A stretch of DNA of 60,605 nt, filler included, from a candidate division TA06 bacterium SM23_40 (GTDB lineage Bacteria; LJUI01; SM1-40): the NCBI GenBank assembly GCA_001303705.1. It is 7 parts of 7 records of this genome, joined end to end, with 100 filler letters (N's around TTAATTAATTAA, not from the genome) between each part and the next. Parts side by side here need not be neighbours in the genome. Positions count along the whole stretch, not along the records: positions 1 to 20,485 come from LJUI01000029.1; 6 more parts are not named here. The stretch is one strand, 5' to 3'. The position numbers and the translations under genes are program-made. Positions 1 to 60,605 of the stretch are shown here, in pieces. The notes beneath the pieces were generated by a model. It had not been told where the DNA came from. It was given only the letters and a program-made list of their open reading frames with translations, and made no database searches. Every line of letters starts with the position of its first letter. Within the stretch, counting starts at the first letter, position 1.

Positions 1-1
1 G

Positions 2-661
2 ACCTCGGTTACTGTCATGGACGACAGCACCTACACGGAACCACTCACCGGAAGCCTCTGGCCCGGTGCCACCCTGTACATACAACTGGAGGGAGATGAT
101 TGGAATCCCTCGTATATCGATCCCGCCCTGGTCATCATCACCAGCGGCCCGGATCCCTACGGGATCGGGGTGGCTCTCATCGAGACCGGCACATCAACGG
201 GCCTGTACCGTGGTACAGCGGAGATCCAGGCCTCGAGTGACGACGCGAATAACCAGATCGGAACCGGCCCCCTCGATACCCTCCTCATACGCGCCTTCGT
301 CGATCCCGCAGTGTGCGACACCGTTACCATCGTATCGATCGGGGTTGGCGACGACGATGTGGCCGATCTTCAGAAGATCGAGGAGGTCTGCTACCTGCAC
401 CAGAATCACCCCAATCCGTTCGGCGGCGCCACCCGGATCACCTATCGGGTCGGCGAGGCTGTTCACACGAGGCTCGAGATCTACAACATCTCCGGCCAAC
501 TCGTCCGAACGCTCATCGACGAACCGGTGTCGTCGGGCGTCCACTCGATCCAGTGGGATGGACGAAATAGCAATGGAGACGCCGTCCGGAGCGGCATCTA
601 CTTCTACCGCCTCCAGGCAGGCGCTTCCAGCGACTCGAGGAAGATGATCATTCTGAGATAG
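2..661 (+). CDS. Secreted protein, C-terminal part, with FlgD-Ig/T9SS type A-like sorting domain (5' truncated)
   Basis: Frame is open to the window edge. It ends in LHQNHPNPF...LEIYNISGQLVRTL...WDGRNSNG...SGIYFYRL...RKMIILR, the canonical FlgD-Ig/T9SS CTD pattern. Confidence 0.85.
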   Translation, partial: TSVTVMDDSTYTEPLTGSLWPGATLYIQLEGDDWNPSYIDPALVIITSGPDPYGIGVALIETGTSTGLYRGTAEIQASSDDANNQIGTGPLDTLLIRAFVDPAVCDTVTIVSIGVGDDDVADLQKIEEVCYLHQNHPNPFGGATRITYRVGEAVHTRLEIYNISGQLVRTLIDEPVSSGVHSIQWDGRNSNGDAVRSGIYFYRLQAGASSDSRKMIILR

Positions 662-880
662 TATCATATGACCCTATGAGGCAGCAGATCGAGGCTTTTC
701 CGGCAGTTTCATCATGACTTCCATCAGAAAGGGTCCGCTTTTGACAGTGACCTAACATGCGAGATATCTCTCATCGGTCGAATGATACGAACCTACGATA
801 GTATCACATGACCCTATGAGGCAGCAGATCGAGCCCACCGCGGCAGCCTGATCATGACCTCTGTGAGAAATGGTCCACTT
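657..880. repeat. Two-copy degenerate direct repeat, ~85 bp, 140-bp period
   Basis: GATAGTATCA(T/C)ATGACCCTATGAGGCAGCAGATCGAG at 657 and 797, with ungapped similarity continuing ~50 bp further. The first copy contains the upstream stop codon. Confidence 0.9.
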
Positions 881-1134
881 CAAGGGGGCCGCGTTCGGCA
901 TTGAGCCAGCACACGACATTGGTCTCGTGCGGTCAAAGGATCTGAACATAGGATAGATTGTGCAGGCCGAGAGCCCGGAAACGCACTCCCCGTCAGGGGC
1001 GCGCGCAGAGGCGCGGCTCACTGGGCTGCCGATTCTCGTATGAGCGCGAGAACCGGGGAGACAGGATTCTGATCAGTGGCCAGGCCCGGAGGTCCGCAAG
1101 CCGCTCGATCGGCCCCGAACAGTGAAGCGACGAA

Positions 1135-1935
1135 ATGGGATCTATCGAAATCCGCAACATGGACCCCGCCACTGAATACTTCGTCGGGACCTGCACGCAC
1201 GTCGGCGACGACCCCCAGGCCATGACCAGAGATGAGATCGACGTCTCCTCACCCAGGCGCATCGCCTGGCTGCGGAAGATGTCTCGGCAGGGAGCCCGCA
1301 CGAAAGTCGCCACGATCGAGGGTGAGCCCGTCGGGTTCATTCACGTCATCCCCATAGAGATCTGTCCATGGGGGCCTCTGGGCAGGGACCTGCTCGTCAT
1401 TCCCTGCCTGGTTTCCTTGAGCAACACAAAGGGAAGAGGAGTCGGGAAAGCACTTGTCGCAACGGCTGAAGAGGAGGCCCGCCACCGGGAGAAGAAGGGA
1501 ATCGTCACGGTCGCTTATTACCACGATTGTTGGTTCATGCCGGCCCCCTTTTTCGAGGAGTGCGGCTTCTCGCTAGCATCACGTAGGGAGGGAACCGCCC
1601 TCCTGTGGAAGTTGTTCGATCAATCTGCAGAGGCTCCACGCCTTCTGGAGCGCGACTACCGGTATACCCCTGTGCCGGGCAAGGTTGTCGTCGACCTCTT
1701 CTGGAACACCTTCTGCCCCACCAGCTCGATAGAGGCCAGGCGGGTCCGGAAGGTCGTGGAAGAATTCGGGGAATCGGTCGTACTCAATGAGTACTGCGCT
1801 GACGATAGGGAAATCCTCCTCCTGCATCAACTGCCGCGGGGGATCTTCGTAAACGGGCGTGAAATATGGTGGGGGCACGAAGCTCCTGAGGAGGGCATTC
1901 GGAAGGCCATCTTGGAGGCCTCCAGCAGAGCTTAG
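1135..1935 (+). CDS. GNAT-family N-acetyltransferase, YoaP-like with C-terminal thioredoxin-like domain
   Basis: Acetyl-CoA loop KGRGVGKALV; C-terminal FWNTFCP...IFVNGREI resembles the YoaP domain. Confidence 0.8.
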   Translation: MGSIEIRNMDPATEYFVGTCTHVGDDPQAMTRDEIDVSSPRRIAWLRKMSRQGARTKVATIEGEPVGFIHVIPIEICPWGPLGRDLLVIPCLVSLSNTKGRGVGKALVATAEEEARHREKKGIVTVAYYHDCWFMPAPFFEECGFSLASRREGTALLWKLFDQSAEAPRLLERDYRYTPVPGKVVVDLFWNTFCPTSSIEARRVRKVVEEFGESVVLNEYCADDREILLLHQLPRGIFVNGREIWWGHEAPEEGIRKAILEASSRA

Positions 1936-2251
1936 TCGCGCCACGCGAGGAGGTCGGTGATCGTCTACAGAGATGCGCCCGAGGATCACCCCACACACTT
2001 CCCCAGTGATCACATTAAGATCCCGACGTACTACAACACCCAATTCACTCAACGGGAAGGCCGGGTACACGCTGGCACGGGCACGACGCACTGCCCTGCC
2101 CGGGATCGACTATGATACCTCGCCTCGACACCAATGCGCAACCTGATCTGCGGGGCCATCTCCCGATATCCTTTGAGGATACTTCCGCGAGAGTACCAGG
2201 GCGCGGGTGCGAAGACGGCGTCCACGCAGCCCGGACGCGCTTCCTCGACCG

Positions 2252-2281
2252 TTGACAGCTGCGTCCTCGACATCCTATACT
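2252..2281 (+). promoter_or_regulatory. Putative sigma70 promoter for tolC-RND
   Basis: TTGACA (2252-2257), 18-bp spacer, TATACT (2276-2281). Confidence 0.6.
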
Positions 2282-2347
2282 CTCTGGCCTGAGCGTAGCT
2301 CAGATAGACACGCGCGATTGAAATCTCAAATGGAGGAGAGACAGTCA

Positions 2348-3823
2348 ATGAATGTACGGCTTCTGTGTGGCCTCATGGCCCTTCCGCTTCTTGTCCAGAT
2401 CGGTCATGCCGAGACCGTGACCCTGGAGGAGTTCCTCGAGAACATTCAACAGACGCACCCCCTGTTTGCCAGGGAGGCCCTGTCACCCGAAATCCAGATG
2501 AGAGCGCGGGAGCGATTTCTCGGTGCCGAGGACTGGATTGTCAGCTCATCTCCGTTCTATGCCTACCAGAAGCCCCTCAGCACGAGCGCGTTCAGCCCGG
2601 AGCGGATCAACATGATCGGCGGCGAACTCGGGATCGAGAGGGCGTTCTGGAACACGGGAGGACGACTTTCGCTCTCCTGGTCGTCTGACTACACCGATCA
2701 GAAGATCCCGGAGATTGTCATTCCCCTGGGTCCCTCTACCGTTCTCGAGATCCCCACCGGCACAGCGGAATTCTATCAGAACAAGGTGTATCTCACTTAC
2801 TCCCAGCCGCTCCTCCAGAACTTCAGAGGGAAACTCGACCGCCTCTATTATGAATTGGGGGAATACGACGTAGCCTCCGCCGAGACGGAGGCGCTCGAAA
2901 CCGAAGAAGGATTCCTTTTCGACGTCGCAGCGCGATTCCTCGACTGGGTTCTTCTCTCCGAACAGAGCCGGATCGCCGCAGAGCGCCTCCGCCTGGCGAA
3001 TGAGCAGCTCGAGCAGACCACGCGAATGAGGCGGGCAAACCTGGTCGACCAGGTGGACGTATTGCGAGCCGAGGACGCTGTCAGGATTGCAGAGCAGACC
3101 CTCGTGCTGATCGAGTCCCAATTCAAGGCAAAACGGGCGGAGTTGGCAGTTCTGTCTCAATCAGAAGGACTGTACGAGCGCAGTCCTGAGTTCGATCTGT
3201 ACAGACTGGAGACGCCGCCACCAGTCGACGAGGCGATCTCGCGATTGAAAGAGCACTCAAGAATTCTACAGATCCTCTCCATCCGGCGGGAGCAACTCTC
3301 CTCTCTCCTCGACGGCTTCGCCGAGACCACTCGTCCACAGCTACTCCTCAATGTCGCCGCAGGACTTCAGGGCGGCGATGAAGATTTCGACCAGTCTCTC
3401 GAGCTCGATAAGCCGGATCTATCCGTCTCGCTCGGCTTCTCCTATCCATTGGGGAATCGGGCTGCCGGCTCAGATGTCGCGAAGACGAAACTCGAGTATA
3501 GACAGTTGGAGAAGGAGATCGAAACCGTAGCGCTGGACCTCGAGGCCAGCGTGAGAAATCTCCTGATCCAGATCCATGAGCTGGAGAAAGTTCTCGCATT
3601 GAACCAGGAACAGATCCAGTCGGCGCAGGCCAAGACCGCCGAAGAGCAACGCCTGTACAATCAGGGACGCGGCCAGCTCACATTCGTCATTCAGAGTCGG
3701 GACAATGAGCAGTTGGCAAAGTTGACCTATGCCCAGAATGCGGCGACATATCATCAACTGATGCTCACGTACCGTGCGCTAATGGACGAACTCCTCCCCG
3801 CGGGACAAGAGGGAGCGAGCTAG
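2348..3823 (+). CDS. TolC-family outer membrane efflux protein
   Basis: GGAGGAG RBS before ATG 2348; signal peptide MNVRLLCGLMALPLLVQIGHA; duplicated OEP pattern (YSQPLLQNF..., LGFSYPLGNR...); adjacent to an RND permease. Confidence 0.9.
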   Translation: MNVRLLCGLMALPLLVQIGHAETVTLEEFLENIQQTHPLFAREALSPEIQMRARERFLGAEDWIVSSSPFYAYQKPLSTSAFSPERINMIGGELGIERAFWNTGGRLSLSWSSDYTDQKIPEIVIPLGPSTVLEIPTGTAEFYQNKVYLTYSQPLLQNFRGKLDRLYYELGEYDVASAETEALETEEGFLFDVAARFLDWVLLSEQSRIAAERLRLANEQLEQTTRMRRANLVDQVDVLRAEDAVRIAEQTLVLIESQFKAKRAELAVLSQSEGLYERSPEFDLYRLETPPPVDEAISRLKEHSRILQILSIRREQLSSLLDGFAETTRPQLLLNVAAGLQGGDEDFDQSLELDKPDLSVSLGFSYPLGNRAAGSDVAKTKLEYRQLEKEIETVALDLEASVRNLLIQIHELEKVLALNQEQIQSAQAKTAEEQRLYNQGRGQLTFVIQSRDNEQLAKLTYAQNAATYHQLMLTYRALMDELLPAGQEGAS

Positions 3824-3892
3824 CAGCGGATCGCGCAGCTGCAGGATCTTTCACGAGACCGACCATCAGCACCGACCCGGAGCAAAAGAGCC

Positions 3893-6800
3893 ATGAGACC
3901 ATTCTTCAAATTCTTTGCTGAACGCCACCTTCTGGCGATGCTCATCACCCTCATGATCGTCATGCTCGGAGTGAACTCATACCTCCGGATCAGGCGGGAG
4001 ATGTTCCCCAAAGTAGACTTGGGCTTCGTATTCATCTCAACTCGCTACCCTGGCGCCTCCCCCGAGGATGTGGAGCTGAACGTCACAAATAAGATCGAAG
4101 CAGAGCTGGAGGCCGTCACAGGTATCGATCGGATTACCTCCTATTCGATGGAAAACGTATCAGTCATCACGATCGTCCTCGATCCCGACGAGAGAGATCA
4201 GGACAAGATAAAAAGTGAAATCCGCGAGGCAGTCGCACGTGTTACGGATCTGCCCGACGACGTGACGGAATCGCCCTACGTAATCGAGATCACATCCGCA
4301 ATATTCCCCGTGATCGAAGTGGGCCTGATGGGAGACATCCCCTACGAGGAACTGCGAGAGATCGCGCGGCTATTCGAGAAGAAGCTCGAGACCCTCGACG
4401 GCGTATCGCATGTCGACAAGTACGGTTATCTGGCTAGAGAAGTCGAGATCGAGGTCTACCCTGAGGCAATTCGTAAATATCAGATCCCGCTCCGGGAGAT
4501 CATTGCTGCAATTCAGGCGCGCAATATCCGTGCCACCGGTGGATCCTTCGAATCCTATACCAGCGAGAAGAACGTCGTCACCCTGGCCCAGTTCGAGGAT
4601 CCCCTCGAGGTGGGCGATGTGATCGTTCGCTCAACCTTCGAGGGTCCTCAGATCAGAGTGAAGGACCTCGCAATTGTAAAGAGTGAATTCGAGGATGCAA
4701 GGATACTATCTCGCGTCAACGGGAAATCCGCTATCTCCTTCATCGTCAGCAAGAAGGAGACGGCCGATATCATCAGAACGGTCGATGCGGTCAAACAGCT
4801 GGTGGAGCAGGAGCGCCCCCACTTCCCAGAAGGAGTGGATATTTCATATTCCGACGATTTCTCTCGATACGTTCGAAATCGATTCCAGGTCGTCCGCGTC
4901 AACGGTGCCATCGGCCTCGCTCTCGTGATAATCATCCTGTCCGTTTTTCTCAATCCTCGCAGCGCATTCTGGGTCGCAATGGGCATTCCTATATCCCTCC
5001 TCGGCGTCATCTTCTGTCTCCCGTTCTTCGACGTCTACCTCGATAGCATATCCCTTGCCGCAATGATCATGGTGATCGGCATCATCGTCGACGATGGAAT
5101 TATTATAGCAGAGAATATACAACGCCACAGGGAGACAGGCGAGGGAGCCCTCAATGCTGCGGTGAATGGAATACATGGCGTATTCGCGCCGGTGGTAACC
5201 ACCGTTCTCACGACGATCCTGGCGTTCGTCCCCTTCTTCCTCCTGGGCGGCATCATGGGCAAGTTCGTTTATGTCATTCCTCTGGTCATCACTCTCGCGC
5301 TACTCATCTCGCTCATCGAGGCCACGGTCGCCCTACCGGCCCACCTCACCATGGGGTTGCCCCAGACGCCCGGAGAGAAGGGCAAGGTTGTCACTCGCCA
5401 GTGGTTCAATCTGCTGAGGTCCCCGTTCGAGCGGTTCTTGCGCAGGTTCCTTCGGTTCCGGTATGCGTTTGTCGTCTTCTCATTCGCGCTTCTCTTCGTG
5501 GCTCTCTGGTACGCAGGATCGTACATGAAATTCGTCCTCTTCCCCTCCAGCATGGCAGAGCAGTTCTACATTCTCGCCGAACTGCCGAGCGGAACATCCC
5601 TCCAGGCCACGTCCGACAAGCTCAAGGAAATTGAAAGGTTGGTGGCCGACCTACCGGACGACGAGCTCGACTCATACGTCACCCGGCTAGGCACCCTGGA
5701 GGACTTTGCTCCCGGCGAAAACGAGAACTGGGCCATAATCGGAGTGAGCCTCACCCCATTCGCCACACGCGACAGGACAGCCGACGACATCGTCGACGAC
5801 CTCCGGCAGAAGACCGATCGACTCGAAGGATACGATGCCATCACCTACTCCATCGAGGCGGGCGGCCCTCCTGTGGGGAGGCCAATCACGCTGCGTGTGG
5901 TCGGATCTGACGACACATTGAGGACAGCACTGGCCGATTCGATCGTGGCCTTCCTTGGAACGCTAGAAGGAGTGAAGGGAATCGACAGGAATGACAAGTA
6001 CGGAAAGGACCAGGTCGAGATAGACATTGACCACGATAAGCTTGCCCGCCGTGGACTGACGGTCGCTGATATTGCGCGGACTGTACGAACTGCCTACGAC
6101 GGTGAGCGCGTGACGAGCGTGCGCTACGGAGAGGAAACCGTCGAATTCCGTGTACGCCTCCAGGCGGCAGCGCGTGAGCGCCCCGAAGACCTTGGAGAAC
6201 TCCTCATCCCGAACCAGCTCGGACGGCTCATCCGGCTCCGGGAAGTAGCCCAGCTCAGCACCGGCCCGGGACCTTCCAACTTCTTCCACCACGACGGGGA
6301 ACGAGCGATCACGGTAACAGCCGACGTGACCAAGGGCAGCACGACTCCTGTCGAAGCGACCGACGCGGTGTTCGGTCATTTCAACCTCGACAGAGACTGG
6401 CCGGGCATGCGGTTTGTGGTTGGAGGAGAGGTCGAGGAGACCGAGGAGACATTGATCAACCTCGCGCGGGCGTTCATTATCGCCGTCGTCGGGATCTACT
6501 TCCTCCTCATCCTCCTCTTCAACTCTCTCACCCAGCCGCTGCTCGTCATGGTAGCGATCCCCTTCGGGATCATGGGTGTGATCGTTGCATTCGCAGTGCA
6601 CGCTGAAGACTTCGGCTTCGTGGCCGCGGTGGGTGTTATCGGCCTCGCTGGCGTTCTCGTCAACGACTCGCTCGTTCTCGTCAACCACATCAACAAATTG
6701 AGAGTGAAATGTCCTGACGAGAGTGTCAGTAGCCTGGTTGCACAGGGGACAACTCACCGCTTGCGCGCGGTCCTGCTCACGACGCTCACGACAGTCGGGG

Positions 6801-7009
6801 GACTTCTCCCGTTGGCCTATGGCTTCGGCGGCACTGATCCATACATGGCCCCCATGGCCCTCGCGATCGCGTGGGGTCTGGCCTTCGGCACGCCCCTCAC
6901 ACTGTTTCTCGTCCCCTGTCTGTACGTCATCCGCCACGACATGGGCAGAGGCCTCCTGGCCGTCAGAAGAGCCCTGGCGAGAGGCGGCGCACGGCCGGAA
7001 ACTCAATGA
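3893..7009 (+). CDS. RND efflux transporter permease (AcrB/AcrD/AcrF family)
   Basis: 1038 aa; YPGASPEDVE, TM4 GIIVDDGIIIAENI, TM10 GVLVNDSLVLV, TM11 RLRAVLLTTLTT. Confidence 0.95.
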   Translation: MRPFFKFFAERHLLAMLITLMIVMLGVNSYLRIRREMFPKVDLGFVFISTRYPGASPEDVELNVTNKIEAELEAVTGIDRITSYSMENVSVITIVLDPDERDQDKIKSEIREAVARVTDLPDDVTESPYVIEITSAIFPVIEVGLMGDIPYEELREIARLFEKKLETLDGVSHVDKYGYLAREVEIEVYPEAIRKYQIPLREIIAAIQARNIRATGGSFESYTSEKNVVTLAQFEDPLEVGDVIVRSTFEGPQIRVKDLAIVKSEFEDARILSRVNGKSAISFIVSKKETADIIRTVDAVKQLVEQERPHFPEGVDISYSDDFSRYVRNRFQVVRVNGAIGLALVIIILSVFLNPRSAFWVAMGIPISLLGVIFCLPFFDVYLDSISLAAMIMVIGIIVDDGIIIAENIQRHRETGEGALNAAVNGIHGVFAPVVTTVLTTILAFVPFFLLGGIMGKFVYVIPLVITLALLISLIEATVALPAHLTMGLPQTPGEKGKVVTRQWFNLLRSPFERFLRRFLRFRYAFVVFSFALLFVALWYAGSYMKFVLFPSSMAEQFYILAELPSGTSLQATSDKLKEIERLVADLPDDELDSYVTRLGTLEDFAPGENENWAIIGVSLTPFATRDRTADDIVDDLRQKTDRLEGYDAITYSIEAGGPPVGRPITLRVVGSDDTLRTALADSIVAFLGTLEGVKGIDRNDKYGKDQVEIDIDHDKLARRGLTVADIARTVRTAYDGERVTSVRYGEETVEFRVRLQAAARERPEDLGELLIPNQLGRLIRLREVAQLSTGPGPSNFFHHDGERAITVTADVTKGSTTPVEATDAVFGHFNLDRDWPGMRFVVGGEVEETEETLINLARAFIIAVVGIYFLLILLFNSLTQPLLVMVAIPFGIMGVIVAFAVHAEDFGFVAAVGVIGLAGVLVNDSLVLVNHINKLRVKCPDESVSSLVAQGTTHRLRAVLLTTLTTVGGLLPLAYGFGGTDPYMAPMALAIAWGLAFGTPLTLFLVPCLYVIRHDMGRGLLAVRRALARGGARPETQ

Positions 7010-7136
7010 GCCACCCCGCGAAGCCCAGTCCCCGTCCTTCCCCGGAAGGTACGCCGGGAAGATGACGGCCTTCCTCGCCCGCTCACACCCGTGGGGGGAT
7101 GTCGCCGGCGGAGGCCACCCTCCAGTTAGGCGGAAC

Positions 7137-7166
7137 TTGACAACGGCCGGGACAGTTCACTATCAT
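7137..7166 (+). promoter_or_regulatory. Putative sigma70 promoter for the M16 pair
   Basis: TTGACA (7137-7142), 18-bp spacer, TATCAT (7161-7166). Confidence 0.5.
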
Positions 7167-7216
7167 GGAGGTAGATGACCTATACTGCTACAGGAAGGCT
7201 TCACAGGGGGATTCCC

Positions 7217-8557
7217 ATGCATCTCGACCTCATCGCACTCGCAGTCGTCGCAGCCGCGGTCTCCGTCGGCCCCGCCTTCAGCCAGACCCTCGGAATAGAG
7301 GAATACAGGCTCGATAATGGCCTGACGATCCTGGTGCGCGAGGATCATTCCTCGCCGGTCGTCTCCGTTCAGGTCTGGTACCGCGTGGGGTCTCGGAACG
7401 ACAGGAGCGGGACAACCGGCATCTCCCATTTCCTCGAACACATGATGTTCGAAGGAACAGAACGATACGGTCCAGGGGAGATCGAACGCATCGTCAGACG
7501 GAATGGCGGGGAGAAGAACGCATTCACCTCGCGCGACTACACAGCATACTATGAAAACCTGGCGAGCGATCGCTATGAGATCGCCATCGAACTCGAAGCC
7601 GATCGCATGCGAAATCTGGTACTCGATCCTGAGCGGATCTCCCGTGAGCGGGGTGCCGTGTCCGAGGAGCGACGGCTGCGCGATAACTCGCGGACTGGCA
7701 GGCTATACGAGGAGCTTATCGCTGCTGCCTATGTCGCCCATCCCTATCAGTGGCCCATACTCGGGTGGATGTCGGACATTGAATCGATTAGCCGCGAGGA
7801 TCTCCTCCACCACTATCGCACATACTACGCTCCCAACAATGCGATCGTGGTCATCATAGGTGATGTCTCCCCTGAGGAGGCATATCGCAAAGTCAAACGC
7901 TATTTCGGGAAGATCCCGCCAGGTGAAGAGCCGCCTCAGGTGAGGACCAGAGAGCCGCATCAGAAGGGAGAACGTCGCGTCGAGGTACGCAAACAGGCCG
8001 AGACGCCCTACGTTCTGGTGGCCTTCCATGCTCCCGAGATCGGGCATCCTGACCAGTACGTCCTGGATGTCATCAGCGAAATCATCTCCACAGGCAGAAG
8101 CTCGCGACTGTACCGATCCCTCGTCCGGGAGCGGGAGATCGCACTCTCAGCCTGGGGCGGGTACGAGGCCCGCACCGACCCGTCGCTCTTCTATTGCGGC
8201 GGGACGCCAAGAGCCGGGCACACGACCGACGAACTCGAGGAAGGTATCTATTCCGAACTCAAACATCTCATAGAGGAACCGGTATCGGACCGGGAGCTCA
8301 CAAAAGCGATCAATCAGATCGAAGCCCGACTCATCTTCAGCCTCGACCGGAATTTCTACCTCGGGGTACAGATCGGACGAAGCGCGACAATGCTCTCCCA
8401 TCACTACCTCGAGGACCTTGTCGCGAGGATCAGGGCTGTGACGGCTGAAGACATCATGCGGGTAGCTGGCGAGCACTTTGTGCCCGAAAACCGGACCGTC
8501 GCAATCCTCATCCCTGAGGGAAAGACGTCGGACCGCCTTCGCCAGCCCACGTACTGA
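7217..8557 (+). CDS. M16B zinc peptidase, catalytic subunit, exported
   Basis: Inverted zincin HFLEH; LDNGL, NAFTSRDYT, EERR; N-terminal signal peptide (alternative start 7175). Confidence 0.93.
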   Translation: MHLDLIALAVVAAAVSVGPAFSQTLGIEEYRLDNGLTILVREDHSSPVVSVQVWYRVGSRNDRSGTTGISHFLEHMMFEGTERYGPGEIERIVRRNGGEKNAFTSRDYTAYYENLASDRYEIAIELEADRMRNLVLDPERISRERGAVSEERRLRDNSRTGRLYEELIAAAYVAHPYQWPILGWMSDIESISREDLLHHYRTYYAPNNAIVVIIGDVSPEEAYRKVKRYFGKIPPGEEPPQVRTREPHQKGERRVEVRKQAETPYVLVAFHAPEIGHPDQYVLDVISEIISTGRSSRLYRSLVREREIALSAWGGYEARTDPSLFYCGGTPRAGHTTDELEEGIYSELKHLIEEPVSDRELTKAINQIEARLIFSLDRNFYLGVQIGRSATMLSHHYLEDLVARIRAVTAEDIMRVAGEHFVPENRTVAILIPEGKTSDRLRQPTY

Positions 8558-8682
8558 TCTGCGTTGGCACATGAGAGGGCCGTGATCCTTCGCGATTACC
8601 CAAGCCATCTGCTCGCTGAGAGTAGTGAGCCTGTTCCTCTCGCCTCACGAGGCAACATGTCTATTGCTGATAGGAGACGCTC

Positions 8683-10077
8683 ATGCACCGATCGCTGATC
8701 GCCATAACGCTACTGTTGACGACACTGATCACAGTCAGCCCAGTCCAATCTGCTGCGGAGAAGACCGAAATGGCACTCCCAACTCCACACCGCCACGTAT
8801 TCGAGAACGGCCTTGCCGTCCTGACGGTCGAACGCCACCAACTCCCTATCGTCGAGTTGAGGGCCATGATCCGCGCCGGCGTGCGGCAGGAGGTGGATGA
8901 CGAGGCGGGCCTGGCTAACCTCGTGGCACGGCTCCTCGTCCACGGCACCCGTGAGCGCTCGGCAATCGAGATCGCCGAAGCCATCGACTATGTAGGCGGG
9001 CGGCTCGACACGTATGCCTCGGATGATGCCTCCTACGTATCTATCTCTGTCCTGTCGCGGGATCTCCTGCTCGGGCTCGACCTCCTGTGTGAGCTCCTGA
9101 CGGCGCCGACATTTCCTGAGGAGGAACTCGAACGAGAGCGCGGTCTCGTCCTTACTGAGATGGCGCAGCGCAAGGATGATCCGCGGACAGTCGTGGGAGA
9201 TGCATTCCGCGAGGCAGTGTTCGAGGACCACCCCTACCATCGACCTGTCACCGGATATGAGGAGACAGTCACATCTCTGACACGCGAGGCAATTCTCTCG
9301 TTCTATGAGCGTTTCTATCGTCCCAACAATTGTGCGATCGCCGCCGTGGGCGACTTCGATCCTGACAACCTGATTGAGGAATTGGGTAAGCGGCTCGAGA
9401 CGTGGGAACGACGTGACGTGCCCGCTGTGGAGCCGAAGACCCCCAGGCCCATCAAGAAGTCCGAGCTCAAGCTCATCGATATGGACATCTCCCAGTCTTA
9501 TGCCCGGTTCGGCCACCACGGCATCAAACGCAATCACCCCGACTACTATGCGATATCCGTCATGAATCGGATTCTGGGGGCTGTCGGATCCGGACGGATC
9601 TTCAGAGAGGTGAGAGAGGAACGGGGGTTGGCGTACGATGCGCGCGCCAGATTCCCGAGCCTTCTCGACCTCGGCACCTTCTATGCCTCGTTCGAGACGA
9701 AAATCGAGAGCACACAAGAGGCGCTCGACGTCACCCTCGACCAGATTCGCAGAATGAAGACACGAGGCGTGACCAGCGAAGAACTGGCAGATGCGAAGAG
9801 CTACTTGACAGGCCACTTCCCGCTTACGTTCGAGACCGGAAGACAGCTCGCTGCGATCCTGCTTGATATCCAACTCTTCGATTTGGGCCCTGAGTACCTT
9901 GCTGAATATCTGGATACTATCGAGTCAGTCACCAAGAAAGACATCAAACGTGTCGCCCAGCAGTATCTCGATCCGGAAAAGATGATCTTCGTCGTGGTCA
10001 CCAGGCTGGAAGATCTCTCGCTCGACGTGCCGGGCATCGAGCAACCGGAGCAACAAACGGAGAAAGATATGCACTAG
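8683..10077 (+). CDS. M16B peptidase, non-catalytic partner subunit, exported
   Basis: M16 fold (ENGL, GLANL, HPY, FYRPNN) with no HXXEH; carries the R/Y pair VREERGLAY; signal peptide. Confidence 0.9.
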   Translation: MHRSLIAITLLLTTLITVSPVQSAAEKTEMALPTPHRHVFENGLAVLTVERHQLPIVELRAMIRAGVRQEVDDEAGLANLVARLLVHGTRERSAIEIAEAIDYVGGRLDTYASDDASYVSISVLSRDLLLGLDLLCELLTAPTFPEEELERERGLVLTEMAQRKDDPRTVVGDAFREAVFEDHPYHRPVTGYEETVTSLTREAILSFYERFYRPNNCAIAAVGDFDPDNLIEELGKRLETWERRDVPAVEPKTPRPIKKSELKLIDMDISQSYARFGHHGIKRNHPDYYAISVMNRILGAVGSGRIFREVREERGLAYDARARFPSLLDLGTFYASFETKIESTQEALDVTLDQIRRMKTRGVTSEELADAKSYLTGHFPLTFETGRQLAAILLDIQLFDLGPEYLAEYLDTIESVTKKDIKRVAQQYLDPEKMIFVVVTRLEDLSLDVPGIEQPEQQTEKDMH

Positions 10078-10165
10078 GCGGCAGCTCCCCGGGCGAAAGA
10101 CCCGCAAGGGCGGCCCGCCGCAGGTACGGTCAGCGCAGTCCTGCCGCCAGAGCGCCGAACGACGC

Positions 10166-10194
10166 TTGACGCCGCCTGCCGATCGGTGTATAAT
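10166..10194 (+). promoter_or_regulatory. Near-consensus sigma70 promoter for the leader ORF plus TonB-dependent receptor
   Basis: TTGACG (10166-10171), 17-bp spacer, TATAAT (10189-10194). Confidence 0.8.
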
Positions 10195-10295
10195 GGCAAT
10201 GAGGACGCCCCTCGTCCTGGCTCGAATCCCTGTGAGGGATGCTATTCTGCTCGAGTCTCGCGGCATTTCGGAAATCGAAGAAGGAACGTAACTCA

Positions 10296-10850
10296 ATGGT
10301 GAGACGCGCCATAAACCGCCCCGCCGGCTCGGGGTTCTCGGCCCCGCGCCTCTTCCTGCTCGCCTTCCTGGTGGTGAGCTGCGCGTCGTATCCGGCGGCC
10401 GCGACTTCTGGCTGTGGTCTGTCCACACCGCACGCCGATCTGGAACCGACGGATGGAGAGAGTGGCCCGTCCTATGGCGCCAGGGGCGGAGTTGATGTGC
10501 ATACTTCGTGCTGCTCAATATCGCGACACGGAATACCTCGGGAATCGTCCCCACGGGCGGACCACGAGACTGTGAGCTGCGGGTGTGGCTGCTCCGATTT
10601 TGAGATATCGTGTCCGTGGGTCAACACGTCATCCTCTGCCGGTGTCGTTCTCTGCACCCACCCGTGTCCCTGCGCCGGCCAGCATTCCCAGGGCGTGTTA
10701 TCTTCCCCCCGGCTTCCCACGGGCCTTACACCATCCCTCCATACCTTCATCCGCACGCCTCACTACGAGAACCTAGCTACCCTATGCTTCATCAGGACCT
10801 CACAGCACACCCCTGCTGTTTTGCATGGCCCCCCTAGAGAATCCCGATAA
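10296..10850 (+). CDS. Cys/His-rich exported leader protein with C-terminal HGPP motif; putative CruR/DUF2946-like regulatory uORF
   Basis: AAGGA RBS then ATG 10296; 184 aa; hydrophobic LFLLAFLVVSC; 12 Cys and 10 His (CC, CGCGC, CTHPCPC); ends VLHGPPRESR; lies between a strong promoter and a copper-type TBDT. Confidence 0.7.
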   Translation: MVRRAINRPAGSGFSAPRLFLLAFLVVSCASYPAAATSGCGLSTPHADLEPTDGESGPSYGARGGVDVHTSCCSISRHGIPRESSPRADHETVSCGCGCSDFEISCPWVNTSSSAGVVLCTHPCPCAGQHSQGVLSSPRLPTGLTPSLHTFIRTPHYENLATLCFIRTSQHTPAVLHGPPRESR

Positions 10851-11066
10851 TCCACGGAACTGGAAGAGCATCGTTGCGCGATAGCCCGTCCAATGCCCGG
10901 CCAGGCTTTGGTCCAACGATACCCGTGCGATTCAAGCTCGCTTTCCTGTGCGCAGCCGATGCGCTCCACGGCGCAAACGGTTGCCAGACAAGTTGCCAGC
11001 GGCGCGCCATAGCTCTGCGGCACAGACGATCCCGCGCCTGGCGCGTACTTCGGAAGGATAGACGCG

Positions 11067-13130
11067 ATGAAATACTTATCGATGATTCCCATGGCTCTCC
11101 TGCTCCTGGGTGGCGCCCTGTACCCCGCTGTCGCTCAGGAGGAAGAGGAGGAGCTGCCGATCTATACGATCGAAGAGCTCGTCGTAGTGGGCGAGCGCCT
11201 GGAACCAGGGATGAACCTGGAGGTGTCACAGCAAGAAGTCGCAGCGAGGGCCACGCGCGATGTGGGAGCTCTCTTCAGGACCATACCCCAGGCAGGAGCA
11301 ATCCGCCGCGGTGGTACAGGTCTGGATCCTGTGGTTCGCGGCTTCCGGGGCGAGCAGTTGACGATCCTCGTCGACGGTGCGGCACAGGCGTGGGCAGCAT
11401 GTCCGAACCGCATGGATCCGCCGACGATGCACATCGAGCCCGAGGATCTACAGAAGATCGAGCTCTTCCCGGGACCGTACACCGTGCGCTTCGGCTCGTC
11501 AGTCGGCGGCGTCGTCAATCTCGTCATGACGAGGCCGCCGCGGGTCTCGCACGCCGTGGTCCATGGCACTGTCACCTCCGGGTACGAGAGTGCCTACGAG
11601 GGACGCCGCATCCGTGGAGAGCTCTCGGCGAACTGGCCCTGGGGGGATCTGACGCTGACCGGCGCAGCCAAGGATTATCGGAATTACGAAGATGGGCGCG
11701 GTGACGAGGTCAGTGCGGCCTTCCGCACGAACAGCTACTCGGTGAAGCTCGGGGCGTCTCCCACATCGAACCAGCGCATCCAATTTTCGCACCGGCAGTC
11801 ATTCGCAAGGGATATGGCCTATCCGGCACTGCCCATGGACGCGAGAAAAGACGACACGCAATTCTATGCGCTCGACTACCGGCTGCACCGCCGCGCCCCA
11901 TACAACATGACGCTGACAACAAGGCTCTGGGCCAGCCTTGTCGACCACGTCATGGACAATTCCCTGAAGCCCAACGCAACAATGGTCACCGCCGTCACCG
12001 ATGCCCACACACGCGCCAGGGGAGGTCGGGCAGAAGGCCAGGTGATGCTAAAGGGCGGCCACCGCCTCTATATTGGTGCCGACTACTCCAGGCACTTCCA
12101 GAAGGGGTTCCGGACGAGGGACTTCCTCATGGGGCCGATGGCCGGCACAACGCTCTTCGACATCGTCTGGCCAGATGCGGAGATGGAGACCATAGGGGGG
12201 TTCGGAGAGCTTCGATGGACGCTCTCTCCCACCCTCCTGGCAACGGTGGGCGCACGAGTCGACAGAGCCACGGGCAGAGCGGATAACCCGGAGGCCGCGT
12301 TCGAAGCTCTCTATCCGGAAGATCTCGAGCGAACCGATGTGGTACCCTCCGGCCAGGTCGGACTGAGCTGGCAGGCTACCCCTCATCTGGAGCTTTCCAC
12401 CAAGGTAGGGACAGGCGCGAGGGTACCGAGCGTCGAGGAGCTGTACATCTATTTGCTGCCGGTCGGGCTAGACCCGTATGACTACCTCGGCGATCCGACC
12501 CTCGAGCCGGAACGCAACATACAGGGAGAAGTGCGCGGAGCCATCGAGCTCGCACCGGCGCGCATCGAGGCGACTCTCTTCCACAGCCGGGTCAGCGATT
12601 ACGTATCCGCCCGCATCGATACTACGGTCACCTCTCGGTCACCGGGAGCGCTGGGGGTGAAGCGCTTCACCTCGATATCGACAGCAACCATCTCCGGGGG
12701 ACACCTCAGGGCGGCGCTCGACCTCGGTCGGGGATTCGAGCTTTCAGGCAGCGTGGCCGCCAGCCTGGGTCGGGACGAAGATGCGGACGAAGACCTCCCG
12801 GAGATGGCGCCGCCGGAGGCGAGAATGTCGCTCTGCTATTGCACCCCCGGGGAACTCTTCCGCGGAGAGGTCGAGGGACGCTTCGTTGCAAAGCAGGACC
12901 GGATATCCGAGAGCTTCGGCGAGACGGAGACGGCAGGATTTGGGGTGTGCAACGCCCGCGCCTGGCTGAACCTCGGTTCCCATGTGACGCTCAGAGCAGG
13001 TGTAGATAATCTGTTCGATCACTACTACCGTGAACACTTGAATCGAAATCACAAAGTTGATGGCTCGTCCATTGCCGAGCCCGGACGCAGTCTTTCGGTT
13101 GAGTTGACAGCTGGACTGGGCACGCGGTGA
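11067..13130 (+). CDS. TonB-dependent copper receptor, OprC/NosA family
   Basis: Signal peptide, TonB-box-like EELVVVG, plug DPVVRG, copper-site motifs CPNRMDPP (CxxxM, 11400-11414) and DHVMDN (HxM), C-terminal GVDNLFD...YREHL...EPGRS. Confidence 0.9.
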   Translation: MKYLSMIPMALLLLGGALYPAVAQEEEEELPIYTIEELVVVGERLEPGMNLEVSQQEVAARATRDVGALFRTIPQAGAIRRGGTGLDPVVRGFRGEQLTILVDGAAQAWAACPNRMDPPTMHIEPEDLQKIELFPGPYTVRFGSSVGGVVNLVMTRPPRVSHAVVHGTVTSGYESAYEGRRIRGELSANWPWGDLTLTGAAKDYRNYEDGRGDEVSAAFRTNSYSVKLGASPTSNQRIQFSHRQSFARDMAYPALPMDARKDDTQFYALDYRLHRRAPYNMTLTTRLWASLVDHVMDNSLKPNATMVTAVTDAHTRARGGRAEGQVMLKGGHRLYIGADYSRHFQKGFRTRDFLMGPMAGTTLFDIVWPDAEMETIGGFGELRWTLSPTLLATVGARVDRATGRADNPEAAFEALYPEDLERTDVVPSGQVGLSWQATPHLELSTKVGTGARVPSVEELYIYLLPVGLDPYDYLGDPTLEPERNIQGEVRGAIELAPARIEATLFHSRVSDYVSARIDTTVTSRSPGALGVKRFTSISTATISGGHLRAALDLGRGFELSGSVAASLGRDEDADEDLPEMAPPEARMSLCYCTPGELFRGEVEGRFVAKQDRISESFGETETAGFGVCNARAWLNLGSHVTLRAGVDNLFDHYYREHLNRNHKVDGSSIAEPGRSLSVELTAGLGTR

Positions 13131-13187
13131 GGAGGCCCGGCAGACCGGACCATCGATCCATACTGCGAAACCCCTGACCAATCTGTT

Positions 13188-13228
13188 GAGCGGCAGGCCA
13201 TTTCTTACCGACGGCCTGCCGCTCTTCT
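13188..13228. terminator. Hairpin between convergent genes, probable terminator
   Basis: GAGCGGCAGGCC-N13-GGCCTGCCGCTC perfect 12-bp stem followed by TTCT; weak U tract. Confidence 0.55.
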
Positions 13229-13301
13229 ATCGAGGATTTCTCGCTCTAGACGCAGAGGGCACGCCATGCGGAGGATGCCGCTCGCGCCCAGACTGCTGAC
13301 A

Positions 13302-13838
13302 TCATGTGCCCGAGGCCTCTTCGGGCCACTTCTTGGCCATCTCCTGTATCGCCGCCATGGCGGCCCCGTACTGCCGCTTCTCCACAAGCGCCGTAACGAG
13401 TTTCACATGACGGATCCGCTCGGATCGGTCGCTATCGCCGCTCAACTCATCGAGATCGAAGACCTTCACGCCCGAGCCGAGTGCCTCGCCCGGACTGCTC
13501 CCCGAGTCGGGTACGATCCCAATGCCACTAGGCCCGGCCGCCTCGTCCGATGTTGGCGACGTCGGCTCAGCTTCACCAGCCTCTGGTGCTGGGCCCGCGC
13601 CCCGCTGCTCTCCCTCCGCTGCGCCATCGGTGTGCGTCGCAGACTCAATATGCTCTGTCTCCCCCGCCATGACCCTGCCGTAGTGCGTGATATCGAGGTT
13701 GTTATTCGCGCCCTGCGTGCTGCCCTCTTGCTTCTTCCTTTCGTCCTCGGCGGGCTCTTCCGGCTTCAGGAGCCGCTCCAGGGGCGAACGTTCGCGCTTC
13801 TCAGCATGCAGCTCCTTGAGCCGCTCGGTGATGTCCAT
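13302..13838 (-). CDS. Hypothetical protein: helical ends around an acidic disordered linker
   Basis: Starts 5 bp after the upstream TPR gene on the same strand; E/G/S/P-rich middle; TPR-like final helix pair. Confidence 0.7.
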   Translation of the reverse strand: MDITERLKELHAEKRERSPLERLLKPEEPAEDERKKQEGSTQGANNNLDITHYGRVMAGETEHIESATHTDGAAEGEQRGAGPAPEAGEAEPTSPTSDEAAGPSGIGIVPDSGSSPGEALGSGVKVFDLDELSGDSDRSERIRHVKLVTALVEKRQYGAAMAAIQEMAKKWPEEASGT

Positions 13839-13843
13839 CGTTT

Positions 13844-15325
13844 CTACCTTTCGCCTGCCATATGCGGATATGCCGCGAGCAATGCCCGCAGCTCATCATT
13901 GCCCGGATCTATCTGCTGTGCGCGCTTCCAGGCGACCACAGCCTCCTCATCCCTCTCCAGCTGACGGAGGGCCTTCCCCAGATTGAAATAGGCGGTGGCG
14001 TAGTTCGTGCGCCTGCCCAACGCCTCCTGAAAGTGCTTCACCGCCTCCTCATACTCTCCCTTTTCATAGAACGCCAGGCCGAGGTTGTTCACCGCCTCAG
14101 CGAACTCAGGCTCGAGTTCGAGTGCGCGGCGAAAAGCGAGAATCGCCTCATCCGACCGGCCCAGCTCGCTCATCACCAGCCCGAGGTTATTGTAGGCCTC
14201 GGCGGAGTCCGGGTTCAATTCCAGCGCCTGGGTGAGCTCGAGGCGCGCAGCATCGAACGCACCGCGATAGAAGAGCGCTACCGCCCGATCGTTATGGCGA
14301 CGAGCACCAGCAAGACGTTCCCGCTCCTCTTCCTCTTCGCGGCGTTTCCGTTCTCCTTCGAGGAACTCGAATACCTGACGGTTCGATTCGCCGATCCCAT
14401 CGACGAGCTTCACGAGTCGCGTCGATCTCTCACGGTCGAGACGGACTATTTCACTCAGGGCCTGCTCAAGCTCGCCAAGCTTCCCCTCGATTGCTCTGCT
14501 CACCTCGAGCGTCTTCTCCGCATATCCCTCGAATGAGCTAACGAGACGATCCTCCAGCGCCTTGTACGCTCGGGCGAGATCCGTCAACTTCTCGACGATC
14601 TCAGATTGCTGACGCCCGACTGACGCCAGTTGCTCGACTGCCTCCTTCTGATGTGCACTCGACTGTCGCTGCTCATTCGCTATCTCGGCAAGGCGCTCGG
14701 CATTCTCGGCATCGCACTTGGCCGACCTGTCGCTATTCATCGTCTCTATCTTGAGGAGTGCATCGAGCCTCCCTGCAAGCTCCTTGCCCGATGTCTCTAT
14801 CGAGCCGGCGATCGCCGGGAGTTCCTTGCCCATCGTCTCTATCGAGCCGGCAATCGTCTCGCTCTGCTCCTTGAGCTCCTGAACGAATGCGGCGACCTCC
14901 TGCTGGCGCGTGGCCCCTTCGGCCGCTGCGCGTGAGAGCGCCTCCAGCTTCTCTCCCAGCCCTTCCTTGCCGGCGACCGCCTCCTTCAGCTCTCCAGTAG
15001 CACGCGTCCCGACCTCAATACTTTTCTCGATCCGACCGGCCCCCGCCTTGGCCTCATCGGCCATCTGACCAAGGGCTTTTGTCACGCCCTCCCATTCGCG
15101 ATGAAGCTCGCTCGCCATATCTTTTAGCAGAGGACCGATCTCTCCGAGCTTCGCAGCGCCGCTCTCTTTGCGCGCACTCTTCGCCTCATGGAGGATGTGC
15201 ACGAGGGCGGCAAGGGCACACCGCTTTTCTCCCTTGTCGTACAGCTCACATGCTTCCCGCCGACACTCTATGAATCGCTTCTCCTCAGGCGATTCACGAT
15301 CGAAGACAAACGGACATTGCTTCAT
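13844..15325 (-). CDS. Coiled-coil/TPR protein with N-terminal four-Cys motif
   Basis: CPF-x14-C-x4-C-x9-C, long heptad region, about four C-terminal TPRs (AEAYNNLG, AEAVNNLG, ATAYFNLG). Confidence 0.85.
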   Translation of the reverse strand: MKQCPFVFDRESPEEKRFIECRREACELYDKGEKRCALAALVHILHEAKSARKESGAAKLGEIGPLLKDMASELHREWEGVTKALGQMADEAKAGAGRIEKSIEVGTRATGELKEAVAGKEGLGEKLEALSRAAAEGATRQQEVAAFVQELKEQSETIAGSIETMGKELPAIAGSIETSGKELAGRLDALLKIETMNSDRSAKCDAENAERLAEIANEQRQSSAHQKEAVEQLASVGRQQSEIVEKLTDLARAYKALEDRLVSSFEGYAEKTLEVSRAIEGKLGELEQALSEIVRLDRERSTRLVKLVDGIGESNRQVFEFLEGERKRREEEEERERLAGARRHNDRAVALFYRGAFDAARLELTQALELNPDSAEAYNNLGLVMSELGRSDEAILAFRRALELEPEFAEAVNNLGLAFYEKGEYEEAVKHFQEALGRRTNYATAYFNLGKALRQLERDEEAVVAWKRAQQIDPGNDELRALLAAYPHMAGER

Positions 15326-15357
15326 CTCTCTGTCCCTTGCCGGCTATACATCACCAT

Positions 15358-18300
15358 TCATGAAACGGTCTGTTCGGTCACATGGCTCGCCGGTACCGGA
15401 GCCCGACCTCCGCGAATGATCCCCTCCAGTACTTTCCCGCGTCCCTCCAACTCATCCGCAACCAGCCGCGTATACGCGCGCTCCAACCGCCTCTTGGCGT
15501 CCCGATACGGCACGCCACCCTCCATCAACCGGCCGAGAGCCGCAACCGTCCCCAGTCGATCGCCCATCTTCTCGCACGCAAGCGCAAGCTGATGGAAGAC
15601 CTCACGGGATGTCTCATCGGCCTCCCTACCCTCTGCGCCATCGCCTACATCTGTTGCCATCAGCACCTCGGCCGCCCCGCAGTAATAATGTCGTTCCATG
15701 AGGCATCGCGCCACCTCACAGGCACGCATTCGCTCGAGACGGCCCGTGCGGCCGCGGAACATGAGAAGCTGCTCGGCTTCGTCGAGCCGGCCGGCCCCGC
15801 GGAGCTGCCGTGCCGCCACTATCCTCAACTCCTCGCTCTCCGGATCGGCCTCGAGTCGCCTCATCGTTCGCTCAAGCTCCAACTGCACGCTCCTCGTGTG
15901 GAGGCGCTCGAATTCGCGACATACTGCGTTCTGATCCGATGCCTCCTGCGCGGCCTGTTGAGCCTCCTTCCTCGCTTCTTCGAGGCTACCGAGGCGGTAC
16001 AACGAATGGCTCAACCCAAGGTGAATCCGCGCTCGTAGATCACGATCCTGCTCTGCGTCCAGAACCGGAGCGAGAACATCGCGCGCACTCTCAACCTCTC
16101 CCCTCGCGAGCAGCAGATCACCAAGCGCATAGCTCGCATCCGTCTGGGTCGCATCGAGGCGGATTATCCGCCGCAGACGATCCATCACCACTTCCACCGC
16201 TGTCTCATCGCGTTCGGCAAGCTCGGCGAGTCTGGCAGTGGCCGTCTCCAGATCGCCCTTTTCGATCAGCATCGATGTAAGGGCGTCGAGAACGACAGGC
16301 AACTTCCCGGACTGCTCAGCCATCTCCGCAAGTCTCTCGACGACGGATCCGAGTTCATCCGGATCGAGTTCCACGATCCTGACCGAATGCCGCACCGCCT
16401 TCTGGAACTCCCCATCCTGCACGTATGCCTGCACCAGCGCATGGTGACACGGAACACTCGATTCCTGCGCCGAAAGGATCTTCTCCAACGCGCTGATCCT
16501 ACGATCTCGGGAGCGAGGGTCCATTTCCCCCGTCTCTTGAAGTATCTCTACCGCCTGGTTGAAGTTCCCCCGCGCCACATGGCAATCTGCAAGCCTGAAT
16601 CTCGCATCAACATTCCTCGGGGATCTCTCTATGATCCGGTGCAGCTCGCGCACGACGGTCTCGTGCAGCCCGGAATCGAGCGCCAGCGCCTTTGACAGTA
16701 TCGGAACAGCCTGGCCATCATATCCTTTCTTGATCTGTGCCCTCCCCAGGGCGAGCAGGAGACGCGCCTCCTCGCCTCTATCCTGAATGATGCTGTTGAT
16801 TCGCGCAATGACCCGATCGACATACGCCTCGTCGATCTCCATGGCCTGTTCCAGGTCGGCCACCGCCTCCTCTGCTCGATCGAGAGACGAGAGAACAACA
16901 CCCCGCGCATAGTGAGCGTCGGCGCTCGCCGGGTCGACGCCGATCAGAGTCGACAATTCCTCGACGACCCGAGTCCTCCTATCAGGAGCGATCTTCCCGA
17001 TCGTCATGAACTCCTCGACAGCGTGCGGTACATCCCCCGCGACACCGTAGATCTTCCCCAGCACGTAGTGCGCCGGAATATTATGCTTGTCGATCTCGAG
17101 CACCTTCCTGAGGATGCCTGTCGCCTCATCTGCCAGTGAACGATCCAACTGGACCGCTCCGAGGATCGGCCCTCCGGATTGGGAGAGATTCCCACGCTCC
17201 GCCATGCCCTCGCCAAGTCGGAGGTGGAAGTAGGCGCTCTCTTCCTCAGGCACCACATCGAGAGCCCGCTTCGCCTCCTGGATCACTTGATCGAACAGAC
17301 CCCGATCCCGATAGGCATCGACCAGGGCCTTCCGTATTGCGATGTTCTTCTCGTCGGCCTCGAGGATAGTCTGGAGGCGCGCGACGACCTGATCGAACCT
17401 GTGCGGGTCACTGGCCAGAACCATTTCGTAGTGGCCTGCGGCCTCCTGCACATTCCCCGCTTCCAGGAGAAGCTCCGCCAGTCCCATCTGGGCGTCGACC
17501 GCTTTCGGATTGCGCGCCAGAACGCGCTCATAGGCACCGATCACCTCTTCTGTCTGTCCGGGATCGATGCGGTGGCAGCGCAGGAGTTCCTCCATCATCT
17601 CGGCGTACTTCCCCGCCATCCCGTACGTCTCCCCCAGGGCGAGGGTCGCCAGGAATTCATCCGCACCGAGGTCGCGCACGCGCTCATAGAGGGCGATCAC
17701 CCGGGGCAGGCTCTTCTCCTCGGTTCGGGCTAAGAGATCGATGTGCGGGAGTATCGATGTCACCCGTTTCGGTGCGTCCTCTGCGGCCTCGGCGAGAAGC
17801 TCGATCGCGCGAGCCCAGTCGCCGGTTCGCCGCAGAATACCTGCCAGGCATACCTTCACCTGCCATTCCTTGCCGGCCTGCTCGTATACCCGCTCGATGC
17901 CGGCCTTCGCCCTTTCCAATCCCTCCTCACCGCAATCCGCCTGATGCTCAAAGACTGCGATTGCGCGTTCGATCTCCCCCTTGTCACTAAAGATCCGCCC
18001 AACGAGATCGAGAGTCTCCACGTCATCCGTCCTCGCCTCGAGCACACGATAGAGTCGCGGTACGATCTCCTGGGCCATCCCGCGGTCTGCCTCATATGCC
18101 ATCTTGAGATACTGCGCTGCCTCAGCGAACTCGCCGCTGTCCAAAAGGGCATCTACCAGATAACTGAGTGTGAGACTGTGCGCAGGATCACGCTCGAAGA
18201 CCGCACGATATCGATCGAGCACCTCGGCCTTCGATCCGGGAGCGACCTCCAGAACGCGCGAGTACTCGCTGAGCGCCGTCTCGATCTGCCCCTTGCTCAG

Positions 18301-19245
18301 ATATGCGTCGCCGAGCGACAGAAAGACGTTCACCTGACTCGCGTCCAGGCGCACGATCTCCCGATAGGACTTGATCGCATCATCGGTACTGATCGTCCCC
18401 GCGTCGAGTGACTCAGCAACCAGGCGTGTCGCATCCTGGAACCGACCGCCGGCAACATAGAACTCGAGGAGCGCTTTGAGGGATTCAGCTGATGCAGGTC
18501 CGATTGCCTCCAGCGCATTCGTCGCCTGCTCAAGAGCGGCCCGATCGAATTCGACGGCCTTCCTGAATTCACGCACAGCCGACGAAGCCTGGCCGGACTG
18601 CGCGTACAAATCTCCCAGCACCAGACACGGCCGATGGTCGCCATAGTTTGCCCGTGCGATCTCGTGGCATTCGACTATTACCGGTTGGATCTCCTCTGGC
18701 GATATCTCTACGACATCGCGGAAGAGGCCGAATGCCGTTTCGAGATCCTTCTTCTCCACAGCGAGAAGCGCCAGGCAGTAGTGTACGATCAGATCCTTCG
18801 TCCTCTTCTCCCGATCGCCCTTGTACTTGCTGATATTCTCGTGCATCTGCCGATAGCGACTTTCGAGCGGTTCCATATCCTGGGGATCGAGTGCGCGGAG
18901 CGTACGGTGGGCGTTCTCGAAGTCCCGCCGGCCGATGTATGTCTCAAGGAGAAACTCACCGGTCTCGGGAGGTTGCTCACCTCGGTAGTGCAGGTCCTCG
19001 ACGACGCCGAGCAGGAGTTCGAGCTGGTGAGGGTCAGCGGCTGCGGCGCGCTTGAAGACCGAGGCGGCCTCTTTCCTCTGCCCGTTCTCGAAGTACACAC
19101 TTCCCAGTTCGGCAAGCAGAGCGAAATGCTCCCCTTTCTTCAGCTCCTTCTCAAGAAGACGAATGGCGCGGTCGTACTTCCCCTCTACCCGGTGCTTCCT
19201 CGCTCGATCGATCGCGCCCTCTCCTCCGAATATGGGAAAAGCCAC
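15358..19245 (-). CDS. Giant tetratricopeptide repeat protein (1295 aa)
   Basis: AGGAGGA RBS and GTG start; TPR consensus recurs throughout (LGDLY, LGDAY, LAELL, LGKIY, LGRAQ); no signal peptide or TM helix seen. Confidence 0.9.
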   Translation of the reverse strand: MAFPIFGGEGAIDRARKHRVEGKYDRAIRLLEKELKKGEHFALLAELGSVYFENGQRKEAASVFKRAAAADPHQLELLLGVVEDLHYRGEQPPETGEFLLETYIGRRDFENAHRTLRALDPQDMEPLESRYRQMHENISKYKGDREKRTKDLIVHYCLALLAVEKKDLETAFGLFRDVVEISPEEIQPVIVECHEIARANYGDHRPCLVLGDLYAQSGQASSAVREFRKAVEFDRAALEQATNALEAIGPASAESLKALLEFYVAGGRFQDATRLVAESLDAGTISTDDAIKSYREIVRLDASQVNVFLSLGDAYLSKGQIETALSEYSRVLEVAPGSKAEVLDRYRAVFERDPAHSLTLSYLVDALLDSGEFAEAAQYLKMAYEADRGMAQEIVPRLYRVLEARTDDVETLDLVGRIFSDKGEIERAIAVFEHQADCGEEGLERAKAGIERVYEQAGKEWQVKVCLAGILRRTGDWARAIELLAEAAEDAPKRVTSILPHIDLLARTEEKSLPRVIALYERVRDLGADEFLATLALGETYGMAGKYAEMMEELLRCHRIDPGQTEEVIGAYERVLARNPKAVDAQMGLAELLLEAGNVQEAAGHYEMVLASDPHRFDQVVARLQTILEADEKNIAIRKALVDAYRDRGLFDQVIQEAKRALDVVPEEESAYFHLRLGEGMAERGNLSQSGGPILGAVQLDRSLADEATGILRKVLEIDKHNIPAHYVLGKIYGVAGDVPHAVEEFMTIGKIAPDRRTRVVEELSTLIGVDPASADAHYARGVVLSSLDRAEEAVADLEQAMEIDEAYVDRVIARINSIIQDRGEEARLLLALGRAQIKKGYDGQAVPILSKALALDSGLHETVVRELHRIIERSPRNVDARFRLADCHVARGNFNQAVEILQETGEMDPRSRDRRISALEKILSAQESSVPCHHALVQAYVQDGEFQKAVRHSVRIVELDPDELGSVVERLAEMAEQSGKLPVVLDALTSMLIEKGDLETATARLAELAERDETAVEVVMDRLRRIIRLDATQTDASYALGDLLLARGEVESARDVLAPVLDAEQDRDLRARIHLGLSHSLYRLGSLEEARKEAQQAAQEASDQNAVCREFERLHTRSVQLELERTMRRLEADPESEELRIVAARQLRGAGRLDEAEQLLMFRGRTGRLERMRACEVARCLMERHYYCGAAEVLMATDVGDGAEGREADETSREVFHQLALACEKMGDRLGTVAALGRLMEGGVPYRDAKRRLERAYTRLVADELEGRGKVLEGIIRGGRAPVPASHVTEQTVS

Positions 19246-19418
19246 CTGCTATCCTCCTGATCTTTAGATGTGTACCGGTTATCTATGATCGTCCGCCTGC
19301 TACACGCTCGAGCCCACGTTCCACTGACCTGTCGACAGGCGATCCCCCCGCCGTCCCACTCCCGGCCCGCCACCCTCGCTCTACCACGACCTCTCGCCCA
19401 GAGTCTCGACCCTGGTTG

Positions 19419-20054
19419 CTAGACGAGATCAATCAGTTCTTCGATCTTCTCCAACAGCATCCTCCGCCCCTCGGTCGTAGAGATATCGACGTAGAACGAG
19501 GGCTCAATCCTCTGTACCTCATAGAGCGCCTCCGCGAACTCACCGAGATTGCAGTGAGCTTTCGCCTTCACCATCCTGATATCGGCAGCAGAGACACTCG
19601 CATCGTGAGCGAATACGTAGTCTGGATCGGCTGCAAGCAGCAGGCTCGCGGTCGTGACCGCCTCCTCGCTGTCTTCAGAGTCGGAGAAGACGATGGCCCG
19701 TCCTGCGAGCGGGTCGATGAGCGACGGGCCTTCGTCCATCGCTGTCTGGAAGTTGGCTAATGCCTCGTCAAGATCGTCCAGTTTGGCCAGGGACCAGCCA
19801 AGACCGTTGTATGCATCGGCGAAGCGGCCATCCAGGTCGAGTGCTTCCTCGAATCTCTCCCGAGCCCTGACGTAGTCACCCACCTCGAACGCCGACCATC
19901 CCGCAGCGGTGAGAGAGCTCACGGTATTTCCCTCATCCCCCCCGCCACCCAGCCCACACCCGAGTGCGGCCACGAGCGCACCGATGCCGACTAGGGCAGC
20001 AAGGCGCGTGTACGACCACACCCTACTGAGGAATTCCACTGGACTCCTCCTCAC
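19419..20054 (-). CDS. TPR lipoprotein
   Basis: Hydrophobic stretch ending in lipobox ALGC; TPRs (AGWSAFE, DAYNGLGWS). Confidence 0.8.
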   Translation of the reverse strand: MRRSPVEFLSRVWSYTRLAALVGIGALVAALGCGLGGGGDEGNTVSSLTAAGWSAFEVGDYVRARERFEEALDLDGRFADAYNGLGWSLAKLDDLDEALANFQTAMDEGPSLIDPLAGRAIVFSDSEDSEEAVTTASLLLAADPDYVFAHDASVSAADIRMVKAKAHCNLGEFAEALYEVQRIEPSFYVDISTTEGRRMLLEKIEELIDLV

Positions 20055-20105
20055 CCAACGCCGCGTCTACTGATAATCTGTCACCAGCCCTGTACCATAG
20101 TCTGG

Positions 20106-20485
20106 TTACTTCAGGTAGACGAGCCTTCTGGACTCAGATCGGCCACCGACCTCAAGCCGATAGTAGTAGATCCCGGTCGCCACGCGCCTGCCGCCGTCGT
20201 CGAGGCCTCCCCAGACAGATCGATGCTCGCCGGGGACCCGGGGCCCCGCGACGAGTGTCGCCACCCGCTGACCGAGCAGATTATATATGGCCAAGCTGAC
20301 GTCGATGGGCGCCTCCCCGGTCCATTCGGACGGCGGCACAGTATAGGCAATCGTGGTGCTCAGGCCGAACGGATTAGGGTAGTTCTGTTCCAGAAGCAGC
20401 GGCCGGGGCGCAAGAGCGATCTCCGGCCCCCCGCCGTCGAGCATCAGCACATAGACTCCGAGACGATCGATCCCCACCCTCACCT
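20106..20485 (-). CDS. Secreted protein, C-terminal FlgD-Ig/T9SS type A-like domain (5' truncated by gap)
   Basis: LEQNYPNPF...LAIYNLLGQRVATL...WGGLDDGGRRVATGIYYYRL...RRLVYLK. Confidence 0.85.
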
Positions 20486-20585
20486 NNNNNNNNNNNNNNN
20501 NNNNNNNNNNNNNNNNNNNNNNNNNNNNNTTAATTAATTAANNNNNNNNNNNNNNNNNNNNNNNNNNNNNNNNNNNNNNNNNNNN
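20486..20585. other. Artificial contig linker
   Basis: 100-bp N run with central TTAATTAATTAA (stops in six frames). Confidence 0.98.
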
Positions 20586-20736
20586 GAGGTCGTCCAATCG
20601 GTGCTCCCCACGCGATCGGCACTGGAACCTCCAGACTGCGCTTCAGACGCAACTAACACGCCGCGCGCAGGCAATACGCTACGGACGTCCGCCACTCTAC
20701 TGCCAGTCCGCGCCCTCGCACCCAGCACCACACATC

Positions 20737-20946
20737 CTACTCTTTGACCGGCAAGACGTGGACAGCTTTGATCACGAGCTGAACCTCATCGCCTGTCTTG
20801 AGATCAAGATGCTCCACCGACTCATTCGTCAGCACAGACGCCATCTCGGCCGGGCCCGTGACATCAAACTTGACAAGCGACATCACCTGGCCGCTCTTCA
20901 CCGACTTCACCTTCGCCGTGATCTTGTTCCGTGCTCCGTACTTCAT
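20737..20946 (-). CDS. Molybdate/tungstate-binding Mop (TOBE domain) protein
   Basis: 69 aa, MKYGARNK...SVLTNESVEHLDLKTGDEV...IKA; GGAGGA RBS. Confidence 0.9.
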   Translation of the reverse strand: MKYGARNKITAKVKSVKSGQVMSLVKFDVTGPAEMASVLTNESVEHLDLKTGDEVQLVIKAVHVLPVKE

Positions 20947-21103
20947 CGATCCTCCTCCCTTCTCTGCCTCAGGTGAGTCGCCAGTCTTTCGGTACCAGCC
21001 GCTCGACTGCCATCAGACAGGTGTACACACCCCACTCTGCAGGGATTCGAACGACGCGGCTGAAGGACGTTTCTACGAGTCCGAGGCTCGCCACGACCGG
21101 ATT

Positions 21104-21556
21104 CTACTCGGGGAGCTTCCCCAGCATGCCCCGGATCCACCGGTGCACCCGATGGAGAAAGCCCACAGGTTCGGCGAACATCAGTATGCACTCGCCGTGC
21201 ACGACATTCATGCCCTGCTCTCGGCAGAATTCGATGGCCGTATCAGATTCGGCTCCCTGCTGGATCCAGATATGGCGGATCCCGGCCCGAGCAGCGTCCT
21301 CCACGATCTTCTCTGTTTCAGAAGGCGGAACTACGATCACCACTCCCTGTACAGGATCCGGTAATGCATTGAGGTTGTGGTAGCATGGGTCGCCCTCGAC
21401 TGTCTCCGCGTTGGGGTTCACCGCGAACACCCGGTAGCCTTTGGTCTTGAGGTCTCTGTACACTGAGTTCCCGAACTTCTTACGTGTGCCCGAGACCCCG
21501 GCCACAGCCAGCTCCCGCTGGGCCAGGAAACCTTCGACTGCGTCCTTCGTACACAT
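21104..21556 (-). CDS. CoA-binding protein (YccU-like)
   Basis: AVAGVS..KKFG, VFAVNP, VIVVPP, IWIQQGAES, GECILMF; start taken at MCTKD. Confidence 0.9.
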   Translation of the reverse strand: MCTKDAVEGFLAQRELAVAGVSGTRKKFGNSVYRDLKTKGYRVFAVNPNAETVEGDPCYHNLNALPDPVQGVVIVVPPSETEKIVEDAARAGIRHIWIQQGAESDTAIEFCREQGMNVVHGECILMFAEPVGFLHRVHRWIRGMLGKLPE

Positions 21557-21696
21557 CCCCCCTGTTCCCTCCGCGCTGATCCCCTTACCGTCAGTCCGTG
21601 GGCGCAGCAGGGGAAGGCCCCTCATGTACGAAGACACCAGAGAGGCACGCTTCTCGCCCGCCTCCGGACGTGCGTCGACCCCGCCACGGATTTCCC

Positions 21697-21732
21697 GCAG
21701 CATAATCCGGAAATGCAGCATAATCCGGAAAT
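21697..21732. repeat. Perfect 18-bp tandem duplication overlapping a -10 element
   Basis: GCAGCATAATCCGGAAAT at 21697 and 21715. Confidence 0.9.
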
Positions 21733-21745
21733 CGACTCTCGTCAA
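21717..21745 (-). promoter_or_regulatory. Putative sigma70 promoter for the CoA-binding gene
   Basis: Minus strand TTGACG, 17-bp spacer, TATGCT. Confidence 0.65.
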
Positions 21746-21981
21746 GCTCCCTTGCCGCCAGCCGTTGGCTCAGAGTGGGGATATGCGGTTCCCGGGAGCT
21801 GGACACGTCCTGCCTGGTGGACATGTCCCCTCTCGCACGGTGGTGGCCGGCGGCCACAGAATCGCACTCCGGGTCCCCTGCCAGAAGCCGACAGGGGATC
21901 CTGACCGGCATCGGTCGATACTGAAGAGCCGGCAGCAGTTCAACGCCAGCAGCAGCTCAGCGCCAGGAAGGTCAGCACCAC

Positions 21982-22014
21982 AAACAAACACGAGCGCCTC
22001 GAAGAGAGGCGCTC
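21982..22014 (-). terminator. Intrinsic terminator after the beta-helix gene
   Basis: Minus strand GAGCGCCTC-TCTTC-GAGGCGCTC followed by GTGTTTGTTT. Confidence 0.75.
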
Positions 22015-22107
22015 AGTATGTTTGAGTCTCCGGAGTGGCAGCTCCGGTATGGTGCATGCAGGAAGATGCGTATTTAGCCGTCTCCTCCTTCCAGCACTCC
22101 CGCCATA

Positions 22108-23457
22108 CTATGGCTCCACCACCCACAACCTGAAGGTGTCGATATCATAGAGCGTATTGGGCGGTACGCCGATCCTCGCCCGATACTGGTACAGCCCGGG
22201 TTCCGCAATGAGCGGCACCTCGTGAGTGATCAGCTGCTGCCCCCAGGCGTGGGGCCACAGGGTATACCGATCGGGACCCATCACAGTCCTGGTATGCGTA
22301 TTCGGGAGAATCGCCTCGCTGAGCGCCCAGTATGTCACAGGGAACGACCACCGATTGATCGCGGTATAGGTGACCTCGAGTGTGCCGCCCGGCGCGACCT
22401 CGGTGTTCATGGGCGTCAGATACAGAGTCACGTAGTCTTCCTGATCGAAGTAGTGGGCTCCCATATCGCTCCGCGTGCTATCAGGGTCAAGCGAGTCTGG
22501 ATGACCCGTGTCGACACAGGGCGAGTCCCAGATGAGGCGGTAGTCCCCCATCTCGGCCAGCACGAACATCGGATCCTCGTCGATGTTGCCCACACCCCAG
22601 TGCAACACACAGCCAGGCGGGACATAGATCGCGCCTGCTCCGCCCTCGAGGTCCGAATAACGGACGACAAGAGCACTCCCGTCTGCCATTGAGATCTCGT
22701 ACCCTATGCCCGCACTATCTCCCCGGAGGATGCAGTTGGTGACCGACATAGTCGAGCCTTTGCAGTATATGGCGCCGCCTTCGAACTCCGCCGTATTCCC
22801 GAGCATCGTATTCCCGAGAACGGCCACGGAGGCATTGTTGGTGCTAATCCCGCCGCCGTACGCAGCCGTATTCGCCAGTATCTCATTGCCCACGATGGCG
22901 GGTGAGGCGCCCGAACTGCAGTGGATGCCACCGCCGCGTCCGCCAGAGGCCATCGCCGAATTGCCGGTGAACACGTTCCCTGCGATAACGGGAGAAGCAT
23001 TCTGGCACAAGATCCCGCCGCCGCGGAAATCGGTGGCATTCGCGATGAATGTGTTACCGAAGATGGTGGGAGAAGACTGCCAGCACAGGATCCCGCCGCC
23101 GCTCTCCCATCCGTTTGTGATCGTGAACCCCTGCAGGACTGAAGCTGAGGTCTCTCCGGTGCCGAAGAAGAACCCCCGGTGGGGATCGAGCGAGTCACCC
23201 TCGCAATCGACAGTCGTTAGCTCGGGTCCGTTCTCAGACATCACGACGATCGCCTTGCCACTGAAGTCGATATCCCGGTTCCCGTCACCGGTGTAGGTAC
23301 CATCCGCCACGAGTACGGTATCACCATCGACTGCTGTGTCGATTCCTTCCTGGATGGTCCCGTACTCGCCTGGCACGTGCAGCACTGTCGCCGAGACACC
23401 ACCACACAGAACGAGAACCACAGCTGCACCCGCCAACGTCGTCAACCGTTTCATCAT
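22108..23457 (-). CDS. Secreted right-handed parallel beta-helix protein with shared C-terminal Ig-like domain
   Basis: Signal peptide MMKRLTTLAGAAVVLVLC; VPGEYGTIQEGID start; repeated GGGI-x-C and N-x-A strands; SPCVDTG...SDMGA cap; ~107-aa CTD at 22108-22431. Confidence 0.88.
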   Translation of the reverse strand: MMKRLTTLAGAAVVLVLCGGVSATVLHVPGEYGTIQEGIDTAVDGDTVLVADGTYTGDGNRDIDFSGKAIVVMSENGPELTTVDCEGDSLDPHRGFFFGTGETSASVLQGFTITNGWESGGGILCWQSSPTIFGNTFIANATDFRGGGILCQNASPVIAGNVFTGNSAMASGGRGGGIHCSSGASPAIVGNEILANTAAYGGGISTNNASVAVLGNTMLGNTAEFEGGAIYCKGSTMSVTNCILRGDSAGIGYEISMADGSALVVRYSDLEGGAGAIYVPPGCVLHWGVGNIDEDPMFVLAEMGDYRLIWDSPCVDTGHPDSLDPDSTRSDMGAHYFDQEDYVTLYLTPMNTEVAPGGTLEVTYTAINRWSFPVTYWALSEAILPNTHTRTVMGPDRYTLWPHAWGQQLITHEVPLIAEPGLYQYRARIGVPPNTLYDIDTFRLWVVEP

Positions 23458-23651
23458 GTCCTTCCCCCTCTCACTGCATTCACCTGTGATACAACTATGC
23501 TCGCCATGCACTTCCAGCCGCTGGCTGGCCACCAATAGACAGACCCGAGCATCTCAACTACTCAGGTCCAGAGGTCCGAGATGCACCCCACACAAACCCC
23601 CGGCAGCGGGGCATCCAGCCGCCGGCCGTGCTGCCCACAACCTACGTAGTC

Positions 23652-23680
23652 AGATTACACAATATGCTAACGAATGTCAA
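23652..23680 (-). promoter_or_regulatory. Putative sigma70 promoter for the beta-helix gene
   Basis: Minus strand T-tract, TTGACA, 17-bp spacer, TGn-TAATCT. Confidence 0.7.
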
Positions 23681-23818
23681 GAAAAAAAACCGCCTCCTCA
23701 GGCGATACTCCAGAACGCTCTACCCGGGCAGACAATTCCGGAAACGGCTGCAGCGGTCTAGCGCATCCCGCCCGGCGCGCCAGAACGCCCGATGGCGTCC
23801 TGTGGTCTCTCGGATGAG

Positions 23819-25021
23819 TCAGTACAGCAGATGCGGCTCACGGATCTCTGACCATTCATGTTCGTCCTTGCTCAACCGGTCATCAAGGTCAGAAGGCCCA
23901 GCACCCGGATCATCCACCCAGTCCCGCAGAAACGTCCCACCGCTCAGAAGGTCGATCGCCAATCGATCGGTCTCATACTCGTAATCGGATTCTCGCCATA
24001 GCTCATATTCGGGGTACTCCCGCCGGATGCTCTTGAGCAGGAGAGCGGCAAGTCGATATGGCCGGAACTGCTCGTGTCGGTACGAGGCAGTGTCAGTGTG
24101 GATTTGAATCCCAGAACATAGCTTCCCGGCGTGCTTGTGGAACGTCGGCTCGAAATAGCATCGCCTGAGGGAACACCCGGCCAGCCACTGTGGCGCCATA
24201 GAGCTCATCCGCTTCACCATCGAGTCGAAATCGATATCCGGCGCCCCCACAACTTCCAGGGACATAGTGGTGCCCCGGCCCTCCGACAGCGTGGTGCCCT
24301 CGAACAAGACCGTGCCAGGATAGCACCGTGCCATATTGAGGCTCGAGGCATTGGGACTGGGATTCACCCAGGAAAGCTCGAAAGCGGGCCAGCCGAATCC
24401 AGGAGCTGAGTCAGGCTCGTACCCGGTCATCCGGACAACGTTCAGATCCACGTCAAGATCCTCATGGGCGACGAACCATTCGGCGAGCTCCCCGAAGGTG
24501 AGGCCGTGTCTCATGATGAGCGGCGCCGCTCCTACATAACTCTCCCAGCCTCTCTCGAGGATCGTCCCCTCAATGGGTCGTCCGATGGGATTAGGACGAT
24601 CCAGAATCCAGACGCTTTTCCCCTGTTCGGCACAGGCCTCGAGGACGTAAGTGAGTGTTGTCACGTACGTGTAGACCCGGGTCCCCAGGTCCTGGAGATC
24701 AACGATAAGAACATCAAACGTCTCCATCATCTCGGCGGTGGGCCGCCTCACTTCACCGTACAGGCTGAAGACAGGAATACCGTAGTGCGGATCATCGTAA
24801 TCGTTTGATTCGATCATATTGTCCTGTTTGTCGCCGCGCATTCCATGCTGTGGGCCAAAAGCGGAGACTACACGGACTCCCGGACAATCCATCAGTGCGT
24901 TGAGAGTGTGATGACATTCACTCGTCACAGAAGCGGCATGCCCCAGAAGAGCGAGCCGCCGCTCCTTGAGTCCTGTCCGAATCGCTGAATCCTGCAGGAA
25001 CCGGTCAATTCCCAAGTTCAT
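23819..25021 (-). CDS. DUF1343 / NamZ-family exo-beta-N-acetylmuramidase
   Basis: FGPQHG, PVFSLYG, DLQDLGTRVYTY, LDRPNPIG, PSPN, EGTTLSEGRGT. Confidence 0.92.
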   Translation of the reverse strand: MNLGIDRFLQDSAIRTGLKERRLALLGHAASVTSECHHTLNALMDCPGVRVVSAFGPQHGMRGDKQDNMIESNDYDDPHYGIPVFSLYGEVRRPTAEMMETFDVLIVDLQDLGTRVYTYVTTLTYVLEACAEQGKSVWILDRPNPIGRPIEGTILERGWESYVGAAPLIMRHGLTFGELAEWFVAHEDLDVDLNVVRMTGYEPDSAPGFGWPAFELSWVNPSPNASSLNMARCYPGTVLFEGTTLSEGRGTTMSLEVVGAPDIDFDSMVKRMSSMAPQWLAGCSLRRCYFEPTFHKHAGKLCSGIQIHTDTASYRHEQFRPYRLAALLLKSIRREYPEYELWRESDYEYETDRLAIDLLSGGTFLRDWVDDPGAGPSDLDDRLSKDEHEWSEIREPHLLY

Positions 25022-25080
25022 GGCGCCCTCGACGATTGGCGTGTCAGGATGGGCAAAGGGCGGCCGTGCCGCCGCGGCCC

Positions 25081-25656
25081 TCAATGCTCTGGGTCTGCGT
25101 CAGCTTCTTGCTGATCTGCGCTGTCTTCTTCCTCGCCGATTCGCTCGCCAAGCCGGTAGTAGTTGAAGTCGCCGCCGGTGGCCCACAGAATCGGGTGTAC
25201 CTTCCTCATGTCGAGCTTGCCGTCCACTACGCACTCCGGGTCGGCATATGACTTAATGACTCTCCCAATGATCCCTTCGTTTTGACCGTAGTCGAGAATC
25301 TCAGCCACTTCACACTCCATATTGATATGGCACTCCCGGATCATCGGAGCAGTCTCCAGCTCTCCCAAAAACGTCTCAAAAAGCGTCCCCTTGTCGACAT
25401 CCCGACCAGACTTCGTCCCGCATATTTCCACTTCAGCCAGGAGATTCTCCGAGGGGATATTCACGCTGAATGTTCGGTTCTCCTGGATTCCGATCCTTGT
25501 GTAACGCTTCTTGTACAGACTGAAGAAAACGTACCTCCCGAAGTCAAATGGCGAAATATACCCAATTACGAGGTAATTCGGGCGCCCACCGACCATCGCC
25601 CCCACCAGAACCACTGGCAGGGGACTCAACAGATTCGCCTCGAGCTCCTGCTTCAT
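25081..25656 (-). CDS. Flavin reductase family protein (flavoredoxin-like)
   Basis: PLPVVLVG, FSVNIP, CGTKSGRDVDK, APMIREC..NMEC. Confidence 0.9.
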   Translation of the reverse strand: MKQELEANLLSPLPVVLVGAMVGGRPNYLVIGYISPFDFGRYVFFSLYKKRYTRIGIQENRTFSVNIPSENLLAEVEICGTKSGRDVDKGTLFETFLGELETAPMIRECHINMECEVAEILDYGQNEGIIGRVIKSYADPECVVDGKLDMRKVHPILWATGGDFNYYRLGERIGEEEDSADQQEADADPEH

Positions 25657-25873
25657 CGTTCCTCCCCGTCAGCGATTGAATGCGCACGAATCGACTGATA
25701 GGCATCGCCGGACATATGCAGACTTGCCAGAACATCCGAAACGCCGCGACGTGAGCGGCACAGATGCGTCCAGGCGCGAGGCGGCCCGGGCCAGCCCCTG
25801 ACCGAGAGGGAATCGGCGCGTCACCTGCCTTCGCAGCGGGAATGACATCCGGACGGTCACCTGAGGAGGCTCG

Positions 25874-26401
25874 TCACGAGATGGGCATGAAACGCTTAAT
25901 GAGTTCTTCGATTCGTGCAAGGTGATGGTCGTCATGCTCCGCCTGAAAGTACATCATATCACAGAGACGCATGGGTTTCTTCAACCGCGGGTGCATGGCT
26001 GACTTGCCAAAGGCCTCGGGTTCTAGTTTCTCGAGACCGGCCACGAAAGCTTCCCGCTGCTCCTGAAATCGGGTGAGTATCTCACTGAGGTCCGCCTCAT
26101 TGTACCGTGCTTCTGTGGTCCTTCGACCAGTCATATCAGCCGGCCGCAGAATCTTGGCCCCGCTTTCATAATCGTCCAGCCGTCCGATGAACAGGGAATC
26201 GACGTCGAGAAGATGCCCCGCATTTTCCTGAATCGACCAGCTCTCGCCATCAGGACGCACGAGCACGTCCCCGGGAAGAGAACTGACGAGCTCCTCCAGT
26301 CGAGACGGCGTGAGGCGGAGCCGCCCGATGAGCTCAGGGTAGACCGTCTCCGGGAAATCGAACGCGAACTCCCTCTCCACCCACTTTTTCTTTTCGCTCA
26401 C
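25874..26401 (-). CDS. DinB/YfiT-family metal-dependent protein
   Basis: WSIQENAGHL and EHDDHHL His triad; AAGGAGGA RBS before GTG 26401. Confidence 0.88.
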   Translation of the reverse strand: MSEKKKWVEREFAFDFPETVYPELIGRLRLTPSRLEELVSSLPGDVLVRPDGESWSIQENAGHLLDVDSLFIGRLDDYESGAKILRPADMTGRRTTEARYNEADLSEILTRFQEQREAFVAGLEKLEPEAFGKSAMHPRLKKPMRLCDMMYFQAEHDDHHLARIEELIKRFMPIS

Positions 26402-26637
26402 TGCGACATCCTCCTTGAACGTCCTGCGCACCGCCCTGTCACGACCCGGTCTGGATTTCGCCTGCCGCGGGCTTGACGGCCCTAACCTCAGGATCTTACC
26501 TCGACCAGGCGAGAATGACCCCGATATCCGGACTTCATCACAACTCCGCCAGTCACGTGGATGCGCTGGCCAGACAGGTCGGTGAGCCGACTATTCTTGC
26601 CTCGGTCCACATCCGATCTTCGATTCTACTCCTGCTA

Positions 26638-27699
26638 CTATAGAAGCTTCAACATCGCTGTTGCGTTTGCGTTCTCGGGATTCAGCTCCAGTGATTTCTC
26701 ATAGTTCTCGATCGCGAGTGCCCTCTCGCCATTCTTCATAAAGGCCTCGCCCAGGCTATCGTAGACGTTGAACGATTCAGGGAAGATCTCTGCATTCAGC
26801 CTGAATATCTCGATCGCATCGCCTATCCGGTCCAGCCCGAGCAACTGATATCCCAGCCTGTTGAGCTCCCCTTCGTCGAACGCGTACTTATCCGGGTAGT
26901 CTGCTTTCAGCTCATGATATCGTTGAATCGCCGCCTCGAGACCCTCACGGTGGGTTGTCTGCAGCAACACCTCCGCAATCGATCCCCTGGGGAGAGCATA
27001 CTCCCTATTATGGAGTATGTCCCAGATGGTAAACGCCAGCTGGCCCTTATGAATGCCCGGCATATTGCATAGCTGGATGACCGTCTTATCGGCTGTGATG
27101 TCCCTGAGAATGAACGTCCGGAATCCCACCCAACCACCACCATGAGCTACGATCACCCCATTCTCAACCGGAATAACCGACCACCCGAACCCGTACTCAA
27201 CTCTGCTTGAGTCACTCAGCACCGCCGGAGTAAATGCTTCGTCAAGCGTAGGTCTACTCACAAGCTTCTCGGTATACAAGGCCCGATCCCATTTGAACAT
27301 ATCCCCCGTGGTCGAATAGATGCCGCCGCTGCCCGCTATACCGTTCTGATAATGGTCGTCATCTGGCAGATATTCCGTGCCGTCGACACTCAACTCGAAT
27401 CCGTAGGCACGATGAGGCATTGCCTGGTTCTTGAGAGGGCTGTACACAAGCGTACGATCCATTCCCAACGGATCGAATATGTTAGTCTTCATGAACGCAT
27501 CAAACTCCATTCCTGATACTCCCTCGACGATCTCAGCCAACAGCAGATAGCCGATGTTGCAGTATTGGTGCCGTTCACCAGCCCGGAACAGAACGGGCGG
27601 ATGGTGCTTCACTAACAGATCGTAGACATCCTTGTTGGTGATTACTTTTCTTTCCGGTCTCCCGATATTGGCCGTGTCCCAGTTCTGCTCAACAAGATC
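26638..27699 (-). CDS. Serine hydrolase (beta-lactamase family) with C-terminal TPR (5' truncated by gap)
   Basis: YCN (YxN), IFDPLGM, GSGGIYST, YGFGW, HGGGW; TPR tail NVYDSLGEA...YEKSLELNP. Confidence 0.9.
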   Translation of the reverse strand, partial: DLVEQNWDTANIGRPERKVITNKDVYDLLVKHHPPVLFRAGERHQYCNIGYLLLAEIVEGVSGMEFDAFMKTNIFDPLGMDRTLVYSPLKNQAMPHRAYGFELSVDGTEYLPDDDHYQNGIAGSGGIYSTTGDMFKWDRALYTEKLVSRPTLDEAFTPAVLSDSSRVEYGFGWSVIPVENGVIVAHGGGWVGFRTFILRDITADKTVIQLCNMPGIHKGQLAFTIWDILHNREYALPRGSIAEVLLQTTHREGLEAAIQRYHELKADYPDKYAFDEGELNRLGYQLLGLDRIGDAIEIFRLNAEIFPESFNVYDSLGEAFMKNGERALAIENYEKSLELNPENANATAMLKLL

Positions 27700-27799
27700 N
27701 NNNNNNNNNNNNNNNNNNNNNNNNNNNNNNNNNNNNNNNNNNNTTAATTAATTAANNNNNNNNNNNNNNNNNNNNNNNNNNNNNNNNNNNNNNNNNNNN
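27700..27799. other. Artificial contig linker
   Basis: N run with TTAATTAATTAA. Confidence 0.98.
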
Positions 27800-27947
27800 A
27801 GACCCGGCCGTCATGCGCCAACGCCCGCAGGCGTGGTCGGTCGCCGAAGTTCGCAAATATCTCGATCGATGGATCGGCACAGGGATTGGTTTCGGGATCG
27901 TATCGGCCGAGCCCCAGACCATCGATGAAGACCATCACTACCCGCAT
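27800..27947 (-). CDS. Metalloenzyme (alkaline phosphatase/phosphoglycerate mutase superfamily), N-terminus only
   Basis: MRVVMVFIDGLGLG...NP; overlaps the end of the upstream HAD gene; cut by the gap. Confidence 0.65.
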
Positions 27948-28681
27948 CGGTCGATGTCTCCCTCCTGCGCCTTCCCCTCCGGCCGACCGGAGATGGCGGA
28001 GACGAATCCCTCGACATCCTCAAGGCTGGAGAACAGGTGATCCGGCCCGCACTCGGCCAGGCGTTCAGCAGGTACCGTTCCCGTTGCGACCGCCACCGCA
28101 ACTGCGCCGTTGGTCCGGGCACAGCGGATATCCTCGGGCGTATCCCCGACGACCACGATCTGTTCCGGCGCGAAGCATATTCCCAGACGATCTTTCGCTC
28201 TGGCCCGCGCGATCGGCAGCAGCCGCCCCCGGTCCGCGTCATCATCTCCGAACGCTCCGATCGAGAAATAGCGATTCAGGTCGAAGACCCCGAGCTTCAG
28301 GCGAGCAGCCGGCTCGATGTTGCCGGTGAGCAGCCCGAGGCTGACCCACCGTTCAGCAGCCAGCCGCCCAAGCAACTCCCCCACCCCCGGAAGGAGCCGC
28401 AGGCGCGCCCGCCCTTCGCCTGCCAGTTCTGCGCGCAACAGCACGATATAGCGCTCGAACACCTCGGCCAGATGTGCCCGGGCGTCCGCGGCTCCCACCC
28501 CGCTCAGCTCGAGCAACCCCTGCACGATCTGCGGATCTGTCTTGCCGGCGAATCTATATCCATCGGACGAGATGCGACGTCCGAATACCGCCTCGATCGC
28601 GTGCAGAAAAACCCGCTTGCTCACCAATCCCGATCGCAACAGCGTTCCATCGATATCGAAAAGTACAAGTCGCTCGTTCAC
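27938..28681 (-). CDS. HAD-superfamily hydrolase
   Basis: Motif I LFDIDGTL, GKTD, LLTGN, VGDTPEDI. Confidence 0.92.
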   Translation of the reverse strand: MNERLVLFDIDGTLLRSGLVSKRVFLHAIEAVFGRRISSDGYRFAGKTDPQIVQGLLELSGVGAADARAHLAEVFERYIVLLRAELAGEGRARLRLLPGVGELLGRLAAERWVSLGLLTGNIEPAARLKLGVFDLNRYFSIGAFGDDDADRGRLLPIARARAKDRLGICFAPEQIVVVGDTPEDIRCARTNGAVAVAVATGTVPAERLAECGPDHLFSSLEDVEGFVSAISGRPEGKAQEGDIDRCG

Positions 28682-29198
28682 CTATCGCCTCTCCGTGTAC
28701 ACGTAGCAGTTCCACCGCTGCCATCACCTGATATTGTAGCAGGCAACCGCCCCACCCGCAAGTGCATTCTCATAAGCCGTTATGGGAATGATGGATACTG
28801 ATCTCAGCCCTTATCGAGATCTGCGGCCGGAAGGTGAAGAAGATTGGGCATCAGCCCAGGGTTTCGCCGAGGTTTATGGGTCGGAGTATAGGACAAGGCT
28901 GGATGCGAACGCTGGGTGCCTGAACGTCTCGCCGTTGAACCGAACGAGAGACTCGGACGCCGACCCCGGGTCTTGTGGAGGCCTCCAGGTCGGAGCATTG
29001 GAGAAGCGTGGAAATCATCCGCGGGGATTATGGAGCTGCCCCAGTTAGAGCAGGGGACAAGGTCGGATCCCAGGCCCGAGGGCACGTGGGACTCTCACGC
29101 TCGGCACGAGAGAAAACGCTGGACTCCGGTCTCAGATTGGCGGTGGCCTACCCGTCAGAGGATGGAGAGACGGGGAAGAACGGGGACGCAACAGCCCG

Positions 29199-29765
29199 TC
29201 ACAGCCCGAGCTCGTCGCTTACCTCCTGCATGGCCCCTATGCTCAGATCGAGAAACTCATCGAGCTCCAGGCCCAATTTCGCGTGCTCGGCGATGCGCTC
29301 GCGGCTCACGGCACGGGCGAAGTCCTTCGTTTTCATCTTCTTCTTCACTGACTTGGGCTTCATACCCTCGATGCGCTTATCAGGACGCACGAGGGCAGTG
29401 GCCACGATCATCCCCGTGACGGTCTCCGCGCAGGTGAGCCCGATCTCGAGCGGCGTTGCCCTCTCGAATCCGATATGCTCGGCGTTATGTCCCTTGATCC
29501 CCCTGATCACCCGCTCGTCAATGTTCATCTGCGACAGAATATCGGCAGTCAAGAGCGTGTGGCGTTCCGGCGTATCCTTCGTCGATTCGAAGTCGAGGTC
29601 GTGGAGCAGCCCGACCAGCCCCCACAACTCCACGTCCTCCCCCAGCCTCTCCGCCAGCCGGCGCATGATCGCCTCCGTGGCGATCGAGTGCTTGATGAGC
29701 GTGTCGGCCTTGAGATGCTGCCGAAGCAGGTCGAGCGCTTCTGTACGCGAGAGCCCTCCCTCCAT
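29199..29765 (-). CDS. HDIG-domain metal-dependent phosphohydrolase
   Basis: KHSIATEAIM, GLLHDLD, GHN, KKMKTKDFARAVSRE. Confidence 0.9.
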   Translation of the reverse strand: MEGGLSRTEALDLLRQHLKADTLIKHSIATEAIMRRLAERLGEDVELWGLVGLLHDLDFESTKDTPERHTLLTADILSQMNIDERVIRGIKGHNAEHIGFERATPLEIGLTCAETVTGMIVATALVRPDKRIEGMKPKSVKKKMKTKDFARAVSRERIAEHAKLGLELDEFLDLSIGAMQEVSDELGL

Positions 29766-29819
29766 GTTCGCTCCTTTCCTTGATCATCTCGGGGCATGCG
29801 GCCATGCCCTGTGACGCCG

Positions 29820-30095
29820 TCAATCGGCCAGCCGGGTGATCTCGAACACCACCGGATTATCGGGATCGGGGCAACAGACATGAGCAACACCCTTCTCTTC
29901 CTCCCATGGGAGATCGCCACCGAACCGCACGGTAGCGATGAAGGGCAGAATGGTGGCGAGCGCCCAACTGCAGAATCCGGCGGGAAACTCCCCACCCATG
30001 ACGAATTCGTCCCCCACCTTTAGGCCGTACGGACACACGCCTCTCTCCAAGATCTTCACTACCTTTATCCGCACGCGCCGTTCGTCTTCAGCCAC
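29820..30095 (-). CDS. TIGR04076-family small Cys-containing protein
   Basis: G-x-CPYGLKVGDEF...FCSWA...CCPDPDNPVVFEI. Confidence 0.85.
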   Translation of the reverse strand: MAEDERRVRIKVVKILERGVCPYGLKVGDEFVMGGEFPAGFCSWALATILPFIATVRFGGDLPWEEEKGVAHVCCPDPDNPVVFEITRLAD

Positions 30096-30220
30096 TGCCT
30101 TCCTCCACGTTGCTGTGGGTGAACTCCTCGCCTCGCTCTCGGTAGGCCACGCACTGCGGTCTCGATCGTATGCGTGCCTCGCACCGCTCAGACCACTCGA
30201 TTTCGCTCTCGGCGGACCAC

Positions 30221-30310
30221 TCAGTTCACCCTGACTGCACTGCTCACTTCACTCTGCTGGATCAGTCTATTCACTCGTGCTCGATTATTCAGTTCACCCG
30301 GCTCGCCCAC
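30221..30310. repeat. Degenerate 22-23-bp tandem array overlapping the ogt stop codon
   Basis: TCAGTTCACC / TCACTTCACT / TCTATTCACT / TCAGTTCACC at 30221, 30244, 30266 and 30289. Confidence 0.6.
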
Positions 30311-30842
30311 CCGATCGTGAGCCGATGAGACGCCCGCCCCGAACCTCCACTCCCTCCAGCCCGAGGAGGCGAACCTTCAGGTCCTGCCCGGCGCCGAACC
30401 CGCCCAATCCGCCGTCGCCCGCGACGATGCGGTGGCAGGGGATCACGATCGCAATCGGATTCCGCCTGTTTGCCTGGCCAACCGCGCGGCAGGCTCCGGG
30501 TTTGTCGATCCTCGACGCGATCTCTCCGTATGAAGCGACCCTCCCATGGGGGATCTTCCTGAGTTCCTGCCATACCCTCTGCTGGAATGGGGTCCCTTCG
30601 AGGATGTGCACGGGTGTCGCAAACTCGACTCTCTCCCCCGCGAAGTACCTGTCGAGCTCTCCCCGGATCTGCCGGAACTGGCTATCATCCTCGACCGGCG
30701 TCGCTCCGAGGTCCCTCTCAAGGGCGGCGACGAACTCGGCAGGATCGCACCCTGGAAGCCCCATTCTGACGAGCCCGCGAGAGGTGGCGGCGAGGGGAAC
30801 CGTTCCCATCGCCGTCTCGTGTGTGCTCACGTAGATCCGCAT
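30294..30842 (-). CDS. ogt: Methylated-DNA-protein-cysteine S-methyltransferase
   Basis: GTPFQQRVW, SYGEIA, RAVGQA, active site IPCHRIV. Confidence 0.95.
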   Translation of the reverse strand: MRIYVSTHETAMGTVPLAATSRGLVRMGLPGCDPAEFVAALERDLGATPVEDDSQFRQIRGELDRYFAGERVEFATPVHILEGTPFQQRVWQELRKIPHGRVASYGEIASRIDKPGACRAVGQANRRNPIAIVIPCHRIVAGDGGLGGFGAGQDLKVRLLGLEGVEVRGGRLIGSRSGGRAG

Positions 30843-30912
30843 CCCTTCGTACCTCCCTGCTCTTCAGTGCCTATGCCCGGCCCCCTCCCCGGATCCAAGG
30901 ACGAGCACCCCC

Positions 30913-31674
30913 TTATACCATCCATCCGCCGCTCACCGTTATGTTAGCGCCGGTCACGTAGGAGGCCGAGTCGGACGCAAGGTACGCCACCGCACCTGCT
31001 ACATCTGAGGGCAATCCGGGCCGCCCGGCAGGCACTCCATTACTGATCTTCTCGCGCTCCTCGTCGCTGAGCGATCCGTTATCCATCAACCCTGGAGAGA
31101 CGACGTTCACCGTGATCCCGTGCGGGGCCTCCACCCGTGCGAGGGTGCGGGAGAGCACGACCACCCCCAGCTTTGCAATCGCATAGGGGGCGGTCATAAC
31201 AGCGGCGCGAGCCCTGTCAGACCCGGCAACGGCGATGTTGATGATCCTGCCCCAGCCGCGCTCGCGCATCCGCGGCAGGGCTGCACGGCAGCAATAGTAG
31301 GTGCTGTGGAGATTGGTGTCGATCGTCGAGTGCCATTCTTCGAGGGCCAGATCGCCGACCTTCTTGTGCAGAAACGGGCCGACGTTGTTGACCAGGATGT
31401 CGAGCCCTCCGAGCTCGCTCCACACCACGCCGATGAGCCGTTCGACCTCATCGATATGAGAGACGTCCGCCTGGAAATACTCGCTCCTCCGCCCCATCTT
31501 GCGGATCGACTCCCTCACCTCGGCCGCACGCTCCTCGGACGCGAGGTACGAGATCGCGATGTCTGCCCCGCGACGTGCCAGCTCGCGGGCGATCTCGGAT
31601 CCTATCCCCCGTGCCCCGCCCGTGACGAGCCCGACATGTCCGGCCAGCGAGAGCCCCAGCTCCGCGAGCTCCAT
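30913..31674 (-). CDS. SDR-family oxidoreductase (FabG-like)
   Basis: TGGARGIG, LVNNVG, YAIAK (YxxxK), VNVVSPG; alternative start 31692. Confidence 0.92.
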   Translation of the reverse strand: MELAELGLSLAGHVGLVTGGARGIGSEIARELARRGADIAISYLASEERAAEVRESIRKMGRRSEYFQADVSHIDEVERLIGVVWSELGGLDILVNNVGPFLHKKVGDLALEEWHSTIDTNLHSTYYCCRAALPRMRERGWGRIINIAVAGSDRARAAVMTAPYAIAKLGVVVLSRTLARVEAPHGITVNVVSPGLMDNGSLSDEEREKISNGVPAGRPGLPSDVAGAVAYLASDSASYVTGANITVSGGWMV

Positions 31675-31712
31675 TTGCTCCCCCTCACACACGCTGTTGG
31701 TCGCTAGTCGAG

Positions 31713-31744
31713 AGCGTAACCGGTCGGAGTAATCCGGTTACGCT
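31713..31744. other. Intergenic 11-bp perfect inverted repeat
   Basis: AGCGTAACCGG-N10-CCGGTTACGCT; no U tract, so function is unclear. Confidence 0.5.
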
Positions 31745-31772
31745 TCTCGGTTGTCGGAATCAGCACGCGATC

Positions 31773-32255
31773 CTACCGCTTGTACCCTATTTTTCGGAGG
31801 AAGGCCTTGCGGGCTTCCACATCCTCGGGACCTTCCATACCTTTCGGTGCGAACCCGTCGACCACCCCCACAACACCATTCCCCTGGTCTGTCTTCGCCA
31901 CGACTACCTGTACCGGATTCGCCGTGGCACAGAAGATCGAACAGACCTCCGGACAGTCCTTGACAGCGTTGAGGATATTGATGGGGTAGCTGTCGCGCAG
32001 CAAGAGGAAGAATGTGTGTCCGGCGCCGCAGTTCCGGGCATTCCGAACCGCCGCGGCAATGAGCTCATCGTCGTTCCCGTCAGCGCGCACCAGGCACGGG
32101 CCCGACGCCTCGCAGAATGCCAGACCGAACTTCGCCTGGGGCACGCCCGTGACGACGAGTTCGTACATGTCCTCCACTGTCTTGATGAAGTGCGTCTGCC
32201 CGATGATGATGTTGCAGCCTTCAGGTATCTCCACGCTCACAGTGGCCAGTTCCAT
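31773..32255 (-). CDS. Adenosine-specific kinase family protein (DUF355)
   Basis: GQTHFIKTVED, FCEASG, AGHTF, PINILN, CATANP, GVVDG, FLRKIGYK. Confidence 0.92.
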   Translation of the reverse strand: MELATVSVEIPEGCNIIIGQTHFIKTVEDMYELVVTGVPQAKFGLAFCEASGPCLVRADGNDDELIAAAVRNARNCGAGHTFFLLLRDSYPINILNAVKDCPEVCSIFCATANPVQVVVAKTDQGNGVVGVVDGFAPKGMEGPEDVEARKAFLRKIGYKR

Positions 32256-32314
32256 CGTCTCCCCCACTCGTTGCGCCGATCGACTCCGGCATCGGGACGC
32301 CCGGCTGACGACCC

Positions 32315-33796
32315 TCAGAGCCGGAACAGGTACGATACCTTGGCAAAGACCGTTCGGCCGTCGCGCTCGAAGCTCGAGCCGTGGTCATACTCCTCGTTCA
32401 GCCCGAGGTAGAGGACGCTTCCCGGCACATAAACATAGCTGAGGAGGAGCTGCATGGCGAGGCTCTCATCTTGCGTGTTCTCCTGCACCACGCCGCGGAA
32501 CGAGAACTCCCGGTTGAAGTGATAGGTCGCCTTGGCCCGGGCTACTATCTCATCGTACGCCTCTTCGCCCCCCCACGTCCGGAACATGTTATCCCGATCG
32601 AGCGAGGCCTCCAGGCTGAACCGGTCCGTGGGGCGGAGCTCGCACCACACACCCCCGTTCTGTGTGAACCCCTTGAACGACTCATCCACATCATCATCAT
32701 CGAGATCATAATAGACCGCATTCCCCGCCCAGATCCAGAACCCGCCGCAGATCTTCCCGCTGTTACGGTTCTCCACCGAAAATGAAACATTGTGCCCGCG
32801 GTGTCTCCGTTCCCGATAGAGGATTCCGAAGCGCACAAGTTCCAGGTGAACCCATGTCGGCCCCCGCAGCTGCATACTGATCTCCGGTCCCGCGTACTCC
32901 TCCATCAACCGGCCCTCATCGTCGTATGTCAGGTCGACCCACGCAGCAGGTTCCCACCATACGAGGAAGTCACCCTCGGGGCGGAAGGTGTACCCGGCCC
33001 ACGCTCCTGGGCCCGAGATGCCGGGTCTCGATAGATATCCTGTCCCGAACTCTACCCCGGGACGGATGTCGGTATACCAGATCGACGTGTTGAAGTTCCG
33101 GCCGAACCGGCCTACCGATGCCCCGAACGCCGGATCGGAGTACTCACCATCCTCATCCTTTGTCCACGTCTGCGCCACCTGGAAATCGGAATGGTAGTTC
33201 TCCGCGATCCGGAGCTGGCCGTCCACGCTCAGAACCCGACTGTGCCCGTCCTCCTGCTCCCTGTCCGCCACCATCAGCCCCATCCAGGAATTCTCGAACA
33301 GATCGGCCTTTGTGCGCAGGATTCCGACGAAGGACGTGTCGGCAGCCTCGACACCTCTATCATATGCCGAGAGGAGGCCGAACGTCATCGGCCCCACCTT
33401 GCCGGTCACCTTGCCCGCAGCCATCGGATCGGCGATCCTCCTCGTGTGAAGGATGCGGAACCGGCTGGTCTCGAACATATCGGAGCCCTCGAGGAAGAAC
33501 GGCCGCTTCTCCGGGAAGTAGAGAGGGAACCGATTGTTGATATCGATCTGGTCGACGTCGCTCTCGACCTGGCTGAAGTCCGGGTTGACCGTCAGATCAG
33601 CGGTGACATTGGAGAGAACTCCCCATTTGAGATCCGCTCCCGTACGGTACCGAGCGGGATGGTTGTCCCAGGGGAGTAAGGGATTCCCCGGGTCGCGCAG
33701 ACCGCCATCCTGGCCCACCGTGGAGTAGACCATGAGGTCGATGTGGCGTCCTGGCGAGATGCCCTCCAGCCCCGTCATCGTGCCGCACTGCCGGAG
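32315..33796 (-). CDS. DUF5916-type outer membrane beta-barrel protein (5' truncated)
   Basis: TVNPDFSQVESD...RFPLYFPEKRPFFLEG...HTRRI; ends FAKVSYLFRL. Confidence 0.85.
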   Translation of the reverse strand, partial: LRQCGTMTGLEGISPGRHIDLMVYSTVGQDGGLRDPGNPLLPWDNHPARYRTGADLKWGVLSNVTADLTVNPDFSQVESDVDQIDINNRFPLYFPEKRPFFLEGSDMFETSRFRILHTRRIADPMAAGKVTGKVGPMTFGLLSAYDRGVEAADTSFVGILRTKADLFENSWMGLMVADREQEDGHSRVLSVDGQLRIAENYHSDFQVAQTWTKDEDGEYSDPAFGASVGRFGRNFNTSIWYTDIRPGVEFGTGYLSRPGISGPGAWAGYTFRPEGDFLVWWEPAAWVDLTYDDEGRLMEEYAGPEISMQLRGPTWVHLELVRFGILYRERRHRGHNVSFSVENRNSGKICGGFWIWAGNAVYYDLDDDDVDESFKGFTQNGGVWCELRPTDRFSLEASLDRDNMFRTWGGEEAYDEIVARAKATYHFNREFSFRGVVQENTQDESLAMQLLLSYVYVPGSVLYLGLNEEYDHGSSFERDGRTVFAKVSYLFRL

Positions 33797-33896
33797 NNNN
33801 NNNNNNNNNNNNNNNNNNNNNNNNNNNNNNNNNNNNNNNNTTAATTAATTAANNNNNNNNNNNNNNNNNNNNNNNNNNNNNNNNNNNNNNNNNNNN
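33797..33896. other. Artificial contig linker
   Basis: N run with TTAATTAATTAA. Confidence 0.98.
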
Positions 33897-34067
33897 ATCG
33901 AGGCTGACCGGCCATGCACACCGCCTGGCCGGGTCTCTTTTTGGCGTGGCGGGAGGTGATGACGCCAGGAGGCAATAGCCTTCAAAACCCAGATACGTCC
34001 CTGCGACGCCGACTCTTGGCGCGGCGAGAAAAAATGAACCTCTAAGCCTAAGTACGTCCCCGCGATG

Positions 34068-34141
34068 GGCGTAACCTTCTGAACCTACCAACGTCCCCAC
34101 CTACCGCGAAGGCGTAACCTTCTGAACCTACCAACGTCCCC
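34068..34141. repeat. Two identical 31-bp direct repeats ending ACGTCCCC, with degenerate upstream copies
   Basis: GGCGTAACCTTCTGAACCTACCAACGTCCCC at 34068 and 34111 with a 12-bp spacer; TACGTCCC also near 33994 and 34053. Confidence 0.9.
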
Positions 34142-34166
34142 GGCAATCGTCCCCGGGAATAATCGC

Positions 34167-34194
34167 TTGACATGGGGTTGCATCTCATTATAAT
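34167..34194 (+). promoter_or_regulatory. Sigma70 promoter with consensus hexamers
   Basis: TTGACA (34167-34172), 16-bp spacer, TATAAT (34189-34194); GGAGGA RBS downstream. Confidence 0.8.
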
Positions 34195-34224
34195 TTACAA
34201 CACGTTGATAGAGAGGAGGATTGC

Positions 34225-34914
34225 GTGCGGGTCGGCGCTCTTCTGCGCATGCTGCTGCTCGTTGCGTGGCTTGCTGCGTGGGCTGCAGGATGTTCAACGG
34301 TCGTCGGCAGCGGCGTCGTTTCGGATGTCTCGCGCTCGCTCCCGACGAACATCGGTCTCGTCCGCACAGCCCTGAGGGCAGGATTCGAGGATAGTCTCCC
34401 CGAACTGTCTCTCGACACGGGACGCCGGGTTGTCCTTGATAGCCAAGAGCCGGGGGAGGACGACTGGCTGATCGAGAGCGAAATCGGCCAGGTGCTGCGC
34501 GAGCGCGGATACGGCCTGCTGACCAATCTGCCCGCGGCGGATGAAGCCCAGGAAGGTGAGCGCCTGACAGTTCTCTCGTACCGTTCAGTCGATCTGAGGG
34601 TGGTCTATCGCGGCGCGCATCGGAGCGGGTGGCGCGGAGAGCGGATGATCGATCGCCAGGCCGTGGCCCGACTCGACATCCGGGTGTTGACCTGGCCGGA
34701 GGGAGAGATCGTAAGCCTGCGGGAGACTGAGGGGGTGGCCTCCGACACGGTGCCGGAGTCCGAATTGGCGCTTCTGGAGGGGAGCGAGTTCCCCGCCGAG
34801 AACAGAATGGTGGAAGATCACGGTCAGTCCGGTCGGCTGCTGGAGCCGCTCGTCGTAACCGGGCTCGTTGCGCTCCTTGTCTACGTCTTCTATACCGCAG
34901 AGAGCTCCGACTAG
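34225..34914 (+). CDS. Hypothetical lipoprotein with C-terminal hydrophobic helix
   Basis: Lipobox AAGC; C-terminal LLEPLVVTGLVALLVYVFY. Confidence 0.75.
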   Translation: MRVGALLRMLLLVAWLAAWAAGCSTVVGSGVVSDVSRSLPTNIGLVRTALRAGFEDSLPELSLDTGRRVVLDSQEPGEDDWLIESEIGQVLRERGYGLLTNLPAADEAQEGERLTVLSYRSVDLRVVYRGAHRSGWRGERMIDRQAVARLDIRVLTWPEGEIVSLRETEGVASDTVPESELALLEGSEFPAENRMVEDHGQSGRLLEPLVVTGLVALLVYVFYTAESSD

Positions 34915-34936
34915 GGGCAGATGATAGGGGCAGCCC

Positions 34937-35671
34937 ATGGATGTGGAAGCGAAGCGACACCTGAATCTGGGCAAGGAATACTTCGAGAAGGGGATGATCA
35001 AGGAGGCGATAGAGGAGCTCAACAAGACGCTCAAAGTGGCTCCCAGTTTCCCCGATATCCACAACAGGCTCGGCCTCGCATACAGCCTCGAGGGACAGCT
35101 CGATGATGCGCTCTCCTCGTTTCGTCGAGCCATCGAGCTCAATCCTCACTACGTGGAGGCGAGAATCAATCTCGCGATCATATACAACGAGCTGGGCCGG
35201 TACGGTGAGGCGATCCAGGAATTCGAGAAGGCGTCGCAGCAAGAGAAACAGACTGAGGGGCTTCAGACCGCGGTGAAGACGAAGCTGGTCAAGGCCTACA
35301 TCCAACTTGGAGACACCTATACGGAGATCGGCGAGCACCTCGAGGCAGTGGAAGAGTACAAAAAAGCACTCAAGATATCCCCCCAGTTCCCCGATGTGAG
35401 AACCCGGCTGGCCAAGTCGCTTCTGAGCCTCAAGCTGTACCAAGAAGCGGTGCGCGAGCTGGAACGGGTGGTCTCCACCCACCCACACTACCTGGAGGCC
35501 GGTATCCTCCTGGGAGTCGCATACTACCAGATGAGTGCGCGGGAGAAGGCGCGGGCGGAGTGGGAGCGCGTCTTCACCAGGGATCCGGGGAACGCGAAGG
35601 CGCGGGTCTATCTCAACTTGCTTCGCAGAGGGCCGTCGCCCGGCGGGGAGTCGGAGCTGATACCGGACTGA
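34937..35671 (+). CDS. Tetratricopeptide repeat protein
   Basis: About six TPRs (HLNLGKEY, HNRLGLAY, RINLAIIY, YIQLGDTY). Confidence 0.9.
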   Translation: MDVEAKRHLNLGKEYFEKGMIKEAIEELNKTLKVAPSFPDIHNRLGLAYSLEGQLDDALSSFRRAIELNPHYVEARINLAIIYNELGRYGEAIQEFEKASQQEKQTEGLQTAVKTKLVKAYIQLGDTYTEIGEHLEAVEEYKKALKISPQFPDVRTRLAKSLLSLKLYQEAVRELERVVSTHPHYLEAGILLGVAYYQMSAREKARAEWERVFTRDPGNAKARVYLNLLRRGPSPGGESELIPD

Positions 35672-35769
35672 AGCCGGGGTGTGAGGGGAGTGGCTTATAT
35701 CCCGACGGGTCTCTCGGACTCTTCGGTTCGGGCAGGCCCGTCGATGACATAACGGTCGCAGTGGGAAAG

Positions 35770-38655
35770 ATGGCTAAGAGTACGCAGAGAGGGGAACCGG
35801 GACAGGAAATGGACACACCATCTGACGTGAGAGAGAAGACGGACTATCGGGGGACCTTGAATCTTCCACGCACCGATTTCCCTATGAAGGGCGATCTCGC
35901 CAAGCGCGAGCCGGAGATACAGCGGGCCTGGGATGAGATGGATCTATACCGGCTGAGCCTGGAGCGCCCCGATTCGAAGGGCGTCTATGTGTTACACGAT
36001 GGTCCGCCTTACTCGAACGGCGACATCCATCTCGGCCACGCGCTCAACAAGATTCTCAAAGATTTCGTCGTCAAGTACAAGACGATGCAGGGATACATCG
36101 CCCCGTTCGTGCCGGGGTGGGACAACCACGGGATGCCGATCGAGAACGAGGTGACGAAGCGGGCGCCGGCCTCCTGGCACGGGCGAGAGCAGGCAGAGGC
36201 GAGACTCGAGATCCGTCATCAGTGTCGCGAGTACGCGCGCCGGTTCATCGATGTGCAGCGGGAGCAGTTCAAGCGTCTCGGCATCCGCGGTGATTGGGAG
36301 CATCCCTATCTCACCATGTCGAATGAATATGAGGCGAGTATCGTGCGCGTCTTCGGCGAGCTCGCCGCCCGGGGGTACATTTACCGCGGCCTCCGATCGA
36401 TCCACTGGTGTCCGACCTGTGTCACTGCCCTTGCCGAGGCCGAGATCGAGTATGAGGAGACGGTCTCTCCGTCTATCTGGCTCCGCTTTCCGCTGGTGAA
36501 GGATCCGATCGGGTTCTTCGGTGATGCCCAAAAGGAGAAGTGCTACGCGCTCGTCTGGACTACGACTCCGTGGACGATCCCTGCAAATGTGGCAGTCGCA
36601 TTCAATCCCGATTTCGACTACGTCGTCATCGAGGCTGACGGCATTCGATATCTTCTGGCTGAGGGTCTGGTCGATGCCGTCGCCGCCCATCTCGGCCTCG
36701 GCTCGCATCAAGTCGTGAACCGGGGCCGCGGTTCTGACCTGGGGGAGCTCGTCTTTCGACACCCTATCTTCGAGCGGGAGTCGCCGGTCATCCTGGGCGG
36801 GCACGTGACCCTCGAGCAGGGCACGGGGTGCGTCCACATCGCTCCCGGGCACGGGCCGGAGGACTTCGAGCTGGGACAGCGGTACGGGCTCTGGATCCTC
36901 TGCCCGGTCGACGAGTTCGGGGTCTTCACCGACGAGGCGGAGCAGTTCGCCGGGCTCGATCTCGAGAAGGGCGACAAGGCCGTGGTCGAGGCCCTGCGGC
37001 AGGCGGGCACATTACTGAAACTCGAGGACGTGACCCACCAGTATCCCCACTGCTGGCGGTGTCGTCGCGAGGTCATCTTCAGATCCACGGAGCAGTGGTT
37101 CATCAACATCGATCACGAAGGGCACCGGGAAAAGGCCCTCGCCTCCATCGGGAGCGTGAAGTGGTATCCGTCCGAGAGTGAGAATCGTATCCGCAGCGCG
37201 GTAGAAGGGCGCCCTGACTGGTGTATCTCCCGACAGCGAGCATGGGGTGTTGGCATCCCCGCTTTCTTCTGCAAAGGGTGTCGCGAGGCGATCATGACCC
37301 CCGAGACGGTCGCCCACGTTGCCGACATCGTGCTCAAAGAGAGCTCGGATGTCTGGTTCGAGAAGGAGGCAGAGGATCTCCTCCCGGCAGGGTATTCCTG
37401 TCCCCATTGCGGCGGCCGGGAGTTCCGCAAGGAGACTGATATCCTCGATGTCTGGTTCGACTCTGGTTCGACCCACCTCGCCGTCCTGGAGACGACCCCG
37501 GGTCTCCACTGGCCGGCGGACTTGTACCTCGAGGGCACGGACCAGCACCGCGGGTGGTTCAACGCATCGTTGATGATTGCGATCGCCGTCAAGGGAGCTC
37601 CGCCGTATCGAGCAGTCGTGACGAACGGCTTCACCGTCGATGCGCAGGGGAGGGGGATGCACAAATCCCTTGGCAACGTTATCTCTCCGTTCGAGATCAT
37701 CGATCGAGACGGCGCAGATGTGGTGCGGCTCTGGGTTGCGTCGAGCGACTACTTCCGCGATGTCCGTTCATCCGATGAGATCCTGCAGCGGGTCACCGAT
37801 GCCTATCGACGTATCCGGAACACGTTCCGATTCCTGCTCGGCAACCTGTACGACTTCCATCCCGAGAACGATACCGTGCCGCCCGCCGATCGCCTCGAGA
37901 TCGACCGGTGGGCCCTGTCCCGCCTCCAGCAGATCATCGGTGAGGTGGAGGCCGCATACGAGGAGTTCGAGTACCACCGCATCTATCAGGCGCTCCATAA
38001 CTTCTGTGCCGTCGACCTCAGCTCGTTCTATCTCGACGTACTGAAGGACCGCCTGTACACACTTGGTGCTCAGTCGGTGGAGCGGAAGGCCGCCCAGTCC
38101 ACGCTCTTCACATTGGCGCGGTCGCTTGCGGCGATGCTCGCTCCTATCCTCAGCCACACGGCGGATGAAGTCTGGCGGCTCCTGCCCTCGTGGACGGACA
38201 AGGAGGCGAGTGCCCAGCTTACGTCGTTTCCGCATCAGGATCCGGCGCTCATCGACGACGATCTGGAGAATGAGTGGAGGCGTCTGCTCAAGGTGCGCGA
38301 TGAGGTGCTGGCCGCACTCGAGGCGGCGAGGGGGGAGAAGTCGATCGGGAGCTCGCTCGACGCGAAAGTGGCGCTGGTCGCGATAGATGGAGCGCTCAAG
38401 GGGCTCCTGGAATCCCACTTGCGCGAACTCCCGACTCTGTTTATCGTATCTCAGGTCGAGCTGCTCTCCGATGTCCAGGCGCTCGGCACGAACATCCGGA
38501 AGAACGACGACCTTGGTTTGGCGGTGGAGGTGCGGCGCGCTGAAGGCGAGAAGTGTCCGCGATGCTGGAACTACCGCGACGACATCGGCGCTGTTCCCGA
38601 GCATCCGACGATCTGCGAACGGTGCGGGAGAGTCGTGGTGAGTATCGGCGAATGA
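35770..38655 (+). CDS. ileS: Isoleucine--tRNA ligase (type 1)
   Basis: TLNLPRTDFPMK, LHDGPPY, HLGH, WTTTPWT, DWCISRQR, EGTDQHRGWF, GMHKS, C-terminal CPRC...CERC; start could be 35809. Confidence 0.97.
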   Translation: MAKSTQRGEPGQEMDTPSDVREKTDYRGTLNLPRTDFPMKGDLAKREPEIQRAWDEMDLYRLSLERPDSKGVYVLHDGPPYSNGDIHLGHALNKILKDFVVKYKTMQGYIAPFVPGWDNHGMPIENEVTKRAPASWHGREQAEARLEIRHQCREYARRFIDVQREQFKRLGIRGDWEHPYLTMSNEYEASIVRVFGELAARGYIYRGLRSIHWCPTCVTALAEAEIEYEETVSPSIWLRFPLVKDPIGFFGDAQKEKCYALVWTTTPWTIPANVAVAFNPDFDYVVIEADGIRYLLAEGLVDAVAAHLGLGSHQVVNRGRGSDLGELVFRHPIFERESPVILGGHVTLEQGTGCVHIAPGHGPEDFELGQRYGLWILCPVDEFGVFTDEAEQFAGLDLEKGDKAVVEALRQAGTLLKLEDVTHQYPHCWRCRREVIFRSTEQWFINIDHEGHREKALASIGSVKWYPSESENRIRSAVEGRPDWCISRQRAWGVGIPAFFCKGCREAIMTPETVAHVADIVLKESSDVWFEKEAEDLLPAGYSCPHCGGREFRKETDILDVWFDSGSTHLAVLETTPGLHWPADLYLEGTDQHRGWFNASLMIAIAVKGAPPYRAVVTNGFTVDAQGRGMHKSLGNVISPFEIIDRDGADVVRLWVASSDYFRDVRSSDEILQRVTDAYRRIRNTFRFLLGNLYDFHPENDTVPPADRLEIDRWALSRLQQIIGEVEAAYEEFEYHRIYQALHNFCAVDLSSFYLDVLKDRLYTLGAQSVERKAAQSTLFTLARSLAAMLAPILSHTADEVWRLLPSWTDKEASAQLTSFPHQDPALIDDDLENEWRRLLKVRDEVLAALEAARGEKSIGSSLDAKVALVAIDGALKGLLESHLRELPTLFIVSQVELLSDVQALGTNIRKNDDLGLAVEVRRAEGEKCPRCWNYRDDIGAVPEHPTICERCGRVVVSIGE

Positions 38656-38668
38656 GGCATTACGAAGT

Positions 38669-39040
38669 ATGCAGAAATCGAAGCTCAAAACCTTTGAGAA
38701 GCGCCTATTGGAGGAGCGCAAGAAGCTGCTCGCCGAACTGGGCCACTTAGAGGAAATATGTAACCAGACGCAGAAGGAATCGGCAGGCGATCTCTCTGCC
38801 TACTCGTTCCATCCTGCAGACCTCGGCACCGATGCCATCGAGCGAGAGAAGGCATTTCTCCTGGCTTCGGCAGAAGGGAGGGCCCTCTGGGAGATCATGG
38901 AGGCGCTGCGAAAGATCAGCACCGGCAATGATTATGGCAAGTGTGAGGAGTGCGGGGAGGAGATCGGCGAGGAGAGACTAGAGGTCATTCCTTACGCGCG
39001 ATTCTGCGTTCGGTGCCAGGAAAAGCATGAGAGAGGCTGA
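38669..39040 (+). CDS. TraR/DksA C4-type zinc finger protein
   Basis: HPADLGTD coiled-coil tip; YGKCEECG...ERL..IPYARFCVRC. Confidence 0.92.
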   Translation: MQKSKLKTFEKRLLEERKKLLAELGHLEEICNQTQKESAGDLSAYSFHPADLGTDAIEREKAFLLASAEGRALWEIMEALRKISTGNDYGKCEECGEEIGEERLEVIPYARFCVRCQEKHERG

Positions 39041-39707
39041 CGCCGGGGGGAGCGCCAAGGGGGGGCTGCTCGTTCCCGGCATCACGTTCTGCCTCGTGTT
39101 GGCGGCGGATCAGATCACCAAGTACTGGATCGCCAGAGCCTTTCCTCTTTATCGTTCCTGCCCTGTGTGGGGCAACTTTATTCGTCTCACCCACGTCCGA
39201 AACCCCGGGGGAGTCTTCGGCATTCCTCTCGGGGGTCCCTCTCCCATTCTCCCCATCATACTATCGTTCGTCCTGCTCGTTGTACTCTATTTCATGCGGT
39301 TCTCCCGGGGGCAGCTGTTGAAGACCGTTGCTCTCGCGCTCATTGCCGCGGGCGCGTGCGGCAATCTCATCGATCGCATCCGGTTCGGAGCGGTGATCGA
39401 TTTCGTTGACGTGGGCATCAGCCGATACCGGTGGCCGGTCTTCAATATCGCCGATTCCGCTGTCACCGTGGGAGTTCTCCTCATCATGGTTCTGGCAACT
39501 CGCTCTCAGGCGCGACGCCGAGCGGGCGTGGGAGAGGCGGGAGTCAGTGGAGAATTCGGAGTACCCGGGGAGCCCCGAGAACTGGGAAAGGCGGGAGAGC
39601 CGGGAACGGCGGGAGGACCGGGTGTGTTGGAAGAACCGGGTACGGCCGAAGAGCCGGCCGGACCGGACGGGACGCCGGAGTCCGGCGCACCAGACAGACC
39701 AGGATAG
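39027..39707 (+). CDS. lspA: Lipoprotein signal peptidase II with Gly-X-Y-rich C-terminal tail
   Basis: DQITK, NPGGVFG, GNLIDR, VIDF, WPVFNIADS. Confidence 0.95.
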   Translation: MREADAGGSAKGGLLVPGITFCLVLAADQITKYWIARAFPLYRSCPVWGNFIRLTHVRNPGGVFGIPLGGPSPILPIILSFVLLVVLYFMRFSRGQLLKTVALALIAAGACGNLIDRIRFGAVIDFVDVGISRYRWPVFNIADSAVTVGVLLIMVLATRSQARRRAGVGEAGVSGEFGVPGEPRELGKAGEPGTAGGPGVLEEPGTAEEPAGPDGTPESGAPDRPG

Positions 39708-39845
39708 AGACTTGGCGGCCCCATACGTAGAGATGAATGGCCGCAGCGTGAGAGACGCGCGAGGGCGCGGAGTGGCATGGGCGGTGCGCGGAGAGCGGGA
39801 GCAGGGATGACCGCAGCGTGCCGGGTTCACGGAATGAGATGAGCC

Positions 39846-40085
39846 CAGATTTCGGTGTAAGACGGGCGGTGGCCGCAGCGTGAGACGAGCGGTGACCACA
39901 GCGTGAGGCGAGCAGTGGCCGCGGCATCAGCTGACCTGTGACCCCAGCGTGAGACGGGCGGTGACCCCAGCGTGAGATGAGCGGCGACCGCGGCGTCAGT
40001 TGACCTGTGACCCCAGCGTGAGACGGGCGGTGGCCGTAGCATGAGGTGACCCGTGGCCGTAGCGTGAGCTGAACCGTGGCCGCGG
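39846..40085. repeat. 23-bp degenerate tandem array (about 10 units)
   Basis: Consensus GTG(A/G)CC(C/G)CAGCGTGAGACG(G/A)GCG; units at 39869, 39892, 39915, 39938, 39961, 39984, 40007, 40030, 40053. Confidence 0.92.
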
Positions 40086-40114
40086 ACCGGGATGAGAAGA
40101 CCGCAGAGGGAACG

Positions 40115-41272
40115 GTGAGACGCATCTATCTCGACAATAACGCGACCACTCCGGTCGATCCTCGCGTGTTCAAGGCAATGCGTCCGTTTCTCGAGGAGGA
40201 TTTCGGCAATGCCTCCAGCCTCCATGTGTACGGTCAGGCGGCGCGTAAGGCCGTGGAGGACGCGCGGGAGCGGGTGGCCGCGCTCATCGGCGCATCGAGC
40301 GAGGAGATCTACTTCACCAGCGGCGGCACTGAGAGCGACAACTGGGCCCTGAGGGGTGTGACGGCCGCGTCTGAGAAGGAGACTCTCCATCTCATCACAT
40401 CCACTATCGAGCACCCGGCCGTGCTTCGCACGAGCGAGCAACTGGAGCGCGAAGGGTACCGGGTGAGCTTCGTGAGCGTGGATCGAGATGGCAAGGTCTC
40501 CCTCGACGAGCTGTCGACGGCCGTGAATGAACAGACGGTGCTCATCTCGGTCATGCTCGCCAACCATGAGGTGGGAACGATCCAGCCGCTGGGCGAGATC
40601 GTCAAGATCGGGCGCGAACATGGGATCGCCGTGCATACCGATGCCGTGCAGGCAGTGGGGAAGATCCCGGTAGATGTCGGCAAGCTGGAGGTCGATCTGC
40701 TCTCGATCTCGTCCCACAAGATCCACGGCCCCAAGGGCGTCGGCGCACTGTACATCCGCAAGGGCACTGAGATCGCCCCGCTGATCACCGGCGGAGGGCA
40801 GGAGCGCACGATGCGCGCCGGAACAGAGAATGTGCCGGGCATCGTCGGGTTCGGCGAAGCCTGTCGCCTTGCACGGGAAGAGTTGGGGGAGCGGGAGGGG
40901 CGCGTTGCGCTCCTGCGCGATCGTCTCCCGGCAGGGAGCAGGGAGCGCATTCCACACGTTCGGTTCAATGGCCATCAGACTGACCGACTTCCCGGGACGC
41001 TCAGCGTCTCGTTCGAGCATGTGGAGGGCGAGGCCATCGTCCTGAGCCTTGATAACGAGGGCATCGCCGTGTCGAGCGGATCGGCCTGCGCCTCCGGATC
41101 GTCTGAACCGTCGCCCGTCCTCCTCGCCATGGGACTGGGATCTGAGCTCGCCCAGGGCTCTATCAGGTTCAGCCTGGGCAAGGATAATCTCGAGGAGGAG
41201 GTCGATCGCGTGCTCGATGTCCTGCCGCGCATCGTCGAACGCCTCCGTGCCATGTCGCCAAGGGCCAGATGA
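40115..41272 (+). CDS. iscS: Cysteine desulfurase, group I (IscS/NifS family)
   Basis: YLDNNATT, FTSGGTE, HTDAVQ, SSHKIHGPKG (PLP Lys), SSGSACASG; start set at GTG 40115 after a GAGGG RBS. Confidence 0.92.
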   Translation: MRRIYLDNNATTPVDPRVFKAMRPFLEEDFGNASSLHVYGQAARKAVEDARERVAALIGASSEEIYFTSGGTESDNWALRGVTAASEKETLHLITSTIEHPAVLRTSEQLEREGYRVSFVSVDRDGKVSLDELSTAVNEQTVLISVMLANHEVGTIQPLGEIVKIGREHGIAVHTDAVQAVGKIPVDVGKLEVDLLSISSHKIHGPKGVGALYIRKGTEIAPLITGGGQERTMRAGTENVPGIVGFGEACRLAREELGEREGRVALLRDRLPAGSRERIPHVRFNGHQTDRLPGTLSVSFEHVEGEAIVLSLDNEGIAVSSGSACASGSSEPSPVLLAMGLGSELAQGSIRFSLGKDNLEEEVDRVLDVLPRIVERLRAMSPRAR

Positions 41273-41405
41273 GGACACCTCCGAGCGTAGAACGGAAAGC
41301 TCTCCGGACTGACGTTCGGGGGGCATCTTCATACGTGCGGGGCAGGTAGGAGAGCCATGCGCCGCGCGGCGGCCCACAGGTGCCGGGCGGAGGGAGAGTC
41401 AGCAT

Positions 41406-42515
41406 ATGGCCGATCGCCAGTCAGGTTCCAGAATAGCAGTCGCGATGAGCGGTGGAGTCGATAGCTCTGTCGCGGCAGCTCGTCTTGTCGAGGCCGGCCA
41501 CGAGGTGATCGGGATCACCATGTCGCTGTACTGTCCTGAGCGAGAGAGCGTGCAGGCGCGGAGCTGCTGCGGCCTTGAGAGCGTTCACGACGCGCGCCGT
41601 GTCGCAGACCATCTTGGAATCCGGCACTATGTCTTCGATTTCCGCGACATCTTCGAGCGCGAGGTTATCGAGCCATTCTGCCGGGCCTATCTCTCGGGGA
41701 GGACTCCTAATCCATGTGTCGACTGCAACACAAGGGTGAGGTTCAGACATCTTCTCGACAAGGTGAAGGCCGTCGGCGCGGCCCGTCTCGCTACTGGCCA
41801 CTATGCCCGGATCGAGCACGACATGGAGGCAGAGAGGCGGATGCTCGCCCGGGGTCGCGACCCTGCCAAGGATCAGTCCTACTTCCTGTGGGGGATGACC
41901 CAGGAGTCACTGGCCCGGACTGCCTTCCCTCTCGGGGAGATGACTAAGGAGGAGACGAAGGAGTATGCGCGACGGCTCGGGTTGAAGGTCGCCGACAAGC
42001 CGGAGAGCCAGGAGATATGCTTCGTGCCCGAGGGAGGATACGGATCCTTTGTTGTCCGCCGCTGTAGCGAACAGATTGGTCCCGGCCCGATCTACGATCT
42101 CTCGGGGCAGGTGGTGGGGGAGCATCGAGGACTGCCTTACTATACGATTGGCCAGCGGAGCGGAACCGGTGTGGCGCTGGGCAGGCCGGTCTATGTCGTG
42201 GCGATCAGGCCCGACGACAACGCGATCGTCGTCGGGGATGAGGAAGCCCTGTACTGTGATCAACTCGTTGCCGGCCAGGTCAACTGGATCTCCGGGCACG
42301 CGCCGGACGGTGAGATCGAGGTGACGGCCAAGATCCGCTACCTCCATACTGGCGCCCGCGCAAGGGTGCATCCGACGGGGAGAAGATGTGCCGCGGTTCT
42401 CTTCGATCAACCGCAGCGCGCCATCACCCCCGGACAGTCTGTCGTCTTCTATCGGGAACGGCTGGTGCTCGGCGGCGGCGTCATCGGAGCCTGCCACGGG
42501 GTGGAGGGCAGATGA
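41406..42515 (+). CDS. mnmA: tRNA 2-thiouridine(34) synthase
   Basis: AMSGGVDS, SCC, TPNPCVDCN, ATGHYA, KDQSYFL, ESQEICF, TIGQR, TPGQ. Confidence 0.96.
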   Translation: MADRQSGSRIAVAMSGGVDSSVAAARLVEAGHEVIGITMSLYCPERESVQARSCCGLESVHDARRVADHLGIRHYVFDFRDIFEREVIEPFCRAYLSGRTPNPCVDCNTRVRFRHLLDKVKAVGAARLATGHYARIEHDMEAERRMLARGRDPAKDQSYFLWGMTQESLARTAFPLGEMTKEETKEYARRLGLKVADKPESQEICFVPEGGYGSFVVRRCSEQIGPGPIYDLSGQVVGEHRGLPYYTIGQRSGTGVALGRPVYVVAIRPDDNAIVVGDEEALYCDQLVAGQVNWISGHAPDGEIEVTAKIRYLHTGARARVHPTGRRCAAVLFDQPQRAITPGQSVVFYRERLVLGGGVIGACHGVEGR

Positions 42516-42603
42516 GGGTAGGGGGCTCCGTAAGAGGGATTGTCGTGGGAGCACACGGCTGGGCTATTTTGAGGGGAGGTTGCGCACACCGGAAGCGGGG
42601 GCA

Positions 42604-42810
42604 TAGACGTGTCAGACCAGCTGCAGGCTTGTGAGGTGCTTGCATCCGTGGCGGGGGCCTTAGACGTACGAGACCGGACACGGGGTTGTGGGGTGCTCTT
42701 ATCGGCGGAAGGGAAGGGTATGGACGAGCGAGACCAGATACATGTTCGCAATGTGCGTGCATCGGCGGGACCGAACGCTATAGACGTGTGAGACCGAACA
42801 CCGGGTAGGG
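42604..42810. repeat. Degenerate 57-60-bp periodic repeat at the contig end
   Basis: T(A/G)GACG-N4-AGACC core at 42604, 42661, 42721 and 42781. Confidence 0.6.
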
Positions 42811-42910
42811 NNNNNNNNNNNNNNNNNNNNNNNNNNNNNNNNNNNNNNNNNNNNTTAATTAATTAANNNNNNNNNNNNNNNNNNNNNNNNNNNNNNNNNN
42901 NNNNNNNNNN
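42811..42910. other. Artificial contig linker
   Basis: N run with TTAATTAATTAA. Confidence 0.98.
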
Positions 42911-43759
42911 GGTTGGACGCACGAGATCGTGACCCCCGGGTTCGTCGACCAGTGGCATCAGTCGACGCAGCGGAACTACACGCCCGGCGGTGCAGTGAGC
43001 TGGAAGTGCGGGGACACGGGACCCGGGGACTACGCGAACCTGCTCGATGCCGGTCTCATGACCCCTGAGCTGACGCTCCCCGAGAATCCGGTGTTGACGT
43101 TCTGGCACTGGATCGATGCGGAGATATCGCAGATGTATCCGGGCAGGGCGTATGACGGCGGTCTTGTCGAGATCTCGATCGACGGCGGGTTGAACTGGAC
43201 CCAGATCACGCCCGAGGGCGGGTATCCGTATACGAGCCGCGGCACGACAGGCCCGTTCCCCGAGATGACGCCGATCTACTCCGGCTCATATGACTGGAGC
43301 CAGGCGGTCTTCGACCTGAGCGGGTATTCTGGCGAGACTGTGCAGCTTCGGTTCCGGTTTGGCTCGGACCAGGGTGTGACTGCCGAGGGCTGGTATATCG
43401 ACGATGTGTTGATCGCCGGTCAGCCGGCGGTGACGGTCTCGGTGGAGCCCGATGCGTATGAGGTGCCGCGCGGCGGCACGCTCGGGTACACGGTGACGGT
43501 GGAGAACCTGAGCTCGTCAGCGCAGAGCTTCTACGGTCTGATCGATGCGTGGCTGCCGAACGGGTCACCGTACAGCGGCAATCCGCTCCTTGGTCCTGTG
43601 CCGGTGACGCTTGCTCCTGGCGGGAGCCGGTCGGAGTACCTGACACGCACGGTGCCGGCCATTGCGCCGCTCGGTGAGTATCTGCTTCGGGTGAAAGTGG
43701 GGAATCCGCCTGCCGACCTGCTCGATCAGGACTTCTTCCACTTCAGGGTCGTGCCATAA
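42911..43759 (+). CDS. Probable secreted protein (5' truncated): MAM/immune-inhibitor-A-like jelly-roll domain plus shared CTD
   Basis: LTFWHWIDAE, YDGGLVEISIDGG.NW, FDLSGYSG.TVQLRFRFGSD..V..EGWYIDDV; CTD at 43430-43759. Confidence 0.8.
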   Translation, partial: GWTHEIVTPGFVDQWHQSTQRNYTPGGAVSWKCGDTGPGDYANLLDAGLMTPELTLPENPVLTFWHWIDAEISQMYPGRAYDGGLVEISIDGGLNWTQITPEGGYPYTSRGTTGPFPEMTPIYSGSYDWSQAVFDLSGYSGETVQLRFRFGSDQGVTAEGWYIDDVLIAGQPAVTVSVEPDAYEVPRGGTLGYTVTVENLSSSAQSFYGLIDAWLPNGSPYSGNPLLGPVPVTLAPGGSRSEYLTRTVPAIAPLGEYLLRVKVGNPPADLLDQDFFHFRVVP

Positions 43760-43881
43760 GACGAGATCGGGGTTGTGCCATAGGACGAGTTCGCGTCGTG
43801 CCATAAGACGGATTCAGGATTGAGGCACAAGAGGATTCAGGGTCGCCTTACAGGACAAGTTCAGAGTTCTGCTGTGAGAGG
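43742..43881. repeat. Degenerate 23-24-bp tandem array beginning inside the gene end
   Basis: TTCAGGGTCGTGCCATAAGACGAG-like units at 43742, 43766, 43790, 43813, 43836 and 43860. Confidence 0.8.
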
Positions 43882-43963
43882 AGGTCTGTGATAGTCAGGA
43901 GGGTGTTTCGAAGTCCGATCCTGTTGCAGAGACACAGATTTTGCGAGTAGAGAGGAGAGACTG

Positions 43964-45616
43964 ATGGGTCGACGATGGATTGTGCTGCCCCTTGTACTGC
44001 TTATCGGTTCGAGCGTGGCGGCTGAGGAGGCCGACAACGGTGTGTGCGATGCAGGTGCCATCCCTGTGACACGATGGGAATCTCCACATGGCGAGGTCCC
44101 CCTCTCGTTCGAGGAATGGAGGGCGGCCCGTCCGTGGCCGAGAGACTTCTCGCTCGGCCGGGTCTATCATTCCGCGGTCAGGGCTGCTCCCGATGTGGAC
44201 GTCATCGTGAACAGCGAGCTGTACGATGACATCGAGGCCGCGTTGGGCCAGTACGTTGCGGAGCTCGAGTCCTGGGGATATGTCGTGACCGTCGATACGG
44301 CGTCTGCCGCTCAGACGATACCGGCGTGCGAAGAGCTGAGACAATATCTTGCGGACCGCCATGCAGCAGGACTAGAGGGAGTCGTGCTCATCGGCGACCT
44401 TCCTGTGCCCTGGTTCCAGATGATCGATGAGTTCGAGGGAGACGACCTTCGTGATGATTACGAGGAGTTTCCCATCGATCTCTTCTACATGGACCTCGAC
44501 GGTGAGTGGGCTGACGAGCTGCACTATGACCCCCAGAGTCAGCAGATGGTTCCCGGCCCTGACGGCATCTTCGACACCCATGAGGGGGGGATGGAGCCGG
44601 AGATCTGGACCGGGAGGATGACCGCATCACCCCTTGGGGATGAGGTGTACCTGATCACCAATTATCTCGGCAAGGTTCACGCATTCAGGACCGGCGCCAA
44701 CACGCTTGCCGAGCGGGCGCTCGTCTACGTTGACGACGATTGGTACCCGTGGGCCATGCAGTGGTCAGGCGATGTAGGGCTCGCCTATGGCGACCGGACC
44801 AACGTCTACGATCCGGAAGAGACAACGGCCTGGGACTATCGCGATCGTCTGGACGACGACTATGAGTGGATCGCCGTTCACGCACACTCCTGGCCGGGTG
44901 GCCATGGATTCGTGTACAACAACGGATCGAGCTGGAGTTGGTTCTATGCCTACGAAATACCGTCGATAGATCCTCTCGCTCTCTTCTATAACCTATTTGC
45001 CTGTTCTAACGCGCGGTACGTTGAGGACGGATATATGGGCGGGGAGTATGTTTTCGCCCCGACCAGGGGACTGGGAGCGATCGGTTCGACCAAGACGGGG
45101 AGCATGCTCGAATTCCAGGATTTCTATGGTCCGCTCGGAGAGGGCAAGGAGATCGGAGAGGCGTTCCGTGCCTGGTTCGAGGCGCAGATCAAGGACGGGT
45201 TCGAGATGTGGGAGAAGTCATGGTACTATGGGATGACGCTCCTCGGTGATCCGACCCTGCGTCCGCAGGCTCCAGCGGTATCGGTGGCCATGACGCCAGA
45301 GTCGGTGGAGCTGGCCCCGGGTGAGACGCTCGTCTATACAGCTACCGTGGTCAACCACGCGGATACGTCCGTGACGTTCGTAGGATACGGCGATGTCAGT
45401 CTTCCCAATGGGAATCCGTATCCAGGCAATCCTGTCCTCGGTCCGATCACGATCGTGCTCGGCCCGAATCAAGTGAAGAGTCGATCGATCCAACACGTAA
45501 TCCCGCTGGGGGCGCCCGCCGGCACGTACACGTATGAGGGCGTTGCGGAGACGCTCCTGGGGGAGGAGATCGACCGGGACGATTTCGAGTTCACGGTGAA
45601 CGCCTCTGCGGGGTAG
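43964..45616 (+). CDS. Secreted C25 (gingipain-like) cysteine peptidase-fold protein plus shared CTD
   Basis: Signal peptide; VLIGDLP, DLFYMDLD, PEIWTGR, candidate dyad HAHS...FACS, terminal LLGDPTL; CTD at 45278-45616. Confidence 0.75.
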   Translation: MGRRWIVLPLVLLIGSSVAAEEADNGVCDAGAIPVTRWESPHGEVPLSFEEWRAARPWPRDFSLGRVYHSAVRAAPDVDVIVNSELYDDIEAALGQYVAELESWGYVVTVDTASAAQTIPACEELRQYLADRHAAGLEGVVLIGDLPVPWFQMIDEFEGDDLRDDYEEFPIDLFYMDLDGEWADELHYDPQSQQMVPGPDGIFDTHEGGMEPEIWTGRMTASPLGDEVYLITNYLGKVHAFRTGANTLAERALVYVDDDWYPWAMQWSGDVGLAYGDRTNVYDPEETTAWDYRDRLDDDYEWIAVHAHSWPGGHGFVYNNGSSWSWFYAYEIPSIDPLALFYNLFACSNARYVEDGYMGGEYVFAPTRGLGAIGSTKTGSMLEFQDFYGPLGEGKEIGEAFRAWFEAQIKDGFEMWEKSWYYGMTLLGDPTLRPQAPAVSVAMTPESVELAPGETLVYTATVVNHADTSVTFVGYGDVSLPNGNPYPGNPVLGPITIVLGPNQVKSRSIQHVIPLGAPAGTYTYEGVAETLLGEEIDRDDFEFTVNASAG

Positions 45617-45716
45617 TCCTCACCAGCTGCCCTGATCGGGGGCAGTGGTGCGAACCTTGAATAGCCTGGCAGAATTGCCTCAGCTGGTTCTGTACAGGAG
45701 GAGGGAGTCAGAAATC

Positions 45717-47678
45717 ATGGCGAAGAGAGTGATCAGCATCAGTAGCGTCGTGTCGATTCTGGTCCTCGGGCTCACAGTACCTGAACTCGCTGCCGGCGTC
45801 TCCTATCCGTCGGAGATACTCACTCTCGAAGAACTGACCAGGGGAGTCAAGGAGGCCAGTGCTGTGTCGAGGGCGGCTGACATCCAGATCGCCAACACCA
45901 TCTCTATGGCAGAGGAACAGCTTGCCGATCAGCCATCGAGCATCGCCCATCGTGAGATGCTCCGGCTCTATACCGGTACCGAGGCCGGCATGCCGCGGCT
46001 CATCTTCGCCGAGGATGGGCCCATGTGCTGGAGCGTACCGCTTGTGCGGGATGAGGCGATCGTCGGGTTCCTGCTGTTCAACCCGTACACGGCATCGCTG
46101 ATGGCAACGCCGATGTGGCAGGCCGGTGGCGATCCGGCAGTCTCAGTCAGTGAGAAAGAGTGGAATGAGCTCGAGAGACTCGTGACTCGCGCGCTCGGGA
46201 TATCCGTGGGAAGCGAGGCGCGGCTCATCCAGATCGTGAACGGGTACGCGTTTCTCCTCTATCTGGCAGTTCCCGAGCACGGTGAGGTGTACCGCGTCGA
46301 TGTGACGAGCCTCGGCGAACCAGGCGGGCTTCACCCTCGTCGGCTCGTCGATCAGCCTGTGACTCAGATCCCGCCGTCGTGCATCAGGAGAGAACCTCCA
46401 GCACCGTCGGAAACGTCCGGGAGCGGGTACAGCCTCGACTTCCCCATTCCAACAAGCTTCTCGCTCGCGGTGATGCCGAGGGTCATTGATCAATGTGCCT
46501 ACGGGGCCTGTACAGGCCACGCCGCAACGTCGACCCGCGAATGGTGGGAGTGTGGAGCCATTTGCTACGATGGCACGGGGAATTCGGGCGAGTACACTTG
46601 TGAGTGCGACAAGAACTACTACGGGACATGTTATGACTGTATCGTCATCAACCTGAGCCGCGAGTACATGTACGACCGGACCCGCACCTGGCCCGAAGGG
46701 TACGTGTACGACATGGACTGTGACGTGTATGGATTCTGCATCAACAACAGCTGCGGACAGGGGACCTGTACCAATAACCTCGTTACCGATGGCGACATGA
46801 TGAGCAACAACCCGTACTGCCATCAGTGCGGGGGGGCCAATCCAGCCGACGCGGCAGCGGTACTTGTGGGGGAAGGGACCTGCACCGAGGCGTGCCAGCC
46901 CTATCCCAACTACGGGTACGCCGGCCCTCAGCATGCGGGGTGCACTAACGGTGGACGGGAGGCCTGTACGGATCAGTGCTGGAACGTCACCGGCCCCTGC
47001 GGAGACGACTTCAAGCTGCAGAGCTATGGTGAGGTGATGACGGTGGAGGAGATAACCGATGCGGTCTATCATCACGGACCGGTGTTGGGGGGCGGGGCGA
47101 TCTGTAGTCCCTGCTGGATGGGTATCGGCTCCAATGGCTGTGTCTGCTATCCCACATGCCCCTGCCCTATCGCCGGGGGTCATGCGTACATGATCTACGG
47201 CTATGATAACGATTACAATCCTCCGATCCTCTACCTTCAGAACAGCTGGGGGACGGGCTGGGGTCAGATCGGCCGCGGCATGACGAGCCAGGCGGCATAC
47301 ACCCAGTTCCACACGCCTCCTGACTTCTACTTCGTGGGCGGGAAGGACATCAGGATAACGGTCTCGCCGCACAGTACTGTCGTCCCACGGGGAGGCACGC
47401 TCTCCCTGACGGCGACAGTCGAGAATTTCAGCGATCAGCCGCAGAGCTTCTCTGCGTGGACCGATGTCTATCTGCCCAACGGGAACCCCTATCCCGGGAA
47501 TCCGGTGGCCGGTCCGAAGAGCGTCACGCTCCAGCCCTATCAACAGGTATCGAGGGAACTGAACCACTTCGTTCCTAACGTCGCACCGCTCGGCTTCTAC
47601 CGGTATGTGGGCTGCGTGGGAATCTATCCGATGCAGGTGGACGACGACGACGAGTTTATCTTCATCGTGACACCGTAG
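45717..47678 (+). CDS. Secreted papain-like (C1A) cysteine protease with Cys-rich insertions, N-terminal pro-region and shared CTD
   Basis: Signal peptide; QCAYGACT (Gln/Cys), GGHAYMIYGY (His), QNSWGTGWG (Asn); CTD at 47349-47678. Confidence 0.85.
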   Translation: MAKRVISISSVVSILVLGLTVPELAAGVSYPSEILTLEELTRGVKEASAVSRAADIQIANTISMAEEQLADQPSSIAHREMLRLYTGTEAGMPRLIFAEDGPMCWSVPLVRDEAIVGFLLFNPYTASLMATPMWQAGGDPAVSVSEKEWNELERLVTRALGISVGSEARLIQIVNGYAFLLYLAVPEHGEVYRVDVTSLGEPGGLHPRRLVDQPVTQIPPSCIRREPPAPSETSGSGYSLDFPIPTSFSLAVMPRVIDQCAYGACTGHAATSTREWWECGAICYDGTGNSGEYTCECDKNYYGTCYDCIVINLSREYMYDRTRTWPEGYVYDMDCDVYGFCINNSCGQGTCTNNLVTDGDMMSNNPYCHQCGGANPADAAAVLVGEGTCTEACQPYPNYGYAGPQHAGCTNGGREACTDQCWNVTGPCGDDFKLQSYGEVMTVEEITDAVYHHGPVLGGGAICSPCWMGIGSNGCVCYPTCPCPIAGGHAYMIYGYDNDYNPPILYLQNSWGTGWGQIGRGMTSQAAYTQFHTPPDFYFVGGKDIRITVSPHSTVVPRGGTLSLTATVENFSDQPQSFSAWTDVYLPNGNPYPGNPVAGPKSVTLQPYQQVSRELNHFVPNVAPLGFYRYVGCVGIYPMQVDDDDEFIFIVTP

Positions 47679-47693
47679 GCGAGTGTTGAACCG

Positions 47694-47729
47694 AGCCGCC
47701 GCCGGCACATGCGCTGGCGGCGGCTTTTT
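47694..47729 (+). terminator. Intrinsic terminator
   Basis: AGCCGCCGCCGGC-N6-GCTGGCGGCGGCT followed by TTTT. Confidence 0.85.
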
Positions 47730-47867
47730 GGGGTGGGGCCGTTGGTGGGGGGGCGTTCCCGCCGGGCAGTGCGGCGCGGCCGGGGGTTGCTGCCCCACGG
47801 GGGCGGGTCGCGGAACCATTTCCGTCGCCGGGATGTTGGAAGAAGAGAGCGGTCTGCGCATTTTCCC

Positions 47868-47896
47868 TTGACAATCTCGTGAAGTGGTGATATGCT
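47868..47896 (+). promoter_or_regulatory. Sigma70 promoter with extended -10
   Basis: TTGACA (47868-47873), 17-bp spacer, TGA-TATGCT (47891-47896). Confidence 0.75.
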
Positions 47897-48139
47897 ACTG
47901 TCGGCGATGCCGGGGTGGTGGCCGCGCACGCGGGCGGCGCCCCGGCATTGGCATTGGGTGGAGCATCCGGAACGGATGCTCGGCGATAGATGATCGAGTA
48001 GTGCGGCGAGGTGCGGCGAGGTGCCGCGCGGGTGCAGGATTCGGCTCTCCGGGTGCCGAGCCGGGTCCGCACCGTGACCTTCAACAGTACGCCAGAAGTG
48101 TCCGATCGGCTTCTGCAGCATAAGGAGAAGGCGAGAACC

Positions 48140-48774
48140 ATGATGAGAAGAGCGGTTACCGTGTCCTGTCTTGCGTCCGTGCTGATCCTCGCTCTTGCCG
48201 CAACCGGACTGTCGGCAGCAGCGCCCTATCCAAGCGAGATACTCCCTGTACAGGAGCTCACAGAGGGGACGAAGAGCTCTGCCTTCGTGTCCAGGGCGGC
48301 GGAGATCCAGATCGCGAATACTATTTCCGGAGCCGAGGAGCAGATCTCAGTCAACCAGGCCGGCCTCGGCCAACGTGAGATGCTCCAGTTATATACCGGT
48401 ACAGAGGCAGGAAGGCCGCGGCTTATCTTCGGAGAAGACGGACCGCTCTGCTGGAGCGTTCCCATGGTCCGTGACGCGGTCATAGTCGGGTTCCTCCTGT
48501 TCAATCCATACTCGGGATCGCTCATGGCTTCACCTCTATGGCAGGGCGGCGGCGCTCCTGTCGTATCGATCGGTGAGGCGGAGTGGAACGAGATTGAGGT
48601 GCGAGTGGCGCAGACGTTGGGTATATCCGTTGGCGGCGAAGCCCGGCTCATTCAACTGCCCAACGGTGCGGGCTTCACTCTCTATCTGGCCATTCCCAAT
48701 CGCGACGATGTCGCCCGCATCGATGTGACGAGCATCGGGGAGGCGAGCGGCCTCATTCCTCGGCTGCTCCATAG
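48140..48774 (+). CDS. Paralog of the C1A protease N-terminal region (3' truncated by gap)
   Basis: AAGGAG RBS; signal peptide; aligns by eye with the 45717 gene (YPSEIL..ELT.G.K, VSRAA.IQIANTIS, LYTGTEAG.PRLIF.EDGP.CWSVP, IVGFLLFNPY). Confidence 0.85.
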
Positions 48775-48874
48775 NNNNNNNNNNNNNNNNNNNNNNNNNN
48801 NNNNNNNNNNNNNNNNNNTTAATTAATTAANNNNNNNNNNNNNNNNNNNNNNNNNNNNNNNNNNNNNNNNNNNN
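48775..48874. other. Artificial contig linker
   Basis: N run with TTAATTAATTAA. Confidence 0.98.
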
Positions 48875-51861
48875 CTCTTGCCCCCTCCTCTGTCGAGGCT
48901 CTTCTTCAGGAGGGAGAGATCGTGGCCGGGGATCTCGGGCATCGCGTGCCCGCCGTCGTCGATGCCGGCCTGGCCGGGGGGGGGCAGGGAGTCGTTGTGC
49001 CGTTGAGGGACGATGCACGGGCGAGGGGACTGCTTGTCATATCGGCCGGCGGGCTGGGCAGGCTCACAGGGCGGGAAGAGCGTGTACTCAGGATGCTCGG
49101 GGCCCAGGCTGCCCGGTTTCTTGCGGATGTGGAGCGTTCGAATATCGCTCAGGAGGCGTGGAGGCTCCTTGCGCGGACCCTGCAGCAGCGAGAGCAGGCC
49201 GACCGTCTGGCGGACGTGATGGCCGCATGCACAGACTGGAGCCGCGCACTCGAGGAGGCTCTCAGAAGTGTGATGGGAGTATTCTCTGCTCCCGCAGGAG
49301 GCATCCTCGTCAAGGACGTGGTCAACTCCCTGGCCTCATATGAAGTTGTGCACGGCCTCTGGGCAGAGAGTCGGGAGATAGCCAGCTTCCCGCTCGGCGA
49401 GGAGGGTGCGTCGGCCGGTTTCCTGGGTGCGCGGCCTGCGGCCTGTCTGATCGACATCGAGAGGCTTGCGAGGCTGGCAGGAACCGAGATGGAGTTTGCG
49501 CAGGCAGCTCTCGCTACCGGGTTGCGCGCGATGATCTCTGTGCCGCTGGGGAGCGGGGAGGGACATCTCGGAGCCCTGCATCTGTTCTGGCGAGAGCCAG
49601 GCCGCGCGGAGCATGTCGATCGGGCGGCGCTGACTCAGGCTGCACGCTGGCTCCGCCTCGCTCTGACGAGGGTGAGGGTCGACCGCGATCTCGGACGACG
49701 GCTCGAGGGGCTGGCGGTGCTCGACCACTTCAGTCAGGATGTCGAAACGCCGCATGCGCTCGATGATGTACTGACTGGCCTTCTGACTGCTTCGGTCCAG
49801 ATCGTAGGGTGTCGCAGCGCGTGTGCCCTTGTCTGGGAGGAGGAGCGAAAACAGCTCGTGCTTCATTCGAGTGTGGGGCCTCTGTTTGCGGACATCGGTG
49901 AGGGCCGGGCGTTCCCCCACGGCGGTGTATCGCCCGCGATGCTCGCTTCTCTCGATGCTCACGGGCCCGTCTTCTTCCCGGACACGGAGTCAGCGGAGCC
50001 GTGGCTGAGTCTCATACCGTTCGAGGAGCTACCTGCGGGCGCGTTCATGCCGATTGTCACGCGGGGTAGTCTCGTCGCGATCGTTTGCCTTGGGGAATGT
50101 GGCCGTTCTCAGTTTGATGATGTTTGTCTCGATCTTCTGCGGTCGCTGTCGAGGCATGCCGCCGCCGCAACAGAGCACGTCAGACTCTTCGATGAGGTGC
50201 GAGAACGGGAGAGCGAGCTGGAGGACACAGTTCGGCGTCTCGATGAGTCGATTAAAGAGCAGAAGCGGGCGAATATCGAGCTCTCTGTTCTCCACAACCT
50301 CAGCGTCGCCATCCAATCGACGATCCGACTCGATGAGATTCTGGGCATAGTCGTAGAGGGCGTGCGGCAAAGTCTCGGTTTCAAGCGCGTACTGCTCAGT
50401 CTGCTCGACGACGTGAGTATGCGCCTGGAGCGCAAGGCGGCTGCCGGCGTGGCCGGGGAAGAGTTTGAAGACATACGGCGCGTCACGGTGCCTGTAGAGG
50501 ACCTGCACACGTTGCTACGGGAGGAGTTCCGGATCTCGAACTCCTATCTGATCACTCACACGGACGCCGAGCGCGCTCAGATCCGTCGATATATCGAGCG
50601 ATATGGGTACGCAGGCCCGGTCGATGATGTCGCCCCCGAATCTCACGAAGAGGGCAGATGGCATCCAGGGAATATATTCGTCGTTCCTCTGCGTTCGAAG
50701 GACGGCCGGCTGCTCGGGATCATGTCAGTCGATAGTCCGATCGACGGTCAGATCCCGAGCGAGGAGAGAGTACGATCCCTGGAAGCATTCGCCAGCTCTG
50801 CAACTCTGGCGATCGAGAATGCGAAAATGTACGAAGATGCGAGCCGTATGCTCTCAGGACTCTCAGGTGTGTCTGAGATATCGAGTGCGATCGGGATGAT
50901 CCGGCATCTGGAGGAGCTCCTCGAGGAGGTGGTTGAGATCATCCACCGGAAGTTCGCCTACCTCAACGTGGCATTGCTGCTTGTCGACGCAGAGAGGGAT
51001 GAGCTCTATGTCGCCGCCTCGAAGGGATACGAGGAGACAGACCTCGCCGATCTGCGCCTCAGGGTCGGAAAGGATGGAGTGACGGGGTGGGTCGCGCATA
51101 CGGGACAAGCTCAACTCATCCCCGATACTCGGAGAGAGCCACGGTACGTGGGGGATAAATCGGGGCCGAAGTCGGAGATTGCGGTGCCGCTCCTCACAAA
51201 GAGCGGAATCATCGGGGTGCTCGATGTCGAAAGGGAAGGCATTCATTCGCTGCGTGAATACGATCTCAGTCTGCTCGGAGCTCTTTCCACTCACATCTCA
51301 GTCGCCATCGAGAACGCGAAGCTATATGAGCAGACGGAGAGGCTCGCTGTCACTGATGCGATGACGGGTCTCTATAATTACCGGTATCTCCAGGAGCGGC
51401 TCGCGGATGAGGTCGAACGTGCCGAACGACGCGGTCAGCGGCTCTGTCTGATGATGGCCGATATCGATAACTTCAAGACATACAACGATACCTTTGGACA
51501 TCTCCGCGGTGACGAAGTCCTGCGCGATATGGCCTTGTTGTTGCAGGAAAACGTCAGACAGATGGATGTCGTGACGAGATATGGCGGCGATGAATTCATG
51601 ATCATACTTCCCGAGACCGATCGAGATGAAGCTCTGTCCATCGCTGAACGCATCCGTCTCCGTGTCGGGAGCTGGGGACTGCAGGCAGGTCTCGGGCCGT
51701 CGGCAGGGGAGATCGGCGTGAGCATCGGCATCGCCGTCTATCCGGATGATGCGGAGAGTGCCGACCTTCTGATCGATAAGGTGGACAAGGCATTGTACCG
51801 GGCCAAGGAGTTCAGGGAGGTCGGAATAAGCTTTCTTTACACTGATGGGGGAAAAGGGTGA
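48875..51861 (+). CDS. Multi-GAF diguanylate cyclase (probably 5' truncated)
   Basis: At least four GAF domains (ISVPL, VVPL..LGIMSVD, SEIAVPL, AIENA linkers); TDAMTGLYN, DIDNFK.YND.FGH..GD, I-site RQMD, RYGGDEF. Confidence 0.93.
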
Positions 51862-53141
51862 GGCGTATCGGGCGCTTGGGAGGGAGACGCGGCCTCGGAC
51901 TCTTGGGCACCCCGCGCCTGCTCAAGGGTTACCTGTTTCTCGGTGCGGTCATACTGGCTGCGGCCTCGCTTCTCTACACGAACCGCCTGGCGAGACGGCT
52001 CGAGCATGCTCAGCAGACGACGAGTATGGTCTTCGCCAGGGTGGCTGCAGATCTCAGCTTTTCCGCGGCTGAGAGTGCAACTCCTGACGTCTACCTTCCG
52101 CTCGTCCGCCGCATCGATTTCCCGGTCATCTTCACAGATATGAACGGTGTGCCCCGCGCGTGGCGAAACGTTGCAATCGATCCGCGCGCCGTGGATAATG
52201 AAGAGCTGGAGAGGGTCGATCCTAACGTGCCTCCGTCGGGGGCGGTGGCGGAGCTGATGGAGATCGTCGCCCGGCTCGACAGAGAACGCGAGCCAATTCC
52301 CCTGTACGCGCCTGATTCGACGATAACAGGATACCTGCACTACGGGGTCTCTCCGATCGTACGGGAGCTCTCCTGGGTCCCCTGGCTGCAGATTCTGCTC
52401 GTCACGCTCTTCATCGTCATCGGGTTCATCGGGTTTCTGACTATCCGGCGTGGAGAGGAGAACTCGATCTGGGTCGGCCTGGCCAAGGAGACGGCTCATC
52501 AGCTCAGCACCCCTCTCAGCGCCCTGCTCGGCTGGCTGGAGCTGGTGAAGGAAAAGACTCGTGCGTTCGATCTCGGGAGGCCGGAAGCGGAGAGTATTGA
52601 GCGGGTCACTCAACAGATGGCCAGCGATGTCGAGAGAATGCAACGGATCGTGACGCGCTTCTCAAAGATCGGAAGCCCCCCCAAGCCGGAGTGGGAAAAT
52701 CTGGAGACGATTCTCCACAAAACGGTCGAATACTTCGGACAGCGACTCCCTCGTCTGGGGAAGGAGATATCGATCGTCGAGAATTACACTGAGTTGCCGG
52801 AAGTCTGCGTCGACGGTGAGTTGCTGAGCTGGGCCCTGGAGAATGTGATCAAGAATTCACTCGATGCGATCGCAGGCCGAAAAGGGACGATATGGGTCTC
52901 CGCACGGCGTGATGGAGATCATGTCCGGATTCTGATCCGGGACAGTGGGAGGGGTATGTCCCACGAGGAGAGTCGCCGCGTTTTCTTGCCGGGGTACAGC
53001 ACAAAGCACAGCGGATGGGGGCTCGGTCTGCCCCTGGCGAAGCGAATCGTGGAGCAGTATCACGGAGGGCGAATCTACCTGCAGGAGACGAGGCTTGGAC
53101 GCGGGTCGACGTTCGCCATCGATTTGCCCGTGCTTAGCTGA
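51858..53141 (+). CDS. Membrane sensor histidine kinase
   Basis: Two TM helices; H-box KETAHQLSTPL, N-box ENVIKNSLDA, DSGRGM, GWGLGL; 4-bp overlap with the cyclase stop. Confidence 0.93.
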   Translation: MRRIGRLGGRRGLGLLGTPRLLKGYLFLGAVILAAASLLYTNRLARRLEHAQQTTSMVFARVAADLSFSAAESATPDVYLPLVRRIDFPVIFTDMNGVPRAWRNVAIDPRAVDNEELERVDPNVPPSGAVAELMEIVARLDREREPIPLYAPDSTITGYLHYGVSPIVRELSWVPWLQILLVTLFIVIGFIGFLTIRRGEENSIWVGLAKETAHQLSTPLSALLGWLELVKEKTRAFDLGRPEAESIERVTQQMASDVERMQRIVTRFSKIGSPPKPEWENLETILHKTVEYFGQRLPRLGKEISIVENYTELPEVCVDGELLSWALENVIKNSLDAIAGRKGTIWVSARRDGDHVRILIRDSGRGMSHEESRRVFLPGYSTKHSGWGLGLPLAKRIVEQYHGGRIYLQETRLGRGSTFAIDLPVLS

Positions 53142-53165
53142 TTAGCAACCGATGTCGGACTGCCG

Positions 53166-54722
53166 ATGAAAGAGCAACGAGAAATTCTCTGGGTTGATGA
53201 TGAGATAGAGCTTCTGCGCTCGCACATCATATTTCTTGAGCAACGGCAATACCGCGTCACACCGGTCAGCAACGGTGACGATGCGGTCAGCATGCTCAAG
53301 GAACACAACTTCGATCTCGTCCTGCTCGATCAGATGATGCCGGGGCGTGACGGCCTGTCGACACTCGTCGAAATAAAGGAGATCGACTCGAACGTCCCTG
53401 TCGTCATGGTGACGAAGTCAGAGGCCGAGGAGTTGATGGATCATGCGATCGTAAGGCAGGTCGATGACTACCTCGTGAAGCCCCTCAATCCGCACCAGAT
53501 CATCTCTGTCTGCAAGCGGATCCTCGACGCACAGGATATTCAGGAGAAGCAACTGGGAGAGGTCTATGTCGCTGAGATGAACCGGCTCAAGAGATCCCCT
53601 GCCGTGGATTGGCGGGGGTGGGTCGAGATCCATCAGAAACTCTCGGACTGGGATATCCGCCTCGAGCGGTTCAGAGACATGGGGATTCAGTCGCTCCAGG
53701 AGGAGGCGAGGCAGGAAGCGAATGCCTCGTTCGGGCGCTTCGTCACAGATCGCTACCGGGATTGGATCGAAGGCGGAGATGCTCCGTTGCTCTCCGTTCA
53801 GCTGATCCGAGATCGTATTCTCCCGGAGTTGGAGCGGTCCGAGCAGGTGATCTTCGTCGTTTTGGATTGCATGCGGCTCGATCAGTGGCTCGCCATTGAG
53901 CCGCTTATCCGCGACTACTATGACTTAACGAAGGGTTTCTATTACTCGATTCTGCCCACGGCCACTCCGTACGCGCGAAACGGGATATTCAGCGGACTAT
54001 TTCCCTCCGAGATCGCACGGGCATTCCCTCAGTATTGGATCGAGCAGCACGAGGAGGGAAGCAAGAATCGATTCGAGAACGAGCTACTCGAGGCGCATCT
54101 GGCGCGCCTGCGTCCGAGGTCCTCTCAGATCCACAGGTATATCAAGATACTGAGTGCGGACGATGTCCAGGCGATGCGAAAGCGAATGGATGTGTTGTTC
54201 AGTCAGCCGCTAACGGTCATCGTCGTGAACTTCATGGACATCCTGGCGCACGCTCGATCAGAGTCAGAAGTCCTCCAGGAGATCGCTCCCGATGAGAGCG
54301 GATTCCGCAGCTTGACGAGGACATGGTTCCAGCATTCTGTTCTTTTCGAAGTGCTGAAGGTGCTCGCGCACAGGCCCTGCACCGTGGTGCTCACCACAGA
54401 CCACGGGAGCATCTGTGGGCGAAGAGCCACGAAGGTCTTTGGGGGGAGAGAGATATCCAGGAATCTGCGCTACAAGTTCGGTCACAATCTACGGTGTGAT
54501 CAACGTCACGCGCTCTATATCCGTAATCCTCAGGAGTACAAGTTGCCGCGCGAGAGCGCAACCAAGCGCTATGTGATAGCCAAAGAGGATTACTACTTCG
54601 TCTACCCAACTCACTACCATGAGTATAGGCGCCAATATCGGGATACGTTTCAGCATGGTGGGATCTCTCTCGAGGAGATGGTGCTTCCGATCGCAATCCT
54701 GCATCCGAAACTGATCTCCTAG
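53166..54722 (+). CDS. porX: PorX-like response regulator (receiver plus PglZ/alkaline phosphatase domain)
   Basis: Receiver WVDDE, LLDQMMPG, TKS, KP; PglZ motifs DCMR.DQW, SILPTATPYARN, D..AH, TTDHG, FQHGGISLEEM; 518 aa. Confidence 0.88.
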   Translation: MKEQREILWVDDEIELLRSHIIFLEQRQYRVTPVSNGDDAVSMLKEHNFDLVLLDQMMPGRDGLSTLVEIKEIDSNVPVVMVTKSEAEELMDHAIVRQVDDYLVKPLNPHQIISVCKRILDAQDIQEKQLGEVYVAEMNRLKRSPAVDWRGWVEIHQKLSDWDIRLERFRDMGIQSLQEEARQEANASFGRFVTDRYRDWIEGGDAPLLSVQLIRDRILPELERSEQVIFVVLDCMRLDQWLAIEPLIRDYYDLTKGFYYSILPTATPYARNGIFSGLFPSEIARAFPQYWIEQHEEGSKNRFENELLEAHLARLRPRSSQIHRYIKILSADDVQAMRKRMDVLFSQPLTVIVVNFMDILAHARSESEVLQEIAPDESGFRSLTRTWFQHSVLFEVLKVLAHRPCTVVLTTDHGSICGRRATKVFGGREISRNLRYKFGHNLRCDQRHALYIRNPQEYKLPRESATKRYVIAKEDYYFVYPTHYHEYRRQYRDTFQHGGISLEEMVLPIAILHPKLIS

Positions 54723-54730
54723 AGATGGAA

Positions 54731-54830
54731 NNNNNNNNNNNNNNNNNNNNNNNNNNNNNNNNNNNNNNNNNNNNTTAATTAATTAANNNNNNNNNNNNNN
54801 NNNNNNNNNNNNNNNNNNNNNNNNNNNNNN
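54731..54830. other. Artificial contig linker
   Basis: N run with TTAATTAATTAA. Confidence 0.98.
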
Positions 54831-54944
54831 CTCATAGATCCAAAGAGCGCGGCCGACCTCGCACTCGCCTGCTGTAAGGGGTACCGGCTGCCGGAGCCTA
54901 CGCGGATCGCGCATCAGCGAAGTCGCGAGGCCAAACGCCGCTGA
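54831..54944 (+). CDS. nfi: Endonuclease V, C-terminal fragment (absent from the ORF track)
   Basis: Manual translation LIDPKSAADLALACCKGYRLPEPTRIAHQRSREAKRR*; YRLPEPTRxAH is the EndoV C-terminal signature. Confidence 0.85.
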   Translation, partial: LIDPKSAADLALACCKGYRLPEPTRIAHQRSREAKRR

Positions 54945-55132
54945 GGGCTGTCGGCCATCAGGCGATCAACCGTTATGATGGCAGCACGTCAAGTCTCGGT
55001 CAGTTCTGGAGTTCTATCCACTCACGCTTCCCTATTGCGTTCGAAGCTGTCAGGTAGCACAATGCGAATGTCCGCTGGCAACTCAGAGACATTCAGTCGC
55101 AGATGGGAGCCGAAAAGGAGGAGGTGAAGAGC

Positions 55133-55324
55133 GTGACTGAGCCATTCCCGAAGTGTCTCAAATGCGAGCGAGGCGTTCTCGTGCCCCTCTCCGACTACGG
55201 GAGAGAAGGTGCATCCATACGCTACAAGGCATGGGTGTGCACGAACCCCGACTGTGGCTTCAATCTTCGCATCGATAACGGAGAAGTGTCGATCGGGCGG
55301 ACGATAGGGTTCTCCACGAAGTAG
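55133..55324 (+). CDS. Small zinc-ribbon hypothetical protein
   Basis: AGGAGGAGG RBS, GTG start (alternative 55103); CLKC...CTNPDC. Confidence 0.75.
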   Translation: MTEPFPKCLKCERGVLVPLSDYGREGASIRYKAWVCTNPDCGFNLRIDNGEVSIGRTIGFSTK

Positions 55325-55550
55325 CAATCGAGTCACACGGTATCCCGGCACAGCTGTGTTCGTCCGGACAACGCTTGGGGACGGCATGCCATCACCGATG
55401 GGATATTCGTCGCTCGGCCCGTGACACCCCCGCCTGATCGCGGACCGCCTATTTGGTGCAAGCCGCCGTCGGGAACAGTACGTGGCGCCCCCCCGTGAGG
55501 GCGCCGCTTCTGCTTCAGCGATGCGCAGAGGATGAGAAGGGACAGCACGA

Positions 55551-56267
55551 ATGATCAAGGCAGTCGTCTTCGATCTCGACAATACGCTTGTCGACTTCGT
55601 CAAGATGAAAGAAGGTGCGATCGACGCCGCCGTCGATGCCATGATCGACGCAGGGCTAACGCTCCCACGCGACGACGCCAAGCGCAAGATCTTCGCGATC
55701 TATGAGAAAAAGGGAATCGAATTCCAGCAAGTTTTCGATCTCTTTCTCCAACAAGAGCTGGGCGAGATAGACTACAAGATCCATGCCGCCGGCATCGTCG
55801 CATATCGCAAGGCGCGCGAGGCGGCACTCGTTCTCTATCCGCACGTCAACCTCGCGCTAATGGAACTGGCCAAGCGCGGCCTCAAATTGGCGGTGGTCTC
55901 TGATGCGCCGCGCCTCCAGGCCTGGCTCCGGCTCTGCTACCTTCAGCTCCAGCACATCTTCGATGTCGTCGTCACGTATGACGATGCCGGCGCGCGCAAG
56001 CCAGATCCAGCTCCGTTCCAGAGGGTACTCAATCAACTGATGGTAGAGCCGCACGAGGCACTCATGGTGGGCGACTGGCCGGAGCGCGACATCACCGGAG
56101 CCGCGACGATCGGAATGCCCACGGTCTTCGCCCGGTACGGAGATACGTTTGGAACGGTGCATTCCGGAGCTGACTTCGAGATCGATGATCTTCTCGAACT
56201 CATCGATATCGTAGAAGGCAGGAGGAAGCCGGATCGGAAGCGAGGAGAGAAGCCACAGAAAGCATAG
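55551..56267 (+). CDS. HAD-superfamily hydrolase, subfamily IA
   Basis: FDLDNTL, VVSD, RKPDP, MVGDWPERDI. Confidence 0.92.
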   Translation: MIKAVVFDLDNTLVDFVKMKEGAIDAAVDAMIDAGLTLPRDDAKRKIFAIYEKKGIEFQQVFDLFLQQELGEIDYKIHAAGIVAYRKAREAALVLYPHVNLALMELAKRGLKLAVVSDAPRLQAWLRLCYLQLQHIFDVVVTYDDAGARKPDPAPFQRVLNQLMVEPHEALMVGDWPERDITGAATIGMPTVFARYGDTFGTVHSGADFEIDDLLELIDIVEGRRKPDRKRGEKPQKA

Positions 56268-56312
56268 TAGCGAACAGGTAGATATCGGGCAGGAAGCCCG
56301 AGGAGCGAGTCC

Positions 56313-56804
56313 GTGGTGGCTAAGAAGAGATCCACTCAGCGGCTGGCAGGAAGAGATGTGGCGAATACGCCGCGCGATAAGGCCCGACACGACGCTGCCG
56401 TGGGGAATGAACGTTCACCTCTCGCACAGGCGAACGACAACCCTCCAGGTGTCGGGATCGATCTCGTCTCAGTGCGCCGCCTGGAGCAGGTCATCGCTCG
56501 CTGGGGCTCCCGGTTCCTCGATCGCATCTTCACGCCAGGTGAGATCGCGTTCTGCGAATCTCGCCACAGCAAGATCCAGTCCTACGCGGCACGGCTGGCG
56601 GCGAAAGAGGCTCTCTCGAAGGCGCTCGGCATGGGACTCGGGCCGGGAATGCGGTGGCGGGATATCGAGACGGTCGCCCGCGCTTCGGGCCGTCCAGTTC
56701 TGGTTTGCCGCGGGACGGCCGGCTCTCTCGTCGCCGGACGGACCGTTCTGTTGAGCCTCTCTCACACCGATGATCACGCGGCGGCAGTCGTCCTCATATT
56801 CTAG
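56313..56804 (+). CDS. acpS: Holo-[acyl-carrier-protein] synthase
   Basis: GVGIDLV, RIFTPGE, AARLAAKEA.SKALG, SGRP, LSLSH; start uncertain (N-terminal extension). Confidence 0.9.
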   Translation: MVAKKRSTQRLAGRDVANTPRDKARHDAAVGNERSPLAQANDNPPGVGIDLVSVRRLEQVIARWGSRFLDRIFTPGEIAFCESRHSKIQSYAARLAAKEALSKALGMGLGPGMRWRDIETVARASGRPVLVCRGTAGSLVAGRTVLLSLSHTDDHAAAVVLIF

Positions 56805-56912
56805 TGAACATATTTCGCCGGGAACCGATCCGATGGCGGGCACCATACCGGATCCGTCCGGGTCGGCGCGTTGCATGGGCGCTATCCCCGGCGGCAAATC
56901 GAGGAGTGCACA

Positions 56913-58553
56913 ATGGGTCTCCCTGTTGTTACCCCCGATGAGATGAAAGCTATCGACCGCATTGCCATCGAGGATGTGGGAATTCCCGGCCATGTCCTCA
57001 TGGAAAATGCGGGACGCGGCGCATTCAGCGTCATAGAGGAACTTACCGGATCTGTAGTCGGCAAGCGCGCGCTTGTCTTCAGCGGGCGGGGGAACAACGG
57101 TGGTGATGGATTCGTCGTAGCACGGTATCTCCACACCCGAGCCGCCGACGTCACTGTCTATCTCCTCGCAAAAAAGCCCGACGTCAGCGGCGATGCGCGC
57201 ACCTATATGGAGGTCGCCGAGAAGCTCGCGATCGAAGTTGTCGAGGTGACTCATGAGAAGCAGATAGTAGATATCGAGAAGGATCTCGAGGACGCCGACA
57301 TCATAGTCGATGCCCTGTTCGGGACGGGTTTCAAGGGAGAGGTGAACGGTATCGCCCGGGCGGTGATCGAGCTGCTCAATGAGTCCGCGGCATTCATCAT
57401 CTCTATCGACATCCCCTCCGGCGTCTCGGGTGCCGATGGCAGCGCCGGCGACATCTCGGTGGAGGCCGACGCCACTGCAACGATGTGTCTTCCCAAGATT
57501 GGTCTCGTCCTGTACCCGGGGAGAGCGCAGTGTGGGCAGATCTGGCTCGTCGATATCGGCACACCTCCTTCGATCATCCATGACCGCGACATCGGCGCTC
57601 TCCTGGTAGACGATTTCGATCTCCTCAGCATCCTCCCCTGGACCCCACCTGATGCCCATAAGGGCACCTGTGGCCGCGCGCTCGTCATCGCCGGCTCGCG
57701 CGGCATGACCGGTGCTGCCGCCCTCACGTCACTCTCCGCGCTCCGCGCAGGCGCAGGTCTCGTCTTCCTCGGCATCCCGGCCACCCTCAACTCCATCCTC
57801 GAGGAGAAGGTGACAGAAGTGATCACGAGACCCCTTCCCGACGCCGGCTCAGGGGCATTCGCAGCCACTGCCCTCGACGAGATAGTCCCGCTTCTCGATC
57901 AGGTCGATGCCCTCGCCCTCGGCCCGGGCCTGTCGACCCATCCGGAGACGGCTGCCCTCGTCCGCTCGCTCACTGAACACCTGACCCTGCCCGCAGTCAT
58001 CGATGCCGACGGCCTCAACAATCTCGCCAGCTCGAGCGAACTCCTCAAGGGACATGAGAATCTCGTGATCACACCTCATCCCGGGGAACTGGCTCGGCTC
58101 CTGGGCACAACCATCGACGATATCCAGCGTAACCGGATCGATGCCGCGCGGTCCACAGCCCGGGACCTCGGCGTCGTCGTGCTTCTCAAGGGAGCCCCCA
58201 CGGTCGTCGCCGCCCCCTCGGGTCCGGCCTGGATCAATACGACAGGCAATCCCGGTCTCGCAAGCGGAGGTACCGGCGATGTCCTGACGGGAATCATAGC
58301 CGGCCTTCTCGCCCGTGGGCTCGAGGCCGATGAGGCAGCGGTCGCGGCTGCCTATCTCCACGGGCTGGCCGCGGATCTGGCCGCCTGTGAGGGAAGCGAA
58401 GATAGTCTCATCGCCGGCGATGTGCTTGACCAGCTGCCCCAGACCTTCGCCCGTTTCCATCGGCTGCTGGAAGGAGAGCGCGAAGATTCGGTGGGACAGG
58501 AAGAGATCGACGCAAGGATGCGCCCTTCCTGGATCCATCCCATACTCGAATGA
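56913..58553 (+). CDS. nnr: Bifunctional NAD(P)H-hydrate epimerase/dehydratase
   Basis: LMENAG, GRGNNGGDG, DALFGTG, HKG..G, GPGL, DADGL, TPHPGE, GNPGLASGGTGDVL; GAGGAG RBS. Confidence 0.95.
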   Translation: MGLPVVTPDEMKAIDRIAIEDVGIPGHVLMENAGRGAFSVIEELTGSVVGKRALVFSGRGNNGGDGFVVARYLHTRAADVTVYLLAKKPDVSGDARTYMEVAEKLAIEVVEVTHEKQIVDIEKDLEDADIIVDALFGTGFKGEVNGIARAVIELLNESAAFIISIDIPSGVSGADGSAGDISVEADATATMCLPKIGLVLYPGRAQCGQIWLVDIGTPPSIIHDRDIGALLVDDFDLLSILPWTPPDAHKGTCGRALVIAGSRGMTGAAALTSLSALRAGAGLVFLGIPATLNSILEEKVTEVITRPLPDAGSGAFAATALDEIVPLLDQVDALALGPGLSTHPETAALVRSLTEHLTLPAVIDADGLNNLASSSELLKGHENLVITPHPGELARLLGTTIDDIQRNRIDAARSTARDLGVVVLLKGAPTVVAAPSGPAWINTTGNPGLASGGTGDVLTGIIAGLLARGLEADEAAVAAAYLHGLAADLAACEGSEDSLIAGDVLDQLPQTFARFHRLLEGEREDSVGQEEIDARMRPSWIHPILE

Positions 58554-58708
58554 GCGTGTTGCCCGGATGGTAGCCGGTATATGGAAGCCGGCATGCCACA
58601 GATAAACGTTCTATTCTCCTCTACACCGGCAATGGTCGAGATCAGAGAATAGATGACGGGCTGTACCTACCTGTATATCATGTGGGACTGGAACCGGAAA
58701 GGATAGAG

Positions 58709-60370
58709 ATGAGATACTTCCACGTGGAGGGCACGTTTCGACTGCATATCACAGGAATAGTACTCCTGGCGGTACTGCTGTCATCCGCTCTGCCTCTCCG
58801 CGCGGCCGCCGCACGTGTGGAAGAAGACTGGACCGTGTACGGCGACCTCCGCTATGTCCACTCTATTGCCATCGCCCCCGACTACGTCTACTTCGGCACC
58901 GGGGGAGGGCTCGCCCGGTTCAACAGGCTGAAGGAGCAGTGGGAGACGCCGGCCTCCACGCCCCAAGGCCTGCCGGACCTTCATATAGTCCTCATCGGGA
59001 TCGATCCTCTGGCCCGCACGGTCTGGACATGCACACCTTCGGGCATCTATCTGTACGATCCCGCCTTCGAATCGTTCTCATCCGTGGAGACCCCGTTCTC
59101 GACCGGCAATGCCCACTCAATCGGCTTCGAGGAGGAGAGCGTCTGGATCATCATCGACCGCACCGCGCGGCGGTATGGGCGGGAGGACCGCACATGGACG
59201 AGAGGTGGGGCGCCGCCCTCGGATCTCATCTGGTTCGGAGCCGCCGGCTCAGTCTCACTCGACGATCCGGCATACAGTTTCGTCTCGCCCCTCCACTTTC
59301 GCGACTATGATCTCAATACATTCCCTCTCTCTGCCGCGGCGAGGGACGGGGACGAGCTCTGGGTGGGCTCGCTGGGATACGGAGTGAGCAGATACAGTGT
59401 TCTCATGCTGGACCGCGAGCACTGGCTTCTCGGGCCCGCGGGGATCGATATCACTGCGCTGGCCAGGGACGGCGGCACCATCTGGATGGCCGGATCCGGC
59501 TCCATCGGCCTTACAGTTACCAGTTGGGAGACAGAGAGAGGAGCATGGGAGGATCTGCCGCAGCCGATGCCTGGTGAGGGATCCGATCTCCGCGCCACCT
59601 CCCTCCTCGCGGAGCGGCGGTACCTCTGGCTCGGCACCGACCAGGGGCTCTTCGCCTACGATATGGACAAGGGAAGGTGGAAGCGGCGTCTGTTGCCCGG
59701 CAGGGGACGGGATGCCGCAGTATACGGACTCTCCGTGCGGGGCGACACTCTCTGGGCGGCGACCGAGGCAGGACCGGCCTGGATGTCCATCAAGAACTGG
59801 GGATCGGCACTCCTCCCCATCGCCGATTCGACCGGCGCCCAGGTTTCCGATCAGGCCACGTTCGACGTTGCCGTTGAGGGCGGATATCTCTGGTTCGCCT
59901 CTGATCGCGGCATCTACTTATATGACCTCGAGGAAGGGAAGTGGCGGCTCCTCGACAATCCGCCGGGGCTCCTCAGCCACGATGCGATCCGGATCATGCC
60001 CGACCCCGAGACAGGCGAGATCCTGTTTGCAACGCGCCACGGCGTCGCCGTGTACGACAGGGACGAAAGCACGTGGGTGGAGGCACTTGCCCCCGGCGGG
60101 CTCACAGGCCAGATCCTCGCTGCGGCGGCCGACCGCACGAGTATCTGGTGCGGCACCCGACACGAGCTACTCCGCTTCGACAGGGGAACCACCTCGTGGG
60201 AGACGTTCCCCACCGACGAGTGGTTGCCGCGGGGCACCATCCAGGCCATCTCCTCGGACGGAGATTACCTCTGGTGCGGTACACCCGCGGGTCTGGCCCG
60301 GTTCGACTTCGAGCGCCCTATCAGTAGGGACTGGCGGGGTCACGACTCGACAGAGAGCGATAGGCAATGA
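58709..60370 (+). CDS. Exported beta-propeller protein (two-component-regulator-propeller-like)
   Basis: Signal peptide; repeated LW.GT..GL..(Y/F)D blades. Confidence 0.8.
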   Translation: MRYFHVEGTFRLHITGIVLLAVLLSSALPLRAAAARVEEDWTVYGDLRYVHSIAIAPDYVYFGTGGGLARFNRLKEQWETPASTPQGLPDLHIVLIGIDPLARTVWTCTPSGIYLYDPAFESFSSVETPFSTGNAHSIGFEEESVWIIIDRTARRYGREDRTWTRGGAPPSDLIWFGAAGSVSLDDPAYSFVSPLHFRDYDLNTFPLSAAARDGDELWVGSLGYGVSRYSVLMLDREHWLLGPAGIDITALARDGGTIWMAGSGSIGLTVTSWETERGAWEDLPQPMPGEGSDLRATSLLAERRYLWLGTDQGLFAYDMDKGRWKRRLLPGRGRDAAVYGLSVRGDTLWAATEAGPAWMSIKNWGSALLPIADSTGAQVSDQATFDVAVEGGYLWFASDRGIYLYDLEEGKWRLLDNPPGLLSHDAIRIMPDPETGEILFATRHGVAVYDRDESTWVEALAPGGLTGQILAAAADRTSIWCGTRHELLRFDRGTTSWETFPTDEWLPRGTIQAISSDGDYLWCGTPAGLARFDFERPISRDWRGHDSTESDRQ

Positions 60371-60605
60371 CATTCGAACAAGCACAACATCTCCTCTATA
60401 GTCTCATCGACTACGAGAAGAAGACCGTCGCGCTCTACTACGGGCCGCCGGCGTACGATCTCGAAGCCTTCCGTGCGTTCCTCCACGAGTTGGGTGATCC
60501 TCACGATCACGTGCCGTTCCCCATACTCGTCTCCGGAACAAAGGGGAAAGGCTCGACGGCAGCAATGCTTTCATCAGTTCTGCGCGAGGCCGGCCATCGG
60601 GTGGG
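60367..60605 (+). CDS. folC: Folylpolyglutamate/dihydrofolate synthase, N-terminus (runs off window; absent from the ORF track)
   Basis: Manual translation MTFEQAQHLLYSLIDYE...LHELGDPH...VSGTKGKGSTAAMLSSVLREAGHRV; ATGA overlap with the upstream gene. Confidence 0.9.
   Translation, partial: MTFEQAQHLLYSLIDYEKKTVALYYGPPAYDLEAFRAFLHELGDPHDHVPFPILVSGTKGKGSTAAMLSSVLREAGHRV

Follow-up and report, generated by a model that had tools for sequence, protein, structure and literature searches.

A cysteine-rich open reading frame ending in HGPP as a candidate metal-sensing arrest leader of an OprC-type receptor gene in a candidate division TA06 bacterium

The stretch of DNA analysed here (the window; 60,605 nucleotides, filler included) derives from an uncultured sediment bacterium, candidate division TA06 bacterium SM23_40 (GCA_001303705.1). 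One strand of the window carries, in this order, a promoter-like sequence, a cysteine-rich open reading frame (ORF) that we refer to as the leader, a 216-nt spacer and a gene for an OprC-type TonB-dependent receptor. The features that enter the argument are the following.

10166..10194, + strand: putative sigma-70-type promoter, TTGACG-17-TATAAT, matching the consensus at 11 of 12 positions
10281..10286, + strand: Shine-Dalgarno-like AAGGAA of the leader ORF, from sequence reading, 10 nt ahead of the ATG at 10296
10296..10850, + strand: leader ORF (protein P0001), 184 aa, Cys/His-rich, ending HGPPRESR-stop, from ORF reading and homologues P0002-P0004
10296..10406, + strand: probable Sec signal peptide, residues 1-37, from inspection of the four-way alignment
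10578..10616, + strand: first conserved Cys cluster, CxCGCS (residues 95-100) plus C106-P107, invariant in 4/4 sequences
10662..10685, + strand: second conserved Cys cluster, PCPCxGxH (residues 123-130), invariant in 4/4 sequences
10794..10838, + strand: candidate arrest segment R.SQ..P...HGPPR, residues 167-181, with 9 of 15 positions invariant in 4/4 sequences
10654..10861, + strand: C-rich, G-poor mRNA stretch, from 78-nt windows; candidate Rho-loading (rut) region by analogy with cruR
10851..11066, + strand: spacer, 216 nt, from sequence reading
11067..13130, + strand: OprC-type TonB-dependent receptor, 687 aa, with Plug and barrel domains

The promoter-like sequence is the only such site on the + strand within positions 9800-13400, an interval in which two were found on both strands together against 0.8 +/- 0.9 in shuffles. 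The initial annotation had described this promoter, followed by a 184-aa ORF with 12 cysteines, 10 histidines and HGPP, a 216-bp spacer and a TonB-dependent receptor (TBDT); the promoter is present at these positions and every detail of the layout matches. An alternative 203-aa reading of the ORF opens at the ATG at 10239, and we place the start at the ATG at 10296 instead because the database protein and all three homologues begin there.

The protein encoded downstream contains the Plug (PF07715, E 4.7e-13) and barrel (PF00593, E 4.4e-32) domains expected of a receptor with a plug and a 22-strand barrel, and the top model among the 22 NCBIfam models scored is TonB-copper TIGR01778, at 239.3 bits, which is below the equivalog cut-off of 472.45. 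Its best solved relative is OprC (6FOK, E 3.7e-42, aligned over residues 15-675). In the available text of Bhamidimarri et al. 2021 (PMC8610252), the principal copper site of OprC is formed by Cys143, Met147, His323 and Met325. The earlier claim that the receptor carries the OprC copper ligands CxxxM and HxM is borne out by the alignment to 6FOK, wherein C112/M116 and H294/M296 fall on these four residues, and all 24 receptor homologues compared have the same residues at these positions. Thus the receptor shares the same four ligands with the Pseudomonas aeruginosa protein, but the overall similarity is distant. It also differs from its closest relatives, found in Bacteroidota-allied phyla, which have an extra N-terminal CarboxypepD_reg domain that the window receptor lacks.

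A search of the 89.8%-complete genome for cuproenzymes found no COX1, neither NosZ type, no multicopper oxidase and no cupredoxin, in a search whose TIGR04244 control gave no match anywhere. Any need for copper therefore has no explanation in these families. The search thus points to no cuproenzyme client, and the assignment of copper as the metal comes only from the ligand residues of the receptor.

Homologues of the leader are rare. A phmmer search against 1.84 billion protein representatives recovered two (E 6.7e-21 and 6.6e-13) and a profile search added a third, so that the family comprises four cluster representatives, 181-188 aa in length, among 5.8 billion proteins. The three homologues (P0002-P0004) are 29-38% identical to the window's leader in the four-way alignment. 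Because the family is so small, conservation is judged here from four sequences, of which P0002 and P0004 are close to each other. Strain variants of the leader differ at 14 codons; the change is synonymous at 8 of them, where 26% would be expected (P = 0.015), no invariant residue is altered, and the one variant at P180 (CCT>CCG) is synonymous. Judged from these sequence data, the leader ORF is a real and conserved gene. Its association with the receptor is probably conserved as well: Logan contigs of equal size (16,211) carry the homologue P0002 and a receptor, P0006, and we take the two to be linked because of this equal size. P0002 is approximately 38-40% identical to the window leader, and P0006 is 80% identical to the window receptor.

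The N-terminus of the leader has the features of a signal peptide when inspected by eye, including an Arg-rich start, a hydrophobic core (L19-V27) and an AxA-type site (AAA/T), and this small-residue cleavage motif is kept in all four sequences. An AlphaFold2 model places a helix at residues 16-30. The mean pLDDT of that model is 39 and that of the ESM Atlas model is 0.34, which predicts an unstructured protein, albeit as weak evidence of disorder given that the models were built on four sequences. The 12 cysteines lie at residues 29, 40, 73, 74, 95, 97, 99, 106, 120, 124, 126 and 162; there are 10 histidines, and the translation contains the strings CC, CGCGC and CTHPCPC. The initial annotation had noted the absence of a true CxxC, which is correct for the window's protein and does not extend to the family, given that three of the four members have a CxxC right behind the signal peptide, a position unlike that in CruR. 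No Pfam or NCBIfam model matches P0001, and the expectation that an annotator would miss this gene or call it hypothetical proved accurate, in that pipelines label it hypothetical and family models miss it.

The best-conserved stretch of the leader is its tail. Residues 167-181 contain the invariant positions R167, S169, Q170, P173 and HGPPR, and the HGPP sequence itself (residues 177-180, codons at 10824-10835) is followed in the window by RESR and then the stop codon, and lies 1-4 residues from the stop in all four sequences. The distance between the second Cys cluster and this motif is fixed at 50 residues (C126 to H177) and is free of gaps in all four. The initial annotation had proposed to check whether Cys clusters and a terminal xPP motif are conserved in relatives, and the xGPP ending and the Cys clusters are precisely the parts of the four sequences that are conserved. 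Such conservation is what a sensor combined with an arrest peptide would show. One element fits less well: R181 is beyond the presumed stall site and is invariant in 4/4, and arrest at Pro180 leaves it unexplained.

There is precedent for HGPP as a stalling sequence. In the available text of three sources (PMC7897499, PMC10951233, PMC12992588), HGPP is described as an elongation staller isolated in Escherichia coli (Tanner 2009; Woolstenhulme 2013), and upstream ORFs containing HGPP are described as clustering among RAPP-like arrest peptides in the accessible portion of a fourth (PMC10987492). The premise that a RAPP-like motif of this kind stalls ribosomes is accordingly documented for HGPP. 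The same C-terminal basic-small-Pro-Pro motif is seen in RAPP-like peptides (SecM RAGP, ApdA/ApdP RAPP, ApcA RAPG) and in R/HxPP stallers (PMC7897499, PMC10951233, PMC10987492, PMC12992588), and these systems, as far as those excerpts describe them, likewise combine a conserved tunnel segment with an exported protein and a regulated gene downstream. The window leader differs from them in that His replaces Arg and its arrest is a prediction by analogy, and in that a metal receptor rather than an export component is encoded downstream.

A closer match in design is CruR (Bp2923) of Bordetella pertussis, the prototype of the DUF2946/PF11162 family (Roy et al. 2022, PMC9426467). The available text of that report describes a protein, predicted to be unstructured, with an export signal, an invariant copper-sensing CXXC located 45 +/- 2 residues ahead of RAPP (45 in CruR itself), and RAPP located 3 residues from the end. 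The cruR gene has a rut site within a C>G bubble inside the ORF and is separated by a 162-nt spacer from a downstream TonB-dependent/OprC-type gene (PMC9426467). These elements have counterparts in the window: an export signal, by inspection, at the N-terminus; conserved Cys motifs ahead of the xxPP motif; an arrest-type motif near the end (4 residues versus 3); a C>G stretch inside the ORF; a long spacer (216 nt versus 162); a leader that is the first gene ahead of a copper-related gene; and a protein predicted to be unstructured. The differences are HGPP in place of RAPP, CxCGC and PCPC clusters in place of a single CxxC, a spacing from Cys motif to xxPP that is fixed within this family but at 50 residues rather than 45, a length of 184 aa rather than approximately 145, and a host from a candidate phylum rather than from Proteobacteria. 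None of the four leader family members matches PF11162 or any other Pfam family at E values up to 10, and PF11162, run against all six frames of the genome, gave only a chance match of 14.8 bits in a transposase frame on another contig. The proposed HMM check against DUF2946 thereby shows that the leader is no detectable member, and "divergent analogue" of CruR, the wording originally chosen, is the right one: the leader is not detectably a DUF2946 protein, yet its predicted architecture parallels that of CruR point for point.

The mRNA offers a possible site for the transcription termination factor Rho, which is encoded in this genome (706 bits, above the cut-off). The last third of the leader ORF is covered by a C-rich, G-poor stretch in which 78-nt windows starting at 10654-10784 contain 36-49% C and 12-23% G. 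The C/G ratio reaches 3.8, and when 48,730 genome windows are ranked, the best 234-nt window here (C/G 2.41) is among the highest 0.09%. This composition may simply follow from a protein sequence rich in Pro, Ser, Thr, His and Leu. The spacer contains a palindrome, CGCGCCTGGCGCG, at 11033-11045 and a GGAAGGA sequence at 11052-11058. Neither an intrinsic terminator nor a second promoter was found in the spacer between leader and receptor, and the fold of positions 10780-11090 shows no significant structure (z = -1.23). The best pairing of the receptor start region with the leader mRNA (-20.5 kcal/mol) equals that of shuffled sequences (-20.6 +/- 2.0), 46% of which pair as well, and anti-Shine-Dalgarno pairing is nothing beyond shuffles. 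No hairpin masking the receptor start site was found. A single RNA contig of 217 nt falls inside the receptor gene and may represent DNA carry-over.

Taken together, these observations lead us to propose, with a probability of roughly 60%, that the 184-aa ORF acts in cis on the OprC-type receptor gene, as a leader that senses metal and arrests ribosomes, and that its output is gated by Rho. From the analogies given above we infer the arrest, the identity of the metal, the sign of regulation, the role of Rho and the control of the receptor by the leader. One promoter (10166-10194) would drive leader and receptor as a single transcript. A ribosome translating the leader would stall at HGPP, as at RAPP, when Pro179 occupies the P site and Pro180-tRNA the A site, at which point the CxCGCS and PCPCxGxH clusters, the nearer of them 50 residues from the stall site, should already be outside the exit tunnel. 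When little of the thiophilic metal, most likely Cu(I), is available, stalled and queued ribosomes would cover positions 10654-10861; Rho would be blocked from loading because these ribosomes sit on the C-rich stretch, and RNA polymerase would consequently cross the spacer into the receptor gene. Binding of the metal to the nascent Cys clusters would release the stall, the ribosome would terminate at 10848-10850, and Rho could then load and end transcription ahead of the receptor. The importer would thus be off when the metal is plentiful.

We have weighed this proposal against four others, beginning with the view that the leader has no regulatory role and is a functional thiol-rich, metal-binding protein, either periplasmic or anchored in the membrane. 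It might then be a metallothionein-like buffer or a chaperone receiving Cu(I) from the receptor, and the HGPPR tail would owe its conservation to something else. The signal-peptide-like N-terminus, the dedicated Shine-Dalgarno sequence, the 12 cysteines, whose conserved CxCGC and PCPC clusters are of the kind usual in Cu(I)/thiolate sites, and the invariance of R181 beyond the stall point are all compatible with such a protein, as is a length above the 150-aa limit stated for CutF-like leaders in the available text of PMC9973294, and a fully exported Cys-rich protein could have its own job. We nonetheless consider this unlikely, because the last 15 aligned residues are the best conserved and end in a known staller, the spacing from Cys cluster to tail is fixed, the protein is predicted to lack structure, and the much lower identity of the leader than of the receptor (approximately 38-40% against 80%) would be uncommon between partner proteins. 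The leader could also fill both roles. A less probable arrangement follows the example of CutF, whose mechanism involves a stem-loop that shields the downstream ribosome-binding site. The accessible parts of Ozturk et al. 2023 (PMC9973294) define CutF-like proteins by a length below 150 aa, a PP no more than 15 residues from the C-terminus and a same-strand neighbour within 1000 nt, and report that most spacers are shorter than 100 nt and that TonB-like proteins are the second commonest neighbours. The window leader resembles these proteins in being exported, in its Cys/His metal motif, in a PP near the C-terminus (residues 179-180 of 184, which with the 216-nt spacer passes the PP and neighbour rule) and in a same-strand metal-homeostasis gene within 1000 nt, such that three of four sequence and context filters fit; moreover, the CxxC in three of four members would reach the periplasm first, since it is placed immediately after the signal peptide. 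Co-translational export and periplasmic metal binding might then modulate the stall, and the stalled ribosome would melt a hairpin over the receptor ribosome-binding site, making the control translational and Rho-free. However, the leader (184 aa; family 181-188) is longer than 150 aa, the spacer is longer than most, no hairpin was found over the downstream start site (the start-region pairing and fold scores given above are unremarkable), and expression raised by stalling at high metal would have the wrong sign for an importer, whose expected regulation is the opposite. A CutF-like mechanism in this strict sense is therefore rather improbable.

It is more doubtful still, to the point of being very unlikely, that the leader acts as a monitoring substrate of the SecM/VemP/ApdA/ApdP type, in which pulling by the export machinery releases the stall and reports export capacity rather than metal. 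An export signal combined with a C-terminal RAPP-like motif is indeed the signature of Sec/YidC substrates in the available text of PMC10987492 and PMC12992588, but the gene downstream is a metal receptor and not sec or yidC, and the invariant Cys clusters would be left without a role. Least probable is that GC-rich, non-coding DNA happens to stay open in this frame and that the 990-nt gap before the receptor holds something else. Overlapping ORFs exist in other frames, and the codon score of the leader is poor: at -0.146 per codon it falls under the 1st percentile of the genome's long ORFs. We attribute this to atypical composition, with a GC content of 0.62 at second codon positions, which is to be expected of a Cys/Pro/Ser-rich protein. 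This possibility is all but refuted by the protein homologues (E 6.7e-21 and 6.6e-13) and their invariant motifs; the strain variants are enriched for synonymous changes, and positions 9900-11300 gave no Rfam family match beyond a chance one (E 0.53).

If the arrest-leader reading is correct, the locus holds a further sequence form of an already published type of switch, represented by CruR and the CutF-like proteins. Loci of related receptors, which are mostly from Bacteroidota and allied phyla, provide a wider context. A leader was scored there as an ORF of 80 aa or more that contains Cys, ends no more than 450 nt upstream and has [HRKQ]PP in its last 25 residues, and 56 of 73 usable loci have one, compared with 10 of 774 control ORFs. 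These leaders, from Bacteroidota, Balneolota, Kryptoniota and Ignavibacteria, occupy the same position as the window leader and share with it an N-terminal hydrophobic segment and a conserved Cys motif. With 120-154 aa in most cases, they fall short of its length; the Cys motif they carry is LCxNKDKPxLxCNGKCYL, and no Gly/Ala intervenes between the basic residue and PP, which lie 2-8 residues before the stop in most and 13 and 17 residues before it in two; the spacer to the receptor is 40-440 nt. No homology to the window family is detectable (hhalign probability 1.2% and 0.3%), and these leaders probably belong to the published CutF-like list. That most Bacteroidota-allied relatives carry an [HRKQ]PP leader suggests that control by an arrest leader is the rule for this receptor clade.

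A more speculative extension, which we think is probably not right, holds that OprC-clade copper receptors outside Proteobacteria are in general gated by arrest-peptide leaders that have arisen several times independently, and that the window leader is a multi-site poly-thiolate sensor. The stall site would then be basic-(Gly)-Pro-Pro throughout, joined each time to another Cys sensor: CxCGC/PCPC accompanies HGPP in the candidate phylum, and LCxN..CxGxC accompanies [HRKQ]PP in Bacteroidota and their allies. Several Cys clusters could bind more than one Cu(I) co-translationally, giving graded or cooperative release of the stall, and a poly-thiolate leader of this kind would amount to a new sensing logic beyond that of a diverged CruR.

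To our knowledge, no post-transcriptional copper switches are known besides the copper-responsive leader peptides CruR and CutF, and work on these has been confined to Proteobacteria. The window locus would place their design, built from unrelated sequence, in a phylum for which the compared set includes one representative genome, with RAPP exchanged for His-Gly-Pro-Pro and CxxC for clustered cysteines. As such, it offers a natural test of which features of the switch are essential, be it the spacing of the sensor or the C-rich Rho-loading stretch, and of whether HGPP can serve as a regulated arrest site. In the accessible portions of the sources at hand, HGPP has so far been a staller from random-library selections and sequence clustering (PMC7897499, PMC10951233, PMC12992588, PMC10987492). 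The available text of three of these sources (PMC7897499, PMC10951233, PMC12992588) also describes proteomes as depleted of HGPP. Within the genome considered here, 7.7 occurrences of HGPP would be expected and 3 were counted; for RGPP, 24.1 would be expected and 10 were counted, all of these being small numbers.

The kind of switch considered here is already known from the published copper leader-peptide systems CruR (DUF2946/PF11162, with the arrest motif RAPP) and CutF. The leader, in contrast, represents a sequence family that is new; its candidate stall motif and its putative sensor both differ from the known ones, and it occurs in a lineage without studied relatives. A non-DUF2946 leader ending in HGPP and preceding an OprC-type receptor is not described in the literature that we searched. 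The source genome is a metagenome-assembled sequence (2.88 Mb, 60% GC, 89.8% complete) and is the sole member of its phylum in the genome set searched. Only positions 1-20485 of the window, which consists of seven contigs with runs of N between each pair, are contiguous with the leader-receptor locus. In this contig, a 990-nt gap between two M16 peptidase genes and the receptor gene contains a promoter, the leader ORF, a spacer and the receptor's Shine-Dalgarno sequence:

7175-8557 and 8683-10077: two M16 peptidase genes, upstream of the gap
10166-10194 (+): promoter TTGACG-17-TATAAT, matching 11 of 12 consensus positions
10296-10850 (+): leader ORF, 184 aa, with AAGGAA upstream
10851-11066: spacer, 216 nt from leader stop to receptor
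11067-13130 (+): OprC-type TonB-dependent receptor gene, 687 aa, with GGAAGGA eight bases 5′ of its ATG at 11067
13302-13838 (-): acidic protein of 178 aa, no Pfam match, good codon score
13844-15325 (-): coiled-coil/TPR protein of 493 aa
15358-19245 (-): ORF of 1,295 aa, TPR-like by eye
20486-20585, 27700-27799, 33797-33896, 42811-42910, 48775-48874 and 54731-54830: runs of N

The promoter is the single plus-strand promoter-like site within 9800-13400. Translation of the leader ORF gives a product with 12 cysteines and 10 histidines, including the strings CC, CGCGC and CTHPCPC, and a C-terminal end of HGPPRESR. Re-reading of the sequence bore out every detail listed in the initial annotation, namely the promoter, the ORF, the Cys and His counts, the Cys strings, the placement of HGPP and the spacer. 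We found neither an intrinsic terminator nor a second promoter in the spacer, and an Rfam scan of 9900-11300 for riboswitches returned only a chance match (E 0.53). Searches for inverted repeats and operators near the promoter and the spacer yielded nothing but one 13-nt palindrome. This perfect palindrome, CGCGCCTGGCGCG (11033-11045), is found nowhere else in the window and lies 6 nt 5′ of the receptor Shine-Dalgarno sequence, where it might form a pause hairpin or be bound by a protein. The minus-strand genes downstream (13302-19245) are unrelated to the leader-receptor unit.

By composition, the leader ORF looks like a poor gene. Its codon score is -0.146 per codon, compared with 0.27 ± 0.10 for long ORFs (1st percentile 0.003), its GC content at codon position 2 is 0.62, and Pfam and NCBIfam models give no match to its product. 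When 1.84 billion representative proteins were searched exhaustively with phmmer, two homologues of much the same length were recovered, P0002 (187 aa, E 6.7e-21) and P0003 (181 aa, E 6.6e-13); searching 5.8 billion proteins with a profile added P0004 (188 aa). The family therefore comprises four cluster representatives in those libraries, a small number that includes two close relatives. Natural variants independently support the leader being a gene. Relative to the leader ORF, contigs from two estuary metagenomes have changes at 14 codons, eight of them synonymous, versus 26% expected by chance (P = 0.015), and the invariant residues are untouched (P180 changes from CCT to CCG). Across leader and spacer (10329-10932), these variants show 12 differences in 309 nt and 17 in 148 nt, far more than across the receptor (11105-13130), where there are 0 in 494 nt and 8 in 1,018 nt.

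Other collections contributed little. Single-protein and profile searches of the 61 ‘relative’ genomes and the phylum gave nothing usable (noise matches with E of at least 0.016), the 60 genomes in that set other than the source being related to it at domain level only. A genome-collection scan with the leader profile gave 126 pattern matches, none confirmed. Small ORFs ending in [RH][AGSD]PP in the source genome were mostly chance frames and included no second candidate. The RNA data comprise one 217-nt contig, which lies wholly inside the receptor gene; that run leaves the leader uncovered, which is uninformative.

In a four-way alignment, the homologues are 29-38% identical to the window's leader protein. 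The residues that are invariant in all four sequences form islands at C40, C95-x-C97-G-C99-S100, C106-P107 and P123-C-P-C-x-G-x-H130, followed near the C-terminus by R167, S169, Q170, P173 and H177-G-P-P-R181. Conservation is strongest at the C-terminal end, where nine of the final 15 aligned residues are invariant, and because the alignment from PCPC to HGPP is free of gaps in every sequence, the spacing between them is exactly 50 residues. Two homologues end directly after HGPPR. R181 lies past the presumed stall point, and arrest at Pro180 does not explain its invariance; its codon, AGA (10836-10838), is the genome's rarest arginine codon (9%). The N-terminus resembles a Sec signal peptide, with an AlphaFold2 helix at residues 16-30. 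A lipoprotein reading was considered because VVSC (26-29) fits a lipobox, yet this sequence is not kept in the homologues, and a signal peptidase I site is therefore preferred. Structure prediction points to an unstructured protein (AlphaFold2 pLDDT 39; ESM Atlas 0.34), with few sequences behind both models. ESM Atlas gave no feature match, and all structure matches of this poor model fell below a TM score of 0.5.

HGPP is not an arbitrary ending. Both RxPP and HGPP are described as elongation stallers isolated from random libraries in E. coli selections, and HGPP as rarer than expected in bacterial proteomes (Tanner 2009; Woolstenhulme 2013; PMC7897499, PMC10951233, PMC12992588). HGPP is also reported as one motif of upstream ORFs that cluster with RAPP arrest peptides (PMC10987492).

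The receptor, with Plug and barrel domains, has as its top family model TIGR01778, that of the TonB-dependent copper receptor, but its 239 bits fall short of the 472-bit cut-off. Among solved structures it comes closest to P. aeruginosa OprC (6FOK, E 3.7e-42, residues 15-675 aligned), whose principal copper site is given as C143, M147, H323 and M325 (PMC8610252). Receptor residues C112, M116, H294 and M296 align with these four, in agreement with the earlier assignment of a TonB-dependent receptor bearing the OprC ligands CxxxM and HxM, and all 24 of the aligned homologues keep the same residue at each of the four. The nearest homologue, P0006, is 80% identical and comes from a Logan contig. 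Since the longest Logan contig recorded is 16,211 for both P0006 and the leader homologue P0002, the two are probably neighbours there as well. The leader homologue is ~38-40% identical where the probably adjoining receptor is 80% identical. A metagenome scan with the receptor returned one locus (29% identical), in which a leader-like ORF is absent.

Six-frame searches of the 89.8%-complete genome did not detect any heme-copper oxidase, NosZ, multicopper oxidase or cupredoxin, and the TIGR04244 control matched nowhere. The source genome has one OprC-type copper receptor, yet none of these cuproenzyme families was found in it, and as a result the metal is inferred solely from the receptor's four ligand residues.

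Feature by feature, the locus appears to match CruR. Published accounts give CruR an export signal, a CXXC located 45 ± 2 residues before RAPP, a RAPP motif lying three residues short of the C-terminus, a C>G ‘bubble’ within cruR to which Rho loading was mapped, a 162-nt spacer and a TonB-dependent receptor downstream, with OprC-type receptors among the neighbours of its homologues (PMC9426467). Here, the corresponding features are the Sec-signal-like N-terminus, a Cys cluster 50 residues before HGPP, an HGPP four residues from the end, a C-rich stretch, a 216-nt spacer and an OprC-type TonB-dependent receptor. At this distance, a ribosome stalled at HGPP would have the Cys cluster just beyond its exit tunnel. 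Between 10654 and 10861, the mRNA is 36-49% C and 12-23% G, and this stretch ends just beyond the HGPP codons. The C/G ratio of its best 234-nt window, 2.41, is reached by only 0.09% of 48,730 genome windows, and the genome encodes Rho (706 bits). The Pro/Ser/Thr/His-rich sequence might by itself account for the C-rich stretch.

The stalling record of HGPP, the CruR parallels, the C-rich stretch and the presence of Rho together favour the CruR logic, and we put at about 0.6 the probability that the leader ORF acts in cis as a metal-sensing arrest leader. When metal is low, stalled and queued ribosomes would cover the C-rich stretch and exclude Rho, and the receptor gene would be transcribed. 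Metal bound to the nascent Cys clusters would relieve the stall, and Rho would then load and stop transcription in the spacer. We regard the Rho step as tentative and somewhat doubtful. The CutF design, wherein a stall melts a hairpin that hides the ribosome-binding site of the next gene, finds no support: the receptor start region pairs with the leader at -20.5 kcal/mol, versus -20.6 ± 2.0 for shuffled leaders, and the fold of the 3′ leader plus spacer is unremarkable (z = -1.23). The leader product may also be a stand-alone thiol-rich periplasmic metal binder, a function that could coexist with its role as a leader.

The initial annotation had cast the leader as a divergent CruR/DUF2946 analogue. 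The architectural parallel appears to hold, but the DUF2946 model check that it called for gave no match: none of the four family members matches PF11162 or any other Pfam model at E up to 10. A six-frame PF11162 search of the genome hit only a chance frame within a transposase gene, and looking for DUF2946 sequences across 61 genomes gave two marginal matches. The absence of a true CxxC applies to the window's protein, which has CGLS at the relevant position, but not to its family, as three of the four members carry CxxC right after the signal peptide. Unlike CruR, the leader protein lacks both the CruR CxxC and RAPP, and it exceeds the 150-aa limit stated for the rule-based CutF-like set (PMC9973294). 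We therefore claim membership of neither family; the likeness to CruR and CutF is probably one of working.

A scan with the receptor profile, using one genome per species, returned 80 loci, nearly all from Bacteroidota, Balneolota, Kryptoniota, Ignavibacteria and relatives. Seven with less than 600 nt upstream were left out, which gave 73 usable loci. In 67 of them an ORF of 80 aa or longer, on the receptor's strand, ends within 450 nt upstream of the receptor, and in 56 of the 73 such an ORF bears [HRKQ]PP within its last 25 residues (HPP 21, RPP 19, KPP 11, QPP 5), mostly 2-8 residues before the stop. Among other ORFs of equal size class in the same loci, only 10 of 774 have this ending. Three further loci have shorter or more distant [HRKQ]PP ORFs. 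These leaders are 120-197 aa long (mostly 120-154 aa), end 40-440 nt before the receptor and have a hydrophobic N-terminus, with LCxNKDKPxLxCNGKCYL or other Cys clusters. Examples from three of the loci are:

L020:2256-2627
L015:2070-2489
L060:2273-2635

The 13 [HRKQ]PP leaders tested have no Pfam or NCBIfam match, and they show no profile-level kinship to the window's leader family (local hhalign probabilities 1.2% and 0.3%). The CutF-like set is reported to hold 5,334 proteins, 19-40% of them in Bacteroidota and commonly with TonB-like neighbours (PMC9973294). Because the [HRKQ]PP leaders fit its rules and this Bacteroidota share, they are probably already listed there. The Kryptoniota leader L020 has CGCGC-type clusters together with IFHPP.
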